64,000 nt of DNA, taken from assembly GCA_026770705.1 (NCBI GenBank), contig JANJGN010000026.1, positions 40,114,001 through 40,178,000 on the forward strand, read 5' to 3'. The translations under genes were made by a program, and so were the position numbers. The notes below the pieces were generated by a model, which saw only the letters and a list, made by a program, of their open reading frames with translations, did not search any database and was not told the origin of the DNA. Position 1 is the first letter of the stretch. Each line of letters begins with the position of its first letter. This DNA is from Isurus oxyrinchus (Eukaryota). This document shows, piece after piece, positions 1-64,000 of this stretch.

Positions 1-430
1 GAAACTATATCGGCTTCAATGCAGTTTTCATTATTCTCTACTTCAGAGCGTAGTCGCTGAGTTGATGTTAGACTGAGGTTGCTAGATCTATGGGTATGAA
101 GAGACCTGGATTTAGTGCAGGAAGGTAGATGAGAGTTAGATAGGTAGATTAGAGATAGCTGGTGCTGCAGGGTCGAGAGACCGAATGCCCGACTCCAGCT
201 CTTGTTTCATATGTTCTTATGCTCTCTCTCCTTATTTGGAGCTCTCTGGCGTCACGAATTGAAGGAACTGTGAGCTGATTGGGTGAATTGAAGGACAAAG
301 AGCTGTGAACTCAGCTAGGAATAAACCAATCGGGCGCGGGACTGGATATTATTCAACATCTTCTTAACTCTTCACTAAAACAATTCTGGTTGGAATCAGT
401 CTATTCAAATCCACCATCGGCTCTGCAAAC

Positions 431-938
431 ATATTGTCTGTTCATTCTTCACAGCTGCGATTCTCTTAACTGGTAAATAGCCAAGTTACGCAATTTTCAT
501 TTTGCAGGCTATACTGGCACAGTGATCTTCCTTTTAACTATGTTTTCCTTTTATTTGTAAAGGGCTCCGTTAACATGATAACCCTGATTGTAACAGTGAT
601 AATAAAAAGTTGAAGTTCTGTACTTTGAATTTTCTGCAGACTCGGTGTTACAGGAGCCGGTTGCAGGGGCACAGTTTGAAGGAGACTCGCTGACCATTAA
701 TTTCAGCTATTCGACCACGATTGGTTTCTGCTTCTTGCAACTGTACCGTCAGGAAGGCGAGAGAGCCCCCACAATATTGACCTGTATCCCTTCCGCTGGG
801 GTTGTTTTCACTGCAGAGGGCGCGAGGGCTCGATCATCTGCATCTCTCGACACTTCCAGAAGTGAGGAGAATTTCGCCATCCGTGACCTGCGGCTGCCTG
901 ACAGCGCGGTGTATTACTGCGGGCTGAGAGACACAGTG
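431..938 (+). pseudogene. TCR alpha/delta-type V segment (non-canonical family), probable pseudogene
   Basis: Leader-like FFTAAILLT/G|GTAAAT (~431-472) with no in-frame ATG seen. Acceptor TTTCTGCAG ends at 639. Open V exon DSVLQEP...TINFSY...LQLYRQ...DSAVYYCGLR. Heptamer CACAGTG 932-938, but no nonamer at 23 bp (insertion versus the paralog). Paralog of 18858-19360. Confidence 0.8.
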
Positions 939-1997
939 ACAGGAACCAGAGGGAGCCTTCCTCGTAGAGGAACACTGCAGAAACGTGACCCGTTGAACGG
1001 AATGGCGGGTAGAGTGGGGAGGAACAAAGACTTTCAAAGCATCTAACCGGAATGTGCTCATTGAAAGTAAATCCAAATAAGTAACAACCGGCTAGCAGCA
1101 GGTGCGGCATTTCGAAATTTTCCATTTACATTGAATGCATTCTGAACATCATGTAAAATGTGTTCAGAAAATTCATCCCATTTTGTAAATGAGAGGTACA
1201 ACGGCAGAAATGCTGAGCAAAGTAGTTGACCTTATGTTCCAGCCGGTACAGGGGGTACATACAACACAAATGCAGCATCAGTTATATATCACTGAAGGGA
1301 CGCGCAGCAAAGAAGAACAAAGGCTTTGCATTTTCATGAAGCCTTATCTGGTGTGTTCATATTTCCCAAAGCGCATCCAGTGCTCAAACTTTCTGACATT
1401 GTTAAAAAAAAAGCTTTAGTATTCAGTCGGTTGTCTGAACATCTGTTCCGGTGCCTAAGACACAGCAGCCTGTCCTTGTCGATTATGCAATCTATTAATC
1501 ATTGTTCATCAGCTTCTAATCATGTCTTGAAAATAACCTCTTTGTGCCTGTTTATATTATAGATTCTTAATTTCAATATATGGAAGCAACTAATATTGAG
1601 AGATATTTAATGAGACCATTATCTTTATTCGGATCCTCCTCACCTGGTGGCCTTATGTCCCACAACTGGTTATTTCAACTTAAAAGAGAAACATTTGTTC
1701 CTTTGCCGTGAGTTATTTTATAAACAGCAGTGCACCGATATAAATGGATCCCGGCCACCTTCATGTGTTTGTATTCTCAATGGATATGGCGACCACTGAG
1801 ACATTCCCAAATAAACAACAGGATTCTGCCCCACACATTTAATACAGTAATCAGACTGAATCAATATTCAATGTGAGCGATTTTAGATGGTGCTTATGTG
1901 GATTGTGTCCGTACATGATGGACTGACGTGTCAGTGTCTGACCCGCTGTTATAAACATCCCTCAACAGACACCAGCTGTGCCCCAGAAAACTGCAGC

Positions 1998-2036
1998 AGT
2001 TATTGTGCGAGGTTTTCTCTCGTTCCCATCACTGTG
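1998..2036 (-). other. 23-RSS of V 2037-3077
   Basis: CACAGTG + 23 bp + ACAATAACT on the minus strand. Confidence 0.92.
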
Positions 2037-3077
2037 AGACTCTGTGCACAGTAATAGACCGCGGCGTCAGACAGCCGCAACTCCGAGATAGTCAATCGGT
2101 ACGACTTGTCCGTCTGCTGGACTGTATCAGAAAACCGGCTCTGAGCGAAATCCGCCTTAAATTCTGAACCGCCGCCCGGGAGCCTCCGGACTGCAAACTC
2201 GGGCTGTCTGCCTGGGTACTGCCGGTACCAGAATAAGTAATAAGCATCGTCGGTATAGGTGCAGTCTAAAGCGACATCTTCTCCCTCTGTCTTTGTGACT
2301 GAGGATTTCCGCTGAGTAACAGAAACTCCATCGCTCAGATCTGAAACACACGGTTAAAGAAAGAGGAAATCAGCGATTAAAACTTTCACGGAACAGAACT
2401 GAGGGTGAAAATTCACAGCCAGTGTTACATATATTAAATGTAATTTCGAGCATACAACAGTTCATTCGGCCTAAATGGTCCATCTCCGTGTTTCCATCCC
2501 CGAAGAGCATCCTCACTCTCCTAGCAAATCCTTCCAACCTTTTCTTCCTCTTCCACTTATCTCGTTTCCCTTCATTAAAACTAGAGTCTTTGTCTCAACT
2601 GCTCCTTGTAGCATTGAATTCCTTATTCTAAAAAGTAAAGATAATTGTCATCGATCCCTTATTGAGTCTTTTTCGTGACTCTTATATTTATAACTCATAC
2701 TTTAGAAATCCTCCACAAGTGGAATTATATTTTCCGTCGAACTCCTTAATCATTTTGAAGACCTCTATTCGGTTCCGCCTCAGTTTCTCTTTACCAGAGG
2801 GTAGAACCCCAGTCTGTACAGTTCTTGCTGAATTCCAGTACCATAATTGTAATTGGGTTTCTTTTCATTTTCTTTTGTGGTCTGTGTTCGTCTGATTAAA
2901 GACCAGAACATTTCCCCATAAATCCAAGTGTGGTCCGATCAAGATCCGAAACATGGTTAACATGAATTTTCCGCCTTTTAAATTGATTCTCCCAGAAATT
3001 AAGCCCACTTTTCAAATTTTAAACTTCTTACCGACAATGAATGTGACCCAGGCCATAGCGAGAACGGAGAGCCGCAT
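2037..3077 (-). CDS. Intact TCR alpha/delta V segment (leader 3077-3032, V exon 2340-2037)
   Basis: Leader MRLSVLAMAWVTFIV + GTAAG donor; acceptor TGTTTCAG. V exon DLSDGVSVTQRKSSVTKTEGEDVALDCTYTDDAYYLFWYRQYPGRQPEFAVRRLPGGGSEFKADFAQSRFSDTVQQTDKSYRLTISELRLSDAAVYYCAQS is open with canonical C, W and YYC. Confidence 0.93.
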
Positions 3078-3139
3078 TGCTGCTGCTCCGGGGAAGTTTT
3101 GTGTCTCAGAAGTCGGCAGAAGACCGGACAAGAAAAGCT

Positions 3140-3232
3140 GAGTCAATTGGCTGAGGCGGATCTGACGTCGCTTCCTGAGGATATGGGATCGAAAGAGCTG
3201 AAATCACTGGACCTGATTGGCCTGACGTGACT
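3140..3232 (-). promoter_or_regulatory. V promoter with two CRE-like TGACGT motifs and CCAAT boxes
   Basis: TGACGTCG (~3163) and TGACGTGA (~3223), each next to an ATTGG, 85-150 bp upstream of the leader ATG. CRE-like elements are typical of TCR V promoters. Confidence 0.55.
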
Positions 3233-4714
3233 CCAGCAGTCACGAGTCGGTGTTTATTACAGAGAACTGGGACATTAAGGGTGTATTCTCTCTCTGTGAC
3301 CTTATGAATTGGCATGGGGTCAGACTCTGACGTTCATCCATGTGGGACCTGGGTCAAATCCAGGCCAGGGAGAGGGTGATGGTCTCCAACTTGTGATTGG
3401 TTACAGGGTGTGCCAGCGGATCAAACACTGACCTTTCCCTCTCGATGAATTGGGTTCGAAACCAGTGGTTAGGACAATTATTATTTGTGATGGGCACGAA
3501 TCACATCAGTGGGTTTAATGTTCCTATTTCTCCTGTACTTAAATCGAGCTCATAAAATGAATAAAGTCCGCTTCGGGTTTTGGAAACGAAGACCTTACTA
3601 TTTTGCGGGGTGTTAGAAGCCGTTTTTGTGGTTGGGCCCAGATATGAACGACTTGTGCTGTTTGCATTGGCTGCACATTATGGACCAGAGCAACACCTGG
3701 CTCCCCATTCGCCTAAATACCTGTTTTTAAACCCGTCTGTGAGGAAGGTTTGGGGGAGAAACAGATTGAGGCTCAGGGAAAAAAACTGAGGGAGAGACAG
3801 AGTTGAATCACGATTAAACATCCGCAATCTATATTTGGCTTATGGTTTTCATAGCAGTTTTCATGAAACGGGTATTATACCGGGTGGTTAAAAGTCGCCC
3901 ATATTTCTATTGGTAAGCGGAACGGGCAAAGACCCTGGATTGCTTTCCGTCAAAGACATTATCGAGCCAGCTGGGACTTATGACCATCCAACAGTGTCGT
4001 GCCACCACCAGTACTAGCTTTAATCCAGGCGTTTATTTTATCAGCAGAAATTAAATTCCTCAAGTGCCGTGGTCTGAATGCAAATCAAGTAGTCGGATTA
4101 TTAAACCAGTTACCTCAGATTGCCAGTATGGTAACATAACCACAGAATGCGCGGGCCCATAGCTGCTCCAGTACACAAACACGGTGTGTGCGCTTCGTCT
4201 TGTGCTGATGTGTGGCAAATAGCGTTTTCCCGACAATTCACTAGATTCGCATATTACTGAATGATGTTCTTGCTTGATTATGCCGCGTTCTTCTTGTTCT
4301 TCTTACCCCTATTATAATATTCTTTAATACAGGTGAACCTATGCATGGAACCAGTACCAACTCCTGTTCAAATTCTAGTGATTGTCTTTGTTTATTTTCA
4401 AAATGCCAGGCATACCTGTTAATTCATGCTCGTTTTAAGCACATAAAAGAGATTGAAAGGCAGACATAGGTACGAAGACAGAGCCATTGACATGGAAAAA
4501 CATAGCGATACAGGAAGACAGCCAAATCAAGTTGTTGATGTACAATTAACATTAATTGGTGCACAACTGTCGTCAGTACTGAGAGACCAGGCAATCCTAT
4601 ACCTGTGAATCGCCCCCGAGTTTCCAAATGCAGGGTAAGTGAAGCCTCTCCCGGATATCCGTTTACTCTTTCATGTCGGAATAGAAGTCATTCTGTTAGT
4701 CTAAACCAGGCACC

Positions 4715-5075
4715 ATGTGACCCCTATATTCCTAATATTGGTCTTGCTGCCCGGTGAGTTTGTTTTTAATGATCAATGTCTCTTCCATGGATTATATTCA
4801 CCGTCAGATATTTAGTAAGTTCTGTAATGTGTTACAGAAACTATTGGCGAAGATGAATTGTCTCAGGGCCCCTCTGAATTAACAGCTCTGGAAGGGCAGA
4901 CCATAATACTGAACCGCAATTAATCGACAATTGGTGCTCGAACTCTCTCCTGGTGCGTCAAGTATCCCGGGATGCTCCGGGATATTTATTGAAGGTACAC
5001 AGCGCGGGAGATACGTCTCAGGATTTTTCAGACAGGTTCTCAGAAAATCATAGAAAGATAGCGGAGCTGAAAGAG
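4715..5075 (+). pseudogene. TCR V pseudogene (degenerate, 3' truncated)
   Basis: Leader-like ...LILVLLP|GTGAGT (to 4753); acceptor GTTACAG ends 4837; ELSQGPSELTALEGQTIILN then stops and frameshifts. Paralog of 19913-20379. Confidence 0.7.
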
Positions 5076-5430
5076 GTTACTTGGCGCATCATTGTCTGCG
5101 CCAGCTGAAAAACGAGTCACCCAGTCTAATTCCACTTTCCACTTTAAACTCCTACCACTTTAAATTGATCGCTGAGTTACCAGTTGAAATCAGCAAAATA
5201 TAAAAATGCAATTGCACAAGTGAGACTTGCCTGATTTTGCTAACTGTGGTTTTGTTACTATTTTGGTGGTGGTGGTGGGGATAGGGGGGTGGGTGGGGAG
5301 GGGGGGGGGGCGGTGGGCGGGTTGTGGTGGGGGATATCCCAGATATTCCCACTGTGGAGGCTGTTTGGGAGCTTTGTTTTGTCGGTGTGACAGCGCCCTC
5401 TGGCGAGCACCAACTGCAAACCCCAGTGTT

Positions 5431-5934
5431 GGTTTTTGTGTGGAGTCCGCTTTTCTCTGCAGCAGTGTGGATCTCATGGCACAGAAATACACGGCGGTGT
5501 CAGAGATCACGACCTTACCGATCGGTGATCTTGGCTGTTTTATCGAACGCAGAATTGGTGCGGGCAGCCAAACCTGGGTTGCAGTTTATTATGCCTCCAA
5601 TAATATAAAACATTTTCTGTGGAGGCTCCCCGGGATGCTGACTGTACCAGAGCACAGTAGGATTACCAGCGTTTGTTTTTAAGGTGCAGTTTAGGATGAG
5701 ATTGCCTTCCTCTTCAGCAACCTTTTCAAGAACCGACTGTTCCACTTTGTCTTGGCGGCTCAATTCTAACATAAAATAAGAATAAGAGACATCGATATTG
5801 TTAACATCATCATCATTTCACAAAACAGTGACATCTGGATGAGGGTGTTTCTGGGAATAATGAATTTTTCGTGGGCGTGAACACTTACTGAGAAGGGATA
5901 CAACGATGAGGAGCAGTGTGAGACGGTTCTGCAT
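5431..5934 (-). pseudogene. TCR V pseudogene with intact 23-RSS
   Basis: Leader MQNRLTLLLIVVSLL|GTAAG (5934-5889). V exon 5765-5470 reads ILNCTLK...LWYSQHPGEPP...ITDR* then frameshifted ISDTAVYFCAMR. RSS CACACTG-23-ACAAAAACC at 5469-5431. Confidence 0.88.
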
Positions 5935-6759
5935 GATGTTCGCTGTGTCTGTAACTGTGAAGTCAAGGGAAACCCTCTGTCGGAGCAGAAGTACAGAATC
6001 CCACCCCGAGTCCCCACTGAATTGCTCATCCAATCAATTCCAAGCAGAGAACAAAGGCAGCAAATTCTCCAATAATAAAGGGCAAGGAAGGGGGTGATGC
6101 TGACGACAGCAAACCGATGCTGTGGGCGGGGTTATAGCTGGTAGTGATATTACACAGTCAGATTCATCTGCAAACAAGTGAACTCAGGAGTAATGTCTCC
6201 TTCGAAAAGGATGTAACTCTGACTCTCTAGAACGGTTGTGGTAATTCATATTCATTCCATACTGGATACGAGTAAATTCGGGACAGGAGTATCAGGATTG
6301 TAATATTATTCAGTAATATGTAAATGTTTAATGAATAACCTCTCTTGAATCCAGGGCTAAATCTACAGGCATCGGGGTTGGACTGATTCTGAATTACTGG
6401 ACAGAGAATTTAGCAAAGGACCATCTACTTAAATTAAAGACTAAAAGAAGAAACTGTGCACAATTCTGTTTACCGAATGGAGACGGGATGATAAGAAACA
6501 AGTCAGCAGGGAAATGCGTCGATAAAGAAAAGTGGAAATGAGGCATTACATTGCCATTTGTAAAGCTCGCTTTAATTATACATTCAAATTTCAACGGCAA
6601 ACTAATCGAAACAGCTGTTCTTGATGAATGTTAAATGTTTAATGATCTTTTAACAAGGTTCACCTGATCTCACAGTGGGATTTGAATCATTCCTTCTGTT
6701 TTGACGGTGTGAGTGCGCCCTCTGCTCAGCGCAAACTGAAAAACTCTGTGAGTTGCAGT

Positions 6760-7278
6760 CTGGGACCCGCTTTCTCTCTGCAGCAGTGTTGGGCTCATGG
6801 CACATCAATACAAGGTGGAGTTGGAAATCAGCATGTTGCCGATCGTTAGATCAGTGATCTTGGCAGTTTTATTAAGCGTAGAAGAAACCCGATCAGTGAT
6901 CTCGCTGCTCCTGTGCACATTCTCTCCAATATGGTGAAACACCCACTCTGGAGGCTGCCTGGGATGCTCACTGTGCCAGTACACATAAAAGCTGTGATTT
7001 CTTGCTTTCAAAGTGCAAGTTTGTGCGAAATTAATTTTCTCTTCATCCATTATTTCATGAGCCGGCTGTTCCATTGTGTCCTGGTAGTTCCATTCTAACA
7101 TTAAAGAAAAGTAAAAACAATAGTCAGTCAACATAAGCGTCATGATCGCTGTCACCATTATTTGAACAGCAATGACATCTGGGTCACAGCAATCAGGAGG
7201 ACAATGGATTTTACCGGGAAGGAGATGCTTACTGAGAAATGATATATCAATGAGGAGCGGAGTGAAATTGTCCCCCAT
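6760..7278 (-). pseudogene. TCR V pseudogene, tandem paralog of 5431-5934
   Basis: Leader MGDNFTPLLIDISFL|GTAAG; V exon TCTLK...VYWHSEHPRQPP...SNSTLY*CAMS with TGA before the second Cys; degenerate RSS (AACACTG, no nonamer). Confidence 0.85.
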
Positions 7279-8531
7279 AATACGTCCTCAGTCTGCAACC
7301 TACGTGCCAAAACTCTTCTGTCAAAGCAGAAAGATAGATCTCCGTCCCACTGCACTGCTGACCCGAACAATGAAAAGAATGAATCAGCGTCAGTAAACTC
7401 TCCAATTACAATCGGTTCAGAGTGGGAGCAGGAAACGAAAGCTGCGGGCGGGGATACCGCAGACTCGATATTAAGTGAAGTGCACGGTGACTCTCAGCTG
7501 CTCTCTGAACTGAGGGAGCGGAAATAGCGACGGGTGAAATTTCACAACTTTGTGACAATCCTGCACCTGCTCACTCTTTAAGTGACAGAGAACAAATCGA
7601 GCAGAAGAGGCATGAATAAACTTGAATCATAGAATTTTAAACTATTGAATTAGACCATTTGCCATACCATCCCTGTGTCTGTTTGGAAGAGTTATCAAAT
7701 CGTCTTTCAACTCTTGCAATTTCCGCATGAGGGGCAAGTTTTCCCATTTTCAATGTACAAAACATTTCCTTCTGAAGGTTACGATTGAATATTCTTCTTC
7801 CATCCTTTGGGTCGTGCAGTTAAGATTTTGACACGGTGTATTAAGTGAATTTCATCTTTTTCTCATCTTTTTTTTTCTCTGAAAATGGGGCTCATGGGTT
7901 ATCGAATTTTCTGCTACTAGACACAATAATGCGTGATTTATTACATCAGACCTTTTATCATTTTGAGTACTTCAATTAATTATCTTCTTTAAATAGTTGA
8001 GAAAGGAATAACGCCCGTTTCCCTCGTCTGTTGACAGTTAAGGGCGTCACCCTTGGTACCTGCCTGGTGTATTACTTCTAATGTCTAACATCTGATATCT
8101 TGTCATTTTGTATGAATATTGGTCCCCTGATTTTTAAACAGTATCATGGAAAGAATTACATTACTTTCTGGCATAAACATAAAAAAAGCCTAGGTCTGAT
8201 CAGCTCCAAATTAAATATCTGGGAAACAATGTCTGACATGCATCTTTTAATATGTATACCAATGAACCCTCCACCCACTGAAAGGCCCCATTCTAAAATA
8301 AATCGAACAGAGCTCCCTGAAGAGCGCACTAAGTTCATTCATGTTGATTAGAAAGTCACGTGTGACCAACACCGGGGCCTATAAGGATGGTAGCCTGAGT
8401 GTAGTCACAACGTGCCTGGCCCCCTGCAGTGTGAGGTTGGAACAATGAGCTGATCAGAGCCTGGGTTCCCTCTCTCCTTCTCACTCTCTGGCCCAATGCA
8501 TTCACATTTACTGAGAGAGATTCCGTCAGAC

Positions 8532-8800
8532 ATGTTTCTGATAATACTGGCTGTGCTGTTGGACAGTAAGTACTGAATTATGTTCATCAAGGCTGGTTAG
8601 CAGGTTTGCATGAGCATTTATTGCGGCTAGCGATCGGGTACATGCATATTATAGACAGCTTTGTAGGTGAGGATTTGCACATACATACAGATAGACACAA
8701 GTTTAGAGTTAAGCTCGTGCTCTTTTGTTTATCTACCTCCAGAGTCGGACTATTTGCAGATCCAGTAACTCACTCTCCGCTGACACCAACTGTTTCAGAT
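8532..8800 (+). pseudogene. Probable V relic (leader + FR1) interrupted by a Penelope-like insertion
   Basis: MFLIILAVLLD|GTAAGT (8532-8565); acceptor near 8742; FR1-like ADPVTHSPLTPTVS ending where the PLE fragment begins; FR3-like VSLTIRTL near 9695. Confidence 0.4.
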
Positions 8801-9490
8801 GTGATAAAAGCAAAAATCTGCGGATGCTGGAAATCCAAAACAAAAATAAAAATACAAATACCTGGAAAAACTTAGCAGGTCTGACAGCATCTGCTGAGAG
8901 GAACACAGTTAACGTTTCGAGTCCGTATGACTCTTCTTCAGAACTAAGGAAAAATAGAAGAAATGTGAAATATAAGCTGGTTTAAGGGGGCGCACCTGGG
9001 GTGGGACAAGTAGGGCTGGATAGAGCGCCAAAAGATAACCAAAAGATGTCACAGCCGAAAGGACAAAGAGATGTTGACGGTGGTGATATTATCTATGAAA
9101 TGTGCTAATAGGTGACATTAAGGGTAGAAATCAGGACAAGCAAGGTACAGATAGCCCTAGTGGGGGTGGGGTGGGGAGCAGGGATCGAAATAAGCTAAAA
9201 GGTAGAGATAAAGCAATGGTTGGAAATACATTTAAGAATAATGGAAGTAGCTGGGAAAAGAAAAATCTATATTAATTATTGGAAAAAACGGGGATCGGCA
9301 AGGGGGTGGGGATGGAGGAGAGAGTTCATGATCTAAACTTGTTGAACTCAATATCAGTCCAGAAGGCTGTAAAGTGCCTTGTCGGAAGATGACGTGCTGT
9401 TCCTCCAGTTTGCATTGAGCTTCACTGGAACATTGCAGCAGGCCAAGAACGGACATGTGGGCATGACAGCAGGGTGGTGTGTTGAAATGC
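8800..9490 (-). mobile_element. Penelope-like element, 3' fragment
   Basis: Homologous to 11320-11980 (e.g. AATACCTGGAAAAACTTAGCAGGTCTG; ORF remnant HFNTPPC...SVLGLLQCSSEAQCKLEEQHVIFRQGTLQPSGL). Confidence 0.85.
8907..8945 (-). ncRNA. Minimal type I hammerhead ribozyme motif (PLE-associated)
   Basis: Minus strand AGTT-CTGAAGA-A-GAGTC-ATACG-GACTC-GAAAC-GTT-AACT: stem I AGTT/AACT, CUGANGA core, 5-bp stem II, GAAA, palindromic ACGT stem III, NUH site. Confidence 0.7.
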
Positions 9491-10089
9491 ATGTCCATCC
9501 TGCTCTCACTCACTTATTAGGGGACTCAGAGCCCTCTTCCAGGGAGATTGTTATCAAACTCCCAGTTCTTTGATGATGGCAGAGACTACAAATTGTCACC
9601 CTCTCCCTCAGAAGGCTTTTCTATGATCCTTATTGCGAGGTAACACATTGTGTCTCAAACGAACAGGAATTGGTGGCACCATCTGTCACTGAAGTGTCGC
9701 TAACAATCAGAACACTTCACTATGCTAAATTGGGCGAAGCTTTGATCCTTTTTCCATCGCTAGTACTTGTCGCCAGGTGCTGCACTGTTCAGTCTGGATA
9801 TTGTCTGTAACATTGTTGGATCCGCCTTGCTACAGTGATAATACAGGTCAATGATACAATGTCCCCTTCTGCAACAGCCGTTGACTGTCATGTTCCATCA
9901 CTGCCAGTTGCATTAGATATAATGTCGCATAATTAGTAAAATATAACGCAACTCCTTATAACATACAACAATAAAATATAAAATAACAAAATACAAGTTG
10001 ATAGAATACAGGAAAATGCAATCCAACAGAATATAGCGTAACTATATTTTATATATATGTACATATATACACATAAATATATTTAGAAC

Positions 10090-10350
10090 CCCGGCAAATC
10101 GGGAAATTTGAATTCAATACAAATCTGGGAATATGACGATGAAACCACTGTCAGTTGTCGTAAAAACCCATATGGTTCATTTATGCTCTATAGGGCAGGA
10201 AATCTACCATCCTTACTTGGCCTGGCCAACATGTGACTCCAGTCCCATAGCAAAGTAGTTGACTCTTAAATTACCCTGTGAACAAGGTCAGCTAGAGAAG
10301 GATGGGTAATAAATGGTGGCCCAGCCGGCGACGTCCACACACTATAAATG
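10090..10350 (+). mobile_element. Shark SINE/LINE-tail repeat (related copies ~21860-22130, 54690-54990, 57760-57990; reverse tails ~15530, 61640, 63000)
   Basis: Shared motifs GGAAATCT...CATGTGACTCCAG...GTGGTTGACTC...AATAAATG recur across the window. Confidence 0.6.
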
Positions 10351-11319
10351 AATAATATATGTTATACTGTGGTAATATAAATTGCACTATATACGATATT
10401 ATACTCATATTGTATCTAATGATGTGTGCTGCAATCACTTGGAGGATAGGGTGCGAAATCCAGAAAGGCCATCAATAAAATGAAGCTTAGCTTCATGTCG
10501 TGTCCTATCAACTTCGGTAAATTAATTCTCGGGAGATCCAGGTCAGGGTAGCTGCTTCTGAAGTCAGTGCTGTTGCGCATGAATCTTAACGAGCATCAGA
10601 ACGCTGTACCCGCTAGAAACAGGCTTCTGGGACTTCACCTCCCAGAGTGAAGTATGAGGGAGGTTCTCGTTCAGCTTTGGTGGAAGTTGGGTGGAGCGTT
10701 CCGCTCGTTATCCTGAATCAAACCGAATAATGGAAACAGAGAGAACACAAATCGTGAGCAATTATCTCCGTGATCCTTTCAAATTTGATCATTTAAACCA
10801 GGCCAGCAGGTGGCGCTGCCGGGTCGCTGTGTCTACCACAGGTCATATTGTCCCAAAGAATGCTGACTGGCATTTGCTTCGATCTAAATTCACAAAAAAA
10901 TATTATTTTCAGCCCTTCGATTTGAATTCATAATATTCTATCTTTGCTACTGTTAAAAATTTCATACCTTATTTGATTACTAATAAGCTAGTTACCTCAA
11001 GTTGACAGTTTGAAATTAAATACATTTGCCACTACATTGGATTACAATTCGGATTGGGTTCGGATTTTTCTGTCATCCAAAATTTGCTTTCACCCGCACA
11101 CTTCAACCGGAGCTCAATGGTGAAGGTATTTGCAGCTAAATAATAGCATTGGAATTCATTTCGCGAACCTGGGACTAACATGGTTTTCATAGAGAGGTGG
11201 AGTTATATCATTTTCAATGGGCATCTTAATATTGAAGCAACTTCCTCACGCCTGTTTTGACCATGTGCTGCACAGGTAAATGCTGCAATTAAACAGCGAC
11301 GACAGATATGATACCCTGA

Positions 11320-13750
11320 ACAAAAACAGAATTACCTGGAAAAACTCAGCAGGTCTGGCAGCATCGGCGGAGAAGAAAAAAGTTGACGTTTCGAGTCCTC
11401 ATGATGCTTACTCAGAACTGGGTGAATATAAGGAGAGGGGTGAAATATAAGCTGGTTTAAGGTGGGTGGGGGGGGGGGGGGGGTGAGAAGTGGGGGTGGG
11501 GGGTGGTGGTGTGGTTGTAGGGACAAGCAAGCAGTGATAGGAGCAGATAATCAAAATATGTCACAGACAAAAGAACAAAAGAGCACAAAGGTGTTGAAGG
11601 TGGTGATATTATGTAAACGAATGTGCTAATTAAGAATGGATGGTAGGGCACCAAATGTACAGCTCTAGTGGGGGTGAGGTGGAAAGAGTAGCAGGGCATA
11701 AAATATTTAAAAATAATGGAAATAGGTGGGAAAAGAAAAATCAGTATAAATTATTGGAAAAAACAAAAGGAAGGGGGAAGAAACAGAAAGGGGCTGGGGT
11801 TGGAGGAGGGAGTTCAAGATCTAAAGTTGCTGAATTCGATATTCAGTCAGGAAGGCTGTAAAGTGCCTCGTCAAAGATGCGGTGCTATTCCTCCAGTTTG
11901 TGTTAGGCTTCACTGGAACAATGCAGCAAGCCAAGGACAGACTTGTGAACAAGAGAGCAGGGTGGAGTGTTAAAATGGCAAGCGACAGGGAGGTTTGGGT
12001 CATTCTTGCGGACAGACCACAGGTGTTCTGCAAAGCAGTCGCCCAGTTTATGTTTGGTCTCTCCAATGTAGAGGAGACCACATTGGGAGCAACGAATGCA
12101 GTAGACTAAGTTGGGGGAATGCAAGTGAAATGCTGCTTCACTTGAAGTGAATGTTTGGGTCCTTGGACAGTGAGGAGAGAGGACGTGAAGCGGCAAGTGT
12201 TGCATCTTTTGCATGGGCATGGGGAGGTGCTGTAGGTGTGGGTTGAGGAGTAGGAGGTGATGGAAGAGTGGGCCAGGGTGTGCGGAAGGAACGATCCCTA
12301 TGGAATGCCGCCGGGGGGTGTGAAGGGAAGATGTGTTTGGTGGTGGCATCATGCTGGAGTTGGCGGAAATGGCGGAGGATGATCCCTTGAATGCAGAGAC
12401 TGATGGGGCGATAAGTGAGGATAAAGGGGGACCCTATCATGTTTCTGGGAGGGAGTAGAAGGCGTGAGGGCGGATGCATGGGAGATGAGCCAGACATGGT
12501 TGAGGGCCTTGTCAACGACCATGGGTGGAAAATCTCGGTTAAGGAAGAAGGAGGACATTTCAGAGGAACTGTTTTTGAAGGTAGCATCATCAGAACAAAT
12601 GCGATGGAGGCGAAGGAACTGAGAGAATGGGGTGTATTCCATACAGGAAGCGAGGTGTGAGGAGCTGTAATCGAGGTAGCTGTGGGAGTCGTTAGGCTTG
12701 TAATGGATATTGGTGGACAGTCTATCATGAGAGATTGAGACCGAGAGGTCAAGGAAGGGAAGGGAAGTGTCAGAGAAATAACCATGTGAAAATGATGGAG
12801 GCGTGGAGATTGGAAGCAAAATTAATAATTTTTTCCAAGTCCCGACGAGAGCCTGAAGCAGCACCGAAATAATCATCGATGTACCAGAGAAAGAGTTGTG
12901 AAGGGGGCCATAGTAGGACTGGAACAAGGAATGTTCCACATACCCCATAAAGAGACAGGCATAGCAGGGGCCCATGCCGGTACCCATAGCCACACCTTTT
13001 ATTTGGAGGAAGAGAGAGGAGTTAAAGGAGAAATTGTTCAGTGTGAGAACAAGTTCAGCCAGACGGAGGAGCGCAGTGGTGGATGGGGATTGTTCGGGCA
13101 TCTGTTCGAGGAAGATGCTAAGGGCCCTCAGCCCATCCTGGTGGGTGAATGGAGGTGTAGAGGGATTGGACGTCCATGGTGAAGAGGATGCGGTTGGGGC
13201 CAGGGAACTGGAAATTGTTGATGTGGCGTAAGGTGTCAGAGGAATCATGGATGTAGGTGGGAGGGGACTGCACAAGGGGAGAGAGAAGGAAGTCAAGATA
13301 ATGAGAAATGAGTTCTGTGGGGCAGAAGCAGGCAAAAGCGATCAGTCCACCGGGACAGTTCTGGTTGTGGATTTTGGGTAGGAGGTAGAAGCAGGCCATC
13401 CTAGTTTGGGCGACTATCAGGTTGGAAGCCGTGGGAGGAAGATCTCTAGCGGAGATGAGGTCAGTGACAGTCCTGGAAACAATGGCTTGATGTTCAGTGG
13501 TGAGGTCATGGTCCAGGGAGAGGTACGAGGAAGTGTTTGTGAGTTGACGCTCAGCCTCCGCGAGATGGAGGTCAGTGCGCCAGACAACAGCAACACCACC
13601 CTTGTTAGCGGGTTTGATGACAATGTTGGGGTTGGATCTGAGAGAACGGAATGCAGTAAGTTCAGAGAGGGACAAATTAGAATGGGTGAGAGGAGCAGAG
13701 AAATTGAGACAACTCACTTGAGATATGATACCCTTTGACCCTGCCAATGT
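11320..13750 (-). mobile_element. Penelope-like retroelement (RT + GIY-YIG endonuclease), 5'-truncated, frameshifted
   Basis: ORF pieces IVIKPANKGG, FYLLPKIHN, LFTMDVQSLYTSI, QIKGVAMGTGMGPCYACLFMG, SLPFLDLSV, HYKPNDSHSYLDYSS, then NLVYCIRCSQCGLLYIGET...FAEH (GIY-YIG). Degenerate hammerhead motif at 11381-11419. Confidence 0.92.
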
Positions 13751-16079
13751 CAAGGTATCATGAAAAGATATCCCTTACTGCCAGTATCCAAGACATTCTC
13801 GACTGCCTTCCCTCCAGTTCGAAACCGACTCTCGGATCTCTTTCAAATTCATCTGCAGTTATTATCTCAACACCAGCAGGTCTGCATGTTTTCCATTCTA
13901 CCTTCTTACTGTTCAATTATTAAGGCAATTTTACATTTTGTTCCAGCCATATCAATTGTTTGTTTCCTAACCCCACCCCCCCCCCCCCACCCCCACCCCC
14001 ACCCCCACCAGCATTCCCCACCCCCGCCTCTCTCGGCTGGGTAGATCCATTCATCGGCAGCAATAACACTGGTGTCTCCCTTGAATTCGGTAGTCCTGAG
14101 TGCCTTCAAAGATTAACTTTCTGACTCACTGCTCAGACCAGTTACCTTCCTCTAAAAAGTTAGGCGTGGATCCACTTTGTCTGCCCAGATTTCAACACAG
14201 AGGCGCAGTGGGTGAAGGCTGATTTCGGGCAGATCGCAAGGACCTGACCACGCCACCAAACTAAATTGTCACCAATCGCTTTTGACTTTGCAAACTGCAA
14301 CCAGCCCAAATATCGGACGTGTCGGAGAGAAACATGTCAGCCACCTGGTTAGATGCCAGAGAGTAAATAAATAGGAGGCTGCCACATTAGCCGATCTCTG
14401 CAAAATAAAAACATAAAAAAGTGAATTGATCAACGATAATAAAAAAGATTTTCCAGACAACTGTTCTTGCTGGAATTTTGGTACCGATTTGCAGGGCGAC
14501 GGGGGAAAGGCAGTGATACTGGCTTAGCTGCTCTCACAGAGGGTCGGCACAGATAAGATGGGACGAATGGTCTTCTTCTCCATCATTTTTTGATTCTAAC
14601 CACGATCTTGAAGTATGACGTATCCAACTGGGAAATTCACTTGTTATCTTTATGTGACTATTCTGGCTTAAGAAGACTGGGTTGGCAAATAAAGCCATTG
14701 AAAATTTTGCATGTTTACCTTGCATTAAGACAGGTCCATGGTGAAGGCCGGATACCCCGAGTTGAATTCTCAATGTATTTTCAAAGTACATCAATCACAG
14801 TCAGCAGTCTATCTCTGTTTCTACTTCAACAGCAGCTCTTCCTTAATGATCCTCAGAAAGTCATATCGACGGATTAAAATCTGACACTATTCACTGGGCA
14901 AGGCAAGTGGGTGAAAGGTGTGGAAGATGGTGAAAAGAATGTTAAAATATGAAGGAAAGATACAACTGAGTTCGGATTTCTGAAGAGGAGGAAATGGATA
15001 TTTAAAAAAAAGGGTGAATACAACCTGAGATGATATCCCTGAAGACGGAGAAAGGGATATGAAAATATGAAGGAAAGATGTGATGAGATGTGATTTCTGA
15101 AGCCATTCACTATATCGAGGGTGGGGATCGATGATAAAGGAGTGAAGGACAATTCAAACCCCTTTTATTTTGCTTCTCTCTGCACCACATCTTTTTCTAA
15201 CCTGATTGAGAATTGTAAGGACAGTTTTTCATGCACTTTGTGTGTTAAGTTCTTGTTAATGAGTATTCCCCCTGCACCTCACCCTGGGAGCTTTGACCCG
15301 CCTGGAGCTTTCTGTCCTCTGTAACTGGCTGCACAGAGTCGATTTGACACAATCTATTTTCTCTCTATTTGCAAACCCGAAGTCTGAAAGTTATGGCTGT
15401 TTAAATATATCCTTACTTGCACAAGGATGGGCAGAATCCACCACTGAGTTTCAAACAAAATTTTAAATAAACTACAGCAGGGGTCAGTGCTCGAAATGTT
15501 GTATAAATTAGAGGTAGAGCTGTTTTTTTTATTTATTCACGGGATGTGGGCTTCGCTGGCTGGGTCAGCATTTATTATCCACCCCTAGTTGCCCTTGAGA
15601 AGGTAGTGCTAAATTGCCTTCTTGAACTGCTGCAGTCCACGTGGTGTAGGCACACCCACAGTGCTGTTAGGAAGGATTTCCAGAATTTTGACCCAGCCAC
15701 AGGTGAAGGAACAGCGATATATTTCCAATTCTGGATGGTAAGTGACTGGGAGGGGAACTTCCAGGTGGTGGTGTTCCCATGTATTTGATGTCCTAGTCCT
15801 TCTAGATGGTAGTGGTCGTGGGTTTGGAAGTTGCTATCGAAAGAGCCTTGGTGAATTCCTCTAGATTTGTATCTCTAGGTTTGTTCAATTACTTGTTCAG
15901 TAACAATAAATGTCACCCTTATAATATCACGGATCTCAAAAGCACTGAGGCAAAACACAGAATCGTCCTTAGCTCAATAATTAACTGATGCTTGAGGGAA
16001 ATCTCAGTGGAGTCACTGTTCTGACTGTCCTTCTGGTCAGGTCAGCTTTCTGTTTCCTGGTTACAATAATAAGCCACGG

Positions 16080-16450
16080 TTCGCCGGTATCTAAAGCTGA
16101 ACCTATCCCCCAAAAGGACACTAAATATCACCCAGCTCTGGGTATTTAAATTCACTGGCACGCAGAACACCACCCTCGGTCTCTAAAGCTGAGCTATTTC
16201 CCCTATAAACACACTGACCGTGGTCCACCTCAGGGTGTTTACATTCACTGACAGCCAGAGCATCGCCCTTGGTCTCTAAAGCTGAATCATTCCCCCTATA
16301 GGGACCCTGACCGTATTCAAGCTCTGGGTGTTTATAGTCTCTGACAGCCAGAACACCACCCTTGGTCCCTAAAGCTGAGCAATTCCCCCCATAAAGACTC
16401 TTACCATAGACCAGGTCGGTGTCTTTACATTCAGTGAGGACCAACTCGCC
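16080..16450. repeat. ~93-bp tandem repeat (about 4 units) upstream of V 16594
   Basis: CTAAAGCTGA recurs at ~16091, 16183, 16276, 16369. Confidence 0.85.
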
Positions 16451-16593
16451 ACCTACCACTCTCACAGAACGACTGAGGACCGAAGGAAGTGAGATGAGAA
16501 CATCCTGAGACACGAAAGCAGTTTATTGAGGTTTGGGTTTAAAACGGCTGTCGTCAAATATCCAACTCCCCTTTCACAGAACGGACAGTGACA

Positions 16594-17055
16594 ATGCGGC
16601 TGCTCAGCACCTGGGTTGTGTGGGGACCATTTCTGACAGGTATTTGTGGAAGACACATATTTCGTCTCTATTTTTCTAATTTCCCACACACCTTTTAAAT
16701 GGTCTGATTTTTGTTTTCTGTTTCAGTATGTTGTTCAGATCAAATTCATGGAAATTCTGCACGAGCCGCTGTCCTCAGGTGCCAGGGCAGAAGGAGAAGC
16801 GGTGACTTTAACCTGCAGCTATCCTACGACACAAAGCAGCTATTGGCTATACTGGTGCAAGCAACATCTAGGCGCCCAGCTCCAGTTTTTATTGCTGAAA
16901 TCTACGAACTGTGAATCTCTTAAGAAAAAACAGATTTTGCCCAAATCCGTGTCTCAGTGAAACTCCAGACCTCCACGAAATTCACTAGTTTAACCATCTC
17001 GGCTCTGCAGCTGCCTGACGCTGCCTTGTATTGCTGCTCTCTCAGACTCATAGCG
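16594..17055 (+). pseudogene. TCR V pseudogene, paralog of intact V 32356-32820
   Basis: Leader MRLLSTWVVWGPFLT|GTATTT (16594-16639); exon from 16739 with EGEAVTLTCSYPTTQSSYWLYWCKQHLGAQLQF, frameshifts, SLTISALQLPDAALYCCSL; degenerate heptamer CATAGCG. Confidence 0.88.
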
Positions 17056-17269
17056 AAGAAAAACAGTCTCACACCTGTGTATAAAACTCTCTTTGAGTTG
17101 TGACTCAGAGCTCCTGTCTATTTGGGTTTATGTGTAGAATCTCGGGCAGATGCAACCACAATGTTCAGCGATGCTGTCAGCCGCTCAAGCACACATCGAA
17201 AGGAAACCACATTCACCTCGCATCAAACTGTCACCCAACAGTTTCCAGCAGTGACCGAGAGAACAATCT

Positions 17270-18057
17270 GCAGATTGAGGATTTCTGCTGAGTAACAGAA
17301 TCTCCATCGCTCAGATCTGGAACACACGGTTAAAGGAAGCAGAATTTAGCGATTAAAAACTCAACTGAAATGAACTAACAGTGAAATTTCGCAAACAATG
17401 CTACATAAAATGTTATACAATCTACAACACCGAAAATTACACCTTACTCAATATTTCGATGTTTACACTTCCAACGACCCTATCCCTCTTTATCTCACTC
17501 ACTCAGCATATCCTCCTATTCCATTCACCTTCCTTGTCCCTTTAAATGCATCAGTTCGCCTTATCCCCTGCTGGTGATAGTGATTTACATATTCCATCCC
17601 ATCTCTGGATAAATAAATTTCTCATGAGCTCCATGTCGGATCTTTTAATCATTCATAAATATATCCCACAGTTTTGAATTAAGTACAAGTGGAAACATTT
17701 CCATGTCTGCCCCTTCATTATCATTAAAACAATTCTGTTTGGTTACCCCTCTTTCTTCTCTTTACCATAGGAAAGAAGGCCAGTCTGTGCAGCGTTTTCT
17801 TCACCTCTCAAATCTGGCATCATCGCTGTAATGCCTTGTTGCATTGTGTCTATGCCGCTTTATATTCCTCTTGTAAGAAAGAGGCCAGAATTGCTCACAA
17901 TAGGTCATGTGTGCTCTAACCAAGACCTGCTGCATTTTTAACATGAACAGTCTTATTTTTAAATTCATTCCTCAGAAAATTAAGCCCTTTTAAAGATGCT
18001 AAACTTCTTACAGATAGTGAATGTCAACCAGGTGACAGCGAGAACGAAGACCCACAT
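17270..18057 (-). pseudogene. Truncated V: leader plus first ~50 nt of V exon, paralog of V 2037-3077
   Basis: Leader MWVFVLAVTWLTFTI|GTAAG (18057-18012); acceptor then LSDGDSVTQQKSS, ending near 17270. Confidence 0.85.
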
Positions 18058-18818
18058 TGCTGCTGCTCCCGGAATTCAAGGGAGTTTTTGTCTCTCAGAA
18101 TCCTGCAGAGTATGGAACCAGAATAATCTGACAGCATTGGCTGAGACTGGTCTGGTGTCACGTCCTGCAGAACATACGATGATGAAGATGAGATCACTGG
18201 ATCTGATTGGCCTCATGTCATTTCGGTAACCACATTGGGAAAGTTCTTATTACAGAGAACTGAGGCATTAACGTCGCATTCGGCTGATCAGAGAGAAAGA
18301 TGGATAAGTATACACAGCTTGATCTCTAATTGATCTGAGAGATAGTGTGAACTTCAATGAGCTGGTATGCAGGTCTTCTCAAAGAAAGAAATACAGGGTG
18401 TGAACGTCGATGGAGATTTTCAGTTATTTCACTCGTTATCACAACTTAGATTGAGCTTGTTGACTGTGATGAAGTCGGATTTGATCGACATTCTACTGTG
18501 TTCACACAACGAGTAGATCTTAACTTGTAATTCTGTGTTAGTGGCACACTGAAGAGAGGGTGAAAATTCCCGGACAATGAATAGGATAAACTTCCTATGT
18601 ATCAGACATTATCGGGCCAGGTTACCAAAAAAACCTGCACAAGGTTTCTCCTGCTGAATTAATAGAGTGAATAAATGCTTATCCGACTCACCTACTCAGA
18701 GTTTATGGGAGTTGTCTTGAGGCCACATTGTCTGTTGGCTTTACTTGGAGAAAAACTTGCATTCCCTATATATCACCAAACAGTCTGCTACTCAATTCAC
18801 TTAGAAATATTGCGGCAG

Positions 18819-18857
18819 TGTTTTTGTAGGAGTCTTCCCCTGGTTCCTGTCACTGTG
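18819..18857 (-). other. 23-RSS of V 18858-19360
   Basis: CACAGTG + 23 bp + ACAAAAACA. Confidence 0.93.
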
Positions 18858-19360
18858 TCTTTCAGCCCGCAGTAATACACCGCGCTGTCAGACAGCCGCA
18901 GGTCACGGATGGTGAAATTCCCCTCACTTTTGGAAGTGTCGAGAGATGCAGAAAATCGAGCCCCCACGCCCTCTGCTCTGAAAATATTTCCGTATTTCGG
19001 GATGTAGATCAAGAATGTAGGGGCCTTACCCCGGTCATGACGGTACAGCTGTAAGTAAGGTGCATCAGTAGTGGTCGAATAGCTGTAATGAATGGTCACC
19101 GAGTCTCCTTCAAATTGCATCGCTGTATCTGGTTCCTGTGAGACCGAGCCTGCACCACTAACACCTGCAGCAATTAAAAATAAAGAGCTTTAAGGTTTTA
19201 TTACTTCAGCCCAGTTTATCATGTTGAGTGAGGGATTCTGAATAGAAATAAAACTGAATTGAAACAATGATACCTGCAATAGGAAGATTGTGTAACGTGC
19301 GGACTTACCGGGTAAGAGAGCTGCAGCTGTGAGAAAAGAATAGTAGGTAAAACCCAACAT
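18858..19360 (-). CDS. Open-frame TCR V segment lacking canonical first Cys and core Trp (leader 19360-19309, V exon 19164-18858)
   Basis: MLGFTYYSFLTAAALLP|GTAAG ... CTGCAG|GVSGAGSVSQEPDTAMQFEGDSVTIHYSYSTTTDAPYLQLYRHDRGKAPTFLIYIPKYGNIFRAEGVGARFSASLDTSKSEGNFTIRDLRLSDSAVYYCGLK; no stops. Confidence 0.88.
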
Positions 19361-19912
19361 ATTTCCAGCGAGCTGATGACGGATTGAAACAGAACGGGTT
19401 GAATCTGTCACTGCTTCAGTGAAGGGTTGGGAAATTTTCATTTATATCCAGTCTCTTCAGCCATTGGTTAATTCCTGAAAGTCTCCACAAGTGACGTCCA
19501 ATCAGCTTCACGATATATTGTTCTCCAACGGATTGCGTCAGCAAATAATGATGCAGCAAATCAGCGAAGCCGTTTTCGCCTCCAAGGGGGCTGAACCAAG
19601 GATTCAACTGAATGTTGGGTCTCTAGCAGAGTCAGTGTGTGACGTGGTGACAGTGAGGGAGAATAGTTAATGATGTCCTTAATGTTGTCCACCAATGCCG
19701 GAGGCTCGTATTAAAAGAGTTGCTCACTGACCGTAGGAACCGCGCACATCTGATATTAAGAGGAATACTAAACAGAATGACAATAATAGAGTCTGCAACA
19801 GAGACATGTGCCATTTCGCCAAACTAGTCTTTAGTTTGGTTTCTGTTCAGCTACCAGCTAACAATTCAGTTCCCAAAATTGATTCAGTGAGAGGAAGTGA
19901 GAGTCCTTTGCC

Positions 19913-20379
19913 GGTTTTTGTTCGGCCTGACAGCGCCTCTGTAACAGTGAGGCTCAGTGCACGGTAATGCACGGCAGTCAGGGACTAGAGATCAGGGAAC
20001 TGTTGAGAGAGCATGTTTTGTTTTTACTTTATCCAAAACAGCGGAGAACCAGTCGAGGAAATCTAGAGCCTTCACCCCCTGACCCTTGCCGATCTCTTCA
20101 GTAAACATCGCGGATCTCCCCAGGGATATTGAATGTACCAGTAGAGATAGGAATAGCTACAGGACGTGGAGTACCTGAACTTAATATCAGAGTCTGTCCT
20201 TCTTGAACCGTTAGTTTAGGCGGTTCCTTAGGCATTAAATCTCGGTCACTCGTTCCTGTAACAAAAAGTGTCAGAATTCTGCGAGTAAATATAACCATTG
20301 GAACACAAACTCGTCGTTTAAACATAGACTCACCAGGCAGCACGACTATTATTAAAAGCAGGAAATATGGTTTAAACAA
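19913..20379 (-). pseudogene. TCR V pseudogene
   Basis: Leader without ATG (FKPYFLLLIIVVLP|GTGAGT); KEPPKLTVQEGQTLIL, frameshifted YLYWYIQYP; perfect nonamer ACAAAAACC at 19921-19913 with degenerate heptamer. Confidence 0.8.
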
Positions 20380-20639
20380 TGCTAGAGAATAACAGATTGT
20401 TCAGTATGTTGACTCTTCCGACCTGATATCAAAGAGTAAATTCAGAGAAGGTGTTTATTCCACTCATTCTGAGAATGCGGGGCTTTTCTCTTTCATAGGA
20501 TTGGCTGCTCTCTTAGAGCTGCCTACAAATGAATGCCAACCGCTGCTAGTTGCTGGCCAATTATTGCTGCCTCTAGTCCAACCATTTTCTTGTCTAGCTG
20601 TGTGAGTGAGACTCTCTGACTGCCCGTTTGACTCTCCCT

Positions 20640-20777
20640 CTGTCTGTCTCTATCGATGGCTCGACATCAGTCCATCTCTTTAACTTTGCCTCTGTCTTTC
20701 TTTGACTTTATACTTGCAGCTCTCTCTCTCTCCCTTCCTTCCGCTCTACACGCCACCACCCACCCCCCCCACCCCGC

Positions 20778-20811
<34 letters not shown>

Positions 20812-20990
20812 CACACCTGGTCTCTCTCTTTGTCTCTGACACGGGCTTTCTGTTTATCTCTACCGGTCTCCCGTTTTCTCTCACTCCCTGTCTCTGTGTT
20901 TCTGGTGTGCTGTCACTCACTTTGTCTCACCAGGTTCCTTTCTCTCTCCTTCTCTCACGGTATATTTCTTCCAATGTTTCTCCTTTCATC
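20640..20990. repeat. (CT)n / (CA)n low-complexity tract
   Basis: CA microsatellite ~20778-20816 within CT-rich sequence. Confidence 0.85.
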
Positions 20991-21067
20991 TCCGCCTCAC
21001 TCAATCTTTAAAACATCGACTGAATTCTTTACATCTCATCCAAAAATTCACTCGTACAGAAATTGAC

Positions 21068-21470
21068 TGTGACATTCATTCAGAAATCTGCAGGTCTCTG
21101 CTAACACTGCGGCTTGAAATATCCCAATTTGACCCTTACGTAAAATGATTGAGAAATTTCATTTTTCCTGAGACTGAAAGCAGTGATTACAGATGGAGAA
21201 CGCCGATCGGGTCAGGATGTATTTCCCCTTTTACTTTCTATGTAAATTCCCGGGCACTCTTTTGATCCCACTCCTGGTTTTGGCTGGGACACTGAATCCC
21301 CGTTACTGATCTCTGATAATAAACAGGCAGCACACGCTGGGTTTGGCGAAACAACACCCGGGGTGGAATTGGGAAATTTTAGAACGATGGGAGGATATTG
21401 TAGGAAGGTCCCAATATCACTGACCGGTGATGAGGAATTTGATTGAAGCCAGGCAAAGTTTCACCTCCAT
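21068..21470 (-). pseudogene. Degenerate TCR V relic
   Basis: 46-nt leader MEVKLCLASIKFLIT/G|GTCAGT (21470-21425); acceptor then EISNGDSVSQPKP; later DLQIS-like; heptamer-like CACAGTC near 21070. Confidence 0.6.
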
Positions 21471-22139
21471 TGTTCCAGTCTGCACTCAAGAATCAAAACT
21501 TTTGATCGCTAGGGAATAGAAACTAAAACATCGTGGAGATCCGAGCGGGTCAGCTGGGATGTCTGCCCCATTTGTATTTCTCTGAACAAGCACTTCCTGC
21601 AGCTGGGGTTCATGATCACCATCATTTACAAGTGATCAGAGAGCGCCCTCTGGTGGACAACACAAACCTCACCTGGAAATCTGCCCAGATGCAGACAGAT
21701 AAACAGACATTTGCAGAGATGTGTACACAAGCAGATAGCCACAGTCGATCACCACACAAGAGGTTGTCGTTTTTCTATTTTAGTCAAATTGCAGAAACCA
21801 CTGAAGCGCAATTTGATTCACATCATCACTAGAGACCCATTCGTCATTTTTGATCCAGGGTAATCCAGAGACCCAGAGTAATGCCTTGGGTTCGAATCCC
21901 GCCACGGCAGGTGTTGGAATTTTAATGCAATAAAAATCTGGAATTAAAAGTCTGATGATGGCAATGAATCACTTGTTGATTGTTGTAATAACCCATCTGG
22001 TCCACTAAAGCCTTTTAGGTAAGGAAATCTGTCGTTCTTACCTGGTCTGGTCTACATGTGACTCCAGATCCACAGCCATGTGGTTGACTCAAATGCCCCC
22101 TGAGATGGCCGAGCAAGCCATTTAGTTATGAACAAGGTA

Positions 22140-23095
22140 ACAAAGTCACAATAAAAGGAATGAAACCAGACGAACCTCCCAGCATCGACTTAAACACCAG
22201 AAACAACAACACAAACTCGGTCCTGTCAACCCTGCAAAAACCTCCTTATTGATATATCGGGTCCGTGCCAAAATTGGGAGAGCTGTCTCAAGGTCTTGTC
22301 AAGCATCACCTGACATAGGCTGATCATCCGCATGGAATCATACCTTGCAGATAATGTCCCAGACACCAAAACTACTGGCAGGAAAGGCCCAGCAGAGGTG
22401 GGGGCACAGTTGTATACAGTCGAGAGTTACCCTGGGAACCCTTAGCATTGACTCCGGGACACATGAAGTCTCGTGGCATCAGTTTAATCATGAGCCAAGG
22501 AAACATCCTGTTGATTACCATGTACCACTCTCCCTCAGATGATGAATCAGTACTCCTCCATGTTGAACACCACTTGGAGGAAGCACCGGAGGGTGGCAAG
22601 GGCACAGAATGTACTCTGGGTGAAGTACGTCAATGTCCATCACCAAGAATGGCTCGGTAGCACTACTACTGAATGCGCTGGACGAGTCCTAAATGATGTA
22701 GCATCTAGACTGGGTCTGCAGCAGGTGGTGAGGGAACCAACAGGAGGGAAAAACTTTCTTGACCTCATCCTCACCAATCTGCCTGCTGCAGATGCATGTG
22801 TCCATGACAGTATTGGTAAGAGTGACCACCTCACAGTCATTGTGGAGACGAAGTCCCGCCTTTACATTGAGGATACCATCCATCGTGTTGTGTAACACTA
22901 CCACCGTGAACAGATCTTGCAACTCAAGACAGAGCATCCATGAGGCTAAGTGGGCTATCAGCTGGAGCAGAATTGTACTCAAAAACAATTTGTAACCCCA
23001 CGGCCCCGTATATCCCCCAATCTACCAGTATCATCAAGCCAAGGATCAACCCTGGTTCAATGAAGAGGGAGGACATACCAGGAGCAGCACCAGGC
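22140..23095 (+). mobile_element. Non-LTR retrotransposon 5' fragment (APE endonuclease domain)
   Basis: Frameshifted HEVSWHQ, ILLITMYHSPS, NVHHQEWLGSTTTE, LQQVVREPTGGKNFLDLILTNLP, GKSDHLTV; preceded by a tRNA B-box-like GGTTCGAATCC near 21889. Confidence 0.8.
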
Positions 23096-23249
23096 TGCCC
23101 TATGTAGATAGATAGATAGAGAGATAGATAGATCAGTTTATATTGCCTAAATCCACGGGCACTTCATTTAATTCTGCTTCCAATATCATTAAGTTGATTT
23201 TATTGTTGTTTTGGCAGTTGCTCTTTGTCACTCGGATATATTTCAGATA

Positions 23250-23437
23250 TCGATATATCGGAGGGCTTTCAGGCCAGAAATTTGGTTCTTGTCCTGACCA
23301 TTCCTCAGTCAAGCTCCCGAGTGTCTTACCTTCACATGTTGAGACAAAAGAATTGAGGGAAGATTTAAAGTATCTGAGGACCGTGAGAAAGTCTCCACCA
23401 CTCTCACTGTTAACACGGTTCAGCTGTCAGACTCTGT
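23250..23437 (+). pseudogene. V relic (FR2-FR3) cut off by an assembly gap
   Basis: IWF...SQAPECL...*DKRIEGRFKVSEDREKVSTTLTVNTVQLSDS directly before the N-run at 23438. Confidence 0.6.
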
Positions 23438-25169
23438 NNNNNNNNNNNNNNNNNNNNNNNNNNNNNNNNNNNNNNNNNNNNNNNNNNNNNNNNNNNNNNN
23501 NNNNNNNNNNNNNNNNNNNNNNNNNNNNNNNNNNNNNNNNNNNNNNNNNNNNNNNNNNNNNNNNNNNNNCATCGCCCTTCATTCATGGACCTGTTCAATT
23601 GTGATTTGTGTCCGCCTTTGATGATTAGGGAAGTAGGAAGACTGATCCGTATTTACGACATTTCAATCCAACCTTATAATAGTGGAATTATTAACATCAA
23701 TGGAAATGAGCATGTACTGTGTCAAGCAATTGGACACACAAGAAGACTGAGCCAAATAATCTCACAATTTCTGCTAAAGACCAACGGCTGAAAATGGAAA
23801 ATAATAAACAGGCAAGTTATGCTAGTAATAAAATAAAAGTAACAGCATTCATAATATTCTTGCGTAATAATACTTCAGCAAAATCATGTAGCAATATTCG
23901 AGTAGAAATTAAGAATCATTGTTTTCCGTAGGTTATCACTGGATGTCGCTACAGCACTTCAGCTTTGACTAAACCTTGCAGAACTGTCAGCTTGCTGGTG
24001 TCACAGCGCTCAGATGGAGATTACAGGAAACAACCTTGTTCCGTGACACTTCACTTCATAAAATTCAGGGCAAGAGTTTGTACATAAGTTGCAGGTGTTG
24101 TGGCTAAGATGAAATAGACAATGAACTTTGGCCCAATGGCACCAGGTAGTCAGAAGAAAAAGGCGAGCAATTTCTTAATCTAAATTGTTGAAATATGTTG
24201 ATCATTTTGTGGCATAATGAATTGTTATTATTGACCACAAATCTGTTATTGATCACAAGTGATTGTACATTGCCGCCTTCTTCTGTTTAAATAACATTTC
24301 CTGCATTACAATATCAAATGTATCTGAGATTTTCTTGAGACTTAGCGCTTTCTGAGATCCGGAGGACTTAATGTTTGGGTGAAAAATTGGGGTGAATCTT
24401 TTAACAATCTCCGAGTGTGCACTACCAATTCTTTGTATGTGTGTGCGTGTGTGNNNNNNNNNNNNNNNNNNNNNNNNNNNNNNNNNNNNNNNNNNNNNNN
24501 NNNNNNNNNNNNNNNNNNNNNNNNNNNNNNNNNNNNNNNNNNNNNNNNNNNNNNNNNNNNNNNNNNNNNNNNNNNNNNNNNNNNNNNNNNNNNNNNNNNN
24601 NNNNNNNNNNNNNNNNNNNNNNNNNNNNNNNATGTGTTCCATTACGCATGTTTGATTATTTTGTATGTAGAGTACATGTGTGTACAAAGTACGAAACACA
24701 TCATCCTGAATGTTTGCAAAAGCATGTAACTTGTAGTATCACAGTGGGCCCTGCCTTATTTCATACTATGCATGGCAATGCCTTGGTTTACCATTCACAC
24801 AATCCGTTTTCAATTATTATTTTACTTGAGTGTGTCTCTGTTTATATAATGCAAGTCCCTTTCTCAGTTTTCAGTGCATGATGTCCACTTTTATATTTGA
24901 TTAGTTCCTATCTCTGTTATTGACTTATCAGATCTTGTCCCTATTACATTAAACCACATCAGCTTTGCTGAGATTAGATCTTATCCTGTCATTATGTCAG
25001 GACATATTTGGCTCATTTAATGTTGCGCTGGACAACCTTTTAGTTTCTATTACACTAGGTCTCTCCATGTCGCTGCTTACATTACACTAGACCTTGTCAT
25101 TGTCATTCTGTGTTTCAAACCTCCCAAAGCCATCCATACTCTCTCGCCAAGCATATGAAAATACGACCA

Positions 25170-25690
25170 TGGGACTTAGGAGCAGGAGTAGGCCATTCAG
25201 CCCTTGGAGATTAATCCACCATTCCATCCATTCCATAGCTGATCTGTTTGTGGCCTCAAAATTACTTTCCCATCTGCCCCTTTAGACATTAGTCTATCAA
25301 AAATCCGTCTAACTCATGGCATTAGCAGAACATAACTCCCCATTGAATACATTAATCGCGCAGCCTCCACAGCTTTCTTGGGAGGAGAATTTGACATATT
25401 AACGACCCTCTGAGAGAAGAACAAATCTCCTCATCTTAGTCTTAAAGGTAAGCCTTTTATTCCTAAACTCTTCCCCCTAGTTCTGGTCATTCCCACAAGT
25501 GTAAACAAGTATCCACCATGTAAAGGCGCACCACAGTCCCCCACAACCCCACACACCCACACGCCACTCCCACCCCCCACCACCCTCCGCCTCAGGACCT
25601 TATAGCTTTCAATAAGTTCACCTCTCATTCTTCCAAAATCCAATGGCTATTGATTCAAACTATTCACGACTTCTTGATAAGTTAAGCCCC
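25170..25690 (-). mobile_element. CR1-type LINE 3' fragment
   Basis: RMRGELIESYKVL...TRTRGKSL motif plus CR1-like 3' UTR. Confidence 0.7.
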
Positions 25691-26114
25691 TAACCACAAA
25701 TGGCGAAGAGCAGATGGATGCTTTTCAGTGATAAGAATGAGATTAGGGACCTGCTGCTGCCCAAATCTGCTGCAGCGTTTCTCATAAAACAGTTTATTCA
25801 CCGAGAAAGCTGGTGCGGGTGGCCTGAGGTCGCTAATAGTGCTGATTATAACCAGAAAGCAAAGGAGAAGATCAGTTGGTCATGGCGTGTATGCTGGATC
25901 TCTGTTAGTAATAGTTACTTGTTCTTAACAAAATGTCGCCTTTGTCTTTATTAAATCAACTTTTGAAATTCACAATTCAATGTGCGTCCAGCTCCCTTAA
26001 AGGCAGCAGAATCCAGGTCACAATTCACTGCTTCATAAACCACTTCCCATTCCATCAAATACTTTGTTTTAAATGTTAAGAGTAACTTTAGTGGAAATTG
26101 TGTCTGTGAAGTGG

Positions 26115-26140
26115 GAGGAAGAAAACAAGAAAGAGACTGA

Positions 26141-26180
<40 letters not shown>

Positions 26181-26263
26181 ATGGCAGGAAGGAAAAAATA
26201 TGGAAATAAAGGAAGGAAGAAGGGAAGGAAGAAATATAGAAATAAAGGAAGGAAGAAGGGAAG
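26115..26263. repeat. (GAAA)n/(GGAA)n microsatellite bordering an N-gap
   Basis: Direct reading. Confidence 0.9.
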
Positions 26264-27119
26264 NNNNNNNNNNNNNNNNNNNNNNNNNNNNNNNNNNNNN
26301 NNNNNNNNNNNNNNNNNNNNNNNNNNNNNNNNNNNNNNNNNNNNNNNNNNNNNNNNNNNNNNNNNNNNNNNNNNNNNNNNNNNNNNNNNNNNNNNNNNNN
26401 NNNNNNNNNNNNNNNNNNNNNNNNNNNNNNNNNNNNNNNNNNNNNNNNNNNNNNNNNNNNNNNNNNNNNNNNNNNNNNNNNNNNNNNNNNNNNNNNNNNN
26501 NNNNNNNNNNNNNNNNNNNNNNNNNNNNNNNNNNNNNNNNNNNNNNNNNNNNNNNNNNNNNNNNNNNNNNNNNNNNNNNNNNNNNNNNNNNNNNNNNNNN
26601 NNNNNNNNNNNNNNNNNNNNNGGATTCCCAAAGTGCTTTCCTGCCAATCCAGTCTTCCCCCAATGTAATGTGGGAAACACGTCAGCAAATGCGCACAGAG
26701 CAAGATTCCACAAATGTAATTGGAGAAATAATCAGGTCGCTGTTTTCAATGGTGTTAAATGAGGGAAAATTATTGTAGGAAGCTGGGAAAAGCTCTTCCT
26801 GCTCATTTTTGAAATTGGGGTACTGAGATTCCATCTGAGAGGGCAGATACTCTCAGTGGTTTCGTATCTCAACCAGGAAGGCAGCAACTGCAATAGTTCA
26901 ATATTCATTCAGGGCCACAGGGACACTGCCGGCACTGGAGTGTGGGCCTGACATCTCTCAAGTAAGAGAGTTACAGCCCAGGACTTTCTGGTTCTGGAGA
27001 TAGAGAGAGAGGAAGCGAGAGAGAGAACGAGAGGGAGAAAGAGAAAGAGTGAAAGAGAAAGAAAGAGAGAGAGAGTGCTGCTACATACTGAACCACTGTG
27101 TTGGAAGTGAATCAGTATG

Positions 27120-29581
27120 AGGATGTTTTAAAGTGTTTCAACTGTTTGAAACAACCAGTGGCCTTGGTGAAAGGACACATCAGCACCTTCTTCAGCTCTT
27201 CCCAGAACTTGCTCTGGGCCACTAACTGGAGCATATCGGTTGTCTCCTGAAGGATGTACCGCAGATCATTGAAATCCAGGCTGGTGATGTCGCGCTCACC
27301 TGTGATCCGAACGTAGAGGAAATGTAAGAGATAGATGGCCCACAAGAGGAAGAAGCTGAGCGAGATGGCAAAAAGCAGGACAATGGACCTCTTGCGGTTG
27401 GTGAAGACGTGTCTCTATGACACTTGGTGCCCCGGAGTCTTTTGCGGGCTCTGCTGGCCGCTAAGATGTGCCCAGTCAGGCCGTAGAGCAGCAGAATGAG
27501 GAGGAATGGGAGGAAAGGAGTTAAGATGTTTCAGCCAGTCATAGGCCTGCCAGATGGGCAAAGAGTAATAGGTGGACTAGAGGGCGCAGAACCAGGGAAC
27601 CCCGTCCGGGATGTACAAGGGCTGGTAGCTGAACTAGTATGGGATGTTCCTCACGCAGCTCAGGGCACTGACCAGTGCTATAACCGGCAACACAGTTTTC
27701 TCGGTGCAGTATCTGGCCTTTAGGCTCTGACAGCAGATGGCCATGAAACAGTTGATGGTGAAAGCCACAGTCAGCCAGGCTGAGCCATCCTGGGTGACAT
27801 AGACCAGCAGATTGCTGAGTGTGCATGCGGGAGTGGTGGACAGGACACTATCCTGAAAGTAGATGCGGCCGATCCGGCTGAGGATGGCGGCAGTGATGAT
27901 GACCAGGACGTCACTCACTGCTACCGCCACCAGGTAGCAGGTGATGCATCGGGAGAGTCTGCACTGTCCTCAGGATAAGATTACGATCCCCAACAGGTTG
28001 GCTGTGAGAGATCAGGAGAGAGAGATGTTACTGTGCAGAATCCAAACACCAACTCTGTCTCGTCCAATCAGTTACTGTACCCCCACGGGCCGCCCCTCTG
28101 CCATTTCTGGACTGCAGCTGTTTCAAAGCCTTTGGTCAATGTTCGGTATCCAATGCTGCATGAAACTTGTCAATGCAGACGGCATTTCAGTCGGACCCCG
28201 CCACAAATTCTGCTCTCTAGTCACTGAGTCGATCCCAAGGTCTCGCTATCCAAATTAAGATCATCCGAAAAATGTGCTACCGGTGGCCTAAGTCAAAGCA
28301 ATGCCCGTATTCCCATTAAGCCTTTGCTCGCTGACAAAGATTAGCTATCAGGCGGCAACGTCTCAGTTTTCGTAATCTCCCCCTTCCATTTTTGGAACCC
28401 CTCTGTTTCCTCACCTCTCCCAATCCCTGTACAACTATAAGTATCTGAGATCTCAGTGAACGTCCTATCCTGTTCTCTCGTGTATCCCTGAAATTAACCT
28501 TCCCATTAGTAGCAGTTCTGCCTGGAGCTGCTGAGGCCATCATCTCTTTAATTCCCTCTCTCAACGGCTGCCTTTCTCATTCCTTCTTTTGGACGTTCCT
28601 TACAACCAAAGTCTTTGGTCAAACTTTGGGTTAAATATCTCTTCCTGGCGTTCGGTATTACGTGTATTTTTTCAGGCTCCTGTGAAGCATCCCCACCATA
28701 CGCACTGCAGTGACTGAAGAAACAAGCACAACTCCACCTTTCACGTGAGAAATAAAAATGAGCAATAAACATTGAACTTGCTGGTTATACCCACACTCCG
28801 TGGATGAATAAAACATTTCATTATTCAAAATATGCAAAACCAGCTAACAAAAAGCAAAATACATAATAGGTCACCAATTTCTGACCTCCACTAACACCTT
28901 TCAAACGTTTCCATAATTAATTACTAAGGCTAGATTAGCAATCGGGATTGTCCAGTAAGCACTCACTGTACTGTAACTATTATATTATTTCACAGGTTGA
29001 AAAGTACATTAGTGTAATTACTAAACCTATGTTTATACTGCAATTCATCTAATATAATGATTTCACTCTAATTCGTTTTCTGATGCTGTAGTAAGATACA
29101 TGAACGAAAATATGTTACTACATTGTGGTATGCTATTATTCCACACAACACTTAAAACACTAGATTGTAATTGACGACCTCAAAATAAGCGTTCAGCGAT
29201 ATAACAGGTTTATGTTCATGCAAAGCCACACATTATAATTCATTTTTCAGCAATCCAGTAAACAGTATTCCTACAAAATCAATTGAATTGTACCTTGTAA
29301 TGCTGCACAATGCAAGTACAACATATGCTCTATAATTCGCCATAACACAGTTTAATCCCATATAAGGTATCGGAACCTGGTTGAGAACCTTGACACTCTG
29401 ATAGCACTGAATATTAGAGAAAAAAATGATCCCAACCCTGAAAGGGACGAGACAAACTTTCTGTGGATTTGTAAAAAAATCATAAATAACTTATCTGTGA
29501 TCCAGCACTTACCAGAGGCACCAATAACAGCGAGAATGGGATAGCAAATGCCAAAGAAGAGGCTTTTACTGGCCCGTGCAT
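27120..29581 (-). pseudogene. GPR139/GPR142-like class A GPCR pseudogene (exon 1 29581-29513, exon 2 28001-~27120)
   Basis: Exon 1 MHGPV...(frameshift)...YPILAVIGAS|GTAAG. Exon 2 NLLGIVILS*GQCRLSRCITCYLVAVAVSDVLVII...SAWLTVAFTINCFMAICCQSLKARYCTEKT...NRKRSIVLLFAISLSFFSLWA...QSKFWEEL, with stops and the TM7 region apparently deleted. Confidence 0.85.
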
Positions 29582-32316
29582 CGTCTCTCAGAAAAGAAAG
29601 TGATTCCCGAAACTGTGCACTTTAGTTCTGCGACGCATTCAAAGCCTCCTTCACTTATTCCGAATGAAGTCTCCAGAGGCAAAATTAAGTTACAACATAC
29701 ATCTTAGTTGCAGTTCAGTAAACAAACAGATCAGCCCACGGTTTTATGCCTCCCATTCGTAACATTGGCAAGGTGCATGATGCCATTATACAAGTGGGTG
29801 AATTGTTGGCTGCAAATTCTGCGGTGCCCCCTCTCCACAAACCAGGCCTTTGCGTCTACATCAAGTGGAGCTCCTGATGGAACGTACTGACTTGGTCCTA
29901 TCTCCCAGCAAAACACTTTTCTTCCGATGATTGCCACTATGCTGGGCGGGGCTTGAGTGTGATGATTCACCCCTCTATCACTGTCTCACACCACTTTCTC
30001 AAACTATAATACTCGTGACATGCAAGGCAACTGTTGAAAGCTTTCCATATTGCAAAAACAGAAAGAGAATTAATGTATGAGAATGCACCAGAGGAAGTGG
30101 GAGATTAAAAATAAAGACTGCCATAGGGAAAGAAGAAAAACGAAAGGAAAGAGTGCAGATATAGAGTATAAGTGAACGAAAGAACGAATGACAGAAATTA
30201 AGCAAGATAACGCCTGGTGTTTGTCATTATGTGCCTGCTGTTTCTCACATTACGACACATTAATTCTCGGATGACTGGCATTCAGTGCAGATTTCCCGTT
30301 CCCACTAATAAGGTGATAGTGAGCAGCCTTCATGAATCACTGCAGTCCGCATGCCAAAGGTGTAGCCACAGTGTCTTTAGCACGGGTGTTGCAAAATTAG
30401 ACCCCAGGGTCAATGGAAGACCGGCAACATATTTACAAGTTGGAATAGGATAAGGTTTGGAGGGGATAGCGGCTGTTAACCCTGGCACCCGCTGCCCTTC
30501 TGAGTGATTGAGATCATTGGTTTGAAAGATACTTTCAAAGAAGGCTTGATGTGTTCCTGCAGCCCATCCTCTGGACTCCACATACTCAAGCCACGCTTGG
30601 GAGTTTGGAGGTGAGCCAGTCGACGCAGATCATCGAGCTGTGGCGTGCTATTGTGGGAGGCTCAGTTCAGGTTGTTAACGGTGGAGAATTCACAGTAGGT
30701 CATACCATTGAATGCAATGTGGAGGTGGTAGTGTTGCCACTAATTCAAGTAATCAATGTCACCTCAGATGATTGTGTTTTAGCAGATTGCTAATAAATGG
30801 GGCCGTTCGATGTGTCAGGTAAATGGAATTCTTTTCTCGGACCAGAGTCTGGAGAAATGAGACAGGAGAACGTACTGAATTATACTTACTGCTCCCGATT
30901 AGCTATTAGATTACTATAAGAATTAAGTTCATACTGGCCTGGACCCTCCATTTGTTATCACTGCACGGTTAAAACCATTCTTCTGTTTATATTTCACGAG
31001 ACTCTGTCTCACTTGCTGGTGCACAAGGCCAGCTCCTCTTGTAATACGTGTTTCCCAGTCGCTGTTATTTGTGCGTTTCTCTCTATACAACACGGGCCTC
31101 TTTCTCATTTAAAAAACACGAGGCACGGCTTCCGTTATTACTGCAGTGGATGAATCATTTGTTTATATCACAGAAGAGCTGGCCTCAATCATTCCAGCAT
31201 TGAACTCGTTTCGCTTTCGGTGGCACCAGATCCTGCCTGAGTTATTTCTGCTGCAGAATATCTTTCTGTTTAGATCATTGACAAATTTGTCTTTAATTGT
31301 GCCACAAAATTCGATTCTGGTGGGATTCGAATCGAACTCACAACTTGCAGGTGTCTTTAGTAGTAGAGGCTAGAAGTCCAACACGCTGCCCGTTGTGCCA
31401 CAGAGCGGATAGTAGTAAGGAGTGATCGCTGATTGTATAAGAATATCCTTTTGTTTTAGAATATTTTTATATTATATTGGGCCCTGCGCCAGATTTACTG
31501 CGAAATGACATGTAATTATTTATATTTCGTCAGATACTGTGTGGAGATTAATATTACACTAGACCCTGTGTCTGCTTATATTACACCAGATCATCCCCCT
31601 CGAACACACGAGTGTCTGCCTAGTGCAATGGAAATATGTGTAAAAAGGGAAATTCGGTCTCTTGGCGAAGAAGGTCGCCATCTTGCACTGAAAATATGTC
31701 AAATGCGATCCGTTTCGATGCGCTTAGCGTTCATTGTAGCCTGTTTTAATACGGCATCAGAAGGACTCAAGTGAATCGTCGCCACAAGAAACTTAAACAT
31801 AATTGTTCATCCCACTTCACTAGCAGAGACATATTGGTTTCTTTCTTCATTGCCGGTTTCTTGTTAAATAAATTTACAATTTCCCACTCTACCGCACTTA
31901 ATTCCGCTTGATCTCTTACCTCTTTGTTTGCTCTGAGACACTCCGCTGAGTGAAATTCACTAAGTAAGTGGACATGGTTGCGGATAGAATTCTGAGTCAT
32001 TTCAGATAAACTCCGCGGCCTGTAGCAAGTGATCTTCTTGATATTTGACTTAGCGAGAAACCAATTCGTGGAGCACACAGTGGGACATCATGTCATATTG
32101 CTACTGCTCATCACTGCAGATCGGATTCTGCAGTTTGTTTTATACTCCCTGGCCGCTCCCGGGAACAGTTGGGTGACAGTTTGATCCGAGGTTAACGTGG
32201 TTTCCTCTCGCTGTGTGTCTGGGCGGCTGACAGCGCCGCTGCGCATTGTAGCTTCATCTACCCGCGATTCTACACAAACCCCAACAGACAGGAGCTCCCA
32301 CTAACAGTGCGGAGGC

Positions 32317-32355
32317 AGTTTTTGTACAGGGGTGAGATTGATTTTCAACACTGTG
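32317..32355 (-). other. 23-RSS of V 32356-32820
   Basis: CACAGTG + 23 bp + ACAAAAACT. Confidence 0.95.
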
Positions 32356-32820
32356 AGTCTGAAAGCGCAGTAATAGACGGCAGCGTCAGTCAGCTGCAGA
32401 CCCGAGATGGTTAAGCTGATAAATTTAGCGGCGGTCAGGAGCCCTGCAGAGAAGCGACTTCTCGCAAATTCTGCCTTTCTTTCATTGTCATTGGTATCCT
32501 TCAACAGTACAAACTGGGGCTCTGTGTCTGGGTGTTGTCGGTACCAGTATAACATATAGCTTCTCCTTGTAGTATCATAGTTACAGTTTAAAGTCACCTC
32601 TTCTCCTTCTGTCTTGACATCTGACGAGAGTAACTGAGTGACAGAGTCCCCATGAGTCCCGTCTGGAAAACAATTTATGAAAACAGAAAGGTTAAGACGA
32701 CAGCTGATTGAAATCTGATTGAAACCATGCCTGGAAAATGAGATAAATATGAAATGTATTCCCTTCACGATTACCTGTCAGAAATGCTGCCCACACAACC
32801 CAGATGCTGAATAGCCGCAT
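32356..32820 (-). CDS. Intact TCR alpha/delta V segment (leader 32820-32775, V exon 32662-32356)
   Basis: MRLFSIWVVWAAFLT|GTAATC ... CCAG|DGTHGDSVTQLLSSDVKTEGEEVTLNCNYDTTRRSYMLYWYRQHPDTEPQFVLLKDTNDNERKAEFARSRFSAGLLTAAKFISLTISGLQLTDAAVYYCAFR. Confidence 0.95.
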
Positions 32821-34599
32821 TGTCGCTGTCCGCCCTGTCAATGGGCTGCTCGTTATTTAAAGACACCCTTTCTAATCCCCGCCCTCAAACATCCGACGCA
32901 GGATGTTTACACCTCACTTCCTGGGTTCTCTGTGGTGCGGCGAGACTGGCAGGCTTTGAGAGAGCAGACAGTAACTTCAAGCGCCCTGACCTGGATTACA
33001 CTCAGTATCCTTACAGAGGAAATGGATCCGGATTTCGAGAGCGGTGTTGGGGAAGCAATCCTTCCTGATCCGCTGGAGTCCAACTGGACGTTATCAAGAT
33101 GGAGATAGAACAGTATAATGTTTCCAGGATTTCCGATGATGCAGATTTATGCTGGACATTAAGCTATCAGGAGGTTGAAAACGGTGTGGGGTGGTTGGGT
33201 GTCATTGCACGAAAGTGGTAGACAATGGAACATATTCTCGAAAAGGTTATTCTCCTTGCCAAGAAGAATAGGGGAAATGAAGGACTGCTTCTCTTTTTGA
33301 AATGGTGAAATCTATTACATGTCAGTGTTAAATGTTTTAACTCAATTCTCCGGGGCTCCCTCTCTCTTCTTCCTCAAGAGTTCCCTTACACATGCCCAGA
33401 TGATACTCCTCCCTCACTCTCACTGACCATAATTACAACATGTTCATTATTCCCTGTGTGTGTGAAAGATATCTCGATATTGCATTTTGAGCTCTTATAT
33501 GTTTTATCAATGTGCTCCAGTTTTATTTCAAAACTTCCATTTAGAATAATGTTGTAGGCTATGTTATCACACAGACACTGCCTGATACGACTGCATTGAG
33601 GCACTGGGATGTGATGGTGATTGAAACAACTTTTAATTCGTTCTTCAGAAGTGAACACAGCCGGCATGGCCAAGACTAAACTCGCATTGCGAAATGTCAT
33701 TGAGACGGTGATAGTAAGTCTCCTTGTCTGTGCTGTGGATACACACACGGTCCTATGCTTCTGTACAGCCTTGATTCAAATGAGTGGTGTGCGAGGAAAT
33801 TTCCGGGCACGGTAAAGAAGCAATCTCATCATTGTCAATTTGCAGTCACATGTGGGCCGGACCACGTAAAAGTGACTGATATCCTTTTCTGAAGCAGTAG
33901 TGAACCAGGTGCGGTTTTACAACAATGTGATACTCCCATGACCTTAGTTCACTTTGATCTTCAGAGTATTAGTTCTCTGTATTACGCTCAACAGCAGCAA
34001 TCTCACTATTCTACCACTTCGCATTTTGCTCAGCTGACTGTTGCAGGACACAAGGACTAGGGTCTGTCCCCTGGGTCTGGACCTTTCAAATGAATCAGCA
34101 TCCGAATGCTTTGATATCAGCCAAGCATGTCGCAAGAAATCATTACCAGTTGTACATGTATTAAATCTGACTCGTCTTGGCCCAGCAATAGCTTCTGTTG
34201 TTTGTTCCCTCTGCCTGTCCCGCATTGCCTGCTCTGATATCAGGAATATTTCTGCTGGTGTTCCTTTTTGGCATCGTCTGGATGAGCAGTCCAGTGGGAC
34301 GGGTAAATGCATCACTTCACCGAACGAGGACATCCTGGAGAGTTCCAGAGTCAGGAATTATTCTGCAGAACTGTGCAGCGCCGGTCTTCATTATTATTTC
34401 ACTTCTCATTATGTTTTGCTGCCGAATAGAAATCTACTCTCCCACTGACTGAAGTAATGTGGATATTATAGTTTGTAATCGGGTGCTGATGGTGGTGGGT
34501 CTAACTCATTGCCTATTCACCCTCCTTCCCAACGTGTTTTGAATCTGATGTACTTTTTTAACACGTGCGCATCTGATCTACTCGTTCTGAGCTTGATTT

Positions 34600-34915
34600 C
34601 GGGATCGGGGTCATGGAGATTCGCTCATACTGCCCCTGCCTTCAAGGATTAACATGGAAGAAGCGGGTGTAGCTTTAGCTTATACCCATAATAATGTTTA
34701 TGTCAACAGGTATTGTTTCCATTGGTATCGGCCACAAACCGAAACCCAACCCAAGTTTACCATGTTGAAATTTACTGGCGGTTATGAAGAGAAAACAGAT
34801 TTTGAGGGGAAAATGTTTTTCTGCAGACCTCAACAGCTTGGAGAAATTGTTCACTTCGCCCATCCCGAGTGTGCAGCTGACCGACATTACAGATTGAAAG
34901 TGCTCACTGAGACTT
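34600..34915 (+). pseudogene. TCR V pseudogene (family of V 32356)
   Basis: HGDSLI...YCFHWYRPQTETQPKFTMLKFTGGYEEKTDF, then frameshifted VQLTD-like; first Cys lost. Confidence 0.7.
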
Positions 34916-35049
34916 TCAGCAACATCCCCGTCATGAAATTGCCCTCGCCTTGTAGAGTACGTGCTCTATCAGTTCACGTCAATTGCAACAGTGCTTAGCT
35001 GTGAAAACCATGCCGTCTTCTTAAGTTCAATTTCAATTACCAGCCCCGT

Positions 35050-35860
35050 CTTGTCTTTGAACAGCGACCAACAAAGCCCCATCGCCAGAACTTTCCAACA
35101 AGCAGCAAGATGTAGCTTGGCTGGTGATGAAAAAGGCCCTCCCCGTCAGATCCTTCCAGCACTCCATGAGTCTCATCCCATCTGCAAGCTGCCCTCGAGG
35201 TGACTGGCGAGGAGGAGACGGTTGTTCACCTCCTTGTGGAACGCATGTTTGCTAAGAAGGCCTGGAGAGAGGTGCAGTGATTTTTGTCGAGGTTCATTTC
35301 GAGCAATGCTGTGACACAGGACTCTGTGCTCCACGGGCTCTTCCCAGGGACACACTCCGAGACAAACATCAACTGCAGCCGGGGGATCATCAACTCGGTG
35401 AAAGCCGCTCTTTGGTCTGCCTGAAACCTGCTGGTCTTCCAGTGCAAAGAGTTGTCCCTGACTGAATGTTGCAGGCTGGCACATTCCAAAGTCCAGTAAG
35501 GGATGCACTAACGTTTGGGACAGACGCCGCAAGTGCGCAATTGGGGAAAAGGAATAGACTGCTCAGGCTGCACGGCTCACAATGAATGTATGCAGTGAAA
35601 GCAACATGTATCATTATTGTATTGAAGCAACTCAAAGTGCAACATGATGTATGTTGATAACTCCAATGCCATTGCACTGTCTGACTGTCTGTAATGGCCA
35701 CATTGAAATGTCTACAATGTTCATTGATTGTATTGAAGCACCTTACGATCTGTGTGGAAAACTGGAATAAGATGGCACTTTTAGTGATGGCCATTTTGAA
35801 ATGTTTTGTAATGTTCGCTTATTAGCATTTAGGAATAAAGTATATTTTTGCAAAAAAGTA
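35050..35860 (+). mobile_element. L1/Tx1-type LINE 3' fragment
   Basis: C-terminal zinc-knuckle-like CPR...ETVVHLL...AWREV...SVLHGLFPGTH...INSVKAALW; AATAAA and A-tail near 35835-35857. Confidence 0.7.
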
Positions 35861-36915
35861 ATAACCCGCTTTCTCTCTGCTTGCTTTGGAAACGTTTACA
35901 GCGAGTCGCCTCTCGAAGGCAGTCGCAGTTCACAGTATAAAAACAAAGAATTATGGCCATCCTCATCGGATCGAGAAGCATCGGCACATAGCGAATCAAA
36001 AATAAGGTTTCATGTCCGTCACATTTCAGCTGAACTCAGTCTGAGGAGCTGCTGATTTCTGGTGAAAGGTCACAGACTGGAACCTCCGCTCTGTTTCTGG
36101 TTGCATTGCATTTTCTGTTTGTGTTTCGAATTTTGTTAACTTTCTGCTGGGAGACACAAGAGAAGAGGGGGAAATATCACCTGAAGGACAATCACATGCC
36201 CATTCTTTTAGACAACTATTTGGTTACAATTTGGGACGAGAGTAAATATGCCTACGTTGGGGACACGCCAGTTTAAGGACGGATTTTACTGTATAATTAT
36301 ACTAGTGTTGTTTAAGAATCATCAGACAAAGGCATAAGTAAACACTCAGGATATCTCTCAGTTCCCTGGGACACAATCAGACAATGAAGCTCGCCACGTA
36401 GCAAAGACTGCACTGAACAACTACCCACTCAGTCCGACAGTAACTGCTGTGACTGTCAGTATCTCTGATGAAAGACCCTCTCTAATGGGATTTATAGGAC
36501 ATCCCCCAGCAGCCCTGCCTGTCTCCCCCATTGGGGCTGAGGAAGGGGCAGAGGGGCGAATTTCCAAACACAAACCCTATCCAGGTCAGTTCCCCCCAAC
36601 CCCCAAACCTTGTCTCCTCCTCCTTTCACCTACTGAGTGATATTCTGAGTGATGAGATCAGACGGTGTGGGAGGAATTGGGAAAACTATATTTGACGAGT
36701 CAGCACTCGTGCTGAAATGCTGTTAACCAGTTAAGGCATTCGCTACTTTTTATTGGAAATGAATTACAAGAGGTACTTCCCCTTCCCCACCAACCCACCA
36801 CCCACTCCCATCCCCCACCACTTCCGTTATAGCTTTCCTTACAGCAGTTTCTTAATTTAACAGATTGCAACAATAAACATATCTGCTATTCGAAGAGATT
36901 GTTACTGAGGATATA

Positions 36916-37403
36916 ATGAGGCTCATGCCGCATCGTCATCTGGTTATATTGTCGCTGGTGTTTGGTAGGTGCAACCATATCATTTTATCCGTTTGCAGTA
37001 ATGCAATGTTAATAGACTTTTCAAATCAGTATTGCATTCAGCTTTTCCTTACGTTTAATTTCAGGTGTGATTCAGGCAGATTCTGTGTCCTAACCTCATA
37101 ACACACTGAATATTACTGAAGGAGGTAGTATGAAAATAGACTGTAGCTACACAACAAATCATGGTAATCCAGATCTGTACTCGTACAGACAGCACACGAA
37201 CCAGGCTCCTCCTTTCATTTTGTATCTAGATATAACTAATAAAAGCGATGCAGATTTTGCCAAAGGGAAATTCGAGGCCGGCCAGACTGACGAAGGAAAG
37301 GAGTTTCCTTTAACGATCACTCAAGCGGAAATCAAGGTCATCGCCGTATATTTCTGCATGCTGAGCAGTTGGTTTAAAACACATCTTTCGCTGTACAAAA
37401 ACC
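36916..37403 (+). pseudogene. TCR V pseudogene
   Basis: Leader MRLMPHRHLVILSLVF|GTAGG; exon GVIQADSVS*...KIDCSYTTNHGNPDLYSYRQHTNQAP...FPLTITQAEIKVIAVYFCML; early TAA, Trp to Ser, heptamer lost, nonamer ACAAAAACC 37395-37403. Confidence 0.88.
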
Positions 37404-38879
37404 CCAGTGATGAACTGCCAGCTCAAGGAAACCCGCCGCCGTGGTTAAGTGCTATTCGTGGCTCAGTGTAATTGTTCCATCTCACCACCCTATTTCCTCT
37501 AGTCATAAATTTGTGTGTTCAAGACCCACTCCAGACACCCGAGCACATTACCCAATGCTGACACTTCTACCGCCAATATGAATGGGAGCACTGCAGTGTC
37601 CGTGGTCCGATTTTTCAGATGAGCTGCTAAATGGAGGCTCAATTCAACGAGGAGGATCCATTCCGAGGAGGGTCATTTATTGTGTAAAAGAGCGGGGCAG
37701 CTCTTCCATAAATTTAACCCTCAAACGGCATCACTGAAACAGATGATCACATTGTTCTTTGTGGGTGCTTGCTGTGTGCATTTTGACTATTTACTACATT
37801 ACAATAGTGACTGCAATTCATATTTACTTCATTCTTGCTGCGGGACAGGCTGGATGGGCTCAGCAGCCCTTTGCTTTCTGTAATTGTTCGTAGGGAACGA
37901 TGTGTGCAAATTGTGGACCTGCACACATTATATTCGCATGGAAGAATAATAAGACTAAATTCAGTTTATCGGAGTGCATGCATACATTTCCTGATGCATT
38001 TACAGCTTTTGCTGTCTTCTTAACGAAGCGTTTAGAAGTGCGGTGTGATTAAATTAAATCTCGCTGACGCTTTCACTGAATCATCAGTCACTCATGTTCA
38101 TACCAAAATTCCCCCATAGCACAGCATGTTGTCCGCATTTAGTGGACATTCCTCATCACTGACAAACCGAGTTAGAGCCAAATATGATTTGTCATAAATT
38201 ACAGTTGCTGAGATAGTGTGCTAATATCTGCATGGATAGTACATACCGATGAAAGCGAATGAAAATAAGCAGCGAGAAGCAAGCAAAATAAGCTGATGAA
38301 ACCCAGCAGGCAACATATTTGAAAAATATCACGTTACTTTTTAAATCATTTCATTTTCAAATCCCAAGCTATCTGCTATGATGTTCTTTAAACGTAACTG
38401 AATCTAACCATATTACAGGAAATGAAGTGATGCGCGGTAACCTTGAAAGTGGAACAATCGGTGCAAACACGAGCAGAAATTTTTCCTGTTAAGATTCAAT
38501 TCACAGCTAGGTTTCAAATGCCAGGGCGCAGTAAAGATCAAAAACAAAAAGTTTGCACAGAAAAATAAGTGCGAGGGCCTCAAAACATTTTGGCTGCACC
38601 GAAAAAGATTATTTTAGGAAAACAGAAAAGAAAATATGTTTTTGCGAAGTTTTGTGTTTCTGAATGTCTGGCTGTCCAGTTTTGAAAAAAGAACAAAGAA
38701 ACCCGGATTAACTACAAAACCGACTTATTTTGGAACAATATTGGAATTGTAAATGTCGTGTATGAATACTTAATTTTTCTATTCTTTCTCTATCTCTCTC
38801 CCTCTCTCTCTTCTCTGTCCTTTCTCTACTTCATTCTCTCTGCAAGTAAATTTCACTCTACATTGTCAAGGAGATGCCG

Positions 38880-39165
38880 AGGGCAGGCACAGCACGGGTT
38901 AGTTCCAGAGTCAATCTCCCTCTATTCTGCCCCTATAAAACACTCCCAGGACAGGTACAGCACGGGTTAGTTCCAGAGTCAATCTCCCTCCATTCTGCCC
39001 CTATAAAACACTCCCAGGACAGGTACAGCACAGGATAGATAGCGAATAAAGTTCTTTCTACACTGTCCCTGTAAAACACTCCCAGATTTGAGCAACTCTG
39101 TTAGAGCCAGAGTAAGTCCTGCTGTACAACTTCCCATCAAACACTTCTGGGACAGATGAACCATG
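38880..39165. repeat. ~68-bp tandem satellite (CACTCCCAGGACAGGTACAGCAC...)
   Basis: Unit recurs about 4 times; AAAACACTCCCAG near 38937, 39005, 39073. Confidence 0.85.
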
Positions 39166-41280
39166 GAATATGTTTCAGTGCATTCTTAAAATGGTAATGA
39201 ACTTTTAAACCTTTTGAATATTTAGTTTCCAAATTAAATTGTGTTTTTTTAGAAATAAGGAAGTAAATTGCATTTTTATAGCTCCTTTTGCGATCTCATG
39301 GTGTCCTAAAGTATGTTGCACCATTATATCCAATGGAATACTTGAGAAGTTATACTGCAATACAAGGAAACGGACCAGAAAATGATGCTGACAGTGGGAT
39401 CCAACAAAGATAAATGTGATAATAAACAGTTATTCTGATATTTGATATGATTACGGGCTAACTATTGGAACAAGGATAATTTCCATGTTGGAAATGTTAT
39501 GCCATCGGAAAGGACAGGCAAAGACTCGCTTTAAATTCATATGCAAGAAATGATATGCCCGAAACTGCAGCTCTTCCTATAATGTTAGACTGTATTTTGT
39601 GCTGAAATCTGTAATGATGTTAATCAGTAATGAAAGTGAAAATTCTACTACTGGAAAACATGGCGAGCACACAGTTTCTCCAGCCTGGAGCTCAACAGAT
39701 TAGGGATCTGTTATTAGTCATTAGGCTAAATATTAATTCAGAAAATGTAATAGATTTATGCTGTGAGAAACATACGAATGCATCCGCGGTTTGTTGCCTT
39801 ATCTCAGCCTCAAATCAACAAATCAATTCCCAGGCATATCCTCACACATTTCTGAAACATAAATAAGCAAATCATTCACATGATCCACAATTCGTTGGGA
39901 GATCAAAGAACATAGCCACATTCCGGAAGGATACGAAGAATTTTGTTCTTTCGGGTGACATATTCCGTTACTTGCAAGTGTCTCGATGATTTCTCCTCCT
40001 GTTCCATATTCAAGTAGATAGGCTGCATAGCTAATGTTATTACCCTTTTGTTAAGGTTAAAAGGTCTCTTCAGGTGGCGCTCAGAGCAATTACAAAGGGA
40101 AGCTGTTCGTCGGATTGCAACTAACAATGTTTCTGCCAGTTCTGTCTCTACAATTTCCGATTGATAACAGGGGCGGCTTGTAACCACTGCGCCCTCTGGT
40201 AGGAAATCTAAGAATTTTACACAGTTTGAACAATGAGCAGAATGCTAATTTATCCATGGGACAATTTCAAGCAACCACACTTTCTGAAACGGACTTCAAA
40301 AAATTCAACTGTGTAACAACGGAGGAAATATGAGAAATATTAAAGGAACGGGCATTTCACCTTATTTAAGTTTCTCCTCAATGATGACATTATCTGATCT
40401 TTACATTGATGCATCGCACTCGTTAATGTTTGCTTTCTTCCACTTATGATTGCATTGTTTCCTAACTTTTTGTCCTCTTCCCTTTTTCGCTTTCTGGTTT
40501 CCTCTTATTCATTCTGGCTTGTGTGCTAACTTTTCCTTCTTTTCTCGCTGTGTTTCCAACTCTCTTCATTTCTGACTCTGTTCAAACTTACACTTCTTGA
40601 TTTTATTTTACTTTCTCATCTCATTAATCCTGCCCTCGGATCTTTCTAAAAGCGCCACTCGAAAGACCGATCCTTGAAACACAGCGGAACTGCTCACACA
40701 CTCGGTCTAGGTTTCTGTATGAGCTCAACATTTGATCGTTAGGCTGTCACCTTATGGAGCACAGATCGGTGGCAGCGTCTATAACCTGAGCGTCCCTCAG
40801 TCATGGGAAAGCGTTTGTTGCCCCCCTCGATTGAAGCAGTGATCATCTCGTGTTGATCAGTCCTTCTTGAGGCCATCACCAGATGCTGACGGGGTGGCGG
40901 GGGTTGGGCTGGGGGGGAGGTGGAGGGCGGTGGGCGATGGACAGATTCCGGAGCTGTCTGCACCAACGCACGATGTCAGACGCAATTATGATGATATGAT
41001 ATGATTCCCATTTCACTAACAACCATCCGCTGATGGAGCTGCATCACCTTATCTTCACCGATCACCTCCGTGCTGATCAGAGTTGAAAACAGCAGAAATA
41101 CTTGGCAAATCCGAAGCTTCATCACAACACATGCAATACAGGCTGAAGCCATTCTCCAGGGGGTCAGGTTAAAATCAGGAGATGGACATTTTATTTTGAA
41201 GACTTAACAAGAAGCCACTCAGAGGCGCCTTCCTATCGACCTAACGAAAGAAAGTGAGTCATGGAGCTTACCCACTAGAA

Positions 41281-41575
41281 GTTTCGCACTGACACAGCTC
41301 ACGCTGCCTCTGAGCTCACACCAGGCTGCCCATAATAAATGTTTCACACTGACACAGATCACGCTGCCTCTGGGCTCACACCAGGCTGCCCATAATCAGT
41401 GTTTCACACTGACACAGCTCACGCTGCCTGTGAGCTCACGCCAGGCTGCCCATACTCTGTTTCACACTGACACAATTCATGCTGCCTCTGAGCTCACACC
41501 AAGCCGCCCAGACTCAGTGTTTCACACTGACACCAGCTCACACTGTCCCTGAGTTCACACTAGATGGCCCACTTT
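41281..41575. repeat. ~60-bp minisatellite, 5 units
   Basis: GTTTCACACTGACACAGCTCACGCTGCCTCTGAGCTCACACCAGGCTGCCCA at 41281, 41341, 41401, ~41459, ~41519. Confidence 0.92.
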
Positions 41576-42279
41576 CAATATTTCTCATTGAATCACGCTG
41601 ATGTATGGTGGTGCATACTGACAATTGCATGGTTCAATCATTCACGGGAATTCCCGCCAATCTGCAGCCCTCAAGTTAGTTACAAATTAGAACAGATATT
41701 GCCTCCTTACTAGTATAGATCTCCTAAATCTCATCTTCAACTAAGCATCCAAGGATTCTCGAGTTATTTTCCTCCCGCATTCTGGCTGAGCCTTTATTCC
41801 ACACTGTGTTCAATCTCATTGTGACAACAGGAATGTCCAAACATCTCATTTTATAGTTTGAGCCCGTGTGCTTCCCCACATGGATTGCAATGTGACCTTT
41901 TCTTTCCATATTTACAACACACCAAGAATAAAAGAAACATTGGCAGAAAGTAACGTTTATATTTTTGCATTTTTTTAGTCAATTTTCTTCAGTAAAGTTT
42001 CTGAACACTGTTGTGAGTCTGGAACTCGCCCCGACTCAGAACCCAACACAGTCCTCCACCGCCCTCTGGTGGTGGTGACATGGAACTACAAGGTAAGTCT
42101 TCACAGAGTTTGTTAGCCCTCCGGACTCAAGATTACGTTCAACAATTTCCGATTCTAAATTCTTCCCCAGTTGTTTTTTAAAGAAGTTTTTGGACAGTGG
42201 TGGTGCATCTGATTTTCACAATAAACCTCCTCCAGACCAAGAGACTGCCTTTGATCTTTCCTATTGGAACATATTTTTG

Positions 42280-42580
42280 AGATCTGAGCCATGAAGATTC
42301 TGTTATTCAGCCACTATCCGCAAGAGTTAAGACAAAAGTAGAAGAAGTGACCTTAAAATGTACCAATGATGCAACATGGGAAGGCAAATGGTACCAGCAA
42401 TAAGCTGAAACACAGCCAATGCGTAGTTTTATATGCTACCCGAACGGTTCTGTAAAATAAAGCGGATTTTGCTAAAATGCACATATCAGAAGCGTGACAA
42501 AATTCATCACTTTAATCATCACTGGACTGTATCTAACTGACGCTCCAGTTTACTCCTGCTCCCTGAGACTCACTGGGTTG
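42280..42580 (+). pseudogene. TCR V pseudogene (family of V 32356)
   Basis: HEDSVIQPLSARVKTKVEEVTLKCTNDATWEGKWYQQ*AETQP...KFITLIITGLYLTDAPVYSCSLR; degenerate heptamer. Confidence 0.8.
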
Positions 42581-43059
42581 GAAACAAGTTAAACACTCAT
42601 ACCGGTACACCGGTGTGTAGATTTGAAAATCCACTTCAAAAACTCAATTACGAGGCGACCGGATGTGAAGACCATCACAACATAACTATTCAGAAAATCT
42701 AGCTTGTTCCTATGTTCAATACTGATATCAGCTATGTTAGCTTTTCAGCAGAGCACATGACTCTGAGTCACCCAATTTCACTGAACGTCGTTTGAAAATA
42801 TTTACACACGCTCGCCACCAGAAGGCAGTAGGGGCTGGGTTATATAAAAAGTGAAGTCAGGCAGCATCTGCGGAGAGATAAAAAAGTGCGCTTCTAACAG
42901 AACTTTATCAGCACTTGAACTGAGATAATTGACAGAGACCCAAGTGCAGTAGCAACACTCGCTGGTTTGACTGTCCGAACGGGCTACAGATTGAGGACGG
43001 TTTTTTCCATGCTTTCGTGATATTGAACGTTGCTGGCCGAACCAGTATTACCTGCCCAT

Positions 43060-44315
43060 CCCTATTCACAGTTTAAAGTAACTGTGTCATCGGCAGCAGG
43101 GGTTTGTACAGGGGGATTCCAGGACACCAGGGAATTGGAATCTGGAGGATAAAAAAAAATTATCTTTTCGTTTAGCCAGTGTTTGTCCGGGGGAATTTGC
43201 CAATCGCGTGAATAGCTCTGTTTGTGCAGTAATTTTCTTTGTTTGAAGCCGGTGCGAAACGTATTCACGGTTATTAAATTAGGATCAAGTCAGGAATGAG
43301 GTGATATTTTCTTTTCCACAGCGAAATCTTCCAATCAGGGCTTCACTGCCTGATTGGAATAGATTCCATTGTGCCTTTCAAACTGATAATGGATCTGTGC
43401 TGGATATGGAGAAAATTCTTGGGTAGTGGGATTAATTGAATTATACTTTTAAAGATGCAGCACCTACACGATGGGTCGAATATCAAACTTCCATGCTGGA
43501 TAATTCTATGAATTATACTACATTCCCGTTTCTATTTTCCCTGTTGAGAGACAAACCAGATGCAACATTTTATGATCAGTGAGGCAATCAGTTTTTAAAA
43601 AAACATGTTTGTCGCAGAGGAACACATCTGCGCATTGCAAGGTCCAACAAAAATGGGCATCATTAGCACCGATTTTGCCAAACCGAGAGTTAACATCAGT
43701 GGTCAAATGTCAATCATTTACTGCGGTTTTAAACTGTCCGGGAGCTTCTATCTGTCCTTTTCTCTATTTCTCTATGTTCTACCAATAGGCTCCAATTTTC
43801 TGCAGTTCAGTTCATTTGGAATATTCACAATGAATTTCATTTTATTTATATTATTTCATGTTTCCTTTATTTCACATTTACGTTCTGCTGTTTGCGGTTC
43901 TTCCAATGGTGGTAACTTGCCCCAAACTCACTCAGTTGTCGGTTGGTTTCAGTCTGTTCAGTTTCCGCAGTGGTTTTACTGTTACTCACTGGGAACTGCC
44001 TCTTTCGGCTCTCGGACAATTTCGATTCTTTCCGCACATTGACTGATTATCTCCCGGGTTCTCTGGGCGGAGTTTTCTCTCAATTTTACATTACAGAGGA
44101 AGAATAATGAAAAAGAAGAATGGGCCATTCGGCCTGTGGATATAATCCATTACAATTTGACCCCGCCCGAAATCTAACTGATTATTTCCATCCAGCTCCC
44201 TATGTTGGTCTGTTCCGTTCTCCGTCCTGTATTGTCAAGTGTTCCAATAAATACATCAATGCTCTTTCCAACTATTCCCTGCCACAGCAGGTTCCTCATT
44301 CTGACTTGTCTTTGT
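43060..44315 (-). repeat. Inverted copy of the NAR J-to-supporting-Vdelta intron plus truncated supporting-V exon start
   Basis: Reverse-complement homology to ~48287-49592 (e.g. CAGTTTCCGCAGTGGTTTTACTGTTACTCACTGGGAACTGCC); CCTCCAG|DSNSLVSWNPPVQTPAADDTVTLNCE* versus DFSSIISWISPLQMSAVGDTVTLNCEY. Confidence 0.9.
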
Positions 44316-45170
44316 GTATTCCCAAACTGGAAATCAAACATGACTGAAATACGTATAACGCACCGCAGGGCTGGTGCAGGAAGCATTTGGTTAAATGACA
44401 GGGAGAGTTTGCATTCATTCACGTGTGCTCTGCGCCTGGGCAGGTCCTTGGACGATTTTCTGCAATTACTTCGCATTGAGCTGTTTTCTTGGCAGCTTTG
44501 TTTGTCGTGGTTTTTAATTGCCTTCCACTCGGAGGAGCAGGAAGGACCCAAGTCAACCTCAGTTAGAACGCGGACAGAAACCATGTTATTGGCATTATTC
44601 CAAACCAGACACTAGCCACCTAGCCAGCGGAGCTAACTAGCTGCTACTTAGCCTTTGTATGTTGTGTACGTCTGCCAGGATATTAGTAATGTAACTGCAC
44701 CTCATCATATTGTAACCTGAACCCCAGTCGCTGGGCCATGGAAGATGCTGGACCTGAGGCGCCGGCCTTCAGGTCAGGCGTCTAACTGATGCCCCACCAG
44801 CCCATTCAGGGCGATGCTAAACAATGTCCAGAATATTAGAATAAGAGCGGTACGCGGGGATTCACCTGGTGCTCAGGGCCCACATTTCACCTTTAACAAA
44901 CACCACCCAAAACAAACACATACACCGACCTTCCAGTGCATTCCAGTGGGGAAATGAAGGCGGCAGCACAACTGGCAGAAAGAAAAGCTCCCCTTCCCCA
45001 CTCCTGTACACCAGAGTATTGTGGGAGGGGCTTTCACATCCGGATCACAATCCAAATGTGGAGTCAGAAAATTGCAGCCTCCTTTTATAAACCTGTCTCT
45101 TATTCACACAACACTTAGCCAGCGACCTGGGAACCGTCCGGCCCATCAATGATCTCAGCGGAAAAGCCCC

Positions 45171-45273
45171 ATGCAAATCAACTTCGATCCCCCTAAAGTA
45201 TTTCAGTCTAGCTCTGAGGCCCGGTCTCCCAGTGCAGTCCAGGACTGCAGTCTCCAGCTCCCCGTCATATAAA
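45171..45273 (+). promoter_or_regulatory. NAR-type V promoter: octamer and TATA box
   Basis: ATGCAAAT 45171-45178; half-CRE CGTCA 45263-45267; TATAAA 45268-45273; ATG 45298. Confidence 0.65.
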
Positions 45274-45297
45274 CCCTCAGCTCCAGGCAGAAGGACG

Positions 45298-45777
45298 ATG
45301 GGAATCCTCCTTGTTTTCACGCTGTGTATCTGTTTACCCCGTGAGTAGCGATCAAACAAACCGACATTGCGTGGATTTAATATAAAGCTGCTCGAGTCAA
45401 TCCCAACTACAGACACTGTCTGGGGTTTTAACCCCGCACTGTGGTTCTCTGATGGTCCATTAAACTCTCTCTGTTTAATTTCCAGGCTTTTTCAGTCAGT
45501 CAGTGACACAGACCCCGGCAGCGGTGACCAGGAAGGAGTGTCGTCAGCCTCTCACCATCACCTGTGTTTTCTCCGGTGCTTCGCGGGATTATTTCCAGAC
45601 GGGATATTTCTTCAGACAAACCCAGACCGGGACAGAGCGGGAGCGGATCTCCAGTGGGGGGAGATTTGTTGTGTCGGTGAATAAAGCACAAAAGACATTT
45701 TCGCTGGAAATTCAGGAATTGAGAGTTGAAGACACCGCCACCTATTACTGTAAAGCTTAGTACCAGTATTACAGATA
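45298..45777 (+). CDS. NAR-TCR variable segment (IgNAR-like V); leader 45298-45340, V exon 45486-45777; in-frame TAG at 45758
   Basis: MGILLVFTLCICLP|GTGAGT ... RFFSQSVTQTPAAVTRKECRQPLTITCVFSGASRDYFQTGYFFRQTQTGTERERISSGGRFVVSVNKAQKTFSLEIQELRVEDTATYYCKA*. VNAR hallmarks: CDR2 deletion, ERIS.GGR, YYCKA; extra FR1 Cys. RSS CACAGTG 45778-45784, 22-bp spacer, ACAAAAACT 45807-45815. Confidence 0.9.
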
Positions 45778-46112
45778 CACAGTGATGGGTCTCAGCTTCC
45801 CACGATACAAAAACTCTCACTGTAGATTATCACAGAAACAAATGAAAGAGCGGAGTTAATCTGCAGTTAAACCCCCACAGTTCCGTGTCACACTGTCTAT
45901 TTTATAATGAGACTGGATTATTGCTGTTAACATCTTGAGTGTGTGTGGATGGTGATGTCTTTCCCGGGATTGGTGTCAGTGAATGGGGATTGGGAATGAT
46001 TGATCCCAGTTAGAAACCCCTAACGCCAGATGTGATCCTGGTCTAACAGCTGGAACCGGGAACCGCTGCCCCCGCTGTTTATGATGTCCCCAAATCTTCG
46101 CAAGTACCCGAG

Positions 46113-46187
46113 GGATTTTCTACTGACTTGTAACACTATGTGGATGGGGTACCTGGAATCACAGTGGGAGAGACCTTAACAAATACC
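46113..46187 (+). other. NAR-TCR D segment (46141-46159) with 12-RSS on both sides
   Basis: GGATTTTCT-12-CACTATG | TGGATGGGGTACCTGGAAT | CACAGTG-12-ACAAATACC; open in all three frames (WMGYLE / GWGTWN / DGVPG). Confidence 0.88.
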
Positions 46188-46493
46188 TCTGCCCAATCAC
46201 AATATAAATTCTCCGCGTCCGGATAGTGAATTGTCGGGTTGATGTTATTATCTCTGGAATCTGATTACAATTCATTGTAATTTCCATTATTCAGTTATCG
46301 TTCTTTGTTGTTCTGCTCGGTTTTTGTGAAGCTATTATCTCGTTCCCGGACCATTTACTCTGAGCTCAGTGCCTTAAAAAGAAGAGTTTGAACTGACAGA
46401 GACTTTGAAAATTGTTTATTTATTTAAATCAGTTGAATAATTGGGCAGTTTCTACTGTCTGATGATGATTTCCCGGCAGGTTAAGGTGTCGGT

Positions 46494-46579
46494 GGTTGTT
46501 GTACCGGGGACACTGAGAGCGGAGTCACTGTGGAAATATTATGTGGATGGATCCGGGACAGTGTTGACTGTTACAGCCG
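46494..46579 (+). CDS. NAR-TCR J segment (46533-46579) with 23-RSS
   Basis: GGTTGTTGT-23-CACTGTG then KYYVDGSGTVLTVTA + G|GTAAGT donor; DGxGTVLTV is IgNAR-like rather than FGxG. Confidence 0.92.
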
Positions 46580-47494
46580 GTAAGTGACTCCATACTCCGC
46601 CGGGTTACAGCCTGTCTCGGGTAATGTTCACCGTCAGTTTATTATTGATATCAGTGGTGTTTGGGGGAGATGTTAGAGTTGACGGAATCTGGACCATTAT
46701 TAGTTCAATGGGCACATCGGGGACACCATCAACACCACGGACTCTCACACTCTGAATCGCTTTTAATGAGCGCAGATTGTCAACACTCAGGACTCCACAC
46801 CCCGTATTAACTGTGACCGAGGCAAATCTATCTGTCACTTAGAGCCCGGGAGCGAGGTCCCAGAGCTTTCTCCTGGGCAGCAGATTGCAGCCTGAGCCGC
46901 ACAATGTGAATGAGGTACCGGGTGAATAAACTCAATACAACTGCGGCCAGTTCGGATACCTGCAGTGGCTCGTTCCAGACCTGACCCGGAAGAAAAACGG
47001 GAAAGTGACACAAGGGGCCTCAGATATATGAGATACTGATGTGAGTCCAGGTTGAATTCTATATTTGGACAATCAGTCACGAAAATTAGTGACATTGTCT
47101 GTGCCATTTCTTTCAATTGCCTTTATAGAACCAATCACTTTCCTCCTTTTCCGTCCTTAAAATGAAATGTGAAAGTTTGGAAATGCAGACACTTCTCTAT
47201 ATTGAATGTAGATGTTTGAGATATGGGGTTGCTGTAATTTATCTGTAATTCTGATTCCTGTGAACTGAAACAGCATAGTGCAGTGAGAAAGTGAGGATGA
47301 TGTATTAATCTTATAAAGGAGAAAAGGGACATAAGGAAACAATTATAAACAAGGAGAATGCTCATTTAGAACCAGCAAGAAAAAAATAATCGAAAGGGAG
47401 AGAACGATTGGACGATTTCTGGGCGATTTTCAAAGTAGTTTCCGACTCGGTGGTAGGTGAGGTTTATGGAGGGAAGGACTGAAATAGACTCCAG

Positions 47495-48040
47495 TCCGGA
47501 ATGCTGTGTAAAGTTTTGGTCCCCTTACAGAAGGGAGATCAATCGTCATTGGAATGAGTGCAACAAAGATTCATCAGACTGATTCGTGAGATGAAGGGAT
47601 TGCCCAATGGGATGAGATTTAGTCGTCTCGGCCTATATTTCTTAGAGTTTAGAAGAATGAGAGGTGATCGCATGAAAACATATAATATTCTGCAGGGACT
47701 TGATAGGGCAGATTCTGTGTCAGTGTCTCCCCAGACTGAGGAGTATATAACTCGGGGTCACAGCTTCAGAATAAAGAGTCATCGATTAGAACTGAGAAGG
47801 AAAATAAATCTTCAATAGAACCACTGTTGTTAATCTGTGGCATTCTGTAACTCAGAGAGCGGTGGGTGTTCATAATCTGTATGCATTCTAGACAACATTC
47901 GATAGGTTTTCGGACACTAAAGGGATCAGGGATATGGGGAGAGTGCGGGAATGTGACGTTGCGGTTGTAAATCAGCCAGGATATTACTGAATGTCTGAGC
48001 AGGTTTGAAAGGTGATATGGTGGCTCCTGCTTCTATTGAT
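47495..48040 (+). mobile_element. CR1-type LINE 3' fragment in the J-V intron
   Basis: VQQRFIRLI...RLGLYFLEFRRMRGD...TRGHSFRI. Confidence 0.85.
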
Positions 48041-49515
48041 TGGATTCTCTGCTTTGGTTTCTTACACTCCTGAGGGAAGAAACAATCATCAACAATCCAC
48101 ATCTCTCTGGGAAGATTGAACAGGCTGGTTCTCTTTTTTCTGGAATACAGAACCACAAGGAGAATCCATATAAATCTTTCAATATTGAACGGGTTTAACC
48201 TGGACAAGTTGAGTCTAAAGCAATAGCTGTCAACACATGATAGTAGCTAACAGAACAGATCAAACATTTAAGACAAATGAATTTAAACAAAGGCAGGTCA
48301 GAATGTGGAACTTGCTGCCTCAGGGAGAGGTTGGAGAAAGTATTGATATATTTATTGGATCACTTGAAAAAAGAGGAGGGAGAATGGAACAGACCAACAC
48401 AGGGAGCTGGATGTAAATGGTCAATTAGATTTCTGGTGGGGTCCGGCTGGAGTTGATTATATACACAGGCTGAATGGCCCATTCCTCTTCCGCATTCTTC
48501 TTCCTCGATAATGTAAAATTGAGAGAAAACTCCGGCCAGAGAACCTGCGACAGAATCAGTTAACGTGCGGAAAGAATTGAAATTGTCAGAGAGCCGGAAG
48601 AGGCAGTTCCCAGTGAGTAACAGTAAAACCACTGCGGAAACTGAACAGACTGAACCCAACCGACAACTGAGAGAGATTGGGACAAGTTCCCACGGTTGCA
48701 AAAAAGGCAACAGCATATAATAAATGTGAAATAAAGGGAATGTGAAATTAAAGAAATAAAATGAAATTAATTGCACCTATTTGATATTAAGCTGAACTGG
48801 AGAAAATAAGACCCTATTGACAGAGCATAATGAAATAGAGCAAAAGGCAGATAGAAATTCCTGAGCAGTTATAAACCGCAGTAAGTGATTGACCTTTCAC
48901 CACGAGAGATGCTCACTCTTGGTTTGGCCCAATCGGTGCGGATGAACCCCATCAGTTTATGTTGGATTTTGCTATGCGCAGTGATGCCACACAGCTGTGT
49001 CCCTCTCTGACAAACATGGTTTTTTTGGAAACTGGTTGCCTTGCTGAACATAAAATACTCCCTCGTGTTTGTTTCTCACCAAGGAAAATAGAAACAGGAA
49101 TGTAATATAATTCATAGAATTATCCAGCACGGAAGGATGATATTCGGCCAATTGTGTTGGCGCTGACCCTTTAAAAGTGCAATATAAATGTTCCCACGGC
49201 CCATGAATTTACTCTAGAGCTCTATATTTGTATTTACATTTCCAATACAGACCCGTTATCCGTTTGAAAGTCACTATTGAATCTATCCCCTACACCAATT
49301 CAGGCAGTGCAGTCCTGATCGGAAGAACTCGCGACGTAAAATAAAACATCACCTCATCCCCCATTTAGTCATATTTTCATAACAGTGAACATGGTTCAAA
49401 TAGGCTTCCAGCAAGTTAAATTACGCAAAAAGCAGAGCTATTCGCGCGATTGACAGATTCTCCTGGACAAACAGTGGCTGAACAAAAAGATAGTGTTCAT
49501 TTTCTTATCCTACAG

Positions 49516-49815
49516 ATTTCAGTTCCATAATTTCCTGGATTTCGCCTCTACAAATGTCTGCTGTCGGTGACACCGTTACTTTAAACTGTGAATATTCAGG
49601 GTTCTGCACAGTACACTGGTACCGTCAGTCCCCAGGACAGGCTCCTGAATATCTTCTTCAGAGACGCACTTCAGGAGAGGAGAATAAAGAAAACGCTGCC
49701 GGGGGGAGAATTTTTGCTTCTATCGATTCTACCGAGAAAATCAGCTGGTTAACGATCTCCGAACTACAACTAAGCGACTCCATTGTTTATTACTGTGAAC
49801 TGAGTCGGTGCACAG
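49516..49815 (+). CDS. Leaderless 'supporting' TCR delta V of NAR-TCR
   Basis: Acceptor CCTACAG ends 49515, phase-compatible with the NAR J donor. DFSSIISWISPLQMSAVGDTVTLNCEYSGFCTVHWYRQSPGQAPEYLLQRRTSGEENKENAAGGRIFASIDSTEKISWLTISELQLSDSIVYYCELSRCT; extra CDR1 Cys; no leader exon found upstream. Confidence 0.9.
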
Positions 49816-50040
49816 CACAGTGATATAGAACACGGAGGGAGCTGTACAAAAACCTCAACATAGTGAGGATTAGAGATACTTAGTGATGCAGAGCACGGAG
49901 AGAGCTGTACAAAAACCATGAACATGTTGGAATTACAGACACACAGTGACACAGAGCACTGAGAGAGCTGTACGAAAACCTGAACATTGTGGGATTACAG
50001 ACACAGTGATACAAGGCACAGAAAGAGTTCAAATAATTGT
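49816..50040 (+). repeat. Tandem array of four 23-RSS units (period 63/63/60 bp)
   Basis: CACAGTG 49816/ACAAAAACC 49846; CTTAGTG 49879/ACAAAAACC 49909; CACAGTG 49942/ACGAAAACC 49972; CACAGTG 50002/nonamer lost. Confidence 0.92.
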
Positions 50041-50389
50041 CCATTTTCGGGTTTAAGTTGAAAGGAGCATACACACACACGTATACGCACACACACAGAC
50101 ACACACACGCAAATGCACACACACACAGAAGGGGGTGGGGGGAGGCAATCACTCCAGGAATGTATTTTCAATTCACCTTACAATTTTGTGTCACAGAATA
50201 AAATCGTTAAACACATCAAGTTCGCACGTTCTTTCTGGCTCTGCAGAGCCTTTAATATTTTTATACTTCGAGCCGCCTACAGTACTCCCGCCAAAATAAT
50301 TCATTCAATTATCCATTCTTCAACAAGCCATATGCACCTTTTGGGCATAAATAGTTGAAGCCTGACAGCCTGAGAATGTGGTGCTAAAA

Positions 50390-50720
50390 CATCCGAGATT
50401 ATCAACATCATAACAGAGGCATAGAGTCTAAAAGCAAGGGAATACTACTGTTCCCTTGGAAAGCACTGGTTCCCCCTTAACTGGAACATTGTGTCCACTT
50501 CCGGGCATCGCACTTTAGGAGAGATGTGAATGGTTTAGAAAGGGCGCAGATAAGTTTACCAGAATCATCCCAGGGATGCAGAACTTCAATTAATTGGATA
50601 GATTGGGGAAATTGGGCTTGATCTCCATGGAGAATGGAAAGTTCAGGATAGATCTGATAGAGGTGCTCAAAATCATGTGGGCCTGGGTAGAGTGGATCAA
50701 AATAAACAGTTTCTATGGGT
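50390..50720 (+). mobile_element. CR1-type LINE fragment
   Basis: RGIESKS...LEHCVHF...DRLGKLGLISME...DLIEVLKIM. Confidence 0.75.
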
Positions 50721-52405
50721 GGAAGGGTAGAGAAGAAGAACAGGAGGTTGGTTTTCTATTCTCTTCCTCGCTGAATGGACCGTGGAAGGCAGCGGCTCCA
50801 ATAATTCAATGCAGCTGGGAAAGCTCCCTCTCTGTGGCACAGGGAGTGCAGGCGGCACTCTGCGAGAATTGTCCGTACATTCGCGGCTGTACAAACCACC
50901 ACTTTTGTCCATTAAGACTGAATGTTAATACTGAAGTCACTTTTCGTATAAATCGAGCCTTTTTACCGCATACACGTCAGATATGCACAGCCTGCTGTAT
51001 CACACGCACACACACACACACACACACATACAGGGTCGACTGTGTGTCACAGAAACCTGGCCTCCTGTTTTCAATGGCTCAGGGCAAAATATTGTCAGCA
51101 GGATAACAGCACGGTGATTGGCTCTTTCAACCATTGATGCGGGGTCAGGAGGTCACATTCAGGCTCCGCCCAGCAATAAAACACCCAGATGGTCAATCTT
51201 GTAACTTTTGACCCCGAACTTGGAAGAAGGGTAAAACCGCAGTTCTTAAAGGGGTTCTGCACCGCTCGAGCTGTTTGACTAAGTTTTAGTATTTAGGAGG
51301 GATGATTAGTGGTTGAAATATGGATCGGAAGAAAGTGATATTTTTTAATGCATTGATTCAGTGGTTGAATATCAATTGTTTATTTTTAATAACTAAAAAC
51401 GATTTCGTACAGTCAACACGTAATGTAGAAACAGTAATTTTCGAGGAGTAGATGCCATCAATTCAATGCAATGTTGTTGTAATAAACACAATCTGGATCT
51501 TGTTTATCGCTGTACCCTCTTAAAGCACAACATATGGACTTGGGAATACAACAATAATTAGGACCTGGTGAATGCTAACAGAGACAGAAGCCAGTGTGAT
51601 ACCAAAGAGGAAGTGGAAAATAATGGGGACCCATTAAAACATTCACAGAGAAAAAGCCTAGCATCATAATCAAGGAGCCTAGGACTGGTACAAAAATATC
51701 CTAATATTTCCTTATGTGACTTAATCCCAATTTTGTTTTATTGTCCCCGTGTGAGGCGCTTTGCAACATTTGAAATGTTTTAAGATTTTATAATACATGT
51801 TAAACGTGTGTAAATGCACGTTGTTATTGTGAGATTACACTTTGTGTTGTGTGGATACTCATTGGCTACTGCTGGCATAACTTGCATTGTGTGGATATAA
51901 CTTGCATTGTGTGGGTATAAGTTGCAATTTCTGGGACCTTATGTGTTGTGTGTGAGTCTAACTTCTATCATGTCAGTACATTCGGCAGCATTTGACTCTC
52001 ACTGTCATTCTGATTCTTACCTGATCTCATGTCTCTGAGCTATGTTGGCTTCGGCCTAATGGCTATCAATGTTTCTTTCAGTGTCTCCCATAAATGAACG
52101 TTCCACATGACTAAACGTACTTTAGGTCTGCGCAAGCACTAACAAGTTACATTCAAAATTGCACTGGGCTGCATGAAGTACCAAGACTCGATAATCGTCT
52201 CCCAAGTGTCTCCCAACATTCTACCACCTCCCAAAAATAACATGGACAATAATTGCTGAATCTATTTGTTCAAGTAACTGTAAATAATTATGGAAGCTAA
52301 TTGTCTGTAGAATTCCAACAGTATAAATAAGGGTCTTTTTGAGCTTATCACAGAGAATCTCTGTCATCAACTGTCACCGGCAGAGAACATCTCTTCTCAT
52401 AGAAA

Positions 52406-52475
52406 ATGCACGGCCGAATTTCTGATGTAGTTTATGCCACTTACTACCCAATTCTTGCTGCTTTTGGAGTTCCAG
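52406..52475 (+). CDS. First coding exon of a GPR139-like GPCR (second exon not found in window)
   Basis: 70-nt exon MHGRISDVVYATYYPILAAFGVP|GTAAG, homologous to exon 1 at 29581-29513. Confidence 0.75.
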
Positions 52476-53274
52476 GTAAGTCTTTTGGCTGAACCATCAA
52501 TTGGACAAATCATTGTTTTATGAAGCTGGTTTTGTCAATGAAAATTAAGGAGTGTGATATAGTCATCTTCAGGCATTTCTTTAAACTCATTTGATCAGGA
52601 GTATACAAACTTTCCATCGTTTTAATATTTCTTTGTTTTAAACTCAAGAATTAAGTCTCTGAAACACCCAAAACACTGCATCTATTCCTTTACACAAAGC
52701 CGAGGCTGCTCAGGTCGCTAGATTGATTTCTAAAAAGTAATATTCTGGTAACCTTTTCGAAACCAATAGTTCAAGGCTATTCTTATACAAGAGAAGATCC
52801 TGAGAATACATTTCCAACGATACCAACTTTGGGTAGATTTTCATTTTGTGTTAGTCTAAAAATTGCAATAGCCAGTGTTATATCTGCCTTGAATTATGGT
52901 TCCATTGTTTTCAGGTGAATTACAATTCTGGAGGGAAGTGGAATGAGCTGCAGGTTCATTATCAGTCATTTCACATTTCCGCTTGAAGTTAGGATTCACC
53001 TGCCTGAAATGGTTGAGGGGTGAAATTGGCCTTGAGCTGTTAAGCAAGCTGGCTACCAGTTTTATACTCGATACAGTCCTCTGTCTCATTGACATCAGAG
53101 AAGTAGAAATTAGACCAAGTGGAAAACTGTTAGCTCATTCGATCCAGCCTAAATACGGTTCCTGCCCCATGGAAGTAAAAGGATATCGGGTGTAGGTGGG
53201 AATGTGGAGCTGTGGCCATGATCAGGTTAGCCATGATCTTATTGAATGACGAAGCAGGTTAGAGGGGTCTAATG

Positions 53275-54170
53275 GATAGTGTGGAGGATAGCCATAATCT
53301 CCAAAACGATATAGATGGGTTGGTGGAGTGGACGGTAAAATAACAGATGGATTTTAACAGAAAGAAGTGTGAGGGCATACATTTAGAGAGGTCAAAATGT
53401 TAAAGGGATTACAACATGAATGGGAATATAATAAGAGGGGTAGATGGAACGAGAGATCTTGGCGTGCAAGTACACAGGTCCCTGAACGCAGCAGTTCAAG
53501 TAGACAAGATTGTAAAGAAGGCATATGGCACGCTCTCCTTCACTGGCAGAGGTATAGAATATAAAAGTAAGGATATAATGTTGGAATTGTATAAAACACT
53601 GGCGAGGCCACAACTGGAGTATTGCGTGCAGTTCTGGTCACTACGTTACAGGAAGGGCGTAATAGCTCTGGAAAGAGTGCAGAGGAGGTTTACAAGAATG
53701 TTGCCAGGGTTAGGAAAGAGTAGCTACGAGGAGAGATTGGATATGTTGGGGTTATTTTACTTAGAATAAAGAAGGCTGAGAGGTGACTTGATTGTGGTGT
53801 ACAAAAATATGAGGGGAATAGATAGAGTGGACAGGATGAAATTGTTTCCCTTGATGGAGAATTCCAGAACCAGAGGACATAGATTCAAGATAAGTGGCAG
53901 AAGGTTTAGGGGGTACATAAGGAAGAATTTTATTACGCAGAGGGTAGTGACTGTCTGGAATTAGCTGCCCAAGTTGGTGGCAGAGGCAGAAACTTTAAAC
54001 TCTTTTAAAAAGTACCTGGATCTGCAGCTTAAGTGCTGTAAACTGCAGGGCTATTAGCCCGGTGCAGGAAGGTGGGATTAGAAAGAGTACCTAGGTGTCC
54101 TCGGGCTGGCATGGATAAGATGAGCCGAATGGCCTCCTAGTGTGCTGTAACTTCCCGACGGTTCTATGGT
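53275..54170 (+). mobile_element. CR1-type LINE 3' fragment
   Basis: ORF 53416-53769 RDLGVQVHRSL...KKAYGTL...LYKTLARPQLEYCVQFWS...LERVQRRFTRMLPGL...SYEERL; 3' tail ending GGTTCTATGGTTCT. Confidence 0.92.
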
Positions 54171-55974
54171 TCTGTGAAGTTATGAACTAAATGCAGTCTA
54201 AAAATCAATGTGGAGATCTGATCTAAAGAATCACTGGTGTCATTTTTTTAAATTACAAAGTCAATCATTATACTTATCGAGTAAGTTAACATAAGTAGTT
54301 ATGTTTCAGTTCTTTATCGCTTTCATGAGAAAACCAGGTGAATATTTACTTCTTGGAGCGTCTCCTGTTGAGGTGCCGCTGCTTTGTTCTAATGGTTTCG
54401 CTACCCTGTGTTCTGAAACATTTTTCTCTGGCCAGAGCTGGTTGAGTGAGGAAGGAAATGCTGTTGTGTTGTTTCATACATGACAAAAATCCCGGTAGAT
54501 AACCGAGATCCGACGTGTTTGCAGAAACATCTTTGAGGCTGAGCAAACGAATTTACAATTTAACATAGACCTTTCATGGGAACCAGGTTATGTTCTGCGA
54601 ACGGAAGCTCATGCTGACATCACTGGTTTAATGATCCAGAGGCCTGAGCCAACGACATGAATTATACTAATTAATTTCAATGGAGGTAATTACTATAACT
54701 CTGGAATAAAGTTGTCTTACCAGAAATAGCGATCAGCTAACTACCAGATCATCGCAATAAACTCTACCCAGTTCACTACCGTCCTTCAGGGAAGGAAATC
54801 TATGCTGGCCGAGATATGATTCCAGATCCACAACAATGTGGTTGAACATTAACGGCCTTCGTAAATAACCCAGAAAACCACTCAACCGGTAAGTGGCAGC
54901 TCGCTACCCCCTCTGAAAGGCAATTAGTGATAGACAATAAATGCTGGTGCTCCAATGTCGCCTAAATCCTTTGAATGAATAAATAAAAAGGACCTGGGCG
55001 TAGGAGGGACTGGAGTGCCAACCCTAAATCCGGAAATCTGGAAGGTATTTTGAAACCACTGTTAACTTGAGAGTCAGGCATTGTACCGAGCCGTATACCA
55101 ATGGAACAAACATACAGCTGAACACACAAGTAGCTACCTGCCTGTAAATGAACAATGGACAAATTCCAAGTTTCTGTCATTATGTGCAGCTCTAAATGAG
55201 CATGATAAGGTTTTAGTGATATACAATGGTTAGATATGTACCAATAAGCTGCAAAATTTGCATTCCATTCAGTGCAAGATAAAACGTGATGAATGGGAAA
55301 TTCACATGGAACCAAAAGTTCCCGATGTTGGTGAGATATAAAATTGGGGAACTGCATTGGGATATCCGTTTGATGCCCTGGAGATCTACAGACTGGTGTT
55401 AAGGAGACAGATTCTTCCATTTGATCCAGCCCAAAAACGGGTTCTGCACCATGGGAGTCAAATGTTATCAGAGGCAGGTGGGAATGTGGAATTGAGGCCA
55501 CAATCAGATCAGCCATGATCTTATTGAATAGCGAAAAAGGTAGAGGGGCCGAATGGCCTGTTTCTGCTCCTGATTCGTTTGTTTGTATGTCCCTGAAATA
55601 TCCGCACAAGGCCACTGAATTAATAGTTTAGTAGAATGGCCACTATAGTAATCTTCTATTCATTGCGGTTACAGGCCACAAATCAGCACGCTCCATACTT
55701 CAGTCGGTCAAACGTCAGAATTCACCTGGGAGTGAAGAAAAATGTCAGGGATAAAATTGTTTTTTTCCTGTAGCTCAGAGTGAGAGCAATACCAAGCAAA
55801 ATTCAAACCATGCCAGATTTTTAGTTTAATCATAGTGCACTGTCCCAAAGAAGAAATCCAGCGCCAATATTTGGTTTGACTCCCTTGGGGTATTGAATTG
55901 CCTTTTGGCCAATGGGGGTGAAGAGTGGGAGAAGAACTACGGACATGATTCTGGTTACATCTAGGGGTGCAGAC

Positions 55975-56365
55975 ATCCATTCATGCATCAGACCATCCCT
56001 CCGTCCATTCATCCGTTCATCCGTCTGTCCATTCATCCACCCGTCCCCCCCATCCCTTTGTACATCCATTCATCCGTCCATACATCTATCCATCCATCCA
56101 TGTATCCACCCATCCAAACATCCATCCATCCGTCCATCAGTCCATCCGTCTATACATACACCCATCATCCATCGATCCATCGANNNNNNNNNNNNNNNNN
56201 NNNNNNNNNNNNNNNNNNNNNNNNNNNNNNNNNNNNNNNNNNNNNNNNNNNNNNNNNNNNNNNNNNNNNNNNNNNNNNNNNNNNNNNNNNNNNNNNNNNN
56301 NNNNNNNNNNNNNNNNNNGCCCATGTGTGCATCTGACCACCCATCCATCCGCCCATCCATCCCAC
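55975..56365. repeat. (CCAT)n microsatellite around an N-gap
   Basis: Direct reading. Confidence 0.9.
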
Positions 56366-56794
56366 ATAACTTATCAATCCCTTCGTCACACCATAACCCT
56401 CTTTGTGTTCAGAAGGAAAAATAACGGATGGTCCGAAATCCTGTGACCCTTTCTTCCCTCAAGTTCTAATGCCCCATAGACTTTGGAAATTTCTATAAGG
56501 CAATCTGCATACAGCCCTAATGTTTCCGCTGTTTGAAAACTAATAGCTGAGTGGTGGATTGCCTAGATAATTCTGTCAACCACCATTTCTCTTTCATCTA
56601 GTAGGAGCGCAGACAGAATATGCTGTTCTGAATCCAACAGGAAGAAAAACGACCACAAAGTGGCTTTAGCGGCACTACTTTGCCCACGGAGAGGAAGGAG
56701 GTAGTTAAATCAGGGCGCAGAGATTGCATGGTGGGATTCTGGCTTCCGAGTGACTTGATGCATTAGCGTTGGGATGTTTCTTCCTCTTTTGTAG

Positions 56795-57089
56795 AATCAG
56801 GACCAACCTATTTATAGGAAGTGGATTAATCGCCTCGGTGTGGAGAAAGAAATATGGGGACCAGTTTTAAACATCGTTACCAAGACTGTAAATGTAATTA
56901 TTCTAATGCCCTTATGGTTATCCACCTGACAGTGCAGGGGAGCTGTTGCTATACTCATGGCGATTTGAGATTCTCTATCTGGGCTGGGCTCGATGCTTTG
57001 CTGCACCTGGAAGAGTTTCAAGTTCCCGATAAAAACGGGCTTTGAACAGAAACAAGAGAGAATTTCGAACTACTGCCCAACCACAGTGA
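56795..57089 (+). pseudogene. Possible highly decayed V relic
   Basis: KCNYS...RFS...LHLEEFQVPD and AAC TAC TGC CCA AC directly followed by CACAGTG (~57083); no nonamer. Confidence 0.35.
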
Positions 57090-57179
57090 GGAGGGAGGAA
57101 TGGAAAGGAGCAAGTGTGCTAATGCACCAAGGAGCCTTTGACGAGGATGATAACATGTGAAATAATAACAATTAGAAAC

Positions 57180-57600
57180 TGCAGATTTACATTTATATCG
57201 CAATTTATACAACCTCATCACGTGCCAAACATCCGTACAGCCACTGAAATGTAGACACTGATGTAGGAAACACAGAACCAATTACCCACAACCACATCCT
57301 ACAAGGAGAAATGTGATAATGACCAGATGATGTTTTCTTTAGTAATGTTGCACGAGAGATAAACATTAGACAGGATACCAGCAAGATTTGACCTGTTCTT
57401 CTTAGAAATAGTGCAACTGATATTTTAAGTCCACCTGAGTGGGCAGACATTCGAATTTGACGTTGTTTGAGTACGACACTTCCGACAGTTCAACACTCCC
57501 TCGGTATTGGACTCGAAATTTTGAGCTCAATATTGGGGAATGGGCCTTGAACCCAAGATGACCTGACTCAGTGACGTGAATATTACCACTGAACCACGTC
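57180..57600 (-). mobile_element. Ancient SINE, DeuSINE-like (related pieces ~26770-27000, 37520-37810, 39270-39620)
   Basis: CCACCTGAG...GCAGAC...CTTCCGACAGT...CACTCCCTC core and tRNA-like TTGAACCC...CCACTGAACC. Confidence 0.55.
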
Positions 57601-58749
57601 GTTGAACAATAACAACATCGCCACTGTCACATAGTGCTTATGTTACTGAACTAGGCATTTAGGTGCCTGGGCGAATGTTCCAGAAGCATCGGATGAAATG
57701 TCACCACCCTGGAAACATAAGTTAAGTTAAGCATATGCATCTGAACGTGAAAAAAGACCATCATGATTGTTAGTGAATCCCATGAAACCACTGGTTAGTT
57801 GTTAAAACCAACCACCCTTCAGTTAAATAAATTTACGAGCCATATCCAGTCTTGTGTTCATGTGTGTACAGGGAAATAGTTCTCTACTGACTGCCCTCTG
57901 AAATGCCCTATCAGCCATTCAGTTGTCGGAAGAGAAATTAGAGACCAACAATAAATATTGGTCTTACCAACGACGCCTACAACTTGTGAATTAATTGAAC
58001 AAAACACATTCGCGGCCATAAGCAGTGGTCAGCTGTAGTACAGATTGTAACAGCACTTACATATTGTCCAGAAAGAGGCACGCTCAATAACAACAGGACA
58101 ACTTTCTAACTGGCCTTCAAATGTCTCACAGGTGTTGCTTTTGTTTGGATCAACATCGATATGGCGCGTTCACGGGTTAACATGTAAAGAAAATACAAGG
58201 ATGACAACATAACTGACGGGCTGTAACTATCAGGAAAGGTTGAACAGGCTGGGCTCTTTTCTATAAAAAGCTGTGCTGAACGGTGACACAAGAGAGTTCT
58301 TTAAAGTCTTGAAAGATTTTGATAATGTTGGAACAAGTTTTCTGCCCGTGGGAGTCCAAAGCCAGAGACCATAAACGTCAAATCTTCACCCATAAATTCC
58401 ACCAAAGGATTAAGCATAAATTTATTAAACTAGTGACTGGTTGGAATGGGACCTCGATACACCCGGGTTGGCTGAAGCTATAAGTGTAAATGTATTTAAA
58501 TAGAAGCTAAATAAAAACCTAGGGTGAAGTGAAAAATAATGCGCTGATGGTATTAGATCGGGTCGTGTGGGAAAAGGTTCGTGTGGAGCATAAACATCGG
58601 CAGAAACTCATGGGTGGAATAACATGTTTCTTCAATACAATTTTACCAATATGCTGTAGGGGGCAATGATATGTGTAAATCCTCATTGTCTAACACAAAG
58701 GGCACTTGTATTGTTAAAAATAATGTCATGGCTGATCTTTGTGAAGCAG

Positions 58750-59190
58750 AGTGTGTCTCTCCCGAGGGCAGGTTTTGTAACAGTGGGGTTGCTATTGCTA
58801 TCATAATGACTTTCTGGATTGTGCAGACGAAGATTGGACATCTTCGTCCTTCTGAAAGCGAAATAGCCTGTCTTCTCGGCGATTTCAAGTTCAATTTCCA
58901 ATTGCCCAACCACACCTTTTTCGTTTTCTGTGCTGCTCATGACCCACTCCAGCCGTCCATTCGGACTCACCCTGGACCAGTGGAAGGCGGATATCTCCGA
59001 GCTGGTGTAGCTACAATAAAACTGCGCCGGATCTCCCGGCTCGGCTATTTTGGACACCGGCGACAGCAGCACTTCATCCGCAAGATTCCGCCCCCCCACA
59101 TCCCCCACCCTTCCCATTCTCTCCACACCACCCCCACAACCCTACCCCGGCCCCCCGCCCCCTCCCCGCCACCCTCCTTCTCCCCGCCCT
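58750..59190 (-). pseudogene. Divergent V-type Ig-domain pseudogene
   Basis: LADEVLLSPVSKIAEPGDPAQFYCSYTSSEISAFHWSRVSPNGRLEWVMS, then frameshifted FVCTIQKVIM...AT..HC; acceptor TTTCTCCAG near 59190 followed by a G-rich expansion. Confidence 0.6.
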
Positions 59191-59517
59191 GGAGAAACAT
59201 GAATAACATCCTTGCTAAAGCTTTTACCATTTTCTTTGGACTGGAAAAGCAAAGGGTTGGGCTCCAGTCGGTCGGGAAAATTGCAAATCATCAATAGCTC
59301 ATATGAAGACGCAGAATACACTGCTCACGGACCAAGTTCATCACGTAATGTGCGAGATATCATCATAACATTTTGCAGCGCATCGTTGCAACGCCGTCTT
59401 TCTGAAAGACACGCACTGGTTCCTTTTCTCTGCCTCTAGATCAGAGACCACATGGACCCTCTGACAAAAAAGCATGAACTGAGTTACATAGCCCCACATT
59501 CTGAAAACATATTACAG

Positions 59518-59518
<1 letters not shown>

Positions 59519-59552
<34 letters not shown>

Positions 59553-59581
59553 GAAATATACATACAATATATACATATTCC

Positions 59582-59610
<29 letters not shown>
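59519..59610. repeat. (TA)n microsatellite
   Basis: Direct reading. Confidence 0.9.
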
Positions 59611-59615
<5 letters not shown>

Positions 59616-60444
59616 TGCAATTTTATAAACCACTGAAAGCTAAAGACAGCAAGAAATTGAGTGAGAAAGGCAGGAACAGAAGGGAACGAAACAGGATGAA
59701 AGGAAAAGAGAAAAGGAGCAAACTAAACGAGAGAAAGAAAGCAATGCATAAAAGCAAGGAAGAACTGGGTTGAACTGATGGTGAATGTATGTTTTTAAAC
59801 AGTTAACAAATTAATGTAACTCGATTACTTTAAACGCCTTTCTTCAACCTCCATTGAAATCAAGAGCGATTTCCTCTGGTTAATACAATTAGGTAAGGAG
59901 ATGATAAACAGAGCAGGACGATTCATTCTGGTTACTATGTCCAAAGGTGTCTGATTTTTTTTGTATTTCAAATCATCCTTCAGATAACAGTAATAATCAA
60001 AGTGGCAATTTAGGCTGCTCTGCTTCCGTTGTTGCTGTTACAAAGTCAAAGAGGAACATTTGTCTCCAAGATTTCTTCAATTGACCAAGGCGGGGAAATA
60101 CACTCTGAGCAACAAGTATAAAGGAAGTCGTGATTTAGAAGGAAATAACGTATCATATATTTTCCATTGCAATATATCAGACAGTGGACACATTCCTCCT
60201 GTCGTTTACCGAACAGGGTTTCAAAGAAGGTTTCAAATGTTGAAAATCCATCAATATGAATGAAGTATTTAATTCTCTGGTGACACTTTTCTGGCTTCAT
60301 TGCAATACTGACTGCAATTCGAAAGTCGTTCACTGGTTGCAAAATCATTGTGTGAACCTCTTTCTTCGCTGCTTTCTTCCACGTTTTGTTTTTGGAGTGG
60401 CTGTTTGATTGTCACCCAACTTTCCGAGGCTTTTCTCAAGGAGG

Positions 60445-60863
60445 GGATACAGTATGAACTCGGGGCTGTTCTCACACATTGTGGCCATGGCAGAGTGATA
60501 AACACCACTATTCACTCATCCTGGTCGGCGTCACGTACGCTGAGATTTGGATGCTGTGAATTTTAAAACGGCTTTGGTGGTGCTCTCCCTGGAAGCCGCT
60601 ATGGGTATATACCAGGAGCTCAGACAACCAGTGGATTGTATGAGCACCTATTGGAGCATGCGCTGAACCCAGGCTGAATCGTGACTGAATTCGCTTCCAC
60701 TGGCAATATGCAGGCAGCTAGAGAATCCTGTATCAAACACGAAGAATCCTTGGGTATAATTTCTGAATCTTTATATTCAGGTAGTTGTGTAATCCCAGTG
60801 ATTGGAATGAGATATATAATACTCACAGAATGGTAACAGCAAGAATGCGTGAGTTACACCCAT
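60445..60863 (-). pseudogene. Degenerate V relic
   Basis: Leader MGVTHAFLLLPF|GTGAGT (60863-60827); acceptor near 60728; NSVTIQPG...RCSY; 3' end NSGVYHSAM followed by heptamer CACAATG (60483-60477) and a degenerate nonamer. Confidence 0.5.
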
Positions 60864-63800
60864 GGCTGTTTCTCTTATTGTTGGCCGGCGATGACAGGTT
60901 ACGGTTCTTTTCTTAACTGGTGATGTTTTTTTGGAGACCTCAGCATGTGCAAGCATAAAAGCAGATCTAAAGTCTCCGCCTCTTACCAGTTGCATTGCGC
61001 ATGCTACAGGATCGGAATAAGATAAGCTTGGCGATTAATATTCGGTATATATCAACAAGATAAATTCCGGCATAGAAAGATTATGGAACAGAAATGATAT
61101 TGCTTCCCAAAAAGTAATGAGGGATTTTTTTTACATGTGTATGAAAACTGGATGGAGAAATTTACTCTCTTCTGCACCTTCTCAGTTAGTTGTAGCCTCT
61201 TGACCAAGAGAACATATATTTCCAGGTGTAGTTTATGACCATTTGATTTAGTATTTGAATTGTCTTCACTTTTGTTCAGTTTATAAGTTGAATATTTACA
61301 GATCCCTGCTCTGAGGCTGAATATTTTCAGGAAGCTTAGGTATCAATCCTGTGAAATTTATCCACGATAGATGACGATTGGACATCGATTGGGAGACAGG
61401 AGTGAATCTGAAAGGAAAAATCAACGAGCAAGGTCATGTTAGGCAGATTGTTTGAAGAGAAGGAGGCAGGTGACGAAGCAAGCGAGTTAAGACTGGAATT
61501 CCCAGAGGGTGGCTCAGTTTGGTTTTTGAACCGATATGCCAGAAGGAATGGAATGGGTTCAACATGTTGCTGAATATCTCAAGCAGTCGGCAGAAACCTC
61601 GCGTTGTACAGATTGTAATGATTCGCCAGTTAGAATATTTTTTTATACATATTCGTTCACGGGATGTGGGCGTCACTGACAAGGCCAGCACTTTTTGCAC
61701 ATTTCTATTTGCCGTTGAACTGAATGGCTTGCTAGGTCATTTCAGGGAACAGTTAACTGTCAACAGCATTGTTGTGCCTCTGGAGGCACAAGTAAGCCAA
61801 ACCGCGTAAGAACGGGTGAACCAGATGATTTTATTTATGAGAAAATGATAAATTAATCATTATCAATACTGAGCCTAGCTTTTAATTCCAAATTTATTGT
61901 CATTGGCAAATAAATTCTACTGGCTGTCATTTGAAGCCGCGCCACTAGACCATAAATCTAGGCTTTCAGCTTATCAGCCCAGTGACATTATTGCTCCTCC
62001 ACCGTCTCCAACGGAGATTCTTAGGAGGCATTGTCGAGAAGGAAATTGAGTCCGACTCTTCAGTTTCAGGGATGAGAGTTAAGGAGAAAACTAAAACATA
62101 TGTTTTCAGTGGTGTTGATCTGGAACAGGTGGTGTAAGTGATGATATTTCAGAAACCTATTGCAAATTAAATGAAGTGAAAATAATTCATACACTAGCTT
62201 ATTAAGCAGCAGGAAAAATAATCAAGTGGACACAGTTTCAAGTTGCTGAAAGGTAATCTAGGGCTGATATCAGGATATTGTTTACGGAGAGCGCAATCGA
62301 GATTTGGAATACCATCAGATTTTAATTTAATAGGACAGGAAATTACAGAGAGTCATAAGCGATTTTCATTGTTAACTCCTGTGCCAAGTACAGAGGATGG
62401 AGATGTACTCTTGTTTTTGCAATGCTCTCTGAGATTTTAATATAACTGCTATCATTTAAACTTTTTCTGACTAGCTTTGATCGATTATAAACGCAATTTA
62501 TAATTACAATTTAATATAATTTCAGGAGTGGGCCTCATATCTCTGCTGCGTTGTAATTTGAAGGAAATCCCTGTGATCCTCAGTGGAGGCAGTGTTACTG
62601 TTTCCGTTTATTGGTGTGAGAGCGCCTTCTGGTGAACACTAATTGGGTCTTTCTGTCTGGGTCTCTCTCCAGGATACGTGATATCACTGCATCAGTTTGT
62701 CCTCCATGGAATAGAAATCCAGGACAGTGTGACAGGTCAGGGTGTGGCTGACCTTCAGTTCAGTATTGTTGGTAATTTCGTTAACATAGAACGGAATAGA
62801 TCAATGAGTGACGTGTAGGTTCCTGCCGACATCCCCCCAGATAAGATGAATGATGTATTGTGGAGGCTGGCCTTGTTGTTGGCTACACCAATTCACGTAG
62901 GGCAAGACACGTTTGCCCTCAGACGTTACGTTTGGAAAAGGCCATCTTGGTTATAGCAGACACATGGGGAATGGAATTTTACTGCAAAAATAAAGTATTT
63001 TACTATTTCGTTGGACATGGGCGTCACTGACAAGGCCTGCATCTGTTGTCCATCCCTAACTGCACTTGCCAAGGTGCTGATGAGGCTTCCTGAGCGGCGA
63101 TACAATGCGCAGTGGAGCAACACTGTTCAGTATGATGATCCCTGAGGCTTTTAACACTGCAGTTTTGGAAACTTCATTTCGGAGCGGAAATACAGATCCC
63201 CAGATCCCCCTACCCCATCAACACCCCCACCTCTACCCTCCTCCCCGCCCCCCCCCCCACCCCCCTGCCATCTGCAGTTGAACTAACCAATGTCAAGCTT
63301 GGACAGCGGCATCAGTCTGTCCAATAGTACAGGGAAAGCAAGCCAGCTCAGTCCGAGAGCAACAAATGGAAGCTGCGGCTGGTAATGTCTGCAGTTTCAT
63401 AGGGTGAACCTGTTAGGTGGGTCTATTAAGGGAAATATTTAAACTTGTACCGTCATCAGTGCAGATGTCTTTCAATAAAAAAATTGCTCAATGGCAACTG
63501 GAGCTTCCCACAGCCGCTATAAAGGGGAATGTAAATGCCACGGTGTCCGGAGGGATTCGACACAAAGAGAATATTTCCAACAAAGACCATTTCCATATGC
63601 ATTAAAATGGGAGTCACTGTCAGGTTGATCCAGTATGGTAGAGGTTCCACGGTCGATGAGTTCAATGGTGCAGGGGTGAACTGGTCATTCCAATTATTTA
63701 GAACATATTGACGTTAACAACAACCATTTTCACAATAAATTGCTTAACCATGAGGACAGAGTTTTCAGACTTCCATTTGAAGTTAATGGCTGAATTTTAT

Positions 63801-64000
63801 TGCATGTCTCTTAGTCATTTAATAAACATTAATAAAGAACAATGTTGTCAATCTGCAACTATCTCTGACACGCAAAAGATCAAACCTAGTCGCCTACTGC
63901 CCTCTGGTGGAATGTACATTTAAATATTTTTGATGAAAATTTAGAGGAAATGGCGGCTCAGGGTAATGTGCTCAGTTTGAACAGCAGCTCGGATAATAAA

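Follow-up and report, generated by a model that had tools for sequence, protein, structure and literature searches.

A shark TCR alpha/delta V family without Cys23 and Trp41 in Isurus oxyrinchus, and its match to nurse shark alpha V10

The V segment, its neighbours and its paralog

The window (the whole 64,000-nucleotide stretch of Isurus oxyrinchus DNA that was analysed) contains a V segment with the layout of a rearranging TCR alpha/delta V: a leader exon, a GT-AG intron, an open V exon and a 23-spacer RSS (Table 1). The first-pass annotation had described this segment as having an intact leader, splice sites, open frame and 23-RSS, with Tyr at IMGT position 23 and Leu at position 41, and all of these were found again in the sequence. 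All 11 canonical V segments of this genome that were aligned with the focal V have Cys23 and Trp41. Of the residues that define an IMGT ‘functional’ gene, the focal V lacks 1st-CYS 23 (Tyr) and CONSERVED-TRP 41 (Leu); it has 2nd-CYS 104 and the hydrophobic 89, and Cys104 and Phe89 are present in all 19 intact copies of the family to which it belongs.

Table 1. Features of the focal V segment and of its paralog (window positions)
Feature	Position	Strand	Evidence
Leader exon (L-PART1), 52 nt, ATG to phase-1 donor	19309..19360	-	sequence; joined to V exon in a run X1 contig
Leader intron, 144 nt, GT-AG	19165..19308	-	sequence; absent from one run X1 contig
V exon, alpha-V10-like family, open frame	18858..19164	-	sequence; predicted V-set fold, mean pLDDT 92
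Tyr codon, IMGT 23 (canonical first Cys)	19085..19087	-	alignment
Leu codon, IMGT 41 (canonical Trp)	19046..19048	-	alignment
Gly codon, IMGT 87, putative room for Tyr/Phe23	18920..18922	-	alignment
Phe codon, IMGT 89, putative filler of the Trp41 gap	18914..18916	-	alignment
Cys codon, IMGT 104, usual partner missing	18869..18871	-	alignment
23-spacer RSS: heptamer CACAGTG, nonamer one letter off consensus	18819..18857	-	sequence
Broken leader of paralog: start codon reads ATA, length reduced by 10 nt, stop in frame	431..472	+	sequence
Paralog V exon, pseudogene: Phe23, Leu41, Glu87, two extra Cys	640..931	+	sequence, alignment
Paralog RSS: heptamer intact, nonamer broken	932..970	+	sequence

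The neighbours of the focal V in the window are canonical TCR alpha/delta-type V segments and a NAR-TCR-like cassette. Four V segments, at 2036-2330 (-), 32355-32650 (-), 5469-5800 (-) and approximately 42280-42560 (+), comprise two canonical ones, with Cys23 and Trp41, and two that are broken. The region from 45400 to 50000 holds a V with an RSS at 45778, a 12-spacer RSS at 46160 and an inverted 23-RSS at 46532; a second V ends near 49816, and beyond it, at 49942, lies a repeated RSS. This arrangement is presumably the NAR-TCR-like cassette, its first V being IgNAR-like.

The paralog at the other end of Table 1 had been presented as a second copy of the gene in which the frames had stayed open. 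Its open V exon, Phe23, Leu41 and two extra cysteines stand; its standing as an intact gene does not, since both leader and nonamer are broken. No ATG for a leader was found between positions 331 and 480, the leader remnant has 42 nt against 52 nt and carries an in-frame stop, and six of the nine nonamer letters are mismatched. The paralog belongs to a subfamily in which none of the nine full-length copies can be spliced to a reading frame and the nonamer is broken in all of them, and which forms a 100/100-supported group inside the family in a tree of 45 rows. The extra cysteines in CDR1 and in the CDR2 flank are confined to this dead subfamily. As the paralog is a pseudogene, they are uninformative on function, and the functional weight once given to them was dropped. 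In the same subfamily (L039-L046 and window 640-931) CDR1+2 dN was 0.206 against a dS of 0.033, values that come from few sites and may reflect noise, or conversion from other copies.

Seven sequencing runs of the species were aligned to the window. Contigs on the stretch were obtained from runs X1 and X5; none came from X14, X10, X8, X11 or X12, and nothing about expression follows from this. None of the listed runs is recorded as RNA. In one X1 contig (depth 3.8) the leader is spliced to the V exon, and five letters out of 156 differ from the window. A contig that lacks the leader intron and differs at five positions indicates that a near copy of the focal gene was transcribed and spliced. 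Two of the differences fall in the V part of the contig at unlisted positions, and the contig is therefore no witness for the Tyr23 codon. No V-J junction was found in the contigs of the seven runs.

Family size, descent and selection

The own-genome search returned 1052 candidates, and the family counts rest on the 150 that were scored. These give at least 78 family loci: at least 50 on contig C26 (23-40 Mb) and at least 28 on small contigs, which may be second haplotypes. The sequences examined were the 50 C26 copies, including the window paralog, eight of the 28 small-contig copies and 13 canonical V controls. A copy was called intact if it had a spliced open frame, the heptamer CACAGTG and a nonamer with no more than one mismatch. 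By this definition 19 of the 50 C26 copies are intact (17 distinct sequences), six are weak-signal copies, open in frame but with a poor RSS or splice site, and 25 fail because they are truncated or interrupted by stops or frameshifts, because their RSS is broken or because no leader was found. Want of a leader is the sole defect of L038, the status of which is uncertain. In three otherwise intact copies (L007, L008 and L009) a TGA stop takes the very place of the Cys104 codon.

Cys23 and Trp41 are absent from all 56 readable copies, i.e., 48 of the 50 on C26 and all eight from small contigs. The protein identity of the intact copies ranges from 61 to 100%; residue 23 is Tyr in 16 of them and Phe in three, and residue 41 is Leu in all 19, encoded by four different codons. 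A tree was made from 45 rows, of which 34 were family copies and 11 canonical; 16 C26 copies, the small-contig copies and two canonical segments were left out. The 34 family rows lie on one side of a branch with 100/99 support and the 11 canonical rows on the other, and a single loss of Cys23 and Trp41, predating the expansion of the family, would most simply account for this placement.

A block that combines a canonical V with a dead family copy and, 18-19 kb further on, an intact copy was observed three times on C26 (near 35.13-35.15, 35.60-35.61 and 40.11-40.13 Mb) and also on C151 and C152. It may represent real duplication or assembled haplotypes.

The presence of family copies in repeated blocks, and the number of copies that fail the gene test (25 of 50, or 31 of 50 if weak-signal copies are added), lend support to the view that these are ORF-type segments, spread by segmental duplication and gene conversion, which are rearranged and transcribed and give no folded surface receptor. 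The IMGT rules favor the same view, in that a V classed as ‘functional’ must have Cys23, Trp41 and Cys104 (PMC8559430). So does the homogenised 3' third of the V exon, which is shared by dead copies. Codons 65-97 (window 18860-18958) are 93-94% identical to those of the focal copy in seven of seven family copies, dead ones included, whereas the 5' two thirds of the V reach 65-85%; identity at the third positions of codons 65-97 is 88-97%. The pattern suggests gene conversion in the 3' third, or a constraint at the DNA level beside the RSS. Because even dead copies are alike across these codons, the conservation of Gly87, Phe89 and Cys104 within this genome may not mean constraint on the protein.

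The framework codons argue against ORF-type segments of this kind. The first-pass annotation had proposed dN/dS as a check, and it was calculated by the pairwise Nei-Gojobori method over 81 framework codons with a codon bootstrap. The value was 0.48 (0.31-0.74) for the 17 distinct intact copies, from pairs that are not independent and with shared ancestry ignored, and is thus below 1. Six copies of a canonical family gave 0.39 (0.22-0.71), and seven distinct dead copies gave 0.84 (0.39-2.27), an interval that overlaps that of the intact copies. With codons 65-97 excluded, the intact copies gave an estimate of 0.46 (0.28-0.75) and the dead ones 1.16 (0.42-4.77), and the intact frameworks are therefore below 1 beyond the homogenised part as well. 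CDR1+2 of the intact copies had a dN/dS of 1.0. A set of 16 core residues gave 0.15 (0.05-0.39), a figure that carries no weight as the set was picked after the alignment had been viewed. On these comparisons of sequence, purifying selection acts on the frameworks of the intact copies; in the dead subfamily, the deep branches may be older than its death. The retention of Leu41 through four different codons likewise counts against segments that yield no folded receptor.

Nurse shark alpha V10 transcripts

The primer table of Ott 2018 (PMC5931798) lists a nurse shark alpha V10 leader primer that resembles the focal leader. The available Table 1 source data of the same paper contain 45 alpha V10 cDNA rows, amplified from V leader to C-alpha, which were translated by eye and stand outside the 45-row tree. 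Cys23 and Trp41 are missing from all 45 of these rows, and Gly87 and Phe89 are present in all of them (PMC5931798). The 43 V10.1 rows have Tyr23, Leu41, Gly87, Phe89 and Cys104, and the two remaining rows have Phe23, Phe41, Gly87 and Phe89. In the alpha V1 rows viewed, Cys23 and Trp41 are present. A hand count of the commonest V10.1 against the focal V gave 64 identical residues of 96 in a gap-free alignment, compared with an identity range of 34-42% for canonical V segments of the Isurus oxyrinchus genome. In this identity, in Tyr or Phe at 23, in Leu or Phe at 41, in Gly87 and Phe89 and in the leader primer motif, the focal family matches the nurse shark TCR alpha V10 family, as far as the sequences available from that shark extend. 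It had been allowed earlier that relatives might retain Cys23 and Trp41, in which case the copies here would be just decaying ones; the 45 nurse shark rows without either residue speak for the opposite. The idea of an isolated gene in decay was rejected for the focal copy, as the loss of the residues is family-wide and common to nurse shark.

The search for in-frame shark transcripts using such a V, suggested at the outset, has its answer in nurse shark, where alpha V10 undergoes rearrangement and is read in frame. All 41 clones in which mutation was analysed, 13 alpha V10 clones among them, are stated to be in frame and stop-free (PMC5931798), and 24 distinct alpha V10 joins can be counted in the available rows. 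Since a separate leader primer served to amplify alpha V10, the rows give no repertoire share. Fifteen of the 45 rows bear the label ‘V’, which by the naming used in the paper presumably stands for spiral valve, and hence for a site outside the thymus.

Two differences separate the species. Two V10 genes were counted from cDNA in nurse shark, whereas in Isurus oxyrinchus at least 50 copies lie on one contig, with 19 of 50 intact; and the 3' end of the nurse shark sequence was found in none of the Isurus oxyrinchus copies examined. One alpha V10.2 row (PMC5931798, supplement 3, row 447) is trimmed before Cys104 in the form available; if it is in frame, all three hallmark residues would be missing from it. 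The main text of PMC5931798 does not contain the words ‘tryptophan’ or ‘disulfide’, and both uses of ‘cysteine’ refer to beta-2 microglobulin primers.

The nurse shark rows bear directly on the ORF-type alternative. The four core changes are identical in this second shark, and its transcripts, as far as the available rows go, are in frame and clonally repeated. The support for the family is at the level of genes and transcripts, which leaves the alternative some room; together with the framework constraint, the nurse shark data make it unlikely. The first-pass annotation had envisaged a lineage of V domains without a Cys23-Cys104 bond, and such a lineage is borne out by 56 of 56 copies here, by 45 of 45 nurse shark rows, by constrained frameworks and by in-frame rearrangement in nurse shark. 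The V family is real, and it is likely functional and disulfide-free.

Core packing, Cys104 and known V domains

In V-set topology, with IMGT numbering, positions 23 and 87 are neighbours across strands B and E, and position 89 is packed onto 41. Compensation would therefore be expected as a small side chain at 87 and a bulkier one at 89. Position 87 is Gly in all 19 intact copies, Glu in the nine dead copies, and Val, Thr, Tyr, Ser or Ile in the 11 canonical segments; position 89 is Phe in all 19 intact copies and Leu or Met in all 11 canonical segments. Gly87 and Phe89, fixed in both sharks, likely repack the core.

Whether the domain can fold had also been raised as a question for prediction, and the predicted structure is a V-set one. 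AlphaFold2, given the V exon and a 33-row alignment (11 rows of which were canonical V) and with the J-encoded G strand absent, returned a V-type sandwich with a pLDDT of 92.1. The model has TM scores of 0.77-0.88 to solved V domains, and all fold matches listed are V-type; a sequence search of solved structures matched only generic antibody V domains. The model shows that the sequence is compatible with a V-set fold and does not imply stability.

The reading regarded as probable places the focal V, as an intact copy, in a shark TCR alpha/delta V family that has undergone expansion; the segment is likely joined by RAG to a J-alpha and likely folds without the disulfide by means of a repacked core. 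The 23-RSS of the V would be joined by RAG to a J-alpha, a joining that is shown for nurse shark, the rearranged transcript would be spliced to C-alpha, and the alpha chain would pair with a beta chain. Within the domain, Gly87 would house the ring of Tyr23 or Phe23, Phe89 would occupy the Trp41 gap beside Leu41, and Cys104 would stay buried and reduced, with no Cys23-Cys104 bond. By extension from nurse shark, we infer that the focal copy is rearranged in Isurus oxyrinchus, and that its product is expressed at the surface with a beta chain.

V-type folds with a missing disulfide are known elsewhere. The V-set domains of CD2, CD58 and CEA keep their fold without the B-F disulfide through other core packing; their genes lack an RSS and are not rearranged, in contrast to the shark V with its 23-RSS. 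A natural antibody that lacks a VH cysteine (Proba 1997) is among the references of PMC5734687. The antibody is said to work without the canonical disulfide and to contain one buried free Cys. We know of no Trp41 loss in that antibody, which is reportedly a single molecule, whereas the shark case is a germline family.

A further likeness is found in salmonid TRAV1, an expressed V-alpha subgroup present in several teleost families in which Cys23 is replaced by Tyr (PMC8559430), so that Tyr at 23 of a V-alpha is common to both. No further structural peculiarity of TRAV1 is reported in the available portion of that paper, and Trp41 therefore appears to be kept, unlike in the shark family, which lacks both residues. 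The shark family has thus already been named, as nurse shark alpha V10, and half of its oddity has a teleost precedent in TRAV1. For the joint loss of Cys23 and Trp41, the two candidate compensating changes and some 19 intact genes, no description was found. No remark on a shark V lacking Cys23 and Trp41 was found in the literature searched; Criscitiello 2010, Deiss 2019 and Ott 2020/2021 may hold one. Two DNA motifs of the family had no match in 11 of the 19 supplement files of PMC10322711.

Cys23, Trp41 and Cys104 are taken both as requirements for a working V domain and as filters in annotation (PMC12529555; PMC8559430). Rules based on IMGT would not class the shark family as functional, and shark TCR annotation may discard a working family. 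A constrained, expanded and rearranged family that does without two of the three in two sharks would let nature show which residues a TCR V domain requires for folding, and it singles out four positions (23, 41, 87 and 89) for testing. If stable, a natural V framework free of the disulfide could be of interest to antibody engineers.

A wider reading can be offered tentatively, and is rather doubtful as a whole: that this is an old, dedicated alpha V class with a rebuilt core, selected in the thymus and reaching the gut, with approximately 20 working genes in Isurus oxyrinchus and marking a subset of T cells that would have a ligand to itself or a more pliable binding site.

Retention of Cys104 in the absence of its usual partner raises the idea that it is kept for a new disulfide with a cysteine in CDR3 or in a partner chain, as put forward in the first-pass annotation, or with one elsewhere in the domain. 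Cys104 is indeed present in 19 of 19 intact copies and in all 43 alpha V10.1 rows available, a Cys at IMGT 43 occurs in three of the 19 intact copies, and a Cys stands in the CDR3 of one join from nurse shark. However, position 104 points into the core of the sandwich. The enrichment of CDR3 cysteines that had been predicted was not seen in nurse shark alpha V10, as a Cys was added in only 1 of 24 distinct joins, counted over the visible part of each join with the J-encoded part beyond view. A second Cys within the V is absent from 15 of the 19 intact copies, the cysteines cited for CDR1 and the CDR2 flank come from a pseudogene and its dead subfamily, and one alpha V10.2 row ends before Cys104. 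Re-pairing of Cys104 is accordingly considered very improbable, and a buried, reduced Cys104 is preferred.

The Cys at IMGT 43 stands in place of Arg, and besides the three intact copies it was observed in three of the six weak-signal copies and in one truncated copy (L025, L036, L037, L019, L022, L023 and L017 in all); it is possibly a CpG change.

Follow-up and report, generated by a model that had tools for sequence, protein, structure and literature searches.

In cartilaginous fish, a doubly rearranging TCR delta, NAR-TCR, was reportedly described by Criscitiello et al. in 2006. According to the part of PMC1845163 available to us, its hallmarks are a leader, a Cys in the a-b loop, the absence of the WYRK Trp, and a leaderless supporting V with a Cys in CDR1, and disulfides between the domains are already proposed there as putative. 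The available excerpts of PMC1845163, PMC12227049, and PMC6795676 also give the NAR-type V its own D and J segments, and the system is placed in the TCR alpha/delta locus. The ligand binding mode of NAR-TCR is stated as unknown in the accessible part of PMC7615758.

Two other receptor systems are similar in part. The clusters of the IgNAR antibody (VNAR) have a short V that misses much of FR2-CDR2, a 22-spacer V RSS, and a similar J motif. TCR mu of marsupials and monotremes also has three extracellular domains, in which a supporting V carries the rearranged tip, but, unlike NAR-TCR, it is VH-derived, lies in a separate locus, and is described as convergent (PMC3457774 and PMC7615758, as far as these sources were accessible).

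The present analysis concerns a window of 64,000 nucleotides of Isurus oxyrinchus (contig JANJGN010000026.1, here C26, positions 40,114,001 to 40,178,000). It holds a cassette with all the hallmarks listed in PMC1845163, and its sequence supports membership of the NAR-TCR family. The cassette itself is of minor weight: it belongs to a known system, is likely dead, and cautions that a full parts list does not amount to a working gene. Its paralogs include germline-joined units that have no counterpart in the published descriptions compared, as far as these were available.

Organization of the cassette

A first-pass annotation had described the cassette as complete, with the layout L-V-RSS, 12-D-12, and 23-J. 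The parts and spacers hold (Table 1); the function does not, nor do the leader start and an intact 5' heptamer of D. The leader had been placed at 45171, and the frame of that ATG reaches a stop after 33 codons.

Table 1. Features of the cassette on C26, in positions of the window
Feature	Position	Strand	Remarks
Leader exon of NAR V	45298..45340	+	43 nt, phase 1; donor GTGAGT at 45341
NAR-TCR V exon	45486..45777	+	a-b loop Cys (TGT) at 45539, with a 3-nt insertion after it
In-frame TAG in NAR V	45758..45760	+	likely inactivating
V RSS	45778..45815	+	spacer 22
D 5' RSS	46113..46140	-	spacer 12; heptamer without CAC triplet; likely inactive
Single D segment	46141..46159	+	19 nt
D 3' RSS	46160..46187	+	spacer 12; near-consensus
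J RSS	46494..46532	-	spacer 23
NAR J segment	46533..46579	+	reads KYYVDGSGTVLTVTA; phase-1 donor GTAAGT at 46580
Leaderless supporting Vdelta exon	49516..49815	+	open; acceptor at 49516; CDR1 Cys (TGC) at 49605
Supporting-V RSS	49816..49854	+	spacer 23; consensus
Two extra RSS-unit copies	49879..49980	+	63-nt period; copy at 49942 is a near-consensus 23-RSS

Both V segments score above the Pfam V-set cut-off. The NAR V has a short FR2-CDR2, as had been claimed, and its canonical Cys-Cys spacing is 62; the supporting V has 69, and two conventional Vs of the window have 71-72. Its conserved Trp is replaced by Phe (GYFFRQ), and the extra cysteines reported for FR1 of this V and for CDR1 of the supporting V are both in place. 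The proposed splice from J to the leaderless Vdelta is likewise borne out, being a phase-1 join that reads in frame as TVTA-D-FSSII. CDR1 of the supporting V is two residues below the length seen in most paralogs. A second D was considered near 46320, where a nonamer-like run stands without a heptamer, and was dropped when the RSS scan gave no support.

The NAR-TCR family and its separation from IgNAR

In a genome search, 150 of 609 candidates were scored, and 143 of the 150 matches listed were of NAR-TCR type, some of them partial. The genome thus holds at least 140 NAR-TCR V matches, partial ones and possible haplotype duplicates included. They lie on C26 (23-40 Mb) and on unplaced contigs, which may represent haplotype duplicates. 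Sixty-two units were scored, 59 of them on C26, where most matches were taken in; the C26 units are unjoined (30), VD-joined (13), probably VD-joined (3), or VDJ-joined (13), two having been reclassified by eye. In this array NAR-TCR has expanded greatly across 17 Mb; Ig heavy-chain clusters and conventional TCR Vs are mixed in, and all three germline states occur: unjoined, VD, and VDJ. Among the 62 units, the a-b loop Cys is readable in 58 and the Phe in 55, the remainder being unreadable by pattern.

The N-terminal V of the window cassette has its own leader and is related to IgNAR V; its best PDB sequence matches are VNARs (E 4e-20), which together with the Pfam scores speaks against a chance resemblance. 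These matches, together with the Ig heavy-chain clusters interspersed in the array, would fit an IgNAR antibody cluster that merely adjoins an unrelated TCR V. This explanation is refuted. The seven IgNAR Vs among the matches listed are only 48-51% identical to the window V, and the four examined each have three D-like segments, versus a single D here. In a tree made by a quick method from 90 columns (with an outgroup row, W_V32355, in the wrong frame, so that only the stop clade described below and the IgNAR branch were used), the IgNAR Vs form a long separate branch with a support of 100, and the window V groups with the NAR-TCR models of other sharks, in agreement with the earlier assignment to the doubly rearranging delta chain. 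IgNAR also has its own constant exons, is a secreted antibody, and lacks a supporting V. No constant exon was found in the 171 kb from the window J to the contig end, which holds only further TCR Vs, and the same search recovered five C exons in an IgNAR locus. In dozens of paralogs, moreover, the distance to the supporting V is constant.

A separate leader for the supporting V would also have spoken against the family. The leader scan gave no leader-like candidate in the 2.9 kb between J and this exon; it did find the NAR leader and the leaders of four minus-strand conventional Vs, and gave no leader for the plus-strand V near 900. Because the V stands apart from IgNAR with no IgNAR constant exon behind J, and the supporting V has no leader of its own, assignment to the NAR-TCR family is supported by the sequence.

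Lesions and likely loss of function

Two lesions had been overlooked in the first-pass annotation. The TAG in the V exon lies three codons past the second Cys (YYCKA, then TAG) and starts 20 nt inside the V coding end. The 5' heptamer of D reads CACTATG as laid out and CATAGTG on the signal strand, with the third base of CAC gone. A functional gene would have a V that is open to its coding end and cleavable RSSs on both sides of D, and this copy has the RSS-flanked D and J of the family with one heptamer damaged. Owing to the V stop and the heptamer without CAC, we consider the cassette probably a pseudogene, and loss of function is likely from the sequence. The suggestion that this copy could serve as a reference for RSS geometry is accordingly set aside, as intact paralogs serve better. 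According to the available part of PMC9723617, CAC is required for cleavage. This rule derives from mammalian RAG.

Both lesions follow descent. CKA is followed by TAG in 6 of the 62 scored units and by CAG in 47, and the six TAG units form one clade (SH-aLRT 95-96) whose copies are 97.5-98.0% identical over 4.66 kb, with sisters at 87-91%. CAC is absent from the 5' heptamer of D in all six units of this clade and kept in 18 of 18 other D calls; a separate D was called in 24 of 51 non-joined rows, the others being VD-joined, without a J by pattern, or junk. The lesions have a single origin and were then multiplied by recent duplications. An assembly error as the source of the TAG was rejected, since six copies on three contigs carry it. 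In the sister unit L080 the codon is CAG, the D heptamer is intact, and the frames are open. This sister also has the short supporting-V CDR1, which was therefore discarded as a killing lesion. Between the window copy and this sister, pN/pS is 0.93, based on 24 changes only (18 non-synonymous and 6 synonymous), and V genes often have a high pN/pS regardless. No RNA set was listed as containing the window cassette, and contigs from sequencing runs that align to its exons are paralog-derived with many differences (shallow sets, runs taken as RNA by guess).

Several features run counter to a pseudogene: the leader, the splice sites, J, three of the four NAR-side RSSs, and the supporting V are intact, six copies have been retained, and the stop sits in the trimmable V end. 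A working or low-efficiency gene would result if deep trimming removed the stop and shark RAG tolerated an altered heptamer or a shifted cryptic one. The other signals are all intact, the germline V tails are long here, so that trimming may be routine, and the presence of six copies would also fit. This is nevertheless unlikely, as the window copy would need both V trimming of at least 18 nt and cleavage at a heptamer without CAC, a heptamer shifted by two bases would be 14 nt from the nonamer, and every other D call keeps its CAC. V trimming of 18 nt is probably rare.

The tip may also be dead with the supporting V still in service, either by way of a leader or exon further upstream or by acting, with the tandem RSSs, as a substrate for rearrangement. 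An open supporting V with a consensus RSS, which would fit, is seen in the window and likewise in L001, L004, and L005. We regard this as improbable, more so than a working cassette: there is no leader in the 2.9 kb ahead of the exon, any leader splicing onto it must skip the V exon, and the clade copy L002 is not open from its acceptor. The supporting V of the window could still rearrange; in a cassette lacking a leader for it or a working tip, it would likely yield no surface chain. A dead cassette remains the preferred reading.

Linkage to Ddelta-Jdelta-Cdelta and the expected route of assembly

With the C domain of a RefSeq model as query, two Cdelta-like exons were recovered, one of them on C26 at 29.90 Mb on the minus strand; the delta label is based on this domain and on the D segment. 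A 12/23 D and Js with 12-RSSs stand ahead of this exon (C26:29.90-29.93 Mb, minus strand), with spacers compatible with the supporting V. The region lies 10.2 Mb from the window cassette in inverted orientation, so that the supporting V of the window would have to join by a 10.2 Mb inversion. Of the scored units upstream of Cdelta, 27 of 52 have the same orientation as the window cassette. The inverted placement over 10 Mb comes from an assembly of duplicated blocks and may be imperfect.

Acting on an intact cassette, RAG would bring V (22), D (12/12), and J (23) together locally, and the supporting V (23) would join Ddelta (12/23) and Jdelta (12). Splicing from the leader to VDJ, the supporting V-DJ, and Cdelta would then yield a two-V delta chain, whose a-b loop Cys and CDR1 Cys would likely be linked by a disulfide. 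An AlphaFold2 model of a relative reached a pLDDT of 66 and a pTM of 0.41, and the two-domain complex prediction scored 0.06. The top Foldseek match of this model, PDB 7k0z of TCR mu, is weak (TM 0.30, pTM 0.41) and speaks to domain order only.

Germline-joined paralogs and a possible three-V delta chain

The VDJ-joined exons of the paralogs keep their phase, 10 of the 13 are open, and all 13 have the a-b loop Cys as well as a fixed Cys in CDR3. Twelve of them, spread over nine arrays, stand between a head unit and a supporting V, with no supporting V separating them from the head; the remaining one is an orphan with a stop. Leaders, scored by alignment, are broken in 12 of the 13 joined units versus 5 of 49 other units (Fisher p 3e-8, although the copies are not independent and four distinct lesions were counted). 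One leader stop is common to joined exons whose silent-site differences reach 0.25, and pN/pS is 0.41 among seven distinct open joined exons. For these two reasons, the open frames have likely outlived their leaders.

Some arrays may encode delta chains with at least three V domains, in the order rearranged NAR tip, leaderless and invariant germline-joined NAR VDJ, supporting Vdelta, and Cdelta. We put this forward tentatively and hold it to be somewhat doubtful on balance; it concerns the paralogs and not the window cassette. In such a chain, the a-b loop Cys of the tip would pair with the fixed Cys in CDR3 of the joined exon below it, a pairing that would mirror the role of the CDR1 Cys of the supporting V in the two-V form. 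Gene models P0004 (white shark) and P0010 (horn shark), which are predictions only, run from one NAR unit to a second NAR unit and on to a supporting V. A contig from run X2 (366 nt, depth 3.1, the run being taken as RNA by guess) joins the J donor of a joined-type VDJ to a NAR V acceptor, exactly and in frame; it is 92-94% like the compared locus and thus comes from paralogs or alleles. No examined unit has all nine of its diagnostic sites, the best having seven. The order in this contig is that of a joined unit followed by a head-type V, and back-splicing into a circle, or a switch of path by the assembler, would account for it as well as a linear tandem.

Other observations count against a three-V chain. 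The internal units of C242, with lost leaders or frames, look decayed, which suggests that internal position alone brings decay and that head Js must skip such exons. One joined unit retains a formally intact leader, and models P0009, P0011, and P0026 have intact leaders before joined exons, either borrowed from the head or real. RefSeq proteins with two Vs were rejected as cDNA evidence, as they are gene predictions and several read through the RSS in CDR3, and were used for homology and linkage only.

No description of joined or three-V NAR-TCR was found in the titles, abstract openings, or accessible passages of the literature covered, including the available parts of PMC5931798 and PMC3149040, which is weak evidence of absence, and the elephant shark supplement (PMC3964593) gave no matches. 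The primary NAR-TCR papers may already report how many Ds and copies there are, the RSS geometry, or joined units. The multi-unit arrays, like the VD- and VDJ-joined units and the V stop and broken D signal of the window copy, set this locus apart from the NAR-TCR descriptions compared, as far as these were accessible. If the three-V form is real, sharks would make TCR chains with one V more than the published forms compared, within the excerpts available, and the receptor would have a longer stalk. It would also parallel marsupial TCR mu, in which, according to the accessible sources, the supporting V is germline-joined and invariant.

Germline-joined NAR units and tandem arrays

NAR segments already fused in the germline were found in two forms. 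In the VDJ-joined exons on the window's contig (C26), the CDR3 is fixed and bears Cys, and the leaders are dead while the reading frames are mostly open. These exons follow a head unit (the NAR unit at the front) and precede a supporting V, and it is possible that they contribute to a three-V chain. In the VD-joined units, D is fused to V with a 12-RSS opposite the 23-RSS of J, and the leaders are intact.

In one contig assembled from X3, a sequencing run guessed to be RNA, a short upstream exon is spliced to a joined-type V acceptor (L014:3809-3864 to 2656), possibly as a sterile transcript.

Each repeat of the tandem array on another contig, C242, has a head unit that is intact and a single supporting V, along with two or three internal units that have decayed. 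In several dead NAR Vs (L045, L058, L090, and L123), the G run at the ISSGG motif is expanded.

Features in the window and the Isurus oxyrinchus genome (G000)
Feature	Units	Location	Strand	Remark
VDJ-joined NAR exons	L009, L011-L012, L014-L015, L017, L019, L024, L026, L041, L043, L044	G000:C26 25-39 Mb
VD-joined NAR units	L030-L034, L037, L040, L042, L048, L051, L059, L060
Tandem array	L125-L140	G000:C242 365-525 kb		repeats ~21 kb
Cdelta-like loci (two)	L061-L064; L068-L071	C26 and C242
VH-D-D-J cluster, four constant exons	L117, L120	G000:C26:39.977-39.991 Mb
Repeated supporting-V RSS		window 49816-50010		63-nt period
Conventional TCR V		window 650-970	+	first Cys absent
Conventional TCR V		window 2000-2370	-	RSS at 2036; looks open
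Conventional TCR V		window 5430-5800	-	RSS at 5469; broken
Conventional TCR V		window 9610-9980	-	RSS at 9652; broken
Conventional TCR V		window 18820-19190	-	RSS at 18857; first Cys absent
Conventional TCR V		window 32320-32690	-	RSS at 32355; looks open

Window cassette and neighboring loci

The periodic repetition of the supporting-V RSS, with a copy near consensus at window 49942, is also present in L080, the intact sister copy of the window's cassette. Repeat fragments, which we take to be LINE-like, lie within the J-to-supporting-V intron (window 47450-48400), where contig depth is high. The six conventional TCR V segments of the window are of mixed orientation, one on the plus strand and five on the minus strand.

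D and J sequences differ between the Cdelta-like loci of C26 and C242, which may belong to haplotypes that have diverged or reflect duplication of the delta locus. The VH-D-D-J cluster, presumably IgM-like, sits within the TCR V array, and exons similar to its constant exons number in the dozens among the matches listed across C26 24-40 Mb in a C1-set search.
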